The notes under the pieces are model-generated. The model ran no database searches. It had not been told where the DNA came from and saw only the letters and a list, made by a program, of their open reading frames with translations. Shown here one piece after another: positions 1 to 46,577 of a stretch of DNA of 46,577 nucleotides. The stretch lies in the NCBI GenBank assembly GCA_046757765.1, contig JBHHYX010000002.1, positions 1 to 46,577 of the forward strand, written 5' to 3'. A program made the translations under genes and the position numbers. The first letter of the stretch is position 1. The number at the start of each line of letters is the position of its first letter. The DNA is from Acidobacteriota bacterium (GTDB taxonomy: Bacteria > Acidobacteriota > UBA6911 > RPQK01 > JBHHYX01).

Positions 1-93
1 ATGGTGTGAAGATGAGATGCCAAAATGTGAAGTTATTCTTGCGCGAGCCCTTAGGTCGAGGAGACGTGGGGTTGGGCAACGCAGCCAGCAGGG
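1..93. repeat. Partial copy of interspersed repeat family A at the window edge
   Basis: nt 3-50 are near-identical (2 mismatches by eye) to 46314-46361. nt 55-93 (gtcgaggag...gggcaacgcagccagc) resemble the core of the copies at 22990-23176 and 27078-27262. Confidence 0.6.
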
Positions 94-159
94 ATGATCC
101 CGGCTCCGCGGTGGACGGCCCATGAGAAGTACGGGATAAGCAGAGGGACCGGGAAAAAC

Positions 160-1164
160 ATGAAATGGAAAAGCGGATGGCTGTTGATGTTCACTTTGAC
201 GGCGGGCGCGGGGACTTCCAGCAGCCCCGCCGGCCCCAGGAAGGATCTCCCTCCGGAGTTTGTTCAACTCCTGCCAAGAGGCGCTATCTCTGCGATAGTG
301 AATCCGAAATTCGTCACCGCCCAGAAAGCGAAGATCCGTCAGGAGTCCTGGGTTCTGGGTGTTGTGGTTGACGGACAGGCGCGCGCCTACAGCCTCAACC
401 TGTTGAATTCACATGAAGTTGTCAACGACAAGGTCAATGACACCTCCTTTGCGGCAGTTTGGTGACCCTTGGCCAACACGGCCGTCGTGTACAGCCGCAG
501 CTACGCGGGGAAGGATCTCAGATTCGAGCCCTCTGGCGGCCTGCTCCATAGCGCTCTGGTGATGCAGGACCAGCAGACCGACACCTACTGGTCGATCATG
601 ACGGGGGATGCGATCGGCGGAAAAATGAAAGGCACGCCTCTCAGGGAACTGCCGGTGGGTGCCAAGGCCCGGTGGGGTGACTGGGTCAAGCGGCACCCTG
701 ACACCCTGGTCCTCTCCGTCAACGGTGAAGAAGACGAATCCTCCAATCCGTATGAACAATACTTCCGATCAGATAAGGGGTTTGGTAACGCCAAGGCCCG
801 GGACAAACGCTTGCGGACGAAGACTCCGGTCTACACTTTTCGCATTGGCAAAAAGACCTATGCCGTCCCCTTCCGAGCGATTGAAGGGGGCGCCGCATTC
901 AAGCTGAAGGAGACCACCGTCTTCCTTTATCGTCCCAAAAACGTTCCCATGTTTCATTCCACGGCGGCTTTTCAGGCCCTGGGCGGAGAGTTCAAAAAAC
1001 GGGACGGAGTATGGTACTACACCCAGAGCGGAGGCCGCTTCGATGCCCGGAGCCAAAGATTCGAGGGTGGAGATTCCGCCCAGCCGCGGCCCCTGAAGGG
1101 ATTCGACACCTTCTGGTATACGTGGAGCCTGACCAATCCCCAAACAGAGATCCTGGGTCGATAG
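160..1164 (+). CDS. DUF3179-family protein containing one in-frame TGA (463-465): candidate selenocysteine protein, alternatively a pseudogene
   Basis: ORFs 94..465 and 469..1164 are in the same frame and are separated only by TGA 463-465. The read-through product ...YSLNLLNSHEVVNDKVNDTSFAAVW-[TGA]-PLANTAVVYSR...DTYWS... is a continuous DUF3179-like sequence. ATG 160 is preceded by GAGGGA and followed by a hydrophobic signal-like segment (WLLMFTLTAGAG). Confidence 0.6.
486..507 (+). promoter_or_regulatory. Candidate SECIS-like hairpin downstream of the in-frame UGA
   Basis: CGUGUA (486-491) pairs with UACGCG (502-507), giving 6 bp including one G-U. The loop is 10 nt and contains G. The stem begins 20 nt after the UGA. 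The hairpin is weak and was not tested with a model. Confidence 0.25.
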
Positions 1165-1207
1165 TTCCCATTTCAAAACTCATAGGCTCTCCAGAGGAAA
1201 GAATGTC

Positions 1208-1666
1208 GTGAAGTTGACCCATTTGGACTCGCGGGGCCGGGCCCGCATGGTTGACATCGGGGAGAAGCCACTGGTCAAGAGATGGGCCAGGGCCGAAGGT
1301 AAGCTGTTTGTCTCGCCCTCGACTCTGGAGCTGGTCGCCAGGGCGGCACTGCCGAAGGGCAATCCCTTCGAGGCAGCGCGCATCGCCGGCATTCAGGCGG
1401 CTAAAGAGACCAGCCGCTTGATTCCCCTCTGCCACACTTTGAGCCTGGACTACGTTGACGTGGAGATCGAGGTGGCTGAGAGCGCCTTTCAGATACGCAG
1501 CAGTGTCGCTTGCCGTTGGGCCACGGGCGTTGAGATGGAGGCGTTGACGGCTGTTACGGTGGCGGCCTTGGCTCTATACGACATGTGCAAGGCGGTCGAC
1601 AAAGGAATGCGGCTGGGAGAAGTCCGGCTGGTGGAGAAAGCCAAAGGCGAAGAGCCCGATAAATGA
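1208..1666 (+). CDS. moaC: Cyclic pyranopterin monophosphate synthase MoaC
   Basis: The 152-aa product carries typical MoaC blocks: MVDIGEKP, KGNPFEAARIAGIQAAKETSRLIPLCH and EMEALTAVTVAALALYDMCKA. The start is GTG. Confidence 0.9.
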   Translation: MKLTHLDSRGRARMVDIGEKPLVKRWARAEGKLFVSPSTLELVARAALPKGNPFEAARIAGIQAAKETSRLIPLCHTLSLDYVDVEIEVAESAFQIRSSVACRWATGVEMEALTAVTVAALALYDMCKAVDKGMRLGEVRLVEKAKGEEPDK

Positions 1667-1689
1667 GCCGGGCGCCGGATCCCCTCAGG

Positions 1690-2070
1690 GGTTGCCGTGG
1701 TTCTTTCTTCCACCACGGACCACACGGAATACACGGAAGGCAACACGAGACGATTCTTTGATTCTGGGCCTTGGGATAAGCGCCGGAGCTGATCGACAGA
1801 CACGGCTTGGAGAAACTCGCACCTGCCTCTCCCACGGGGCAGTTCAATGGCCTCGCCCGCCGCCTCGATAAGCGTTCCTTCTCACACCCTCCCTCTGCCC
1901 CTGTCCGTGTGTTCCGTGGTTCTTTCTTCATCTGAGGGTTCCTCAGTCGACCCGAATTTCTCACGCCCGATCGCAGCAAAGAGCCGGAAGCGCCTCGCTG
2001 ACTGCCCGGCCTCCTGGACGAGCAGCCAGTACGACTGAGGGGGGCGCTCGGGCCGTCTCACTTACGGGAA
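1690..2070. repeat. Nest of repeats and hairpins between moaC and moeA, including a family A fragment
   Basis: A perfect 16-nt direct repeat ccgtggttctttcttc lies at 1695-1710 and 1914-1929. The inverted pair 1713-1728 / 1904-1919 has 1 mismatch. Positions 1947-2000 (cccgaatttctcacgcccgatcgcagcaaagagccggaagcgcc) match the left part of family A copy 27078-27132. Confidence 0.5.
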
Positions 2071-2075
2071 CCGCT

Positions 2076-3314
2076 TCACTCGGGTTGGATTGGAAATCCT
2101 CGACAATGAGGGCCTCCACGGCTTTCCATCAGCACCACGTCGACTCCGCTCCCGGCGGGCAGAAAATCAGCCTCGGCGGGGAAAAGCATCAAGGAGTCCG
2201 CCCCGGAGAACGCCACCAGATCGGCTGAGCCTTTTGTCTCAAGCGGTTGCACGCTGAAGCCCCGGGGCGTCGACACGGTTCGAGCCGGCTTGAAGAAGAG
2301 GCGTCCCGATTTCTTGCGGGCATCGAGTGCCAGTCGCCCCCTCACCATCGGTGGAAACAACTCTGTGAAACCCATCCATTTGCGAACAGCCGGTTTGACG
2401 AAGACTTCAAAAGTCACGAAGGAAGAGACCGGGTTACCGGGCAGTCCGAAGACCATGTGGTTTCCTCGCCGCCCTACAATCAGGGGTTTTCCGGGTTTGA
2501 TGGCGACCTTGTGAAAGAAGACTTCGACTCCCTCCTCCCGCAGCACCCGGTGGACGTAGTCAAACTCACCCATCGAGACGCCGCCGGAGAGGATCAGGAG
2601 ATCCTTTTCGAGACCATGAGCCACCGCTTCCCTGATCAACTTCCGGTCATCGATCACCGGGGGAAGGATAGAGGCATCCAGACCCGCAGCCGAGCACTGC
2701 GCCCACAGCATTGAGGCATTCGAGTTGCGGATTTGTCCGCAATCGGGAGTCTGATCGATGTCGACCAGTTCGTTGCCTGTCGAGACAATGGCTACGGAAG
2801 GACTCTTGAAAACCGGTACCGCGGTGGCGCCAAAGGTGGCCAGCACGGCAATCTCGGGGGGACCAATGACTCTCCCCGACGCCAGCACCACACTCCCATG
2901 GCGCACTTCCGTCCCCCGGCGTGATATATTCTCTCCCAGGGACACCGCCTCAAGAATATCAACTCGGGTACCGGAGCGGCGTGTTTTCTCGACTCTCTGT
3001 ACTGCATCGGCGCCAGGGGGAACTGGCGCCCCGGTCATGATCTGAAAGGCTTGGCCGGAGTTCAACTGGGGTGGACTGGAGTGCCCTGCGGCCACTACAC
3101 CGACCACTTCGAGGGAAGCTGGAATGGTCGCAAGGTCGGCCTGCCGTAAGGCATACCCGTCCATGCAGGACCTGTCGAAGGGGGGCAGATCAAGATCGGC
3201 CGGAACAGGTGAGGCCAGAACCTTGTACAGACTTTCCAGCAGGGGCACCTGGATGACTGTCGGCTCCGGAATTTTTTTCAGCAGCCTGGCCAGCGCCTCT
3301 GGGTAGGAAAGCAT
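2076..3314 (-). CDS. moeA: Molybdopterin molybdenumtransferase MoeA
   Basis: The 412-aa product has the MoeA layout: N-terminal block (RSCMDGYALR), central MoCF-binding domain (VAIVSTGNEL...ILSGGVSMGEFDY) and C-terminal domain (KPGKPLIVG...LPGNPVSS). Confidence 0.9.
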   Translation of the reverse strand: MLSYPEALARLLKKIPEPTVIQVPLLESLYKVLASPVPADLDLPPFDRSCMDGYALRQADLATIPASLEVVGVVAAGHSSPPQLNSGQAFQIMTGAPVPPGADAVQRVEKTRRSGTRVDILEAVSLGENISRRGTEVRHGSVVLASGRVIGPPEIAVLATFGATAVPVFKSPSVAIVSTGNELVDIDQTPDCGQIRNSNASMLWAQCSAAGLDASILPPVIDDRKLIREAVAHGLEKDLLILSGGVSMGEFDYVHRVLREEGVEVFFHKVAIKPGKPLIVGRRGNHMVFGLPGNPVSSFVTFEVFVKPAVRKWMGFTELFPPMVRGRLALDARKKSGRLFFKPARTVSTPRGFSVQPLETKGSADLVAFSGADSLMLFPAEADFLPAGSGVDVVLMESRGGPHCRGFPIQPE

Positions 3315-3498
3315 CTTTCGATTATCTCACGAAAGGGAGAAGAACTCTTCCGGTCGGTTGGCACCGCCCCGCGGGGCAACCGCTCCCGCGTTGATCGCCT
3401 TGAATTCGATGAGCGAGTGGGGAGTGAATAGACGAAGGGGGTCAACGTAATGAATCTTGCCAAGCTCGAAACTTTCCAAGCTGTTGGAGCGTAGTAAA

Positions 3499-4947
3499 AT
3501 GCAAAACATGGGGCCAAAAAAGAAGCTCATTATTTCGGCGTTGGTTGTGGTCGGTCTGGTGGCGGTTATTGCCATCAGCGTCAATGCCAGAAGGAAGGAC
3601 CTGATCCCGGTTCAAACCGGTCACGTGAAGCGAGTGGCTCAGCTCATCTCCAAGGTCAATGCACCTGGAGAGATTCAGCCGAGGGAGTTCGTGGAGCTTC
3701 AGGCCGAGATCAGTGGTGTGATTACGCGGCTTTACGTGAAAGAGGGCGACTTTGTCAGTAAGGGCGACCTGCTGCTCAGAATCGACCCCACCCAGACCGA
3801 AGCCGAAACCCGGGCCCAGCAAGCCGTGCTGGCAGCGACCGTGATCGATGCCGCCAATCAGAAAGCTCAGATCAGCCTGCAGAAGACCAATGTGGCTCGC
3901 GAAGAGGCGAACGTTCTCGTGGCTGAGGCTGAACTGAGGCGCGCCAGGCAGGCACTGGATTTGAGCGGCAACAATTTCAATCGGAAGCAGGCCCTGTTTG
4001 AAGAGAATCTGATCTCCAGAGACCTCTATGAAGCCGCCAAGAACGATCGAGTGGCGGCTGAATCGGCGGTGGATTCCGCCGAGGCTCGGCTGCAACAGGC
4101 CAAAGCTCAGCTGGCAGTGTCCAAAATGGTCCTGGCCCAGAACAAGAATTCCTACCAGAGTGCCCTCAGTCGCGTGAAGCAGAACCGTGCAGTGCTGGCG
4201 CGCGTGCAGGACTCTCTCTCCAAGACGATCATCCGCTCCCCTTTGAGCGGCGTCATCACTCAGCTGAACGTCGAAGTCGGCGAACGCGCCGTCCCGGGAA
4301 CCCTCAACAACCCGGCTGCCACCATCATGGTCATTGCCAATCTTTCCGTCATCGAGGCGGAGATCGAAGTGGATGAAACCGATATCGTCAATGTCCGTCT
4401 GGGACAGCAGGCGGTGGTCAACGTGGATGCCCTTCCCGACCGGCCGCTTCGGGGCAAGGTGACTGAAATCGGCAACTCGGCCATTCAAAAGCCCGGGCAG
4501 TCCCAGGAAGCTAAAGATTTCAAGGTGGCGGTTCGACTCGAGGACCCGCCCTCGAGCCTGCGGCCGGGTCTCAGTTGCACCGCGGACATCACGACGGCCA
4601 TCCGGGACAATGTTCTCACCATCCCCATCCAGGCCCTGGCGGTTCGAGAGTTTGAGGTCGATGTCGAGGGAAACCCCATCAGGCCCGATCCCAAGAATAG
4701 GGAGGAGGACAAGGGTGACCTGGACAGGAAGACGAAGCGCGACAGGAAGGAATTCGAGGGGGTCTTCGTGGTGGTCAAGAAGAAAGCGCATTTCGTGCCC
4801 ATCAGCACCGGTATCACGGGAGAGACCGAGGTGGAAGTGGCTTCAGGACTGGAAGAATCAGCCTTGATCGTGACCGGAAGCTATAAGGCTCTCCGAACCC
4901 TGAAAGACGGTGATCCGGTCAAAGTAGTGAACCGGGAAAGGGGTTAG
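3499..4947 (+). CDS. HlyD/MacA-family efflux periplasmic adaptor subunit
   Basis: It has an N-terminal membrane anchor ([16 protein letters not shown]), long coiled-coil segments, the lipoyl/beta-barrel block [18 protein letters not shown], and GGAG 9 nt upstream of ATG 3499. The ORF is open from 3457. Confidence 0.85.
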
Positions 4948-4949
4948 CC

Positions 4950-5660
4950 TTGGAAGAGCCGCTCATTCGCACAATCGAACTGTGGAAGACCTACCAGATG
5001 GGCTCCGAAGCGATCCATGCGCTGCATAACGTGAGCTTCGACATATACCGCAATGAGTATATCGCGATCATGGGCCCTTCGGGATCAGGCAAATCGACTC
5101 TGATGAATCTGATTGGTTGCCTGGACACGGCCACCCAGGGTGAATACTACCTGAACGGGAAACTTGTCAGCGACATGGAGGATGACGAGTTGGCCTACAT
5201 TCGAAATCAGGAAATCGGATTTGTCTTTCAGACTTTCAACTTGCTGGCTCGAGCTTCCGCCCTCCAGAACGTCGAATTGCCCTTGATCTACGCGGGCATT
5301 CCGGCCGGAGAACGGCGCCGGCTGGCCCGAAGGGCGCTGGAGATGGTGGAATTGGGCGACCGCATCACGCACCGTCCCAATGAACTCTCAGGCGGCCAGC
5401 GCCAGCGCGTCGCGATAGCCCGCGCCCTGGTCAATCAGCCTTCCATCATTCTGGCTGACGAGCCCACAGGCAATCTGGACTCCAGAACCGGGGACGAAAT
5501 CATGGCCTTGATTGAGAAACTCCACGGCGAGGGCAACACGGTTGTTCTGGTGACCCATGAAGCGACCATCGCCGAGCATGCCGATCGAGTGATTCATCTG
5601 CGTGACGGCAGGATTGAGCGTGACGAGTCTCTCCGGCAATCCCGCGTTGCCCCCGCCTGA
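4950..5660 (+). CDS. ABC transporter ATP-binding protein (MacB/LolD type)
   Basis: Walker [10 protein letters not shown], signature [15 protein letters not shown], Walker [13 protein letters not shown] and H-loop VTHE are present. The start is TTG, 2 nt after the adaptor gene. Confidence 0.9.
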
Positions 5661-6012
5661 GCCACCGTGAACAGCACCCTCAGTCCGCCGCGACAGGAGA
5701 GCCGCGAAATCCCACTCCAGCCCCGGGTCAAGTGACAATCGTATCCTTTCTGACGAACCAGGAAGACGTGTACAGCTTCGATATCACCCGCGTCGACACC
5801 GGGTCGGGCGCCCAGTGGCAAACAGTGCTTCGACTTGAGGTCGTCTTTCTCATCTCTGCCCTGGCCGAGAACGGCCCAAATGGCGCTTGCACGCCTTCCG
5901 AGGATCCCCCACACCCCTCATAGCCGGCCACCCGCCTCTCGACCGGAAGCGTGGCAGTCTCCGACTCCGTTCTTCCGGACCTGAGCCAAGCCTGTGGTAA
6001 ATTGACTTCTCC

Positions 6013-7263
6013 ATGATTGTCGTAAACGCAGCATCGCAGATGGTGGCCCTGGGGGCGGTCCTGGTTGTACAGACTCTTTACATGATCGTGGTCGCCCGCG
6101 TCCTGGGTCCGGAGGACTTTGGACGCTTTTCCTTCGCCTGGACAATTGCCCAGATCTTGTTGATCGGCGGGGACCTGGGTCTGCACAATACGGCCTTGCG
6201 CAAGATCTCCACTCATCCCGAGCGCTCGGCAGCTTTCTGCAAGACCTTCTTTGGGCTGAAAATGGCGCTGAGCGCGATCCTTTTTCTGATCGCGGTCCTC
6301 ATCTCTCTGGTCATCCGGGAAACGCTCGAAACGCGGATCGCGCTGCTGCTCTTTGGAGCGGGAATGTTCTTCCATTCCCTCAGCCTGGCCATCAACATCG
6401 TCTTTCAGTCTCACGGCAAGCTCTACTGGGCCAGCTTGAATGTCCTGACCCTCTTCCTGGCCCAGTTCCTGTTTGGGATTCTCCTTCTCTGGTGGGGTGC
6501 TCGCCTGATAGGTCTGGGAGTGGCCTATCTGTCGGCCGCCTGTTTGAGTCTGGCTCTCAACACTTTCATTTTCCAAAGGACAATCCACCCTCTGCGCCTG
6601 GAGCGAACGGCAACCTGGAGAAGATTCGCAAAGGAGTCGTTTCCCGTGGGTTTGGGGACCCTGTTCCACACCGTCTCCGCACGTGTGGGTGTGGCTCTGC
6701 TGACCTTGTTATCCGGTCCTTACCAGGCGGGTATCTTCGCCGCCGCCAACAGGATCACGTTGTCGATGTCGAATGTGCCCATCGGTATCTTCAGCGCCAT
6801 CTTGCCGGTGATGGCTTCCCATCAAACCGACCGGGCACCGGTGAAGCGGCTGTTTCGTAAGTCTTTGACAGTGATGATCGGCATCTCGGTTGTGCTTTCG
6901 ATCGGGTTCTTCCTCCTGGCCGAGCCATTGGTTCAATTTCTATACGGCCCGGCCTACCAGCTTTCTGTGGGCAACCTGCAGGTTCTCACCTGGTGTCTGA
7001 TACCCGTTTTTGTGGGAATGTCCTTCAGCCACGTGATTCTCAGTCAGAGCCGCCTGGTGGCGAGACTACCGGTGGTGACGGGTGCGGCCATGGTGGCAAA
7101 TCTGGGCGCCAATTCGGTGCTGATTCCCTGGATGGGGAGCCGGGGCGCTGCTTTCAGCGTCCTTCTCACCGAGACGGTTCTGGCGGTTGGATACGCCCTG
7201 GCGGTCAGAAGTTTTCTCTTTTCGCCCGTCTCTCCTCGCCCCCCCACCTCCGGCCACTCTTAG
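6013..7263 (+). CDS. Polysaccharide biosynthesis / Wzx-like (MOP superfamily) flippase
   Basis: The 416-aa product is strongly hydrophobic with about 12 helices. Its N-terminal [13 protein letters not shown] block is typical of oligosaccharide flippase family proteins. Confidence 0.7.
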
Positions 7264-7387
7264 AGTCTCTGGGACTCCGACCCGCGTGGTCCCGTTTTCA
7301 ACTATAATCTTCGGAGAGAGGGCAGAGTTTGATAAGCTGACCCTCTGCCGTTTGACAAAACAACATCTTGGAAAGGAGAGTACAGCC

Positions 7388-8251
7388 ATGAGCGACATCA
7401 GCAGCCGTGGGTACGCGAACCCCGGAGTACTGGTTTCTACCGATTGGGTTGCCGCCCATCAGAGTGACTCCAACGTCCGCATAGTCGAGTCCAATGAAGA
7501 TCCTTTGCTTTACAGTTCGGGACACATCCCAGGGTCGGTCGAGGTTGACTGGGCGCGCGACTTGAATCATCCGATTCGCAGAGACTACCTGGACCCGGAG
7601 GCCTTCCAGCGCCTCGTCACTCGGTTGGGAATCTCCCCCGACACCACCATCGTGTTCTATGGGGACAAAAATAACTGGTGGGCCACCTACGCCTTTTGGG
7701 TCTTTCAGCTCTATGGCCACACTCAGGCGCGAGTCATGGATGGTGGGCGCTTGAAGTGGGAAAAGGAAGGCCGCGAAATGACACGGGACGTGCCCTCTTA
7801 TCCAGAGAGTCAATACTCATCGCCTGAACGCGACGACTCCAGAATCCGTGTTTTTCGCGACCAGGTTCGGGAGCATGTTGAGGCGAGGTTACCTCTGGTG
7901 GATGTGCGTAGCCCCGAGGAATACAGCGGCGAGCGGCTGCACATGCCAGACTACCCCAACGAGGGCGCCTTGAGAGGGGGGCACATTCCGCGAGCTGCAA
8001 ATATCCCCTGGGCCCGAGCCGTGAATCCGGAGGACGGCACCTTCAAGACCGCGGCAGATCTCAAAGCCATCTATAGCGAGGAAAACGGGCTGAAGCCCGA
8101 CGATGATGTGGTGGTTTACTGCCGCATCGGCGAGCGAAGCAGCCACACCTGGTTCGTTCTGAGTTACTTGCTGGGATTTGATCGCGTCCGCAACTACGAT
8201 GGCAGCTGGACCGAATGGGGCAACTTGGTCAACGTCCCCGTTGAGCGGTAG
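7388..8251 (+). CDS. sseA: Thiosulfate/3-mercaptopyruvate sulfurtransferase (tandem rhodanese)
   Basis: It has two rhodanese domains and the active-site loop [19 protein letters not shown] lies upstream of ATG 7388. The ORF is open from 7187. Confidence 0.9.
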
Positions 8252-8263
8252 TGAGCAGAACAA

Positions 8264-8728
8264 ATGGCCGAGTACCCCGCCAAGCTTGAGAGGATTCTGG
8301 AGAACTTCCGACTCCTCCAGGATCGGTCGCAGCGGATCGAAGTCTTGATCAGCATGGCGGATCGTTTCAAGACGGTCCCCGGTCACATTGCCGAGCGCCC
8401 TTTTCCGGAAGAGAACCGCGTAAAAAGTTGTGAATCCGAAGCTTACGTTTTCACGGAAGAACTGCCGGATCACACGCTTCGGTTCCATTTCGCGGTGGAA
8501 AACCCACAGGGTATTTCGGCCATGGCGATTGCTGTACTTCTGGACAGAGGACTGTCGGGTCAGCCCCTGGACCAGGTTGCCAAAGTTCCATACGACATCG
8601 TTTTCGAGATCTTCGGGAACGAACTGTCGACAGGCAAGGGGCTTGGTCTGACGGGAATTGTGTCTATGGTTCAGCATGCCGCCAAGCGTCAGGCCTCCGA
8701 GCTTCAATCAGTCCCGCATCCGTCGTGA
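8264..8728 (+). CDS. sufE: SufE-like sulfur acceptor protein
   Basis: The product is of SufE-domain size and carries the conserved Cys context VKSCESEAYVF. The gene follows the rhodanese gene directly. Confidence 0.8.
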   Translation: MAEYPAKLERILENFRLLQDRSQRIEVLISMADRFKTVPGHIAERPFPEENRVKSCESEAYVFTEELPDHTLRFHFAVENPQGISAMAIAVLLDRGLSGQPLDQVAKVPYDIVFEIFGNELSTGKGLGLTGIVSMVQHAAKRQASELQSVPHPS

Positions 8729-8888
8729 GGCGCCGAGATCGATGTTCTGAAAAGTTTTGCGTGGAAGGCCTCACCACTTCCTACCGGGCACTAGCGGACA
8801 GTACGCCGGGCGGGCGTCGGGCAACCTGAACAGAGGAGTTCGGCGTCGCCGACAGACACTTCCCGGGTAAGTTTTCAGCGGAAAGTCC

Positions 8889-10835
8889 ATGAGCGTCTCT
8901 GGAAATCCGTATCTCAGCCGGGTCATGATTCGAAATCCTTTGGATTTCTTTGGCAGGCGCCGAGAGCTACAGCGCATTTTTTCCCGCATTGGCGCCGAGC
9001 GCCCGCAGAGCGTCTCGATTGTGGGCGAGCGCCGAATTGGGAAATCCTCGCTGCTCTACCATCTCAGCTGTCCCGAGATTCGCCAGAGATACCTGGGAGA
9101 AAAGACGTCGCTTCGGATGGTCTTCCTGGATTTTCAACAACTGAGAGACATGGGTATCGCTGGCTTCTTCCAGCACCTGTTCGAGAAGATTACCCTTGTC
9201 GATCCTGAGGTCAAGATCGCGGTCCCACCGGGCTATCGAGCCTTTCAGAGGATTCTCGAAGACTTCCAAAAGGAAGAAAAGGGACTCGTTCTCCTGTTGG
9301 ATGAATTCGATGCCGTCACCTCCAATCCGGTTTTCACCACCGAGTTCTATTCGTTCCTGCGGTCGGCAGCCAATCACTACCCGGCGGCCTACGTCACCAC
9401 CTCACAGACTGAGCTGCAACGACTCTGCCATTCCTCAGAGGTTTCGGATTCTCCATTCTTCAACATCTTCACCAATCTTCATCTCAGGTGCTTCGAGCGG
9501 GAAGAGGCCCTGGAGATGATCGCCCGACGTTCCTCGGAACAAGGAGTGCCGCTGATCCGGTTCGCAGACGAGATTCTGGAGTTGGCTGGACAGTTTCCCC
9601 TTTTTCTTCAAATCGCTTGTTGCCTCTATTTCGACAAATGTGCCGAAAGCTGCGAGGCCCGACCGGACCCGGATGAAATCCGGGAGCAGTTTCTCGAGGA
9701 AGCGGGACCCCACTTTGAGTATTTCTGGGAACACGTCTCGCTTGAAACACGTGTCCTGCTCAGAAGGGTTCTTGGCGGCGAAAGGCCGAGGCCGGACGAG
9801 CTGCATTTGTGCCGCAAGCTGAAACGGGAAGGATATTTGATCGACCGGCCGGATGGACTGGCCATCTTCTCCTCGGCATTTGGCCATCACATCGCCACAC
9901 TGGAAAGCTCGGCCACTCGGCGAACCCTTCATACTCCTTTACTTTCTGAGCCGGAAGACCCTCTCTCCTCGGGAACCCAGGTGAACCAGTATCGACTTCT
10001 CTCCCGGGCGGGGGAAGGAGGCATGGGAGTGATCTACCGAGCTGAGGATTGCGCTCTCACCAGGAACGTGGCTCTGAAATTCATACAGCCAGGGTGTCTT
10101 CGCGATGAAACCGCCCGCAAGAGATTTCGCTCCGAGGCCCGCCTGGCAGCTTCCCTGAATCACCCCGCGATCACCTCAGTCTACGAGTACTTCGAAGTCG
10201 ACGGCCAGGTGGTCTTGGTGATGGAATGGATCGATGGTGAAACGCTCAGGCAACGTATCCGAGACCAGGGTCCGGTAGAGTGGCCTGTGCTCACCGCCTG
10301 GTTGATGGAGGTTTGCGATGGTCTGGAGGCAGCCCACGCCCAGGGCATCATTCACCGTGACATCAAATCCTCAAATCTCATGATCACTCCTTCCAACCAT
10401 ATAAAAATCATGGATTTTGGGCTAGCCAAGCGGTGGAGCGATGAGACTCTGCACACTGCGACATCTCAACTGACCGAGAAGGGGGGCTTGCTGGGAACCC
10501 TCAACTACATGTCCCCCGAGCAGATCCGGGGCGAAGCCTTGGATTGCCGGAGCGATCTTTTTTCGCTGGGCGTGGTTTTCTTTGAAGCGTTGACGGGGCG
10601 ATTACCCTTCGGCAGGCAAACACCAGCGGCACAGATGCAGGCTATTCTTCACGAACCGCAGCCTCACCTGGCTCTCTACCAGATCGAGCAAGCGCAACGC
10701 TTGGATACAATTGTCCGAAGGCTGTTGGAAAAGCGTCCCCGGGATCGCTATCTCAGCGCGGCCAGGTTAAAGGAAGACCTGGTCAATCTGTCGCGCGGGC
10801 GAAAGAGGGTGCTGACCTGGTTGCGGGGGAGATAG
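8889..10835 (+). CDS. P-loop (STAND/AAA_16-like) NTPase fused to a C-terminal Hanks-type Ser/Thr protein kinase
   Basis: N-terminal part: FFGRRRELQRI...VSIVGERRIGKSSLL (Walker A) and LVLLLDEFD (Walker B). C-terminal part from about nt 9987: GEGGMGVIYRA, VALK, HRDIKSSN, DFG and SPE kinase subdomains. Confidence 0.85.
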   Translation: MSVSGNPYLSRVMIRNPLDFFGRRRELQRIFSRIGAERPQSVSIVGERRIGKSSLLYHLSCPEIRQRYLGEKTSLRMVFLDFQQLRDMGIAGFFQHLFEKITLVDPEVKIAVPPGYRAFQRILEDFQKEEKGLVLLLDEFDAVTSNPVFTTEFYSFLRSAANHYPAAYVTTSQTELQRLCHSSEVSDSPFFNIFTNLHLRCFEREEALEMIARRSSEQGVPLIRFADEILELAGQFPLFLQIACCLYFDKCAESCEARPDPDEIREQFLEEAGPHFEYFWEHVSLETRVLLRRVLGGERPRPDELHLCRKLKREGYLIDRPDGLAIFSSAFGHHIATLESSATRRTLHTPLLSEPEDPLSSGTQVNQYRLLSRAGEGGMGVIYRAEDCALTRNVALKFIQPGCLRDETARKRFRSEARLAASLNHPAITSVYEYFEVDGQVVLVMEWIDGETLRQRIRDQGPVEWPVLTAWLMEVCDGLEAAHAQGIIHRDIKSSNLMITPSNHIKIMDFGLAKRWSDETLHTATSQLTEKGGLLGTLNYMSPEQIRGEALDCRSDLFSLGVVFFEALTGRLPFGRQTPAAQMQAILHEPQPHLALYQIEQAQRLDTIVRRLLEKRPRDRYLSAARLKEDLVNLSRGRKRVLTWLRGR

Positions 10836-10838
10836 CGG

Positions 10839-13800
10839 CTAGACTGCGAGAAGGTACCCTTTGGCCGGAGTGCCGGTGATCCGGGAGAGCGCGAACACGT
10901 ACCATTGGACCTGTCTCTCGTAGTGGGTCCTTCTGGCGTCGAGATTCGCATCGGTCTTGAAATCCAGGACAATCCAACGACCCTGCTCCAGAAAGGTGAG
11001 GTCAATGGACCCTTCCAGAGTGCGGCCGTCCTCAAGGTTCAGGAGCAGGGGGAACTCGCGGTGGCAGTGGTTTGAAGCTCGTGCCCGCTGCAGCAGGGGA
11101 TGGCGCAGGGTGGCCTTAACGGAGTCCACGGCTGCCCGGACTTCTTCCCTCGTCGCCTGCATCACTCGGCCGTGGTAGCGGGCCAGAGAGAGGATCTCCG
11201 TTGCCCCAGCGGCGAGGTCGACATCTCTCAAGACTGTATGGACCAGGGTTCCAAAGCGCCGCCCGGAGGGGCGTTGCTCCGGTCGTTCCAGAATCTCCGC
11301 CTCAATGCTGCCAGACAGATTCTCCGGCAAAGCGGTCGCTTCGCTGGCTGTAAAGACTCGAAACTCCGGCTCCCCTCCCCGGTCCAGAGCCGCGGCTCGC
11401 CGTTCCTTCCACTCCAGATACTGTTGGAGTCCCTGGTCGGCCGTCTTTCTCCCCTTGTCTTCACTGAGAACCTCTTCCTCGCGCAAGCCGAAATGTCCCT
11501 CCGCCCCCAGGTTCAAGACCGCAGGATCCCACCAGACCACCTGATGCCCGCCTGCCTGGGGCCGGTGTCGACCCGGCTTAATGGAGGGCGGCTGAGAACC
11601 CGGGACCCGGCTCGGGCCCGCCAAGATCGTCGTTTCGCCAAAGTCGGGGCACCCGGTTGCGGGCTGGGATCCCCGTCGATCCCGTTGGGCGGGATAGAGA
11701 GCGGGACTGAGCGGGTCCACCCAGCCGTTCAGGGGAGCGTCACCCACGGCGGGGACCACCAGAATGTCGCGCGCGCGCGTGGCGGCTACATAGGCGATTC
11801 GGATTCCCTCGGCTTCATCGCGCCGGTGCTCCAGACCCGCATTCTGCTTGAGGTCGAGTGGCGAGCACCCCAGGACTCGAGTCGCGCACAGTCCCCGCTC
11901 CAGGTCCACGAACTTGTCGGGTTCGGCCTGGGCCAGCCTGGCCGTCATGTCGGCCAGGATGACGACGGGGAACTCGAGTCCCTTGGCGGCATGCAGCGTC
12001 ATGATGCGGACTCCTTCGGCGCCTTCTTCCAGAACCGGGGATTCCACCGATCGGACTTTCTCGGCTTCCTCCTCGAGTCGTTCCACAAAACCCCTATAGG
12101 AGATCCCTCCGCCGATCTCGAATCGCCTCGCCATGTCGCAGACCCTTTGGACATTTGCCAGCACCTGGTCGCCGGCCGGCCTGAGGGCAAAACCGGCGTG
12201 GGCTCGAGTGAAATCCAGGATCTCATTCACCGTTCGCACAATGGGCCGGTGATTTCGACGGCGGTGCAGATCGGCCAGCAGGCCCAAAGCCTCGGACACC
12301 GGAAGAAACGTCTCATCCAGATCTTCCGGTAGTCGCCGAAAGGGGTGAAGGGGGCCGATTTCCTTTCGAAAACGAAGCAGGACGCTGTCGGCAACTGCAA
12401 AAAGAGATCCCTTCAGGGTGGCAAAGACTGAGAGTTCATCATCCGGCCACTCAACGGCGGTCAGTGCCGCGCGCAGGGTCCCCACTTCATCACGCCGGTG
12501 GAAGGTCCGTGAGCCCACCAGAAGGTGGGGAACGGAGCGCACGTCCAGGGCACGAATGTAGGGGCGTGTCACGTCACGTCCATAGGACATGAAGCGACGG
12601 AAAAGAATGCAGACGTGCCTGGGCAGAAGATCCATCTCCTGGCGGGGATCTTCCGGATTCCTGACCTTCCAGCCGCTTTCGTTGAGCAGCCACTCAACGA
12701 AGGACGCCACCGTCTCGGGAAGACACTCCTCCACCGCCCGGCGGGTGATCCTGAACCAGCCGTAGGGCCGAGGAGCCGGGAGGGCGATCAGCGCGGGATG
12801 GTGGGTGCTGGGCGGCCCCTGCTCCAACAGAGGAACGTAGTCCGGCTGCCCGCTCTCCACGTCCCCATTCATGGCCTTCTCGAAAGCGGCGTTGACCGCC
12901 TGTTGAAGAGGTCGGACGGACCGAAAATTCCGCTGCAAATAGAGAAGATTCACACCTGAGGCAGTGAGGATTTTCTTAACCTCCTGATAAAGGAGCACAT
13001 CGGCGCGCCGAAAACGGTAGATCGACTGCTTGGGGTCGCCCACCAGGAAAAGCTTTCCTGGAACCACCCGGATGTTCCGCCAGTCACTGACGCTGGGGTC
13101 GTCCGCCGCCAGCAACAGCAGAATCTCGGACTGCAGCGGGTCGGTGTCCTGAAACTCATCGACAAAAAGGTGGGTCAACTTCTTCTGGAAGTCCCGACGG
13201 ACGGAAGGATTGTATCGAACCAGGTCGCGGGCTTTGAGGAGCAGGTCCACAAAATCGAGGCCGCCGACCCTGCGTTTCAGCTCCCCGTACTCTGCCACCA
13301 GTTGCTGAAACTCGTCCTGAAGGGCCGCCGCCAGGTCCGCGTCGGCCCGCCGCTTGAAATGCTCCAGTGCTTGAACCAGGTTCTCGCGTTCCCGCACCAT
13401 TTCTTCTCGCGCCACGCCATGGGCAAAAAAGCCTCTCCCTTTTCTTTTGTCCCGACTGAGTTCGCTGGTCAGGTTCAGGAGCCGGGCCTCGAGGTCATTG
13501 TAGTCCCGCTCTCGCGTCGATTCCGCCTTTTCCAGATCCCTGGTGAAAAAGCGTGCCGGACGTAAGGCCATCCTCAGATAATCCCTTTCATAGGAGCACT
13601 TTGCACTCTTCTCAGCCAGGGCGAAGACGTCAGGAAGGAGAGCATCAATTTCCGATTGTCTGTCGAAATCCTCCCGTCCCCAGGGAGCCGCAAAATCCCG
13701 CCATTCGGCAAAGATCCAGCCAGCGTCGCGAATCCGCTCCAAAGGAGAAACCGGGCGAAAGGATTTCCAGGTGGCGATACGGCTGAGGGCGCGGGCGAGG

Positions 13801-14273
13801 CTCTCGGGCATCTGGTTCAATTTACGCTGAATCCACGACTTGAAGGCTCGATCGAAGAGACGAGGCCCCTCTTCTTCCGAGAGTTCCGCGAAAGCGGGAT
13901 CGACTCCGGCCTCCACCGGTCGTTCCCGCAGCAGGTCGGCACAAAAGGAGTGGATGGTCCCGATCCGGGCCTCCTCCAGCCGGGATATGGCTCGTTCCAG
14001 ATGACGCCGCTCTTCGCTATCGGTGGTCTCCGCTCGCGCCTTTTCCAACTCCAGTCGCAGGCGCAACTTCAACTCACCCGCGGCCTTCCGAGTAAAGGTC
14101 ACGGCTACCACACCCTCAACTCCCGCTTTGCCCTTCTTCAGGACCGAGACGAGACGTCCCACCAGCTCAGTGGTCTTTCCCGTGCCGGCAGCCGCCTCCA
14201 CGATCAAGCTTTCATCCAGCGAAGAACGGATTCTCTCTCTCGCGGCCCCGTCGTCTAAAGAACTCACGTCCAC
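10839..14273 (-). CDS. UvrD-type helicase with C-terminal PD-(D/E)XK nuclease (AddA/RecB-like)
   Basis: The 1144-aa product has Walker A AAAGTGKT, FVDEFQDTD, VGDPKQSIYRFRRA and TLHAAKGLEFPVV...YVAATRAR, plus the C-terminal nuclease motif GSIDLTF...IVLDFKTD. Confidence 0.9.
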   Translation of the reverse strand: MDVSSLDDGAARERIRSSLDESLIVEAAAGTGKTTELVGRLVSVLKKGKAGVEGVVAVTFTRKAAGELKLRLRLELEKARAETTDSEERRHLERAISRLEEARIGTIHSFCADLLRERPVEAGVDPAFAELSEEEGPRLFDRAFKSWIQRKLNQMPESLARALSRIATWKSFRPVSPLERIRDAGWIFAEWRDFAAPWGREDFDRQSEIDALLPDVFALAEKSAKCSYERDYLRMALRPARFFTRDLEKAESTRERDYNDLEARLLNLTSELSRDKRKGRGFFAHGVAREEMVRERENLVQALEHFKRRADADLAAALQDEFQQLVAEYGELKRRVGGLDFVDLLLKARDLVRYNPSVRRDFQKKLTHLFVDEFQDTDPLQSEILLLLAADDPSVSDWRNIRVVPGKLFLVGDPKQSIYRFRRADVLLYQEVKKILTASGVNLLYLQRNFRSVRPLQQAVNAAFEKAMNGDVESGQPDYVPLLEQGPPSTHHPALIALPAPRPYGWFRITRRAVEECLPETVASFVEWLLNESGWKVRNPEDPRQEMDLLPRHVCILFRRFMSYGRDVTRPYIRALDVRSVPHLLVGSRTFHRRDEVGTLRAALTAVEWPDDELSVFATLKGSLFAVADSVLLRFRKEIGPLHPFRRLPEDLDETFLPVSEALGLLADLHRRRNHRPIVRTVNEILDFTRAHAGFALRPAGDQVLANVQRVCDMARRFEIGGGISYRGFVERLEEEAEKVRSVESPVLEEGAEGVRIMTLHAAKGLEFPVVILADMTARLAQAEPDKFVDLERGLCATRVLGCSPLDLKQNAGLEHRRDEAEGIRIAYVAATRARDILVVPAVGDAPLNGWVDPLSPALYPAQRDRRGSQPATGCPDFGETTILAGPSRVPGSQPPSIKPGRHRPQAGGHQVVWWDPAVLNLGAEGHFGLREEEVLSEDKGRKTADQGLQQYLEWKERRAAALDRGGEPEFRVFTASEATALPENLSGSIEAEILERPEQRPSGRRFGTLVHTVLRDVDLAAGATEILSLARYHGRVMQATREEVRAAVDSVKATLRHPLLQRARASNHCHREFPLLLNLEDGRTLEGSIDLTFLEQGRWIVLDFKTDANLDARRTHYERQVQWYVFALSRITGTPAKGYLLAV

Positions 14274-14516
14274 TCAGCGGTCCTCGGGGGATGCCGTGAC
14301 TTGACATCCCCGCTTCTCCGATTGCCAATCTCCATTCCATGACTCGTCGTGGCGGGCGTCCTTCCCGACACAGCCGGTTAGAGGTGGTTCGGTGATCATG
14401 GGCGCCAGCAGGCACGACGAACGACGATTCTCGCGGGCAGTCTACCATGAAATCGCTCGTCGTTCGGAAAGCGGTAAGACTTGACACTCCGGCTGGCTTT
14501 ACGGCAGACTCCCGCA

Positions 14517-14987
14517 ATGCGAGGTGTGCTCTGGTTGGCATTGCTCTGGAACATCTTCATGCCGCTGGCAGTCCGGGCCCAGTCCGAGGAGAGGGCAGTC
14601 ACTGCGGCCGTACAACGGCTTTTTGACGCTATGGCCAGGCGGGATGCCGCCGCGGCTCGAAAACTGATGCTGCCCGAGGGACGACTGTTTTCGGTTCACC
14701 AGGAAACCAGCGAGGTGCGCGCCGGACCCACTAATCTCCAGTGGGCGGAGGCGCTGGCCGACGGCAATGGTCGTTACCTGGAGCGGATGTGGAACCCCAA
14801 GGTCATGATCCACGGTCGCATCGCCGTTCTGTGGGCCAAGTATGATTTTCACCTCAACGGCCGGTTCAGCCACTGCGGCGTGGACTCAATCGACCTGGTC
14901 AAGACGTCCGAGGGCTGGAAGATTGCCGGAGGACTCTACACCGTCGAGCGGAAAGGCTGCTCGCCGAGCCCGCTGGGTCCACCGTAG
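14517..14987 (+). CDS. Secreted NTF2-like (DUF4440/SnoaL-like) protein
   Basis: A signal-like N-terminus (MRGVLWLALLWNIFMPLAVRA) is followed by an NTF2-like pattern: AVQRLFDAMARRDAAA...HGRIAVLWAKYDF...EGWKI. The ORF is open from TTG 14481. Confidence 0.6.
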   Translation: MRGVLWLALLWNIFMPLAVRAQSEERAVTAAVQRLFDAMARRDAAAARKLMLPEGRLFSVHQETSEVRAGPTNLQWAEALADGNGRYLERMWNPKVMIHGRIAVLWAKYDFHLNGRFSHCGVDSIDLVKTSEGWKIAGGLYTVERKGCSPSPLGPP

Positions 14988-14997
14988 AGGCGTTGCT

Positions 14998-15456
14998 TCA
15001 ACCCCTCCGCTCTCCAAAGTTCTTGAGCCAACCCAGGACCAGGGGCCAGCCCTGGCTGTGATTCTTGAAGGCCTCGGGGTACCCGGCAAAGCCGCCGTGG
15101 GTCATTGTCAACCGCGTACCCGTCTCGACCGGCTTCAGATCAAAGACCACCACCGTGGCAGGTCCCATTTCCTCCCAGCTCGGCTTCCAGGAGAAGCTGA
15201 GCCGGCGTGGGGGATCGATCTCCAGGTACTCCCCAGAGACCTCAAAGGGGCGACCGTCGGCATTTTTCCCCTGGCTCAGGTAGCGGCCGCCCACCCTCAG
15301 ATCCACGATCCAGGAGTCGGATCGATAAACCGAATCGTCGCCCCACCAGTCCGTCAGCTGATCAGGAGTGGTCAAGGCCCTGAAGACACTCTCGGGCGGG
15401 GCCTCGATCTCAACCTGAATCACGATCTTATCCTGGGTCTTAGTGCTCACTGTCAT
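14998..15456 (-). CDS. SRPBCC/AHSA1-domain protein
   Basis: IEAPPESVFRALTTPDQLTDWWG...LSFSW...TRLTMTHGGF is typical of Aha1-like SRPBCC proteins encoded after arsR. The ATG at 15456 overlaps the arsR 3' end. Confidence 0.85.
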   Translation of the reverse strand: MTVSTKTQDKIVIQVEIEAPPESVFRALTTPDQLTDWWGDDSVYRSDSWIVDLRVGGRYLSQGKNADGRPFEVSGEYLEIDPPRRLSFSWKPSWEEMGPATVVVFDLKPVETGTRLTMTHGGFAGYPEAFKNHSQGWPLVLGWLKNFGERRG

Positions 15457-15865
15457 GTGTCTGTTCTCCTTTCTTGCTTGTCCCATCCGGCTGGGCGGCC
15501 TTTGCCCCTCGGCCGTCGCCGGGCTGATCCTGACGCGACTCCACATAAGTTTTCAATCGATCCAGCCGGACCTGCCAGAATGTACGATAGGGTCCCAACC
15601 AGTGATCAATGTCGGCCAGGGGATCGGGGTTGAGATGGTAGAAGCGATTGCGGCCCTGCCGGTGTTCTCCCACCAGCCGCGCCTTGCGAAGGAGTCGAAG
15701 GTGTTTGGATATAGCCGGCCGGCTGACTGAAAAACCGGAGGCGATCTCCTTGACCGGCCGGCTGCCGCTGCGCAGCAAATTCAGGATGGCGCGACGAGTG
15801 GGATCCGCTATGGCTCGAAAAACCGTGTCTTCCCGGTGCGAGGCTTGCGCCAGTCCAACTTTCAT
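15440..15865 (-). CDS. ArsR/SmtB-family transcriptional regulator
   Basis: FRAIADPTRRAILNLL...PVKEIASGFSVSRPAISKHLRLLRKARLV is a winged-helix HTH_20 motif. GGAGCAGGAA precedes ATG 15865. An alternative ATG lies at 15889. Confidence 0.9.
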   Translation of the reverse strand: MKVGLAQASHREDTVFRAIADPTRRAILNLLRSGSRPVKEIASGFSVSRPAISKHLRLLRKARLVGEHRQGRNRFYHLNPDPLADIDHWLGPYRTFWQVRLDRLKTYVESRQDQPGDGRGAKAAQPDGTSKKGEQTHDSEH

Positions 15866-15919
15866 TTCCTGCTCCACGCTCCCATTCAACCGATCCGGCA
15901 GCCGATCAGAAAATAATCA

Positions 15920-15935
15920 GTAACCATATGGTTAC
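15920..15935. promoter_or_regulatory. Perfect 16-bp palindrome, probable ArsR-type operator
   Basis: GTAACCATATGGTTAC lies in an AT-rich patch 31-55 bp upstream of the arsR start candidates. An extra GTAAC half-site is at 15941. Confidence 0.45.
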
Positions 15936-16074
15936 CTATTGTAACTGGTTTGGAGGAGAGCGGTCAAGGTCTATTCTGGCTCACCCACCACTTGCCGGTC
16001 TGAGGGCGAACTCGATAGAGGTCGCCTGGCAGTGGGAGAACTCGTCACCTCGATCCAGGTCCTTTGAGGCTCCG

Positions 16075-16325
16075 GCTCGGTATCGGTATCGCTGTCGCTA
16101 TCCGTGATCCGACATCATGCGCATTGCTCCCCACCATCGACACTGGTGGGGTAGTCGGGTCTTCACCGGTATCGGAATCGGGTTCGCAATCGCTATCGCC
16201 GTCGATTGAACTATGGGCCCCAAGCGGTGCATTTTCTCAGGCGTGGGATGATCTGTGATATTGAGCCAGATCTTTTGGGAGTCGCGATCGGGATCGGTAA
16301 TCGACATCATGCCCATTCCTGCCTG
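16075..16325. repeat. Three degenerate copies of a repeat with 6-nt (NNNATC) periodicity
   Basis: Copies at about 16078-16130, 16167-16209 and 16283-16325. Example: GGTATC GGAATC GGGTTC GCAATC GCTATC GCCGTC. Two copies end in GACATCATGC(G/C)CATT. The reading frame is not conserved between copies. Confidence 0.5.
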
Positions 16326-16478
16326 CCATTGCAGTCCAGGTCGATAGCAATGACCGTCTAGTCGGGGAGTGTCACTGCAGAGCCAGATGGAGACCCTCGT
16401 CGGAGAAAGTTGTCGTCGGGCCTCCCGGCGATTCTGGTCTGAGCCCCAAGGGCGGATGACCCGGGCGATCGAAGCGGG

Positions 16479-17543
16479 CTATTCCCGGGGGTCTCTTGAG
16501 TGAGCGCTTTCCCGCAGCGCTTCCTGAAGAGCCCGGGCGACCAATTGATTTCCCCGGGCCGTAATGTGCGTCGTGAACAACCGGGCGTACTCTTTCGGGT
16601 CCCGCCTCTTGATTGCCATCAAATCCTCTCGCAGATCAACGACTTGTACCCGTTCCGAACGGACGCAGTGCAGCAGACGTGCGATCACCTCGAGGGAAGA
16701 GGATGAAGGATTCTTTTCGTACTGAATCAAAAGGACAAGATGAATCGCCCTCTGATTTGCGATTCCTGCCATTTGGCGGACTAATAAGCAGGCGATTTCT
16801 TCTCCTCGGGTGTTGACCGTCCGGCTCAGGGACCCTTCCAGCCAGTAGCTTGGAAAGGCCTTTCGCATCAGCTTGTAAAAGAAAAAACTGTAACCCGTCA
16901 CCTCCTTGAAGGTGCCCAAATCGAGGCCGGTCGGCGGCGGCACAGGCTGATTGTGCAACTGAAGGCGTCCCTCCTCAATCTGAAAGTAGGGCTTTCCTGC
17001 CCCGGAACGCTGTGACAGTTCGCAGCGGCGAACATCGTCGGAGATGAGACTGAGGATCACGAGGTCCGGTGCATACTTGCCAATCAATGCTTTGGCCCGC
17101 AGGCAAGTCTGGTCGAAGCCGTATCCGAACACCCCGGCGTTGATCACTGGTGTCCCCAGCAGCTGCTCAAGCGCTGCCGGCCAGGTCTCGCGGTCCGAGA
17201 CCTCATCACCAAAAGTGAAGGAATCCCCTGCCGCTATGACTAAGGGCGAATCCGGGAGATCCCCTTGTTCCTGCTCGCGGCCATTGGAGCGGAGGCCATC
17301 GGCGGTGATCGTGACCTTTTTCCCCCACAAGGCCCCCTCGGGCCATGACCCGGGTCTCGGAATCCAGCCCAGTTCAGCATCGTACCGAGCCGGGTAAGCC
17401 TCCCTGACATAGCGTAGCTCTGCCACCAGAAAGTTGGCCAAACGCCATTCCCACTTCCAGAGCCGGGCAGTAGTTTCCAGGATTCCGAAGGTCAGCAACA
17501 GAGTGGTCAGAGAGAGCGAGATGTGGGTGAGGATTCTCTTCAT
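16479..17543 (-). CDS. SGNH/GDSL-family hydrolase with N-terminal membrane anchor
   Basis: A TM anchor (ILTHISLSLTTLLLTFGIL) is followed by block I VIAAGDSFTFGDE. ATG 17543 lies 23 nt downstream of the stop of the preceding gene. The longer ORF reaching 17972 would overlap that gene. Confidence 0.7.
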   Translation of the reverse strand: MKRILTHISLSLTTLLLTFGILETTARLWKWEWRLANFLVAELRYVREAYPARYDAELGWIPRPGSWPEGALWGKKVTITADGLRSNGREQEQGDLPDSPLVIAAGDSFTFGDEVSDRETWPAALEQLLGTPVINAGVFGYGFDQTCLRAKALIGKYAPDLVILSLISDDVRRCELSQRSGAGKPYFQIEEGRLQLHNQPVPPPTGLDLGTFKEVTGYSFFFYKLMRKAFPSYWLEGSLSRTVNTRGEEIACLLVRQMAGIANQRAIHLVLLIQYEKNPSSSSLEVIARLLHCVRSERVQVVDLREDLMAIKRRDPKEYARLFTTHITARGNQLVARALQEALRESAHSRDPRE

Positions 17544-17566
17544 TCTGCTCGAGCGGAACCTCAGGG

Positions 17567-19057
17567 TCAAAAGAGTGCGACCCGGAAAATGCGAGCCATG
17601 ATCAGCAGAGCGCTTAGAGAGGTAAAGACAGCCAGACTGCCCCAGGCCAGCCAGGTTTCGATCCTGGAGGGATAAAAGAGCCTGTCTTCTTTGGGGATGA
17701 CGGCGAAACAGTAGTAGAGATTGAGGAAAAAAATGACCGGTGCCACGAAAAATGCCAATGCCGAAGCCACCAGCACCAGCCACACTGGCCTTGGTGCTCC
17801 TGCGATAATCGCCACCGCGGCGAAGAGCGAAAAGAGCATCGTCATCCTGTAGATATTGTATTCGGAATACCAGGTTCTTTTCTGTTTCGGCGTGAGATCT
17901 TCCGTCGAGGTTCCGAGCAGCGCCGTTGACCTGAACAGGTTTCGGCAACAGGCGCCGACCACCCTGGGCCAACCGTCAAAATAGTTGAAGGCGGTCGAAT
18001 AGGTGGCGGCAAAAGAACCGAGCAGAAACAAGGGCATCATCCAGGGGCTGGCCTGGGTGAAAATCTTTGCAATCTGACCGATCACCTCTCGGCCTTTGAC
18101 TTCGCTCCCAGGGATCCAAACCGCCGCCAGCAGCAGAAATATACAAGCGATCAGGAACGATATGACGTGCCCGTGCCGGAAATCCCACAGACCAATGATG
18201 AACCACCTTCTACAATAGTGGCGGGCGCGAGGAGGTAGTCGCAGGGTATCCACGGCAAGGTCCCTCTTACTTGAAGTCAGGGGGTTGAAGGAACGGGCGA
18301 GACCCATCTCTTCAAGGTGCTCTCTGATGCGGGCCATGCCAGCCTTCTTTGCCTTTCCCCACTCCGAAGCCTGCAGGGAGACGTCGATCCCGGTGGGCAG
18401 CAACCCCAGGAACCCGGCCACGATCAGCCAGGAGCCAGCAGGGGTCTCAAACTGGAAGAAATGAGCCAGGGACGAAAGCGGAGCGGGTTCGACCAGGTAG
18501 ATGGCCACGGCTGAAAGGCAAAGCACGCCGGCTGAAATCTTCGCCACCAGTTCGACTGCCAGATACTTTCCGCTGAAGAGGATCCCCACCGATAGGGTCC
18601 CCAGCAGGAACCCATAGAGAGAAAGACTCAGCTGAAGTCCCATGAACTGGGAGAAGAAATAGAACAAAACGGCGGAGGCAGCGACCAGTCTTCCCGCCTG
18701 GCCAAGCGCGCACTGGAAGAGGGTGGTGATCAGGACATACCAGAGAGGCCACTTTTTCCAAGCGGTCGAGTAAGCGTCCAAAAGGCTCTTCCCGGTGGCA
18801 TGAGTGAACCGGAAAGCCATTTCGAAACCATAGTACTTGAATAAGTATGCGACCGGGATGCACCAGAGCAGAGCGTACCCAAACCGCGCTCCCGCAACGG
18901 GAGCCGTAATGAGATGGCTGGTCCCGATGCCTGTCATCATCAGGATGACGCCGGGGCCAAAATGCTTCATGAGACCGGCCAGATTGACCTTTGGAATCTC
19001 GAGAGCCTCGAGTTCTTCTATTCCACGAGGGCGACTGGGGAGTGCTGCTTCCGCCAT
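17567..19057 (-). CDS. NRAMP-like (APC superfamily) membrane transporter lacking the canonical DPGN motif
   Basis: The product has about 11-12 TM helices. Its N-terminal block FGPGVILMMTGIGTSHLITAPVAGARFGYALLW aligns with NRAMP FLGPG...DPGN...GA.FGY.LLW, but GTSH replaces DPGN. Confidence 0.6.
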   Translation of the reverse strand: MAEAALPSRPRGIEELEALEIPKVNLAGLMKHFGPGVILMMTGIGTSHLITAPVAGARFGYALLWCIPVAYLFKYYGFEMAFRFTHATGKSLLDAYSTAWKKWPLWYVLITTLFQCALGQAGRLVAASAVLFYFFSQFMGLQLSLSLYGFLLGTLSVGILFSGKYLAVELVAKISAGVLCLSAVAIYLVEPAPLSSLAHFFQFETPAGSWLIVAGFLGLLPTGIDVSLQASEWGKAKKAGMARIREHLEEMGLARSFNPLTSSKRDLAVDTLRLPPRARHYCRRWFIIGLWDFRHGHVISFLIACIFLLLAAVWIPGSEVKGREVIGQIAKIFTQASPWMMPLFLLGSFAATYSTAFNYFDGWPRVVGACCRNLFRSTALLGTSTEDLTPKQKRTWYSEYNIYRMTMLFSLFAAVAIIAGAPRPVWLVLVASALAFFVAPVIFFLNLYYCFAVIPKEDRLFYPSRIETWLAWGSLAVFTSLSALLIMARIFRVALF

Positions 19058-19131
19058 GCTGGAACTCTTCCGCCTACCGAATCTCCGGGCAATCACGCGA
19101 ATCCCGGCCTGGTTGAATGGCCACCTGGCGC

Positions 19132-20106
19132 TCAGCTTCCTTTGGCGATACGAGCCCTCAATTTCACCAGCGCCAGGACGGCACTGAGAGTCGGTGTGGG
19201 GACTCCCACCAGCTTTCCCATCTCGCAGACGGCAGCGACCAGAGCGTCGATTTCCATGGGCCGGCCCAGTTCAAGATCTTGAAGCATGGAAGTCTTGTGG
19301 GGGCCGACCGCGGCAGCCCAGCCGATTCGCGTATCCACGTCGACCGGAAACTTGACGCCCAGACTTGCGGCCACCGCTCCGGCTTCCATCATCATGTGGC
19401 GGATTACGGCTCGAGTGCCGGCATCCCGGGTCATCTGTTCCAGAGTCGCGTGGGTCAATACGCTCACCGGGTTGAAAGAGGCATTCCCCCACAACTTGAG
19501 CCAGATGTCGTCGCGGATTTTCGCGCGCACGGGCGCCTTGAGACCCGAGCTTGTCAAAGCCTTGCTGAGCGCCACCACGCGTGGGGTCTTCACCCCATCC
19601 GGCTCTCCCAGCATGAATCTTCTCCCCGACAAGTGTCTGACAACGCCAGGCTCGACAATCCGGCACGACGGATAGACGACGCACCCAATAGCCCGGTGGG
19701 GTCCCAGGCCATCCCAAATCCGCCCACCGGGATCGACTGTCTCCAGACGCTGGTTTTCCCACCGGCCTTTCAGTTTGTGAAAATACCACCAGGGTATGCC
19801 GTTTTGGGCAGTGACCACGGGCGTCTCCGCGGAGAGAAGCGGCCTCATCTGGTCCACAATCGGGCCAACCGAGTGGGCTTTCAGCGTCACAATGACATAA
19901 TCCTGGGGACCGGCCTCTGAAGGGTCATCGGTACAGGGCACTTGAACGACCCTGCGTTCGCCGCCGATCAGCAGGGTCAAGCCCTGACTCCGCATGGCTT
20001 CCAAATGAGGTCCACGGGCGATCAGCGTGACCTCGAATCCGGCCCCGGCGAGTTGAGCGCCCAGGTAACCCCCAATTGCCCCCGCCCCGTAAATGCAAAT
20101 CTTCAT
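19132..20106 (-). CDS. panE: 2-dehydropantoate 2-reductase
   Basis: MKICIYGAGAIGGYLGAQLA is a Rossmann motif, and length and pattern fit the ApbA/PanE family (VTLKAH...NGI...). Confidence 0.85.
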   Translation of the reverse strand: MKICIYGAGAIGGYLGAQLAGAGFEVTLIARGPHLEAMRSQGLTLLIGGERRVVQVPCTDDPSEAGPQDYVIVTLKAHSVGPIVDQMRPLLSAETPVVTAQNGIPWWYFHKLKGRWENQRLETVDPGGRIWDGLGPHRAIGCVVYPSCRIVEPGVVRHLSGRRFMLGEPDGVKTPRVVALSKALTSSGLKAPVRAKIRDDIWLKLWGNASFNPVSVLTHATLEQMTRDAGTRAVIRHMMMEAGAVAASLGVKFPVDVDTRIGWAAAVGPHKTSMLQDLELGRPMEIDALVAAVCEMGKLVGVPTPTLSAVLALVKLRARIAKGS

Positions 20107-20143
20107 GGCGCTTCGTTCAAACGGCTCCTCGCCGGCTCCTAGA

Positions 20144-20222
20144 CTGTAAACTGAACCGAAGCGTCAGCGCCCGGCCCAATCCGGATGGCCACTCACTTAC
20201 ATTCGTGGTTCAGTGACCTGGC
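20144..20222 (+). repeat. Repeat family B copy 1 (about 80-nt hairpin element)
   Basis: ctgtaaactgaaccgaagcgtcagcgcccggcccaatccggatggccactcacttacattcgtggttcagtgacctggcg is about 88% identical by eye to 28405-28485. The ends are inverted-complementary. Confidence 0.7.
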
Positions 20223-20343
20223 GGCAAAATTGGCGTAATCCCTGACGATGTATGCCCCGCTGCCCTGCATTCACACTGTTGTCAGAACCTAACAGCTGAC
20301 AACGGCCGAAGCGCGAAATTCCAAATTATTCTTGGTTGGCTGC

Positions 20344-21873
20344 TTAGACCAACCCGAGCTTCTCCGCCAAGCCGATGCGCTGCAATTTTCCAGTCGGTCC
20401 CTTGGGGATTTCCCCCACAAAGACGATACGCCGGGGCACCTTGAAATCGGCCAGTCGAGCCCGCGCAAAGTTTCGGATGTCGGCCTCGGTCGGCGGGGCA
20501 TCCGTGTCGGGCACGACGGCGGCGGCGACCTCCTCGCCCAGTTTCGCGTGGGGCATGGCGAAGGTGACAACCTGGACCACGGCAGGATGATCCATCAGCA
20601 CTTCATCCACTTCCCGAGGAGACACCTTCTCGCCGCCGCGGTTGATAATCTCCTTCAACCGACCGGTCAGGCGCAGGTAGCCCTCCCCGTCCATGACACC
20701 CTGGTCTCCCGTCCGAAACCAGCCTCTGCAAAAGGCCGCGGCATTGGCGCGCGGGTTGTTCTGGTAGCCTCTGGTCACGTTGTCTCCGCGGATCACCACC
20801 TCCCCCACCTCTCCGCCGGGCAGCAACCGGCCATCCTCGTCCATGATCGCCACTTCCGGGCCCGCCGCCAAGCCGACTGTGCCCGCTTTGCGCTCACGCG
20901 GGGGCAACGGGTTGCTGGTCATCTGATGGGCGGCTTCCGTCATACCGTAAGACTCGATGACCGGCGCCTGGAAGACTTCTTCCAGCCTTCGCAGAAGCTG
21001 TGGGGCCAGCGAAGCGGAGGAGGAGCGGATGAAGCGCAGCCGTCCGGCTTCGATGATGGCACGGTTCGGTCCGGCGCGACTCAGGATGGCCTGATGCATG
21101 GTCGGAACCGCCGTGTACCAGGAGGGGTCGGACTCTTTCATCCACCTGAAAAACTTCAACCCGTTGAAACTCGGAGTGCAAAACACGGAAGCTCCCGAAG
21201 CCAATGAGCTGGATACGGCCGCCATCAGCCCGTGGATGTGGAAAAGCGGCATCACATTCAAACAGCAGTCCTCCGGAGCCAGGGCCAGACTTTCTTTGAT
21301 GTGGGCGGCCGAAGCGCAGATGTTGGCATGGGTCAAGGGAACGATCTTGGGCCGCGATGTGGTACCGGAGGTGTGAAGCACCAAGGCCACATCGTCTGCC
21401 TCCGCCTCGCCCCCCTGAGACGCCCCCTTCCCCCCGCAGGGACCGACAAGATCAAACAGGCCACAGGGTCCAGAGACAGCTGGGCTCAGCTCCGCGACCG
21501 GGATGCCCAGTCTTTTGGCCGCCCCTCGAGCGGCAGTCGTGTTGCCGGCTTCCACCACCAGGAGTTTGGCCCTCAGGTCGGAAAGGTAGAATTCGAATTC
21601 GTCTGCTTTGTAGGCGGGATTGAGCGGAGCCGCCGTGGCTCCAGCCGCGATGGAAAGGAAAGCAGATGCCATCTCCGGTCCGTTTCGAATGACGATCGCC
21701 ACCGGGTCGTTTCGCCCAACCCCAAAGGTATTGAGCCTCCCGATAGTCCTCGCCACCTGTCTGCTCAGGTCGCCGTATCTCAGAGGTTGGCGGCCCGGTG
21801 CTCTGATGGCAACAGCCCCCTGCTCTCCCCGTTCAATGAGCTTGACCACCGTCCAGGCAACAGATCTCTTCAT
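20344..21873 (-). CDS. AMP-dependent acyl-CoA synthetase/ligase
   Basis: AMP-binding motif LHTSGTTSRPK, together with YGMTE, TGD, GRLKEIINRGGEKV and the C-terminal PKGPTGK. Confidence 0.9.
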   Translation of the reverse strand: MKRSVAWTVVKLIERGEQGAVAIRAPGRQPLRYGDLSRQVARTIGRLNTFGVGRNDPVAIVIRNGPEMASAFLSIAAGATAAPLNPAYKADEFEFYLSDLRAKLLVVEAGNTTAARGAAKRLGIPVAELSPAVSGPCGLFDLVGPCGGKGASQGGEAEADDVALVLHTSGTTSRPKIVPLTHANICASAAHIKESLALAPEDCCLNVMPLFHIHGLMAAVSSSLASGASVFCTPSFNGLKFFRWMKESDPSWYTAVPTMHQAILSRAGPNRAIIEAGRLRFIRSSSASLAPQLLRRLEEVFQAPVIESYGMTEAAHQMTSNPLPPRERKAGTVGLAAGPEVAIMDEDGRLLPGGEVGEVVIRGDNVTRGYQNNPRANAAAFCRGWFRTGDQGVMDGEGYLRLTGRLKEIINRGGEKVSPREVDEVLMDHPAVVQVVTFAMPHAKLGEEVAAAVVPDTDAPPTEADIRNFARARLADFKVPRRIVFVGEIPKGPTGKLQRIGLAEKLGLV

Positions 21874-22295
21874 ATCACTCAGTATTTCCTCTTCAAACCT
21901 CTCATGGTTGAACCCTCAACCCATCACCCAGGTCATCACCAGCCGGATGTCCCGCCCCAAGCGTCCGGCGGGACCGCAGGGTCCCGGGGAACTGAGCTCA
22001 TGCTCTCAGACGACAGCGAACCCAAATTGTGGAATGCTGAGCTGGAAATCCGATCACGTAAACAGTGTCAAAGATGCCCTGAATCTGTAGTTTTTTTGCC
22101 AGGACGGACCACAATCAGGTCGCATGACAAGAGGGCTTCCAGCCTTGGCATTCGCACGCTCAAGTATACATTATGAGGCCAGGAATTGAGCCTGGGTTCG
22201 CCGCCCAAGGTCGCAACTGTAAATAGTCAAAGATCAAAAGGGAGGCTTTGCCCCGTCCCGGCGGGGGATCGGTCCCGGGTCAGTGTGGGCCAGGC

Positions 22296-22679
22296 TCAAA
22301 GGCGCGCTATTTGCGGGAGGTGGTCGAAATGGTGGTCGCGGGCGTAGAGAACCAGGTTGTGCTGCAGGACCAAGGCGGCAATCCAGATATCATTGGTCGG
22401 GATTGGCGACCCCTGCTGGCGCAGCTGGCGATAGAGCCCCGCGTAGTGGTGAGTCGTCTGGTCGTCGGCGAACAGCACGTCAACACCGTCCTTCATGAGG
22501 AACTGGCGAAGGGCCCTCTCGTTTTGCACACCGTGACTGCCGACTGCAAATCCTGCTCTCAACTCCCCCAGGACGACGAAGGGCAAAAAGACATCCTCGG
22601 CCGTCTCCAGAGCCTGGACAACGCCACGGTGGCCACGACAGAAATCCGTGTATCGGTTGGTGTCGAGAGCGACTCTCAC
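22296..22679 (-). CDS. vapC: PIN-domain toxin VapC
   Basis: The 127-aa product starts MRVALDTN and has acidic PIN residues (LGEL, NDIWIAA). There is a 4-nt overlap with the upstream antitoxin gene. Confidence 0.9.
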   Translation of the reverse strand: MRVALDTNRYTDFCRGHRGVVQALETAEDVFLPFVVLGELRAGFAVGSHGVQNERALRQFLMKDGVDVLFADDQTTHHYAGLYRQLRQQGSPIPTNDIWIAALVLQHNLVLYARDHHFDHLPQIARL

Positions 22680-22918
22680 TTCCAGAGCTCCGGATCGATG
22701 GCGTGTTGATCCACAATCGCTTGATCAAAAGTCGGATCCTCCTTCCATCTCCCGGCCAGGTCGCTGAGGTCCCGGTAGCGTTGCGCCTGCCTGGAAAACC
22801 CCATGCCTCGAGCCAAGGCCTGGAGGGTGACCTCGTTGAGGCTCTTCTTCTCGACTTTGGCGCGTTCCCGCAGAGCTGTATCCAGCGCTGCGGGGACCTT
22901 CCGTAACGTATATTGCAT
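22676..22918 (-). CDS. vapB: VapB/FitA-like ribbon-helix-helix antitoxin
   Basis: MQYTLRKVPAALDTALRERAKVEKKSLNEVTLQAL is typical of an RHH antitoxin. The start is ATG 22918. The longer ORF reaching 23035 runs into a repeat copy. Confidence 0.8.
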   Translation of the reverse strand: MQYTLRKVPAALDTALRERAKVEKKSLNEVTLQALARGMGFSRQAQRYRDLSDLAGRWKEDPTFDQAIVDQHAIDPELWK

Positions 22919-22989
22919 GCAAATATTGTAGGCTCTCTCTTCAGCAGTTGCAAGCGAGCCCTGGGGCCTCAAAGTTGGGTCGGGCAGAC

Positions 22990-23176
22990 TGAGCCCGGAC
23001 TCTTCACCAGCTTTCTGCTGCGGCGCCGTTATCATCCGCGCTGGCTGCGTTGCCCACCCTCGGCCTCCTCGACGTAATGCCGACTACACCTCCGGGGGCC
23101 TCGGGCGTAACGCCTTGTCAGCGCGGCGCTTCCGACGCCTCGCGACGAAACCTGGTGCATAATCCGGGTTAGCCCA
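22990..23176 (-). mobile_element. Repeat family A copy (MITE-like), inverted orientation
   Basis: The reverse complement aligns along its length with 27078-27262, for example gcgccgcgctgacaaggcgttacgcccgaggccc...tacgtcgaggaggccgagggtgggcaacgcagccagcg. Termini are ggctaacccggattatgc / ctggtgaagagtccgggctcag. Confidence 0.65.
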
Positions 23177-23300
23177 GGCTTCCAGCCTGCAGACTGCGTC
23201 AGAGAGGTCCCGGTATGATGGAGCCGGATTTGCAGGTGCCTTTGTGGTATAAAAGTTTTCTGGGTAACAGGTTAAACACCATCCAAAGGAGAAAAGACCC

Positions 23301-24620
23301 ATGAGTAGCGTCGAGCCGGCCGTACAAAAGGATCCGGCTGCCTTGAGGGCGGCCCATCAGGAGTTCCTCTTTCCCTGTTTGAAACCCCTGTACCGCGAAC
23401 CGATCGTGCCTTCCCATGCTTCGGGAACCACGGTCGTCGACGTGGAAGGCAGGGAGTACCTCGACTTTTTTTCAGGCATATTGACCACTGCTCTGGGCCA
23501 CTGTCACCCGGCGGTTGTGGAGCGCGTCCGCGAGCAGGTGGGCCGTCTCGGGCACACCTCTACCCTCTACCTCACCGAGAATCAGATCCGGGTGGCGCAA
23601 AAGCTGTCCCGGATTTCACCGGGCGGGCTCAGGAGCTGTTTCTTTACCAACAGCGGAACGGAGGCGGTGGAAACCGCCGTCATGCTGGCCCAGCTTTACA
23701 CGGGACGAAGCGAGATCATCACACTGCGCCACGGCTATTCCGGACGCACCACTCTGGCCACCAACATGACCGCTCATGCGTCCTGGCGACCGCTACCGAC
23801 CTCAACCGCCGGTATCAAGCATGCTCTCTCTCCTTACATTTATCGCAGCCCTTTCGCTGGGTCCGAGGAAGAACAGGCGGAGCGTTTTGCTCAGGATGTC
23901 GAGGAGGTGATTGAGACGACCACGACCGGCCGCCCGGCGGCATTTTTTGCCGAGCCCATTCAGGGCGTGGGCGGTTACATCGTACCTCCTCGAGGGTATT
24001 TCCAAAGAGTGGCGGCCATCATCCGCAAGTACGGCGGCCTCTTCATTTCCGACGAAGTTCAAGCCGGATTTGGCCGAACGGGCGAAAAGTGGTTTGGAAT
24101 CGAACACTGGGAAGTCGAACCGGACATTATGGTCATGGCCAAGGGGATCGCCAACGGATTCCCGGTCGGCGCCACCATCACCCGCCCCGAAATTGCTCAG
24201 GCGTGGACGCCCAAGACCATCTCCACTTTCGGAGGAAACCCGGTTTCGATGGCCGCCGCCGATGCCACTCTGGAAGTAATGATTGCAGAGGATACGCCCC
24301 GGCGCTGTGCCCAGCGCGGTCGTCAACTCCGTCAGGGACTGGAAGTCCTCCAGCAAGGCCACAGCTGGATCGGGGAGGTGCGGGGAATGGGCCTCATGCA
24401 GGCCATCGAAGTGGTCGAGGACCGGGAAACCCGGAATCCAGCGCCCCAAAAAGCCCTGGAAGTCATCGAGGCGGCCAAGGAGGAGAGGCTGCTGGTGGGT
24501 CTGGGCGGACTGCACAATCACGTCATTCGACTGGGCCCATCCATGTTGGTGACGGAGGCCGAGGTCGACGAAGCTTTGAATCGCTTTGGCTGCGCCTTTC
24601 GCAAAGTCGACGCGGCTTGA
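23301..24620 (+). CDS. Class III pyridoxal-phosphate aminotransferase
   Basis: GHCHPAVV, FFTNSGTEAVE and DEVQAGFGRTG are present, with the PLP lysine in MVMAKGIANG. Confidence 0.9.
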   Translation: MSSVEPAVQKDPAALRAAHQEFLFPCLKPLYREPIVPSHASGTTVVDVEGREYLDFFSGILTTALGHCHPAVVERVREQVGRLGHTSTLYLTENQIRVAQKLSRISPGGLRSCFFTNSGTEAVETAVMLAQLYTGRSEIITLRHGYSGRTTLATNMTAHASWRPLPTSTAGIKHALSPYIYRSPFAGSEEEQAERFAQDVEEVIETTTTGRPAAFFAEPIQGVGGYIVPPRGYFQRVAAIIRKYGGLFISDEVQAGFGRTGEKWFGIEHWEVEPDIMVMAKGIANGFPVGATITRPEIAQAWTPKTISTFGGNPVSMAAADATLEVMIAEDTPRRCAQRGRQLRQGLEVLQQGHSWIGEVRGMGLMQAIEVVEDRETRNPAPQKALEVIEAAKEERLLVGLGGLHNHVIRLGPSMLVTEAEVDEALNRFGCAFRKVDAA

Positions 24621-24911
24621 GCTGCTCAGAACTCCCAACGGTCGCAGGTTCGGGTGCCCTCGTTGCATCCGGCGCGCCCCGCGGGGGCCTCGGGGAATTT
24701 TATGTCGGCCTCATTTCGCCAAGGCAACCGGAATGGCCGAAGTGGTGAGCGTCAGTGGCCACCGGCAAAATGGTAATGTGAGCGACGATACAGTGTCTTG
24801 AATCGCCGGGAGGCAAGCGTGGGCTTTTGCATCGCCAAGGAGAGCAGACGGGAGAAAACCCGCTCGACGCTGGAGCGCTTCTCATTGAATAATCTGGGTT
24901 AGACGAGATCA

Positions 24912-25067
24912 ATGATTGCCGGTCTTCCCTGGACATCATGGCTTCTTCTGATCGCCTCCGTCAGTCTCGGTCTCGCAATCACCCTTCGCTTCTACAGGGT
25001 TCATCGGCCCAACCCGCCTTCCTCGGACTCCGGCGCGAAGGGACGGCGCAAGAGCCGTTCAGATTGA
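24912..25067 (+). CDS. Hypothetical 51-aa single-pass membrane peptide (below the ORF-track cutoff)
   Basis: My own translation gives MIAGLPWTSWLLLIASVSLGLAITLRFYRVHRPNPPSSDSGAKGRRKSRSD, with one TM helix and a basic tail. The RBS is weak, and the stop abuts a repeat arm. Confidence 0.2.
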   Translation: MIAGLPWTSWLLLIASVSLGLAITLRFYRVHRPNPPSSDSGAKGRRKSRSD

Positions 25068-25186
25068 GTCTAATTCCCATCCGGAAAAGAATAAGTCATT
25101 GGAAACACGAATGTTAACAGGGCGCAATGAGAACTCGAAATTCCCAAGTGCCAACAAGTGCCAACTACTGAGGGCGTGGCGCCCGA

Positions 25187-25374
25187 CCCTCGACTGCAAG
25201 TCGAGGGGTTCTAATCTCGTCGACTCGAAGTCGACTGTGAGCCCGGAAACCGCCGGCTTCAGACGGCGGTTCTCCAAAGACAAGTTCTGAAAAACCCTTC
25301 GACTTCAGTCGGAGGATCTCCCTATCGCCCCCATTCGGGGACTTCGGGGACCTTCTCTTCGTCTGAAGACGAGG
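25187..25374. repeat. Cluster of short-loop palindromes sharing a TCGACT/AGTCGA core
   Basis: H1 25187-25207: 9-bp stem, loop GCA. H2 25219-25235: 7-bp stem, loop CGA. H3 25249-25270: 7-bp stem. H4 25296-25315. H5 25357-25374. H1, H2, H4 and H5 share C(T/C)TCG(A/T)CT...AG(T/A)CGA(G). Confidence 0.6.
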
Positions 25375-25481
25375 GGTTTCCACCATCCCCGAACGGGACA
25401 CTAATACCCAAGGTGGCTTGTCGATACGAGAACCGCAAATGCAAGAGCTGTTTGGGGTTTGGAACTTGGTCCTTGGAATTT

Positions 25482-25623
25482 CTAGTTCCCATCCTAGCTG
25501 CTAAGCTATGATTTCACATAGTTTCACATTTATTTACGAGTTTTGGGATGGGAACTAGACTAGTTCCCATCCCAAACGCTAAGCCACTATTACACAACTA
25601 GTTAATAGTCTTGGGATGGGAAC
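25482..25623. repeat. Two tandem AT-rich inverted-repeat units forming a perfect 35-bp palindrome at their junction
   Basis: Arms ctagttcccatcc (25482-25494, 25560-25572) and ggatgggaac(tag) (25546-25558, 25614-23) flank related AT-rich spacers. The palindrome TTTGGGATGGGAACTAG-A-CTAGTTCCCATCCCAAA spans 25542-25576. A fifth arm, ctaattcccatcc, is at 25070-25082. Confidence 0.75.
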
Positions 25624-27132
25624 GTGATCGTCTTCTTGATCGCCTACCTGGTCGTCCTTCTGCTCTTCGGGCTCTGGGGGAGGAAAGACTCCGGAACCGT
25701 TGAGGGCTACTACGTGGCCAGCAAGAGGCTCCCCTCCTGGGTGATTGCCTTCAGCTCCAATGCGACGGGTGAGAGTGGATGGCTGTTGCTGGGTCTCACC
25801 GGGATGGGCTATCTCGTCGGTGTCCACGCGTTCTGGGTGGTTATGGGAGAAGTGCTGGGAGTGGCTTTGGGATGGACTCTGGTGGGCCGGCGCTTCAAGG
25901 AGTACACCGACAGATGCAACGCCATCACGGTGCCGGACTTCCTGGAAGCTCGTTTCCGAGACCGACGGCACTACCTGCGCTTCCTGAGCGCGGGCATTAT
26001 TCTGACGATGGTGGTGGCTTACCTGGCGGCCCAACTGGTGGCGACGGGCAAAGCCTTCGGCTCCTTTCTCGGGATGAGTTACTCGGGTGGAGTGCTTCTG
26101 GGCGCGGCCATCACGCTCTTTTACACAACCGTCGGCGGTTTCAAGGCGGTCGCCTATACCGACTTGCTGCAGGGATTGCTGATGGCTTCCGGACTCTTGT
26201 TGCTGGCGATCGTGGGCGTCGTTTCGGCAGGTGGATGGATGCCTCTGACCCACCAACTCCATGCCATCGATCCGAGCCTGTTGTGGGCCATGGGAAAGCA
26301 TGGCATTTCCGTCTCCGGGCTGGCCAGCGTCCTGAGTTTTCTGGGCATTGGACTGGCTTTTCTCGGCGTTCCTCAACTTCTGGTGCGTTTCATTTCCGCT
26401 AAAGACGGAGACGAGATTGTCTCGGGCAGCGTGATAGCGGTGCTCTGTATCATCATTTTTGACCTGGGAGCGGTCTTCGCAGGCATGGCTGGCCGCGTCC
26501 TTTTCCCGGGTTTGGACGACCCTGAAACCGTCATGCCGCTCATGAGCAGTGAGCTTTTCCCGGCTGTCTTGACAGGGCTTTTTGTGATTGTCGTCTTGGG
26601 GGCCATCATGTCCACTGTGGATTCCCTGCTGATTCTGGCCTCCTCAGCCGTAGTCCGAGACCTGGTTGAGAAGGTATTCCACCCCTCTCTGACGGAACGT
26701 CAATTATCACACTACGGCCAACTGACCACAGTACTGGTGGGTTTGGCCGCACTGCCCTTCGCTCTGGCCAAGGTGCAGGTTGTCTTCCGGTTTGTCTTGT
26801 TTGCCTGGTCCGGCTTGGCGACGGCCTTTTCGCCCACTATATTGTGCGCTCTTTTCTGGAAGCGTACCAGCCTGGCGGGAGCCCTGGCGGGAATTGCCGG
26901 CGGGTTTGTCACCACAGTGGTCTGGGTCCTTTACCTGAAAGCCCATTTTTTCAATCTCTACGAAATGCTGCCCGGATTCCTGGTGGGGGGCGGCCTGACT
27001 GTTCTGGTCAGTCTCCTGACTGCGCCTCCGGAAGGCGCCGAGGGTGAAATGGACTCCGTCGAGCGCGCCGTCGGGCCTTCGTTCGGATTTCTCACACCCG
27101 GTCGCAGCGAAGAGCCGGAAGCGCCGCGCTGA
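25624..27132 (+). CDS. Sodium:solute symporter family transporter (PutP/PanF-like)
   Basis: The 502-aa product has about 13 TM helices and the SSF block AFSSNATGESGWLLLGLTGMGY. The start is GTG. The last 17 codons or so lie inside repeat copy 27078-27262. Confidence 0.9.
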   Translation: MIVFLIAYLVVLLLFGLWGRKDSGTVEGYYVASKRLPSWVIAFSSNATGESGWLLLGLTGMGYLVGVHAFWVVMGEVLGVALGWTLVGRRFKEYTDRCNAITVPDFLEARFRDRRHYLRFLSAGIILTMVVAYLAAQLVATGKAFGSFLGMSYSGGVLLGAAITLFYTTVGGFKAVAYTDLLQGLLMASGLLLLAIVGVVSAGGWMPLTHQLHAIDPSLLWAMGKHGISVSGLASVLSFLGIGLAFLGVPQLLVRFISAKDGDEIVSGSVIAVLCIIIFDLGAVFAGMAGRVLFPGLDDPETVMPLMSSELFPAVLTGLFVIVVLGAIMSTVDSLLILASSAVVRDLVEKVFHPSLTERQLSHYGQLTTVLVGLAALPFALAKVQVVFRFVLFAWSGLATAFSPTILCALFWKRTSLAGALAGIAGGFVTTVVWVLYLKAHFFNLYEMLPGFLVGGGLTVLVSLLTAPPEGAEGEMDSVERAVGPSFGFLTPGRSEEPEAPR

Positions 27133-27262
27133 CAAGGCATTACGACCGAGGCCCGCGGTGGCGTAGTCTTGCACTACGTCGAGGAGGCCGAGGGCAGGCA
27201 ACGCAGTCAGCGGAGATGATTCCGGCTCTGCGGCAGATTGGTGTGAGACATGCGGGGTTAGT
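27078..27262 (+). mobile_element. Repeat family A copy (MITE-like, about 185 bp, terminal inverted repeats)
   Basis: The left end cgttcggatttctcacac and right end gtgtgagacatgcggggttag are inverted-complementary. The internal sequence aligns with 37457-37640 and with the reverse complement of 22990-23176. Confidence 0.7.
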
Positions 27263-27456
27263 GGGGCCGAGTCACGCAGCGGCCTTGAACTCGTCCTCGG
27301 GCCAGGCGCTGACGGGTTGACTCGGCCGTTCGGCTTTGAAGAATCCAGCGCATCCTCTACCCGATGCTCCGCCGGACTGCTCTCCACCCTCCTCCGATCC
27401 GCTCGACTGGCCTTCCCAACCTGCTCCGGTTACAATCCTTTGAGTTGAGCGGGAGG

Positions 27457-27610
27457 CTAGCCCGGATTATTCATCGGCTTTCGTGACGAAGCTGCGAAGG
27501 CGCCGGCTTGGTAAGGCTTGCGAGGGAGGCCCCCCGAGAAGAGGGTGCGACGAGACAACGAAAACGGAGCCGGAGCCTAGTAGCAGGAGTGTCTCCACCA
27601 AGACTGGATC
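27457..27610 (+). repeat. Family A-related repeat variant
   Basis: It begins ctagcccggattattcatcgg...tcgtgacgaagc, as do 46136-46175 (ctagcccggattattcgtagg...tcgttacgaagc) and the terminus of 22990-23176. The downstream boundary is uncertain. Confidence 0.45.
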
Positions 27611-27613
27611 AGC

Positions 27614-28231
27614 ATGGGAAACGCGGCTCGCAACAAGTCGGTCGAGTTCTTTGAAACCCAGTTCCAGCGTCAGATTCGCGAGCAGGACTATGAGCTGAAC
27701 CCATTCGAGAGGCTGGCGCTGAACTACCTCACCGGCACGGTTTTGGATCTAGGTTGCGGTCTGGGCAACTTGAGTCTGGAAGCCGGAAGACGCAGCCACA
27801 GGGTGGTTGCCGTCGACGCCAGCCCGGCAGCCGTCGCGCGAATCCATGCCGACGCGCGGCGGGAGGCGCTTTCGGTACGAGCCGTCGAGGCGGACATCGA
27901 GAGAGGGATTGTCGACCGGCTGTATGACACCATCGTGGCCATCGGGCTTTTGATGTTCTTCCGTCGTAAACAGGCCCTTGAGTTGCTGCAGGCCATCAAA
28001 GAGCACGTCAATCCCGGTGGCCGCGCCATCGTCAACGTGCTCACCGTGGGCACCACCTACATGGGCATGTTCGATGCGGGCAACTACTACCTGTTCCAGC
28101 GGCACCAGCTGGAGGAGGAATTTGCCGGTTGGAAAATCCTGGTCTCGCGCCACCAGACGTTTTCGGCTCCGGAGGGAACGAGCAAAGCGTTCTCGACGGT
28201 GATCGCGGAAAAACCTATTCCGGCGTCCTGA
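27614..28231 (+). CDS. Class I SAM-dependent methyltransferase (TehB-like)
   Basis: SAM motif I VLDLGCGLGNLSL, then VVAVDASP and the post-II block YDTIVAIGLLMF. Confidence 0.85.
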   Translation: MGNAARNKSVEFFETQFQRQIREQDYELNPFERLALNYLTGTVLDLGCGLGNLSLEAGRRSHRVVAVDASPAAVARIHADARREALSVRAVEADIERGIVDRLYDTIVAIGLLMFFRRKQALELLQAIKEHVNPGGRAIVNVLTVGTTYMGMFDAGNYYLFQRHQLEEEFAGWKILVSRHQTFSAPEGTSKAFSTVIAEKPIPAS

Positions 28232-28404
28232 GGAGCCCAAAAAAGGAAGCCGCGTGGGGGACGGGTTCAAAGTGGGGAAAGGAGACCCGCACACCGGAGT
28301 TGACTGCCTGCTCCACCGGAAACTCAGGATCTTCAGCTGCTTACAGCGGAATTCTGAGAATTCTGCTCTCTAGATGCGTCACATTGACGATGCACGCCGT
28401 TGCC

Positions 28405-28485
28405 CTGTGAACTGAGCCGAAGCGTCAGCGCCCGGCTAATCCGGATGGCCACTCACTGACGTTCGTGGTTCGGTGGCTTGGCGCC
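28405..28485 (+). repeat. Repeat family B copy 2
   Basis: ctgtgaactgagccgaagcgtcagcgcccggctaatccggatggccactcactgacgttcgtggttcggtggcttggcg matches 20144-20222. Confidence 0.7.
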
Positions 28486-28586
28486 GGAATCAGCTCAACG
28501 TGGAAAATCACGGTTGGCTTTAGCTTCCCGGCGGGGATGCACGGGATTTCGATCAAGAATTAACCGATCAAGCGACGAGGTGAAAG

Positions 28587-29192
28587 GTGGCCAAAGGTTT
28601 CGTGAATTCCTGGTGGAACCGCTTCCGGGGTCGCCTCCAGCCCACGCCATGCCCGTTCTCTGAGGCGGCGGTGCTGGATTCAAAGCTTCGCCGTCTGGTG
28701 GCCGGACCCGAGCGCCTTCTGCGCGAGTTTGGGGTCCGTGCCGGCGAGCGAATCCTGGAGGTGGGTCCCGGCAGCGGCTACTACTCCCTCGCTACGGCCC
28801 AACGCCTCCAACCGGACGGGCACCTCATCTGCCTGGACATCCAGCAGGAGATGCTGGCCGCCACCCGGGAGCGCTTCGGCATGGATGGCCGAGCCGCCGC
28901 CGACTTCCTGCGCGCCGACGCGGGAGCACTCCCGCTTGCCAGCGATTCAATCGACCGAGTGCTCCTCATCGGAGTGCTGGGTGAGTTTCCCGACCGGCGG
29001 CGGGCGCTGGACGAGATCGCCCGGGTCCTGCGCCCCATGGGTCGGCTGTCCGTATGCGAGCAGCTGCCAGACCCGGACTTCGTGACCAAGAGGACCCTTC
29101 GAAGCGAACTCGGCCGGCTCGGCTTCAGCGAGCTTTCCACTCGAGGGCATGCGTTCTACACCTCCACCTGGTCGGCATCTGCCGGGAAGTAG
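28587..29192 (+). CDS. Class I SAM-dependent methyltransferase (Methyltransf_11-like)
   Basis: ILEVGPGSGYYS is motif I, followed by LICLDIQQEML and DRVLLIGVLGEF. The GTG start is preceded by GAGGTGAAAG. Confidence 0.85.
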   Translation: MAKGFVNSWWNRFRGRLQPTPCPFSEAAVLDSKLRRLVAGPERLLREFGVRAGERILEVGPGSGYYSLATAQRLQPDGHLICLDIQQEMLAATRERFGMDGRAAADFLRADAGALPLASDSIDRVLLIGVLGEFPDRRRALDEIARVLRPMGRLSVCEQLPDPDFVTKRTLRSELGRLGFSELSTRGHAFYTSTWSASAGK

Positions 29193-29281
29193 GATCGAAA
29201 GTGCGAGGAGCTGAGGACGGTTAGAGGCTGCAGCGGGAAGCGGCACGGTTTGGAGGTGAATGTCAATCATCTTGAGCCCAA

Positions 29282-29827
29282 GTGAGCAGAACGACGATGA
29301 CAACTCGACGAGTGGTTACAGGCACCAACGAAGACGGAAAATCCTATTTCGTTTATGACGGCGCTACTCCGGGCCATCTCGACCTGGGGATCGCGCTCGA
29401 CGATGAGATTTGGGTCGACGACCCTGCAAATCCCGATCCCACAGCATCCAAAGACCCGGCGAGAGCCCAGAGGTTCCGGCTTGAGCCTCCTCCTGGTGGT
29501 TCCACTCTTCGCGTCTTCACGTTCCCGCCCGAGAGCGAACTTCCAGATGAGCCGGCTGAAATAGCAGCCGCTCTGGCGGCAGTCGAGGCTCGATTCGATA
29601 CAGGCGGCGTGATGGAGCAGGATCACCCGGGCATGCACACGACTCAAACGATCGATTACGGGATCGTTCTGTCTGGTGAGATTGACCTCGAACTTGACGA
29701 GGGAGAAGTTCACCTCACACCATGGGATGTCGTCGTCCAGAGGGGGACGCGCCACGCGTGGCGGAATCGGAGCGCCCAGCCGTGCACAATCGCGTTCGTG
29801 CTGATCAGCAGCCCCAATTACAGCTGA
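29282..29827 (+). CDS. Cupin-domain protein
   Basis: The cupin_2 pattern is MHTTQTIDYGIVLSGEIDLELDEGEVHLTPWDVVVQRGTRHAWRN. The start is ambiguous (GTG 29282 or ATG 29297). Confidence 0.75.
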   Translation: MSRTTMTTRRVVTGTNEDGKSYFVYDGATPGHLDLGIALDDEIWVDDPANPDPTASKDPARAQRFRLEPPPGGSTLRVFTFPPESELPDEPAEIAAALAAVEARFDTGGVMEQDHPGMHTTQTIDYGIVLSGEIDLELDEGEVHLTPWDVVVQRGTRHAWRNRSAQPCTIAFVLISSPNYS

Positions 29828-29870
29828 GCGGACTCCTTTCGATTGGTGATTGACTGTCGGGACTGCCCAG

Positions 29871-30518
29871 TCAGGCACCGAGGATCTCCGCGCTTGTCCT
29901 CACATGGACTCCGGCGGCCCGCATCTCTTGCACGGCTCTTGCGGCATCGGTCGGCCTTAGATTCACTCCCCGGCAGGCATCCAGGATCAGGCAAACCTCA
30001 AACCCGAGCTGCCGGGCATCGAGAGCAGTGAACTTGACGCAGTAATCCGTTGCCAGACCCAGGACATAGACCTCCACCACATGCCGGCCCCTGAGGTAAT
30101 CGCCCAGACCGGTGGCCTTGCGGCGGCCATTGTCAAAGAAACCGCTGTAGCTATCGAAACGTGGATCCGTGCCCTTCTGGAAAACGCGCTGGATGCGCTC
30201 CTTGTCCAGGGTCTCGACAAAAGCTGCTCCCGCCGTGCCGCGGACGCAATGCACGGGCCAGAGCACCTGCTTCAGACCCTCCAGCTGGATGACGTCCCCC
30301 GGCTTTTTGTGGGGGTGGTTGAGGGCAAAACTGCCGTGGTCCGGGGGATGCCAGTCCTGGGTGGCAACCACCAGATCGAAGGCCTTCTGGAGACAATTGG
30401 CGGGCACCAAGACCTCCTCGGCTTCCGGCACCGGCAGCGCTCCAGCGGAAAAGAAGTCGTTCTGGAGATCCACCAGGATCAGACATCTGACGTTGTCTCT
30501 TTTCTTCCCGTGGCTCAT
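29871..30518 (-). CDS. pncA: Nicotinamidase/pyrazinamidase (isochorismatase family)
   Basis: LILVDLQNDF, TQDWHPPDH and LATDYCVKFTALDA (catalytic Cys) are present. The start is ATG 30518. The ORF is open from 30638. Confidence 0.9.
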   Translation of the reverse strand: MSHGKKRDNVRCLILVDLQNDFFSAGALPVPEAEEVLVPANCLQKAFDLVVATQDWHPPDHGSFALNHPHKKPGDVIQLEGLKQVLWPVHCVRGTAGAAFVETLDKERIQRVFQKGTDPRFDSYSGFFDNGRRKATGLGDYLRGRHVVEVYVLGLATDYCVKFTALDARQLGFEVCLILDACRGVNLRPTDAARAVQEMRAAGVHVRTSAEILGA

Positions 30519-30674
30519 GATTTTCGGGCCCTGCGGAGAGAGCCTGGACACCCTTGAGAACCCACAGCCTGGGACCGCGCACCACAGGAGAGCAAGCTGC
30601 TCAACCGACGGAGCCAAAACCAAGCTGCCACCTTTCACTCTCGACCAGGAAGGAGTGTCCAGCCGGGAACGGGC

Positions 30675-32672
30675 TTACTTACGGAGTCCTTTCAAGTATT
30701 CTTTCAACTCTGCCAATTCTCGCCTGAAGCCTCCCGACAGAATAGGAAAGCGACACCATGTCTTGGGATCTAGATTGGCATCGTCCACATGGAATGAAGG
30801 GGCGTAGCGTTCGCGCTTCCACTGGTTTCGACACCACAAGAGAAAAAAGCGCTCCACCCATCCAGCCAGTTGATCCACAGAGTAGTGGGGAAAACGTGGG
30901 CGGATGAGCCGAAAGACTTCCAGGGGCGTCCCCTTGTCGCGGATTGCCGCTCGCTCGATGGCGTCGAGCAGGTCGTACGGCATCAGATCCGCTTCATCGG
31001 TCTGGTGAAGTTGGGGCGGACGCAGCTCGGCGGTCGGCGTTTGGCGCAGGACGGTCTCCAGGGCCGAGAGGGGCGCCAGCCCATGGGGCCCCTCCTTCCG
31101 CAGCCAGTCCAGCCATCGGCGCAAGAAGGCTTTATCAATCCCGGCAATGGGGCTCAGACCGCCACAAGTATCCCCGTCCATGGTGGCGTAGCCCACGGCA
31201 GCTTCCGAGCGATTGCTGGCAGCCAGCAGCAGGGCTCCTCTCAGATTGGCCAGCAGCCAGACTCCGGGGGCCCGGACGCGGGCCTGAATGTTTTGCAGGG
31301 CGATGTCGTCGTGATCCCAGCTCAACTGGCTCCCGGTTGCCCGTGAGACAAGATCGACATAATCTTGAACCAGGGGATCCACATCGAGTTCCAGAAACTC
31401 TGCTCCCAGCGCCGCGGCGATTCCTCGGGCCGCCTCGCGAGTGTGCTGAGAGCTGTTTTGTGTCGACTGGTAGACGCAGCACAAAAGCGAACGCACGACT
31501 TCTCGAACATTGGCCGCGTCCGCAATCCGGGGGAGGTCATTCAGCTTGGCCCGGAAGGTTTCCAGGCCCAGTTCCTCCACTCCCCACTCCACCATCAGTC
31601 CCACCAGACAAGCCACGGCTGAGGAGTCCGCCCCCCCGCTCAGAGAGACCACAAAGCCTTGGGAACGGCTTTTTCTGAGGTAGTCGAACAGACCCAGGGC
31701 GATGGCCCGAGAGAATTCTTCCTCCTTGAGATGTGGCGATCCCTCCCAGGGCTTCTCGGCAGGTCGGTTCAATTCGACGTCGATTTCGGGAAATCGGAAC
31801 GGGCTTCGAACGCACCCCGATCGGCTCGTCACCCGGTTGGATCGAAGCCCGGGGTTGCGAGCCTGGCTCATCCGGGTCAAATCCAGATCGGCCACGGCAC
31901 TGGTGAGCAGGCAGTCGCGAAACGAAAACCTTCTCCCCACCCCAAGGAACTTGCCTCCTGAGGCCACCAGAGCGCCTCCTCCGTAGATGGCGCGACCCGC
32001 TTCGTTGCCCAGCAGATTAGAGTACAGATAGGTGACGCCAAAGGCACGTGATCCCTCCAGCACGAAACGTCTGCGCACGTCCTGCTTTCCAAAAGCGAAG
32101 TGACTGGCGCTGGGGTTCATGATGACGTCGACGCCGTCCGAAAAGAGGTGACTTCCAGGACGGTCTGCCACCCAGGCATCTTCGCAGATCTCAAAACCGA
32201 TCTTCACGCCGCCACAGTCGAAGTAGAGGTCTCCGAGAGGATACTCGCTTTCCCCGACTACCAGATCGACCTGTTCTCCCTCGGGCCAGGGATTGAACCA
32301 GCGGGGCTCATAGTGGACCCCTTCGCCGGCCAGATGCCTCTTGGCGGAAAATCCCAGGATTCGACAGTCGGCGACAAGAGCGGCCGCATCGAAGATGACA
32401 TTGTTGTAACGGACGGGCAAACCCAGCGACACGATCATCCCCTGAGTGTGGGGCAAGATCTCCTGCAGCACGGCCCAGGAAGTTGCCAGTACTCCCGGCG
32501 CAAGGAAGGCGTCCTCGCAGCCGTAGCCGCTGATGCACAGCTCGGGCAGACAGAGGATGCTCACCTCCTCCGCCCTGGCACTCTCGATTGCCTTCAGGAT
32601 GTTGGCTCGATTGTTCTCCCAATCCAGAGGCGTCTGGTTGAGTACTGCCGCTCCGACTTTCACCAATCTCAT
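30675..32672 (-). CDS. nadE: Glutamine-dependent NAD+ synthetase
   Basis: An N-terminal CN-hydrolase domain (LCLPELCISGY, EICEDAW) is followed by a C-terminal PP-loop domain (VVSLSGGADSS). The length is 665 aa. Confidence 0.95.
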   Translation of the reverse strand: MRLVKVGAAVLNQTPLDWENNRANILKAIESARAEEVSILCLPELCISGYGCEDAFLAPGVLATSWAVLQEILPHTQGMIVSLGLPVRYNNVIFDAAALVADCRILGFSAKRHLAGEGVHYEPRWFNPWPEGEQVDLVVGESEYPLGDLYFDCGGVKIGFEICEDAWVADRPGSHLFSDGVDVIMNPSASHFAFGKQDVRRRFVLEGSRAFGVTYLYSNLLGNEAGRAIYGGGALVASGGKFLGVGRRFSFRDCLLTSAVADLDLTRMSQARNPGLRSNRVTSRSGCVRSPFRFPEIDVELNRPAEKPWEGSPHLKEEEFSRAIALGLFDYLRKSRSQGFVVSLSGGADSSAVACLVGLMVEWGVEELGLETFRAKLNDLPRIADAANVREVVRSLLCCVYQSTQNSSQHTREAARGIAAALGAEFLELDVDPLVQDYVDLVSRATGSQLSWDHDDIALQNIQARVRAPGVWLLANLRGALLLAASNRSEAAVGYATMDGDTCGGLSPIAGIDKAFLRRWLDWLRKEGPHGLAPLSALETVLRQTPTAELRPPQLHQTDEADLMPYDLLDAIERAAIRDKGTPLEVFRLIRPRFPHYSVDQLAGWVERFFLLWCRNQWKRERYAPSFHVDDANLDPKTWCRFPILSGGFRRELAELKEYLKGLRK

Positions 32673-32985
32673 TTTGGGGCGCCTCGACCTCCATCCTCGG
32701 CGCTTTCAGCCACTGACAGCCGCCGCATCTTGAGGCGGCGCGCTCCATGACCGGCCCCGCCCCTTCCGGCTCCCAGTTTACACCACTGCCGTCCCCCTTG
32801 GAGTAGCGGGCTGCGGCACGGAGTAGAGCAGAGGTCGACATTCGGTCCCGGGCTGTTGATAATGGGCTGGTTCCTTTCGCCGCAAGGGTCTTCCAGGCCT
32901 CTGTTGAGCGAGTGCCAGGGAGAGAGCCGCGGTCGATCTGGAAAAGGGATGGGAATGGGTGGATCGGGGGAGGAGGATTGTCTCC

Positions 32986-34416
32986 ATGAAGAAAGCCCAG
33001 TTTGGCATGGTCGGCCTCGGTGTGATGGGTCGGAACCTGGCGTTGAATGTGGAACGCAACGGTTTCCGGGTCGCCGTTTGGAACCGCGAGAAGGAATGGG
33101 TCCAAGACTTTCTCCAGTCCAAGAGCCAGGGGAAAAGAATCACGGGAACCCGCACCATTGAGGAATTTGTCGGGACGCTCGAGAAACCTCGGCGGATCAT
33201 GATGATGATCAAGGCGGGTCCTCCGGTGGACTGGACCATCGACCTGCTGAGGCCCCATCTCGCCCTTGGCGACCTCCTCATTGATGGAGGGAACTCCTAC
33301 TTTCCGGACACTGTCAGGCGTGAAGCGGCTCTGGCCAAGGAAGGTCTCAAGTTCTTCGGCGTCGGTGTCTCCGGCGGGGAAACGGGGGCGCTGTGGGGGC
33401 CCTCCATGATGCCCGGCGGGGAGAAGGAAGCCTACCAGGCATTGCGGCCCATCTTTGAGAAGATGGCCGCCAAGACCGAGGACGGGGCGTGTGTGGCCTA
33501 TTGTGGCCCCAATGGCGCCGGCCATTTCGTCAAGATGGTCCACAACGGCATCGAGTACGGCGACATGGAGCTGATTGCCGAGGCCTATCAGCTGATGAAG
33601 AAGGGTCTGGGGCTGAGCAGCGGCGAGATGGCCCAGATCTTTTCCCGCTGGAACCGGGGGCTGCTGGAGTCTTTCCTGATTGAAATCACGTCCAAGATTC
33701 TCACCGTCCGGGATGAGCGAACAGGTCATCCGCTGGTGGATAAGGTCCTCGACAAGGCCGGCCAGAAAGGGACCGGGAAATGGGCCTCTCAAGTGGCGCT
33801 GGACCTGGGAGTGGCCATCCCCACCATCCACGCCTCGATTGAAGCCCGCTTCCTCTCCAGCTTGAAGGGAGAGCGGGTGGCAGCCAGCCGGGCGATGAAG
33901 GGACCGGCGGCCCGGTTCCAGGGAGACAAAGAGGACTTCATTCAGTGCATCCATGATGCTCTCTACGCCAGCAAGATCTGCTCCTACGCTCAGGGAATGG
34001 CTCTCATCAAGGCGGGCTCGGATCATTTCAAATGGGGAATCGAACTCTCTGAAATGGCCCGCATCTGGAAGGCGGGTTGCATCATCCGCGCCCGCTTACT
34101 GCAAAAGATCCAGCAGGCTTATCGAGAGCAGGCGGATCTGCCCAACCTGTTGATGGATCCCCACTTCAGAAACTGGGTACTGGAGTCGCAGCCGCGCTGG
34201 CGGAAGACAGTTGTCACAGGGCAGCAGATGGGGCTTCCCCTGCCCGCAATGTCGGCTAGTCTAGCCTACTTCGACACCTACCGGACGGCCAATCTGCCCC
34301 TCAACCTGACTCAGGCGCAGCGCGACTTCTTTGGCTCCCATACCTATCAGCGGACTGATGATCCCGGCGGAGCATTCATCCATACCGACTGGATCGGCAT
34401 CACAGGAGAAGTCTGA
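32986..34416 (+). CDS. gnd: 6-phosphogluconate dehydrogenase (decarboxylating)
   Basis: FGMVGLGVMGRNLALN, IDGGNS, GVSGGE, HFVKMVHNGIEYGDMQ-like and AQRDFFGSHTY blocks are present. Confidence 0.95.
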   Translation: MKKAQFGMVGLGVMGRNLALNVERNGFRVAVWNREKEWVQDFLQSKSQGKRITGTRTIEEFVGTLEKPRRIMMMIKAGPPVDWTIDLLRPHLALGDLLIDGGNSYFPDTVRREAALAKEGLKFFGVGVSGGETGALWGPSMMPGGEKEAYQALRPIFEKMAAKTEDGACVAYCGPNGAGHFVKMVHNGIEYGDMELIAEAYQLMKKGLGLSSGEMAQIFSRWNRGLLESFLIEITSKILTVRDERTGHPLVDKVLDKAGQKGTGKWASQVALDLGVAIPTIHASIEARFLSSLKGERVAASRAMKGPAARFQGDKEDFIQCIHDALYASKICSYAQGMALIKAGSDHFKWGIELSEMARIWKAGCIIRARLLQKIQQAYREQADLPNLLMDPHFRNWVLESQPRWRKTVVTGQQMGLPLPAMSASLAYFDTYRTANLPLNLTQAQRDFFGSHTYQRTDDPGGAFIHTDWIGITGEV

Positions 34417-34615
34417 ATTCAACACCCGCACGGCCCTTTCAGCCAGCTGCGGAAGCACCCGCGCGTAAAAGGTGGTCTCCGGGGGCCGGCTTATGATACG
34501 ACAGTCCCTCAGGGCGGGCGCGGCTGGCGTCCCTTGAGTGGGAGAAAGAGGGGATCGGTCCGGTTGGGAAGTCCCGACGGTCAGCGGAGAGTCCCTCGTT
34601 TGGAGAACGCGCTCA

Positions 34616-36151
34616 ATGCAACCTACACTGTTTGAGAATCCCCTGCGAGAAGGCCTGCGGCTGGAACGGACTCCCGAACCCTGCTGTGTGGTGATTTTCG
34701 GTGCTTCGGGCGACCTGACCATGCGCAAGCTGATCCCGGCCTTCTTCAGCCTCTTCCAGCAGAACCTGCTTCCCCCCGGCTTCTCGGTCATCGGGGCCGC
34801 TCGCACTCCGATGAGCCACCAGGATTTCCGTGACAAGATGAAGGAAGCCATCAAAGTCTTCGGCCAGGTGACTGCGGCCGACACCCACTTGTTGGAGAAT
34901 TTCGTTTCGGGACTCTTCTACAACCGCACCGATGTCAAGAAACCGGAGACTCTGGAGAGACTCTGTGCACTCTTGAGCCAAATGGATCGAGAAAGAGGCA
35001 CGGCGGCCAACCGGCTCTTCTACCTTTCTACGCCCCCCACTCTCTACTCCCCCATCAGCAAGGCCCTGGGGGAGTTCAAGCTGAACCACTCACAAGGCTG
35101 GACCCGGATCATCATCGAAAAACCTTTCGGGCGGGACCTGGAAAGCATGCGGAGCCTAAACCGTGATGTTCTGAGCGTTTTTGAAGAAGACCAAGTCTAT
35201 CGCATAGACCATTATCTGGGTAAGGAGACCGTTCAGAACATCATGGTCCTGCGGTTTGCCAACGGAATTTTCGAGCCGCTCTGGGACCGGGGCTATATTG
35301 ACCACATCCAGATCACGGCCGCGGAGAGCCTTGGCGTCGAAAAGCGTGGCGGCTACTACGAGCAGGCCGGCGCCGTTCGGGACATGATTCAGAACCACCT
35401 CTTTCAGGTGTTCTCTCTGGTGGCCATGGAGCCTCCGAGCTCCTTACAGTCAAATGATGTGCGGGACGAGAAGACCAAGGTGATGAAAGCGGTCCGTCCC
35501 ATCCAACAAGAAGAGGTGTCGGCCCTGGCGGTACGGGGCCAATACGGCAAGGGAGCCATCGACGGAAAGCCGGTGGTGGGCTATCGTCAAGAAGAAAACG
35601 TCAACCCCGACTCTTGCACCGAGACCTATGCGGCCCTGAAACTGCTGGTCGAGAACTGGCGTTGGGCGGGCGTTCCTTTCTACCTGCGCTCGGCCAAGAG
35701 AATGCCCAAACGGGTAACCGAGGTCGCCGTCCAGTTCCGCCGGGCCCCCCACTTGATCTTCCACGATCCCACCAGCGCTCCGGTTGAGCCGAATGCCCTC
35801 ATCATTCGGGTACAACCTCAGGAGGGCATCACTTTGAGGTTCCGCGCCAAAGTTCCTTCTCAGGCCATTCAGATTCGGACGGTCAACATGGACTTCCACT
35901 ACGGGACCTCCTTCGGCAAAAAATCTCCGCAGGCCTATGAGCGGCTGTTGCTGGATGCGATGCTGGGCGACACGACCCTCTTCGCGCGGGGGGACATGGT
36001 GGAGATCTCCTGGAAGTTGCTGACGCCGATTCTGGAGGCCTGGGGTGAGCGGCAAGCGGACGATTTTCCCAACTACGAAGCGGGAAGTTGGGGCCCCGAA
36101 GTGTCCGAGAAGTGGCTGCTTGAAGAGGGACGCCGCTGGAGACGACCCTGA
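34616..36151 (+). CDS. zwf: Glucose-6-phosphate 1-dehydrogenase
   Basis: VIFGASGDLTMRKL is the NADP site and RIDHYLGKE is the active-site signature. The start is ATG 34616. The ORF is open from 34538. Confidence 0.95.
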   Translation: MQPTLFENPLREGLRLERTPEPCCVVIFGASGDLTMRKLIPAFFSLFQQNLLPPGFSVIGAARTPMSHQDFRDKMKEAIKVFGQVTAADTHLLENFVSGLFYNRTDVKKPETLERLCALLSQMDRERGTAANRLFYLSTPPTLYSPISKALGEFKLNHSQGWTRIIIEKPFGRDLESMRSLNRDVLSVFEEDQVYRIDHYLGKETVQNIMVLRFANGIFEPLWDRGYIDHIQITAAESLGVEKRGGYYEQAGAVRDMIQNHLFQVFSLVAMEPPSSLQSNDVRDEKTKVMKAVRPIQQEEVSALAVRGQYGKGAIDGKPVVGYRQEENVNPDSCTETYAALKLLVENWRWAGVPFYLRSAKRMPKRVTEVAVQFRRAPHLIFHDPTSAPVEPNALIIRVQPQEGITLRFRAKVPSQAIQIRTVNMDFHYGTSFGKKSPQAYERLLLDAMLGDTTLFARGDMVEISWKLLTPILEAWGERQADDFPNYEAGSWGPEVSEKWLLEEGRRWRRP

Positions 36152-36241
36152 GGCAACAGCGAATGAACTCCTCTTCTCGATTTGAAATTCTATCGGACGG
36201 GTGGTGTGCTCTTGGAGAGGAGCCGTGGGTGGGCACCGGGG

Positions 36242-37399
36242 ATGAGTAGCGACACAAGAGTGTTTCCCGAGATCGATGTCGAGGCCCTGGAAAATGAGCT
36301 GCGGGAGTTGTGGCGGCGCATGGCGGAGGACTCTCGACAGGAGGGCGGGCAGGCGCTGACGAAGGCGTGTGTTCAGAATCTGGTGGTGTGGGCTCCCGGC
36401 CAGGGGGCGGGAACTGAGCTGAGTGCAAATCTGGCCGAAGTGACTTCGGAGCACCCCAGCAGGCTGCTGCTTCTGCTGCCGGAGGCCGACTCCAGCCTCT
36501 CCTCTCTCTCCGCGCGGGTGACCGTGCAGTGTCAGGCGGCCGGCCGCGGGCGAAAGCAGGTCTGTTGCGAACAGATCACGGTCAAGGCGGAAGGGGAGCG
36601 GATCCCGCAGCTGGTCAGCGTGGTCAGGCCTCTGCTGGTTCCGGACCTGCCGGTGGTCCTCTACTGGCGCGATACTCCCGACCCGGAAAGTCGAATGTTC
36701 CTGCAGCTGGTGGCAGAATCCAGCCGAGTCATTCTGGACACTCGCAAGGCGGCCGACGCAACCTCCACCCTGGCCCGGCTGTCTCAACTGATCCAGGATT
36801 TTCCCCATGCCGCCTTCACCGACTTGAGCTGGGCCAGCCTGACTCCCTGGCGTCGTTTGATTGCTGGCTTCTACGACGTGCCCGGCCACCGGAAAGAGCT
36901 GGAGAGGGTGGCTCATTTGGAGCTGGAGTGTGGAAGGTCCTACGCCCAGCAGCGGCTTCCCGCCGAGCCTCTGCTCCTCACTTTCTGGATGGCCGGCCGG
37001 CTGGGGTGGCATCCCGCTGCCTCGCCCATCTGGCTGGATCAGAATCACTACCAAGTGCGCTTCAAGGGGCCCCGTCGCAACATTGTGGCCGAAATCCAGC
37101 TCACCGACTCCCCACCGGGCCCCCATTCGGTTCTTCTCGCCACCGGAGCAGAACCCGCAACCTCGTTTCATGTGGCGACCACCGAGGACGGCGCTCACTT
37201 GGAAGCCTACACTCAGGTGGGAGGCGTTGGGAGAGCGGTTGAAAAACTTTCCCGGACGCGGCGCCGATCCGAATCCTATCTCCTGGCCCGGGAGTTGGAA
37301 GTCCTGGGCCACGATCGGGTTTTCCAACAAACTTTGAGCCAGCTGCGGGAAGGAGATTGTTTTTCCCCCGGGAAGTGCGATCAGGAGAGCAGGCGATGA
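36242..37399 (+). CDS. opcA: Glucose-6-phosphate dehydrogenase assembly protein OpcA
   Basis: The gene follows zwf directly. The N-terminal pattern IDVEALENELRELWRR...TKACVQNLVVW and the product size match OpcA. Confidence 0.8.
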   Translation: MSSDTRVFPEIDVEALENELRELWRRMAEDSRQEGGQALTKACVQNLVVWAPGQGAGTELSANLAEVTSEHPSRLLLLLPEADSSLSSLSARVTVQCQAAGRGRKQVCCEQITVKAEGERIPQLVSVVRPLLVPDLPVVLYWRDTPDPESRMFLQLVAESSRVILDTRKAADATSTLARLSQLIQDFPHAAFTDLSWASLTPWRRLIAGFYDVPGHRKELERVAHLELECGRSYAQQRLPAEPLLLTFWMAGRLGWHPAASPIWLDQNHYQVRFKGPRRNIVAEIQLTDSPPGPHSVLLATGAEPATSFHVATTEDGAHLEAYTQVGGVGRAVEKLSRTRRRSESYLLARELEVLGHDRVFQQTLSQLREGDCFSPGKCDQESRR

Positions 37400-37456
37400 G
37401 GGACAGACCTGCCCTTCCCCCCGGCCGTCCCACTACCGGAGCCCTCCCGGGAGCGG

Positions 37457-37640
37457 CTAGCCCGAATTTCTCACACTCGATCATAGCAAGGCGGTGGAGA
37501 TGCGCGTGGATACAAGGCGTCGCGACCGAGGGCCCCGCAGTCGCACTGAACAGTACGTCGAGGAGCCCGACGGAGCGCAACGCAGTAGACGCGGGCATAT
37601 CCGTCGCCGTAGTAGAAGGGGTGTGAGAAATGCGGGTTAG
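37457..37640 (+). mobile_element. Repeat family A copy (MITE-like) inserted between opcA and pgl
   Basis: TIRs are CTAGCCCGAATTTCTCACAC (37457-37476) and GTGTGAGAAATGCGGGTTAG (37621-37640). The interior aligns with 27078-27262. Confidence 0.75.
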
Positions 37641-38391
37641 AGACCGAGAGGTGGTGGTCTGCGCCGATGCCCATGAAGTGAGCCTTCGAGGGGCCGAGCT
37701 TTTCGTTGCGCTGGCCCACCGGGCACAAGCCTCTGGGCAACCTTTGAGTGTGGCTCTCTCGGGCGGGTCGACCCCCAGGACTCTCTTCAGGATGCTGGCG
37801 GGCGAGGACTTCAGGAGCCGGATCGACTGGCGGGGGGTGAACCTGTTCTGGGGAGACGAACGGTCTGTCCCGGCGGAGCATCCCGACAGCAACTATGGAA
37901 TGACGCAACGAGAGCTCCTCGACAAAGTGCCGATCCTGGAGGCCAATGTTCACCCCATTCCCACCGGGCTGACAACCCCGGCAATGGCGGCCCGGCAGTA
38001 CGAGGAAACGCTGCGCAGCTTCTTTCATCTTGGACCCGGCGAGTGGCCTCGCTTTGACTTGATTTACCTGGGGATGGGCGCCGACGGGCACACGGCGTCC
38101 CTCTTCCCGGGATCGCCGGCCTTGAGTGAGAAGGAGCGGCTGGTAGTGGAAAACTATGTCGAGAAGCTGGGCGCCTGGAGGATCACCTTGACAGCAAAAA
38201 CGCTGAATTACGGGCGGAATGTGGTTTTTCTGATCGCGGGTGCGGGCAAGGCCAGTCGAATCAAAGAGGTCCTGGAAGGAAGGTCCGATCCCGACCGATT
38301 CCCCTCCCAGCAAATTCGTCCCCTCAACGGGCGCCTCCTCTTTCTCCTCGATCGAGCAGCCGCCAGTCAACTGGCGGGCCAAGGTGTTTGA
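37630..38391 (+). CDS. pgl: 6-phosphogluconolactonase
   Basis: ALSGGSTP, WGDER and GMGADGHTASLFP are present. The first ATG (37630) lies inside the repeat TIR. In-frame GTG codons at 37651/37654 are alternative starts. Confidence 0.9.
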   Translation: MRVRDREVVVCADAHEVSLRGAELFVALAHRAQASGQPLSVALSGGSTPRTLFRMLAGEDFRSRIDWRGVNLFWGDERSVPAEHPDSNYGMTQRELLDKVPILEANVHPIPTGLTTPAMAARQYEETLRSFFHLGPGEWPRFDLIYLGMGADGHTASLFPGSPALSEKERLVVENYVEKLGAWRITLTAKTLNYGRNVVFLIAGAGKASRIKEVLEGRSDPDRFPSQQIRPLNGRLLFLLDRAAASQLAGQGV

Positions 38392-38499
38392 GACAGTGCG
38401 GACCGCCGGCTCCGACTCCGGTGAAGGAGGGCAGAGGAGGATGCGACTCTGGCGACGGCGCACAGGGCCGAACGGCAACCGCCGCGGTGAGCCGGCGTC

Positions 38500-38898
38500 T
38501 CACGACAACTGCTCGAACAGACCCGTTTTCGTCAAGCCCTTCTCGAAGGTGAGCGTGGCCTCGCAGCCGCAAGACTTGGCCGCAATTCCGATGAGCAGAT
38601 CGGGGAGATGGGCCCTCGTGCCACGGCCCAGGCGAATCAGCTGGAGAAGTCGGTCGTAGTCCTCGAATTCCAGGATGGGCATCTGAGCCAGCAGTTCCAG
38701 TGCATCCAGGATCTCGCTCCTCTGAAACTCGTAAACCGCCGAAAGTACCCAGACCGTCTCCAGCACAACCGGCCATGTGATCTCAAAGCGGGCTCCACTC
38801 CGCTCGGACGCCTCAAACAGTTTCTTGACCCGGAGACCCTGAGCTCTGTCGTCGTTCAACAGGAATCGAAGGATCACGTTGGTGTCGAGAGCTTTCAT
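38500..38898 (-). CDS. vapC: PIN-domain toxin VapC
   Basis: The 132-aa product starts MKALDTNV and has a PIN acidic residue pattern. There is a 4-nt overlap with the upstream antitoxin gene. Confidence 0.9.
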   Translation of the reverse strand: MKALDTNVILRFLLNDDRAQGLRVKKLFEASERSGARFEITWPVVLETVWVLSAVYEFQRSEILDALELLAQMPILEFEDYDRLLQLIRLGRGTRAHLPDLLIGIAAKSCGCEATLTFEKGLTKTGLFEQLS

Positions 38899-39143
38899 AG
38901 CCTTCCTTCGCGAAAGGCCTTCCGGAGCCGCTTGTTGATCTCCTGCTTGCCATGGCGTTGCGGAGCTTTGTCCTGAAACGCAGCGAAGGCCTCTGAAACC
39001 TTTCGGGCGATGGGATAGATTCTGATCGCACCGTCCGCCTCCAGCCGGAAGTCCAGCCTGTCACCCGCCCTCAGTCGAAGTCTCTCCCGGACCTTCTTGG
39101 GGATGGTCACCTGCCCCTTGGAAGTCATTGTCGAGATGGCCAC
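38895..39143 (-). CDS. vapB: AbrB/MazE/SpoVT-family antitoxin (VapB)
   Basis: MTSKGQVTIPKKVRERLRLRAGDRLDF is the SpoVT-AbrB swapped-hairpin motif. Confidence 0.9.
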   Translation of the reverse strand: MAISTMTSKGQVTIPKKVRERLRLRAGDRLDFRLEADGAIRIYPIARKVSEAFAAFQDKAPQRHGKQEINKRLRKAFREGRL

Positions 39144-39395
39144 AAAATTCTCCTTCCATCAAGAAACGTCTTACTAGAGTGTAAGGAAAATGGTGTTCTC
39201 AATCAAGACAGCTTCTTTGTAGACCCCGGTTCGGCCACATCGCCTCCCGGGCTTGACGCGAGGATGGCCCTTCAGCGCCATCGTTACGACCATCTCGCGC
39301 AAACTCTCGGGGGAGCACCGGGGCGAGTGGTGGGCGTGAGTCTGCCGTTTCCTCGCTGTGCCGTGGCATTTCACTCAGGCCATATCAAACATCTA

Positions 39396-39423
39396 TTGAC
39401 AGGGGGCACCGCCACCACATAAG
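39396..39423 (+). promoter_or_regulatory. Possible sigma70-type promoter for the M48 peptidase gene
   Basis: TTGACA (39396-39401) is followed by a 16-nt spacer and CATAAG (39418-39423). This would leave a very short leader before ATG 39436. Confidence 0.3.
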
Positions 39424-39435
39424 TTAAACACCGGC

Positions 39436-40764
39436 ATGCGAAGCTGTGTTTGGATCGCCGGTTTCCTGACCCTGCTGGCAGCGGGCTCTCTGGCCCGGAA
39501 CTCGGGAGCCCATACCCCACGGTCGAGGGCGGCCGTGACACAGCAAACGGCTTCTGCCGCTGAGGTGGAGACCGGCCCGGTGCCGGTTCCCCAACCCAGC
39601 GAAAAGGCCATGAGGTACTACCGCAGTGGCAACGTGCTCTGGGTGGTCCGTTTGGCCTGGGGACTCCTGATTCCGACCCTCCTGCTGATGACCGGGTTTT
39701 CCGCCAGGATGCGTGACTGGGCTCGATTCCTGGGCCGAAAGTGGTTTTTCATCATCGGCCTTTATTTCATCTTCTTTGCCGTCATCAATTTTGTTCTGGA
39801 CCTTCCCTTGGACTACTACCAGGAGTTTGTTCGCCAGCATGCCTACGGCCTTTCCAATCAGACTTTCAACAAGTGGATTACGGATTCCCTGAAATCCCTG
39901 CTGGTGGGTGTCGTGGCGGGCGTCCTGTTCCTCTGGGTCCCGTATCTCTTACTCAAGAGGAGTCCGCGGCGCTGGTGGCTGTATACGGGCATACTGGCGG
40001 TGCCCTTTCTCTTCTTCCTCATGCTCATCAGCCCCATCTGGATTGCCCCGCTGTTCAACGACTTCGGTCCCATGAAGGATAAGGCGCTGGAAGCCAGAAT
40101 CCTGGACCTGGCCGAGCACGCGGGTATTGAGGGGAGCCGCGTCTACGAGGTCAACAAGAGTGTCGATACAAAGGCTGTCAACGCTTACGTCAGCGGCTTC
40201 ATGGGAAGTAAGCGAATTGTCTTGTGGGATACCATCATTGCCAAACTCGAGCCGGAGGAGCTGCTCTTCGCCATGGGTCATGAAATGGGACATTATGTAT
40301 TGGGCCATGTGGTGGAGGGCATTTTCTTCTTTGCCTTCCTGATTCTCGTGGGCCTCTACCTCATCTATCGCACAGCCGGACGGCTCATTACCCGGTTTAG
40401 AGGCCGCTTCGGCTTCGATCAACTCTCCGATGTGGCCTCATTGCCCTTGATCATCGTGCTCTTCAACATTTTTTCACTCCTCATCACGCCGGTGGCCCTG
40501 ACCTACTCGCGTCATCAGGAGCATGAGGCGGATCGCTTCGGCCTCGAGATCACGGAAAACAATCATGCGGCTGCCACAGCCTTCGTCAAGCTTCAGGAAG
40601 AGAATCTGGGCAATCCCCGGCCAGGGATTCTGTACAAGCTGTGGCGCTCCAGCCACCCCACACTGGGCGAGCGGGTCGACTTCTGCAATGACTACAAACC
40701 GTGGAGACAGGGCCGACCCCTGAAATATGGGAACCTGTTCAAGGCTGTGGCAAAGACTCCGTAG
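39436..40764 (+). CDS. M48-family (Ste24/HtpX-like) zinc metallopeptidase
   Basis: It has multiple TM helices, the HEMGHYVLGH zinc motif, and EADRFG downstream. Confidence 0.9.
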   Translation: MRSCVWIAGFLTLLAAGSLARNSGAHTPRSRAAVTQQTASAAEVETGPVPVPQPSEKAMRYYRSGNVLWVVRLAWGLLIPTLLLMTGFSARMRDWARFLGRKWFFIIGLYFIFFAVINFVLDLPLDYYQEFVRQHAYGLSNQTFNKWITDSLKSLLVGVVAGVLFLWVPYLLLKRSPRRWWLYTGILAVPFLFFLMLISPIWIAPLFNDFGPMKDKALEARILDLAEHAGIEGSRVYEVNKSVDTKAVNAYVSGFMGSKRIVLWDTIIAKLEPEELLFAMGHEMGHYVLGHVVEGIFFFAFLILVGLYLIYRTAGRLITRFRGRFGFDQLSDVASLPLIIVLFNIFSLLITPVALTYSRHQEHEADRFGLEITENNHAAATAFVKLQEENLGNPRPGILYKLWRSSHPTLGERVDFCNDYKPWRQGRPLKYGNLFKAVAKTP

Positions 40765-40929
40765 GTGCAAAGTCTCCCACAAGCGACGTCAATTCTTTCT
40801 ATTGGGGCGGAATGCGGCTGGGAGGAGCCCCCATTGGGCTCTGGTAGGGCCGCGATCCCCGGGGCCGACGCCGCCGAGAGAAACTGTGGAGTGACAGCCC
40901 ACCGAGCACCCGGTAGAGGTCGCGTGGAA

Positions 40930-41922
40930 ATGATTCTGGGAGGAGACATTGGCGGCACCAAAACCCACCTGGCTCTTTTTAACCGTGGGGACGGCAGCTG
41001 TCTGAGACCGGTAGCGGAGAATCGCTATGTGAGTCACGACTACCCCGGGCTGGAGTCGGTGATGCGGGAGTTCCTCTCCTCCCAAGCCCTTCTTTTGAAA
41101 GGGCGCAGGATTTCGGCCGCCGCTTTTGGAATTGCAGGACCGGTTGTTGACGAGGTCTGCAAAGCCTCCAATCTTCCCTGGGTCATCCGAGCTGGCAGCA
41201 TTCAGGAAGCCTTTGGCATCGAAAAGGTTCGCCTGATCAACGACCTGACTGCCAATGGCTATGGAATCGCCGGACTGTCTCCGGATCAGCTTCTGACCTT
41301 GAATGAAGGCCGGGAGAGACCGGAAGGAAACGGCGCCTTGATCGCTGCGGGCACGGGCCTGGGAGAGGCATTTCTGCTTCGAGACGGGCCTCACTTCCTA
41401 CCGGTGGCATCCGAGGGCGGGCACAGCGACTTCGCCCCCAGAAACGCGCTCGAGATGGAACTCCTGGCCTACCTCCTGGAGCGGTGGAGCCACGTCAGTT
41501 TCGAGCGCGTGCTTTCAGGCCCGGGCCTCTTCAACCTCTACTGCTTCCTCCGAGACAGCGGACGCGGCGTGGAGCCGTCCTGGATGCGGGAGCGAATCGC
41601 TCGAGAAGACCCTTCCGCGGTGGTCACTCAGGCCGCTTTCGCCAATGAATGTGATCTGTGCGTGAAGTCACTCGACCTGTTCATCTCGATCTACGGGTCG
41701 GAAGCGGGCAATCTGGCACTCAAATTCATGGCCGTGGGCGGCCTTTATGTCGGGGGCGGAATCGCCCCCAAGATGATCGACAGAATGAAGGACGGAACAT
41801 TCATGAGATCCTTCGTCAAGAAGGGTAGACTCTCTTCCGTGGTGGAGCAGATTCCTGTCCAGGTCATCCTCGATCCCCGAACCGCGCTTTACGGGGCTGC
41901 ATGCTGCGCCGCCCTCTTGTGA
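40930..41922 (+). CDS. glk: Glucokinase
   Basis: MILGGDIGGTKTHLALF is the ATP-binding block, followed by INDLTANGYG and GGGIAPK. The ORF is open from 40765, but that extension has no glucokinase-like sequence. Confidence 0.9.
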   Translation: MILGGDIGGTKTHLALFNRGDGSCLRPVAENRYVSHDYPGLESVMREFLSSQALLLKGRRISAAAFGIAGPVVDEVCKASNLPWVIRAGSIQEAFGIEKVRLINDLTANGYGIAGLSPDQLLTLNEGRERPEGNGALIAAGTGLGEAFLLRDGPHFLPVASEGGHSDFAPRNALEMELLAYLLERWSHVSFERVLSGPGLFNLYCFLRDSGRGVEPSWMRERIAREDPSAVVTQAAFANECDLCVKSLDLFISIYGSEAGNLALKFMAVGGLYVGGGIAPKMIDRMKDGTFMRSFVKKGRLSSVVEQIPVQVILDPRTALYGAACCAALL

Positions 41923-42043
41923 CCACAGTTTCCGAATGCTCTTCGAAGCAGAATGGGGACCAGCGTGACTCCCGTGGCGGGGACATGACCGGTTGGACGG
42001 GGGAGACATTCTGGATGAGTGACCGAAGGACGTGGAGCTGGAG

Positions 42044-44062
42044 ATGAGGATTTACTTTGCCGCCGGGATTCTTCTGATAGTCAGCCTCTTCACGGTGGGA
42101 ACGCTTTCCGTCTTCACCCCTTACCTGGAAAATCTGGAACTGAACAACTACGATTTCCTGCTGGCCGTGCTGCGGGGCCCTTTGGACCCTCCCTCAGACC
42201 TGGTGATTATTGCCATCGACGAGAATTCCCTGGATCAGCTGGCCCAATTGGGCCTGGACTGGCCTTGGCCCAGGGGGATCTACGGGGAGCTCATCAAGGC
42301 GCTCGACAAAGCCGGAGCCCGCCTCATGGTGTTCGACATCATTTTTGATCAGAATTCAGAGGATCGCTCCCAGGACGCCTACTTGGCCCAAGCCATCCGG
42401 GAGAGTTCGATTCCTGTCCTTCTGGCCGCGACCGTCCACCAGGTGAGGGACTCGAGGTTCTCACTGGACACGGAAGTCAACCCGCTCGATCTGTTTCTCG
42501 AAGCCGGCGCACGACCCGGATTCAGCAAGTTCAATCCGGACCGGGACACTGTCATTCGCCACGGCCTGCTCGCGCTCAATGGAGAGCCAACACTCAGCTC
42601 GCGGGCCTACTCGCTGCTGCGTGGAAGGCCCTTGGACCCTTTGAAACTCCCGGTCGTCGCCTATCAGGGAGGAGACCCGGAGATCCTGATCAACTACGTA
42701 GGTGGCGCCCGGAGCATTCGGACGGTGAGTTTCTACCAGGCGCTGGATTACGAGAACTCGCTCCCGGACGGGATTTTTGAAGACAAGATCATTTTTGTGG
42801 GCCGCTCCCAAAGCGTCTACGAGATCAGTGCCGGTCAGGCGGATGTCTTTCCCTCTCCTTTCGATCTGCTGGGAGGGGGACAGCTGATGCCTGGAGTTGA
42901 GATTCACGCCAACCTGCTCAACAGCTTGCTTCGAAACAAATACCTGGACCAGGCACCCGCCGCGGCAATGTTGCTGATCTCGATACTGCTGGCCGCTTTT
43001 GTTACTGGCTGTATGGTCGCTTTCAAAGGGATTCGGACCAAGGTCGCCGTTTCGGCCTCCATCATGCTCGGATACCTTACGGTCACGTGGATCGCCTTTC
43101 TTCGATTCGACTATTGGATGTGGTCGATTCAGCCCCTTGCGGTAGCGGCAATGGTGGTGGCGGGCAACACCGTGTATCAGTACAGGGTCACCGAACGCGA
43201 ACGAGCTCATATACGAAGAGCCCTCAAGGGCTATGTCTCGCGACCGGTAATGGACCGGGTCATGCAGGATCCCAGGAGTCTGGAGCTGGGGGGCGTTCAA
43301 GTGCAGGCCACCGTTCTGTTTGCGGATATCGCGGGCTTTTCAAAGATTGCCGAGCAGATCGATAGCAGGGAGTTGACTTCCATGATGAACGACTACTTCT
43401 CCAAAGTAGGCGATGTCATCATGAATCGAGAGGGCATGGTGGACAAGTATATTGGCGATGCGGTCATGGCGATCTGGGGAGTGCCCCTGCCCAATGCCAA
43501 CCATCCCGTTCTCTCTTGTCAGGCCGCCCTCGATATTGCACGGGTTGTCGCCGATATTCCTCGAATTAATGTCCGCATCGGGATCAACACAGGCACCATG
43601 ATGGCCGGGAACCTGGGCCACCATGAGCGCATGCAGTACACCGTGATTGGAGATGCCGTCAACCTGGCCTCGCGCCTGGAAGGCGCCAATAAGACGTTCG
43701 GCACCACGATCCTCATCAGCGAGAGCACCGAAGAGAGGATCCGGGGCCATTTTCTGGTCAGGCAGTTGGACTGGATCCGCGTGGTGGGCAAAGACCGGCC
43801 GGTCCGTGTCTATGAACTGATGGCAGGTAGGCCGGGAGCGGCTCCTGGCCGGCCTTCTGAAATGGTCCGTTCATTTGAGCGAATCCTCTCCTGTTATGAA
43901 CAGCGCGATTGGGAGAAAGCCTGCATGCTGATTGATCGACACCTCCAGCTGTTCCGGGAGGACACTGTCGTGGAGAAGGTGTTCCGTCCCCGCTGCAGAC
44001 TCTTCTTGGAGGATCCACCGTCCCCCGAGTGGGATGGTGTGTATGCCCTCGAGACCAAGTGA
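42044..44062 (+). CDS. CHASE2 sensor domain-containing class III adenylate/guanylate cyclase
   Basis: An N-terminal TM helix is followed by a CHASE2-like region (VIIAIDENSL, WPWPR) and three TM helices. The cyclase domain has VLFADIAGFS, GDAVMAIWG, GINTGTMMAGNLG and YTVIGDAVNLASRLE. Confidence 0.9.
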   Translation: MRIYFAAGILLIVSLFTVGTLSVFTPYLENLELNNYDFLLAVLRGPLDPPSDLVIIAIDENSLDQLAQLGLDWPWPRGIYGELIKALDKAGARLMVFDIIFDQNSEDRSQDAYLAQAIRESSIPVLLAATVHQVRDSRFSLDTEVNPLDLFLEAGARPGFSKFNPDRDTVIRHGLLALNGEPTLSSRAYSLLRGRPLDPLKLPVVAYQGGDPEILINYVGGARSIRTVSFYQALDYENSLPDGIFEDKIIFVGRSQSVYEISAGQADVFPSPFDLLGGGQLMPGVEIHANLLNSLLRNKYLDQAPAAAMLLISILLAAFVTGCMVAFKGIRTKVAVSASIMLGYLTVTWIAFLRFDYWMWSIQPLAVAAMVVAGNTVYQYRVTERERAHIRRALKGYVSRPVMDRVMQDPRSLELGGVQVQATVLFADIAGFSKIAEQIDSRELTSMMNDYFSKVGDVIMNREGMVDKYIGDAVMAIWGVPLPNANHPVLSCQAALDIARVVADIPRINVRIGINTGTMMAGNLGHHERMQYTVIGDAVNLASRLEGANKTFGTTILISESTEERIRGHFLVRQLDWIRVVGKDRPVRVYELMAGRPGAAPGRPSEMVRSFERILSCYEQRDWEKACMLIDRHLQLFREDTVVEKVFRPRCRLFLEDPPSPEWDGVYALETK

Positions 44063-44300
44063 TCTGGATCTTTCCGGGTGGCGGGAATCCCTCCCAGCCA
44101 TGAGTGGGTGGCTCGCTTTCTCGCGAATCTGCGTCAATCTCCTGACGCCCGATGAGAATTCCTTGACGAATCTGACGACCACCGATTTTCTGCTGCCTGC
44201 CAGCGAGTCCAGTCCGTTCTCATCATAAATCTCTTGTTTGTAGAGGGTTTCCCGGAACGCACAGATCGACCAGGCCGGTGCGAATCTTCTTGCTCTACTC

Positions 44301-44316
44301 TGGCACGCGGTTTGCT
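44301..44316 (+). promoter_or_regulatory. Sigma54 (-24/-12) promoter core
   Basis: cTGGCACGcggtTTGCTg matches YTGGCACG-N4-TTGCW at every specified position with correct spacing. I found no other such match on either strand of the window. Confidence 0.6.
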
Positions 44317-44354
44317 GATCTTCAGACAGGAATTGAGTGCGCCTGACTCTTGAT

Positions 44355-44560
44355 GCTCGGCTCACGGAACGCAGCCGCGCCATCGCGAGCCGGCTTTGCA
44401 GGGAGATTTAGCGCCAGCGCCGTTCTTGACAGAAGACGTCGCGACTGAGGCCCCGAGGTCGCGCCAGTGTGGCAGGTCAAGAAAACCGAGGAAGCTCAAC
44501 GCAATCAAAATGGATGATTCCGCCGCCCCGGTTGAGGATGTGAGACACGCGATCTAAACC
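44355..44560 (+). repeat. Degenerate family A repeat copy within the leader upstream of the sigma54 activator gene
   Basis: tcgcgagccgg...gcgccagcgccgttcttgacagaagacgtcgcgactgaggcccc...gaggatgtgagacacgcgatctaaacc parallels the order of blocks in 27078-27262. Boundaries are approximate. Confidence 0.4.
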
Positions 44561-44717
44561 TTAACGGATTCTGCGGCCCGAGTCTATTCTGGCGGGCTGG
44601 TGAGGTCCGGAGACGGCAGGTCGGCTGTGGGGTTCACCGGCCATGGGCCGGTGGTCTTCAGATGAACCGAGCGGTCGTTGAGAGCCCGCTTCAACCACTT
44701 GAATGATGGAGGACTAG

Positions 44718-46139
44718 ATGCCCGTCCGGGAAAACCACTCCCCCCAGCTGCTGTTTGTTGATGACGAAAAGGATTTCCAGAGGTTCATCGAGCAGGGCCT
44801 TACGCCAGCCGGCTACGACGTAGTCATTACGAATCACTGGGAAGAAGCGAAATCGCTTCTGGAAAGTCGTGAGATCGAACCCAAGATCATCTTCATCGAA
44901 CCCTGGTCCGGAACTGGTATGGACCTGGAAAACCTGCGGGACTTCCAGACCGGAATGGAACGGATCCCCATCGTGGTGATCTCGACCCAAAGGAATCCGA
45001 GTGTGATTGTCCAGGCCATTCAGCGAGGGGCGCGAGACTACATCGTCAAACCGCTCGGTGTCGAGAAACTGCGGCAAACCATTCACCGTGTCCTCAACGG
45101 CAGCCCGGCCGAAAAATCGGTCGGCCACTCGCACAAAGCTCTGGAGCCTCCAAGGACAGAATTCATCTACTGTGACCCGAAGATGAAAAGGATTCATGAG
45201 ACGATTCTCCAGATTGCCGGCTCCACCGTTCCCGTGTTGATTCAGGGTGAAAGCGGCGTCGGCAAGGAAGTCGTCGCTCGTCTCATCCATGAGCATTCCG
45301 GGCTGAGACGAAAAAACCTGGTCAAGGTCAACTGCGCGGCGCTTCCGGCTGAACTGACTGAAAGCGAACTGTTCGGTCACAGCAGGGGCGCGTTTACCGG
45401 TGCTCACATCGACCGGCCGGGCAAGTTTGAATTTGCCCACAAAGGGACGATCTTCCTGGATGAGATCGGCGAGTTCCCGGCTGTGACGCAGGCCAAACTG
45501 CTGCAGGTGCTGCAAGACGGTCGTTTTACCCGACTTGGCAGCAACGAAGAGGTCGAGGTCAACGTGCGCGTTGTGGCAGCCACCAATCGCGACCTGGACA
45601 AGGCCGTTGAAGACCGACAGTTTAGAGCCGATCTGTACTACCGAATCAACGTCGTGAATATCGAGGTGCCTCCACTGCGGGAGCGAAAAGCGGAAATCCT
45701 GCTCCTGTGCGACTACTTCCTCAAGAAACACAGTCGCCAATACCGTCTGGCTGGCGAGGAACTCCCGCGGGAACTGGTCGACTGTTTTCAAAACTACAAC
45801 TGGCCCGGCAACGTTCGGGAGTTAGAGAACCTGCTCAAGCGCTACCTGGTCCTTCAGGACCCGGAAGGGATCCGGTCCGAACTGGAAAAGAAGGTGTCCT
45901 GCCAGATCTTTGAGGGGATTGAGGAGGTCGCTGACGCACATCTGGAGAAGTGCGGGAACTCGGTCAATCTGAAAGACGTGGCCAAGAAGGCAGCCGCCCG
46001 AGTCGAAAAGAGCATGATCTTCAACGCTCTTCGCCAGAATAACTGGAACAAATCCCGGGCCGCCAAGGAACTGAAGGTCAGCTACAAGACCCTTCTCACC
46101 AAGATCGAAGAGTACAAGATCCGGCCGGCTCAGCTCTAG
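44718..46139 (+). CDS. Sigma54-dependent Fis-family transcriptional activator (NtrC-like) with atypical receiver domain
   Basis: The receiver domain (LLFVDDE...IIFIEPW...VVIST...YIVKP) is followed by an AAA+ domain (GESGVGKE, GAFTGA, IFLDEIGE, RVVAATNRDL) and a C-terminal Fis HTH (NKSRAAKELKVSYKTLLTKI). Confidence 0.9.
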   Translation: MPVRENHSPQLLFVDDEKDFQRFIEQGLTPAGYDVVITNHWEEAKSLLESREIEPKIIFIEPWSGTGMDLENLRDFQTGMERIPIVVISTQRNPSVIVQAIQRGARDYIVKPLGVEKLRQTIHRVLNGSPAEKSVGHSHKALEPPRTEFIYCDPKMKRIHETILQIAGSTVPVLIQGESGVGKEVVARLIHEHSGLRRKNLVKVNCAALPAELTESELFGHSRGAFTGAHIDRPGKFEFAHKGTIFLDEIGEFPAVTQAKLLQVLQDGRFTRLGSNEEVEVNVRVVAATNRDLDKAVEDRQFRADLYYRINVVNIEVPPLRERKAEILLLCDYFLKKHSRQYRLAGEELPRELVDCFQNYNWPGNVRELENLLKRYLVLQDPEGIRSELEKKVSCQIFEGIEEVADAHLEKCGNSVNLKDVAKKAAARVEKSMIFNALRQNNWNKSRAAKELKVSYKTLLTKIEEYKIRPAQL

Positions 46140-46444
46140 CCCGGATTATTCGTAGGATGTCGTTACGAAGCGGGCTCTAAGGGTTAGCGCAAGAATAGCT
46201 TCGCAGAGTTGGCGCTCAGATTTGCACCAGATTTGGTCGCGAACGATTGAGCGAAACCGCAGGCGTAGCCGGGCCTACGTTGAGGATTTCGCGATTGAGG
46301 AGCGGCCGAAGACGGTGTGAAGATGAGATGCCAAAATGTGAAATTATTCTTGCGCGAGCCCTAAGGGCGCCGGGCTGACAAGGCGTCGCGACAGAGGCCC
46401 CCACAGTCGTACTCGTCTAGCCCAGGGTTGGCAACAACCCTGGG
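46136..46444 (+). repeat. Composite of family A-related repeat segments downstream of the activator gene
   Basis: It starts CTAGCCCGGATTATTCG, whose TAG is the activator stop codon. Positions 46314-46361 repeat window nt 3-50. Positions 46366-46410 (gctgacaaggcgtcgcgacagaggccccc) match the family A core. Positions 46421-46444 form a 10-bp stem with a GCAA loop. Confidence 0.55.
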
Positions 46445-46577
46445 TCTGCCAGTCGTCGTGATCCCCTATCCACCCCAACGGGGTTGTGCCGGTATCCAGT
46501 GGAATCCCTCTCACTCGTAACCGGATCATTCTCCTCCACGACACGACCCTTTCAGACACTATGTAGAAGGCTCGGCG

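Follow-up and report, generated by a model that had tools for sequence, protein, structure and literature searches.

A DUF3179 gene interrupted by TGA

At the beginning of the DNA analyzed here, a stretch of 46,577 nt from an Acidobacteriota bacterium (hereafter the window), two ORFs share one frame and are set apart by a single TGA codon, and the locus raises the question whether this TGA ends a gene or encodes selenocysteine (Sec) within it. Nucleotides 160-1164 very probably specify one exported DUF3179-domain selenoprotein, which lacks annotation and belongs to an already catalogued selenoprotein family. Three other explanations, a pseudogene, read-through without Sec and the synthesis of two separate products, share among them the small probability left.

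The complete DUF3179 selenoprotein gene (160..1164, plus strand) is made up of 334 codons, Sec included, and ends at a TAG (1162-1164), up to which the TGA at 463-465 is the sole interruption of the frame. The context of the latter is tgg TGA ccc ttg gcc aac acg, or AAVW-TGA-PLAN in protein terms. A preliminary description of this DNA had reported two same-frame ORFs, 94..465 and 469..1164, split by this TGA only; the observation holds, and no further lesions were found. The start has been moved from the ATG at 94 to the ATG at 160, the likely initiation codon, which gives a signal-peptide-like N-terminus (MKWKSGWLLMFTLTAGAG..., beginning MKWKSGWLLMF...). An independent Logan assembly of the run SRR29324609 is 100% identical to the window over 1470 nt (window 26-1495), TGA included.

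Translated with X at the TGA, the read-through product was aligned to the PF11376 profile (Pfam DUF3179), as had been suggested, and matches it from end to end (profile positions 3-292 of 292; 184.6 bits for a cutoff of 27; E = 3.7e-54). The gathering threshold is exceeded, and the product is a member of the family. In tblastn searches, the matches found in 34 genomes are each a single match spanning the TGA.

TGA is the stop codon of 13 of the 24 Pfam-supported genes in the window, including moaC, the ABC ATPase and zwf, the three genes for which an ordinary use of TGA had been noted before. The codon is therefore not reassigned genome-wide, and global TGA recoding is ruled out. Other ORF pairs interrupted by TGA in the window are GC-rich shadow-frame noise, and no second convincing selenoprotein candidate was found among them.

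Conservation of the TGA codon and its Cys counterparts

A genome scan, carried out on one genome per GTDB species, yielded 50 loci. The 34 closest (L001-L034) feature identities of 44-62%, except for the divergent L032 (33%), and all carry TGA in the aligned column, as does the L059 locus, so that the codon at 463-465 (plus strand; AAVW-U-PLAN) is shared by 35 of 35 close orthologous loci. The carriers are labelled as Acidobacteriota, Vicinamibacteria, Thermoanaerobaculia, Calditrichaceae, Pirellulaceae/Planctomycetales (Planctomycetes), Krumholzibacteriota, Gemmatimonadota, Multivoradales and Entotheonella, at least six bacterial lineages overall. The DNA of a short gene call residing in a 4.3-Mb contig (P0109) reads AAVW-TGA-PLAN. 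In a read-through alignment of the 36 Sec-form genes, window included, TGA occupies one column in 36/36. The sequences share with the window a mean identity of 49% over the 95 residues upstream and of 48.5% downstream, and both halves are hence under the same constraint; the about 230 well-conserved open codons attributed at first to the downstream part are 232, as conserved as the upstream ones. A conserved UGA in conserved flanks, as expected of a bacterial selenoprotein, is accordingly found.

A protein search returned 406 homologues, and the motif column was inspected in the best 120 of them. Among these, 56 full-length proteins carry Cys at the TGA column, mostly as VW-C-PLAN, and two carry Ser. 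CPLAN is found in 54/58 full-length relatives in the same set, and Ala at +3 is therefore common to the whole subfamily. The codon is TGT or TGC in all the seven subfamily Cys forms examined as DNA, and the distant DUF3179 genes L035-L048 have either TGC or TGT, inside CPLCG or CPLTG. In the window protein a HEVVND block precedes the motif, which is U-P-L-A (463..474, plus strand), the counterpart of the canonical DUF3179 C-P-L-C, with Sec for the first Cys and Ala for the resolving Cys (or Thr). The alignment of the TGA with the first conserved Cys of DUF3179 and the change of the second Cys to Ala (canonical CPLCG), both proposed in the preliminary description, are thus confirmed on full-length homologues, and with regard to the choice between TGA and Cys in orthologues, which it wished to see examined, TGA is found in the 35 close loci and Cys codons in the seven subfamily forms. 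The Sec/Cys pair found in bacterial selenoproteins is therefore present here, with 56 Cys-form homologues, seven of them confirmed at the codon level. The pairing of TGA with Cys is the classical signature of Sec (PMC1976440).

A SECIS-like hairpin downstream of the UGA

A SECIS-like hairpin (479..497, plus strand) lies just 3' of the UGA, inside the coding sequence. The 5' arm (479-485, CGGCCGU) and the 3' arm (491-497, ACAGCCG) form a 7-bp stem with one C.A mismatch at 483/493, closed by a 5-nt loop (486-490, CGUGU). Counted from the UGA, the stem starts after 13 nt and the loop after 20 nt. In the minimal fdhF element of E. coli the stem begins 11 nt after the UGA, and in the bacterial SECIS consensus (bSECISearch) the loop is found 16-37 nt after it. 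The hairpin is similar to bacterial SECIS elements of the E. coli fdhF type in location, in the spacing of both stem and loop, and in the G found early in the loop. It differs from them because it lacks an evident bulged U, and because the stem is short (7 bp), often with one C.A mismatch; moreover, no curated Rfam model matches it, and SelB binding is putative.

The helix recurs in the folded orthologues, and is selected by RNAalifold on an ungapped alignment of the 35 Sec loci. In these loci 91.8% of the cells in the 7-bp helix are paired, vs. 24-58% in controls with the 3' partners shifted by 1-3 columns; compensatory changes occur at three pairs (e.g., C-G in 27 sequences, U-A in 7), and none of 500 shuffles equalled the observed helix values. 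The compensating changes are mostly synonymous, Ala GCC/GCU lying opposite to Gly GGC or Ser AGC, and Thr being ACG in 28/34 sequences. Sec forms have 0-1 mismatches and a mean energy of -8.7 kcal/mol (-8.4 kcal/mol for the window hairpin). In the seven subfamily Cys forms 2-3 of the 7 pairs are broken, and the fixed-structure energies average about -2.4 kcal/mol, a value obtained by arithmetic from the per-locus figures, as the printed group mean (-1.03) takes in the distant L043. The Cys forms serve here as a control, since the peptide that they encode (NTAVVY.R or NAGVVY.R) is nearly the same as in the Sec forms.

The mismatch at 483/493 is found in the window only, among 35 sequences. At the pair next to it, 15/35 have a single C.A mismatch, and one mismatch is thus evidently tolerated. 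All hairpin variants have a G within the first two loop positions, but the conservation of the loop is confounded with that of the protein, since a Val codon, itself conserved, begins with the invariant G and U. A conserved G in the apical loop of bacterial SECIS elements is mentioned in PMC1976440.

A stem-loop as expected of a bacterial SECIS is therefore found at 479-497, without an Rfam match. In Rfam scans no model matched over the whole window at gathering thresholds, nor in a permissive scan of 440-560. The hairpin 479-497, which Sec forms keep and which has decayed in the Cys forms, is best described as a putative SECIS. A different hairpin (486-507) had been singled out as lying at a SECIS-compatible distance. 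It is part of the minimum-energy fold of the window, yet this fold is no more stable than shuffles (z = +0.57) and the hairpin is not conserved; the wrong hairpin had thus been chosen.

From these data we infer SelB-dependent decoding. When the ribosome reaches the UGA at 463-465, the mRNA hairpin 479-497 (7-bp stem, CGUGU loop with G at position 2) would act as a bacterial SECIS and recruit SelB-GTP-Sec-tRNA(Sec), Sec would be inserted, and termination averted. No tRNA genes, hence no tRNA-Sec, were found in the 46.6-kb window, and selA, selB and selD are absent from its about 30 annotated ORFs, a result uninformative for a piece of 46 kb. The Sec-decoding capacity of the host (selA, selB, selC, selD) is itself deduced.

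The alternative that survives best, though improbable, is that the UGA is read through or recoded without Sec, by a near-cognate Trp or Cys tRNA, or by Cys-tRNA(Sec) at selenium limitation, to give a full-length protein which is not a selenoprotein. In its favor, delivery of Cys-tRNA(Sec) by SelB can occur under limiting selenium, and the Sec machinery of this genome is a deduction only. It does not account for a SECIS-like hairpin found at the expected spacing and conserved in TGA forms only, nor for the fact that other genes of the window end normally in TGA. The TGA/Cys pairing, the classical Sec signature in PMC1976440, and the view of DUF3179 as a selenoprotein family, held by NCBI and by two reviews (see below), equally favor the insertion of Sec.

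The encoded protein

The N-terminus of the Sec-containing product has the features of a signal peptide (MKWKSGWLLMFTLTAGAGTSS; 160..222, plus strand), with a basic N-region, a hydrophobic core and a C-region of small residues, the boundary being approximate. Export is therefore probable on sequence grounds, and the peptide would send the 334-residue product out of the cytoplasm. Homology starts only after about residue 25-31 of the product. An AlphaFold2 model was made, from a 56-sequence alignment, of P0002, which among full-length Cys forms is the closest, with 57% identity to the window protein. The model (pLDDT 91.5, pTM 0.87) is almost entirely beta-strand; the N-terminal 30 residues are a low-confidence helix outside the domain, and the Cys lies where a strand (95-102) ends, before the PLAN turn and a further strand (107-112). 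No relatives of the window protein were found in the PDB by sequence, and nothing meaningful was retrieved by a Foldseek search of the P0002 model against the PDB (best E = 0.012, TM 0.20 or less). The predicted fold is all-beta, not thioredoxin-like, has no PDB relative, and provides no functional lead.

By homology to the modelled Cys form, Sec would terminate a beta-strand (AAVW-U-PLAN) of an all-beta domain, in the place taken by the first Cys of CPLC. Invariant residues which may surround it are E86, N89, D90, R113, D137 and T140. The window protein contains no Cys. No Cys is present in the aligned region of 18/36 Sec forms, and in most Cys forms, among the best 120 of 406 homologues, the motif Cys is the only one of the mature part. 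With Ala at the second Cys and no Cys elsewhere, Sec would be a lone selenol centre; an intramolecular selenenylsulfide would be impossible, unlike in UxxC proteins, because the second Cys is missing. Most plausibly, Sec would act by itself as a catalyst, redox or nucleophilic, or as a metal/chalcogen ligand, and not as half of a selenenylsulfide pair.

More tentatively, and with the balance of probability against it, the U/C-P-L-A-N clade could be a functionally distinct branch of DUF3179, an exported single selenol/thiol enzyme with no resolving Cys and an all-beta fold without a solved relative, widespread in Acidobacteriota and neighbours. If so, its chemistry could differ from that of UxxC/T forms, e.g., a periplasmic one-residue redox or chalcogen-transfer activity, and the clade may be one of the more broadly distributed selenoproteins in soil Acidobacteriota, systematically split by gene callers. 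For work on DUF3179 function the clade is a sensible target, owing to its UxxA motif, to the lack of other Cys residues, and to a confident all-beta model without neighbours in the PDB.

About 57 of the best 120 of 406 homologues are proteins of ~225 aa beginning a few codons after the Sec column, as LANTAVVY..., VY.R... or MY.R..., i.e., at internal Leu, Val or Met codons. Such calls are what gene callers yield at an internal TGA, and as about half of the best 120 of 406 start past the Sec codon, the mis-annotation of Sec forms as short proteins is systematic. Beside the short calls there is usually a separate N-terminal fragment of about 90-105 aa (e.g., L058 162-440, L059 9659-9979).

Taken at face value, these calls would mean that translation ends at the UGA (463-465), releasing an N-terminal fragment, and is re-initiated at the TTG at 469, to give a second protein of 231 aa. 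This explanation is even less probable than read-through without Sec. The downstream ORF is routinely output by gene callers (P0001 and about 57 others), and TTG, GTG or ATG codons are found soon after the TGA. Yet the called starts vary among orthologues (LANT..., VY.R, MY.R) and are no conserved initiation sites, but Leu/Val codons inside a beta-strand that is itself conserved; across the site, flanked by the strands 95-102 and 107-112, the domain is continuous both in Pfam and in the AlphaFold model of P0002; and the downstream piece would have no signal peptide. The least tenable explanation, with hardly any probability left, is that of a pseudogene, a Cys-form DUF3179 gene inactivated when TGY recently mutated to the nonsense codon TGA: the subfamily does include Cys-form homologues (up to 57% identity) and Sec machinery is not visible within the window, but the finding of TGA in 35/35 other close orthologous loci of several phyla effectively refutes it, and against it speak also the absence of further lesions, the equal conservation of the 232 codons downstream and of the upstream ones, and the maintenance of a TGA-form-specific hairpin through synonymous-site covariation.

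A selenoprotein, the reading preferred to a pseudogene in the preliminary description, is consequently retained, on account of the TGA/Cys pair, the TGA in 35/35 loci, the covarying Sec-specific hairpin, the intact downstream frame, and the use of TGA as a stop in other genes.

Relation to catalogued DUF3179 selenoproteins

The protein had been proposed as a candidate new selenoprotein, and DUF3179 had not been counted among the established bacterial families. Neither statement stands. An entry 'DUF3179 domain-containing protein, pfam11376, UxxC/T' is present in the tables of prokaryotic selenoprotein families of two reviews (PMC9312934, 2022; PMC13188914, 2026), which both credit Zhang & Gladyshev 2007 (NAR 35:4952), a study on Olavius algarvensis symbionts. 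Six new families, including OS_HP1 and OS_HP2, were described in that study by means of Sec/Cys pairs and SECIS-like hairpins; that DUF3179 is one of the six is an attribution made by the reviews, according to which the DUF3179 selenoprotein was first reported in a marine deltaproteobacterial symbiont. The name 'DUF3179 domain-containing (seleno)protein' is moreover given by NCBI to Cys-form members of the same subfamily (P0030, P0069). As no NCBIfam model matches the window protein, the name probably comes from the naming of the Pfam model by NCBI. In a literature search on DUF3179, no assigned function and no report of selenium incorporation were found for any member.

The window gene shares with the catalogued DUF3179 selenoproteins a full-length Pfam domain, Sec at the position equivalent to the first Cys of CxxC, the occurrence of Cys-form homologues, and a stem-loop just downstream of the UGA. 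In contrast to the UxxC/T of the catalogue, the window and 34 of the 35 other Sec loci have U-P-L-A, the comparison being with the listed motif alone; U-P-L-C, as in the listed UxxC, is found among the 35 only in L032 (Entotheonella). The U-P-L-A clade also differs in distribution, as it resides mainly in Acidobacteriota and neighbouring phyla, whereas the form first reported is from a deltaproteobacterial symbiont. Canonical Cys-form DUF3179 proteins (e.g., Photobacterium, Burkholderiales, Spirochaetota; L035-L048) have the domain in common with the window, as well as the HEVVND block and the place of the first Cys. They are 26-40% identical to it over the aligned stretches, feature TGC/TGT in place of TGA and mostly Cys or Thr at +3, and lack the SECIS-like hairpin (6/7 pairs are broken in L043).

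What is new is modest, a U-P-L-A motif instead of the listed UxxC/T in a protein otherwise devoid of Cys, both being differences from the catalogue entry. No selenoprotein family is added, and the understanding of Sec decoding is unchanged. The practical value is mainly one of annotation, as the systematic mis-annotation affects what is probably an exported selenoprotein, widespread in Acidobacteriota and related phyla.

Genes in the vicinity

No neighbours are conserved across the 35 Sec loci beyond the DUF3179 gene itself, and the presence of moaC and moeA next to the window gene is therefore incidental. Among the Cys-form loci, carA (CPSase small chain) is found directly before DUF3179 in three of seven (L051 1371-3499, L053 1876-4017, L057 1-1993), and in L057 the Cys-form gene is located between carA and carB. 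In two of the seven (L052 4503-4912, minus strand; L056 1448-1879, plus strand), a DUF547 gene is found close to that of the Cys-form DUF3179 protein. The L008 locus, from an Acidobacteria MAG, hosts a second ORF clustering with DUF3179 ORFs, probably a paralogue, at about 5305-6441, ~2.1-3.2 kb downstream of the Sec codon.

In L059, on a 4.3-Mb contig, the Sec-form DUF3179 gene is adjoined by a gene (10770-11075, plus strand) encoding a 101-aa PF01035 protein (methylated-DNA-protein-cysteine methyltransferase DNA-binding domain), a family also found among the selenoprotein families of the two reviews (PMC9312934, PMC13188914). A CsoR-like repressor and HMA P-type ATPase pair (15775-18361, plus strand) is found ~5 kb beyond the PF01035 gene.

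In the window, a two-domain rhodanese sulfurtransferase (7187-8251, plus strand) is directly upstream of a SufE-like sulfur acceptor (8264-8728, plus strand). The pair, located ~6 kb from the selenoprotein gene, suggests sulfur, conceivably selenium, trafficking. It is followed by a gene (8889-10835, plus strand) encoding a 648-aa protein, in which an N-terminal nSTAND2 STAND NTPase (E = 9e-48) is fused to a C-terminal Ser/Thr protein kinase (E = 4e-49), an unusual architecture of signalling, or possibly defence, type. On the minus strand, a 509-aa ORF (17567-19096) matches the Nramp profile in its first half only (3-168 of 357), and is overlapped in another frame by a 497-aa ORF with no Pfam match (16479-17972); the arrangement (16479-19096) could reflect a frameshift, or a divergent C-terminal Nramp half.
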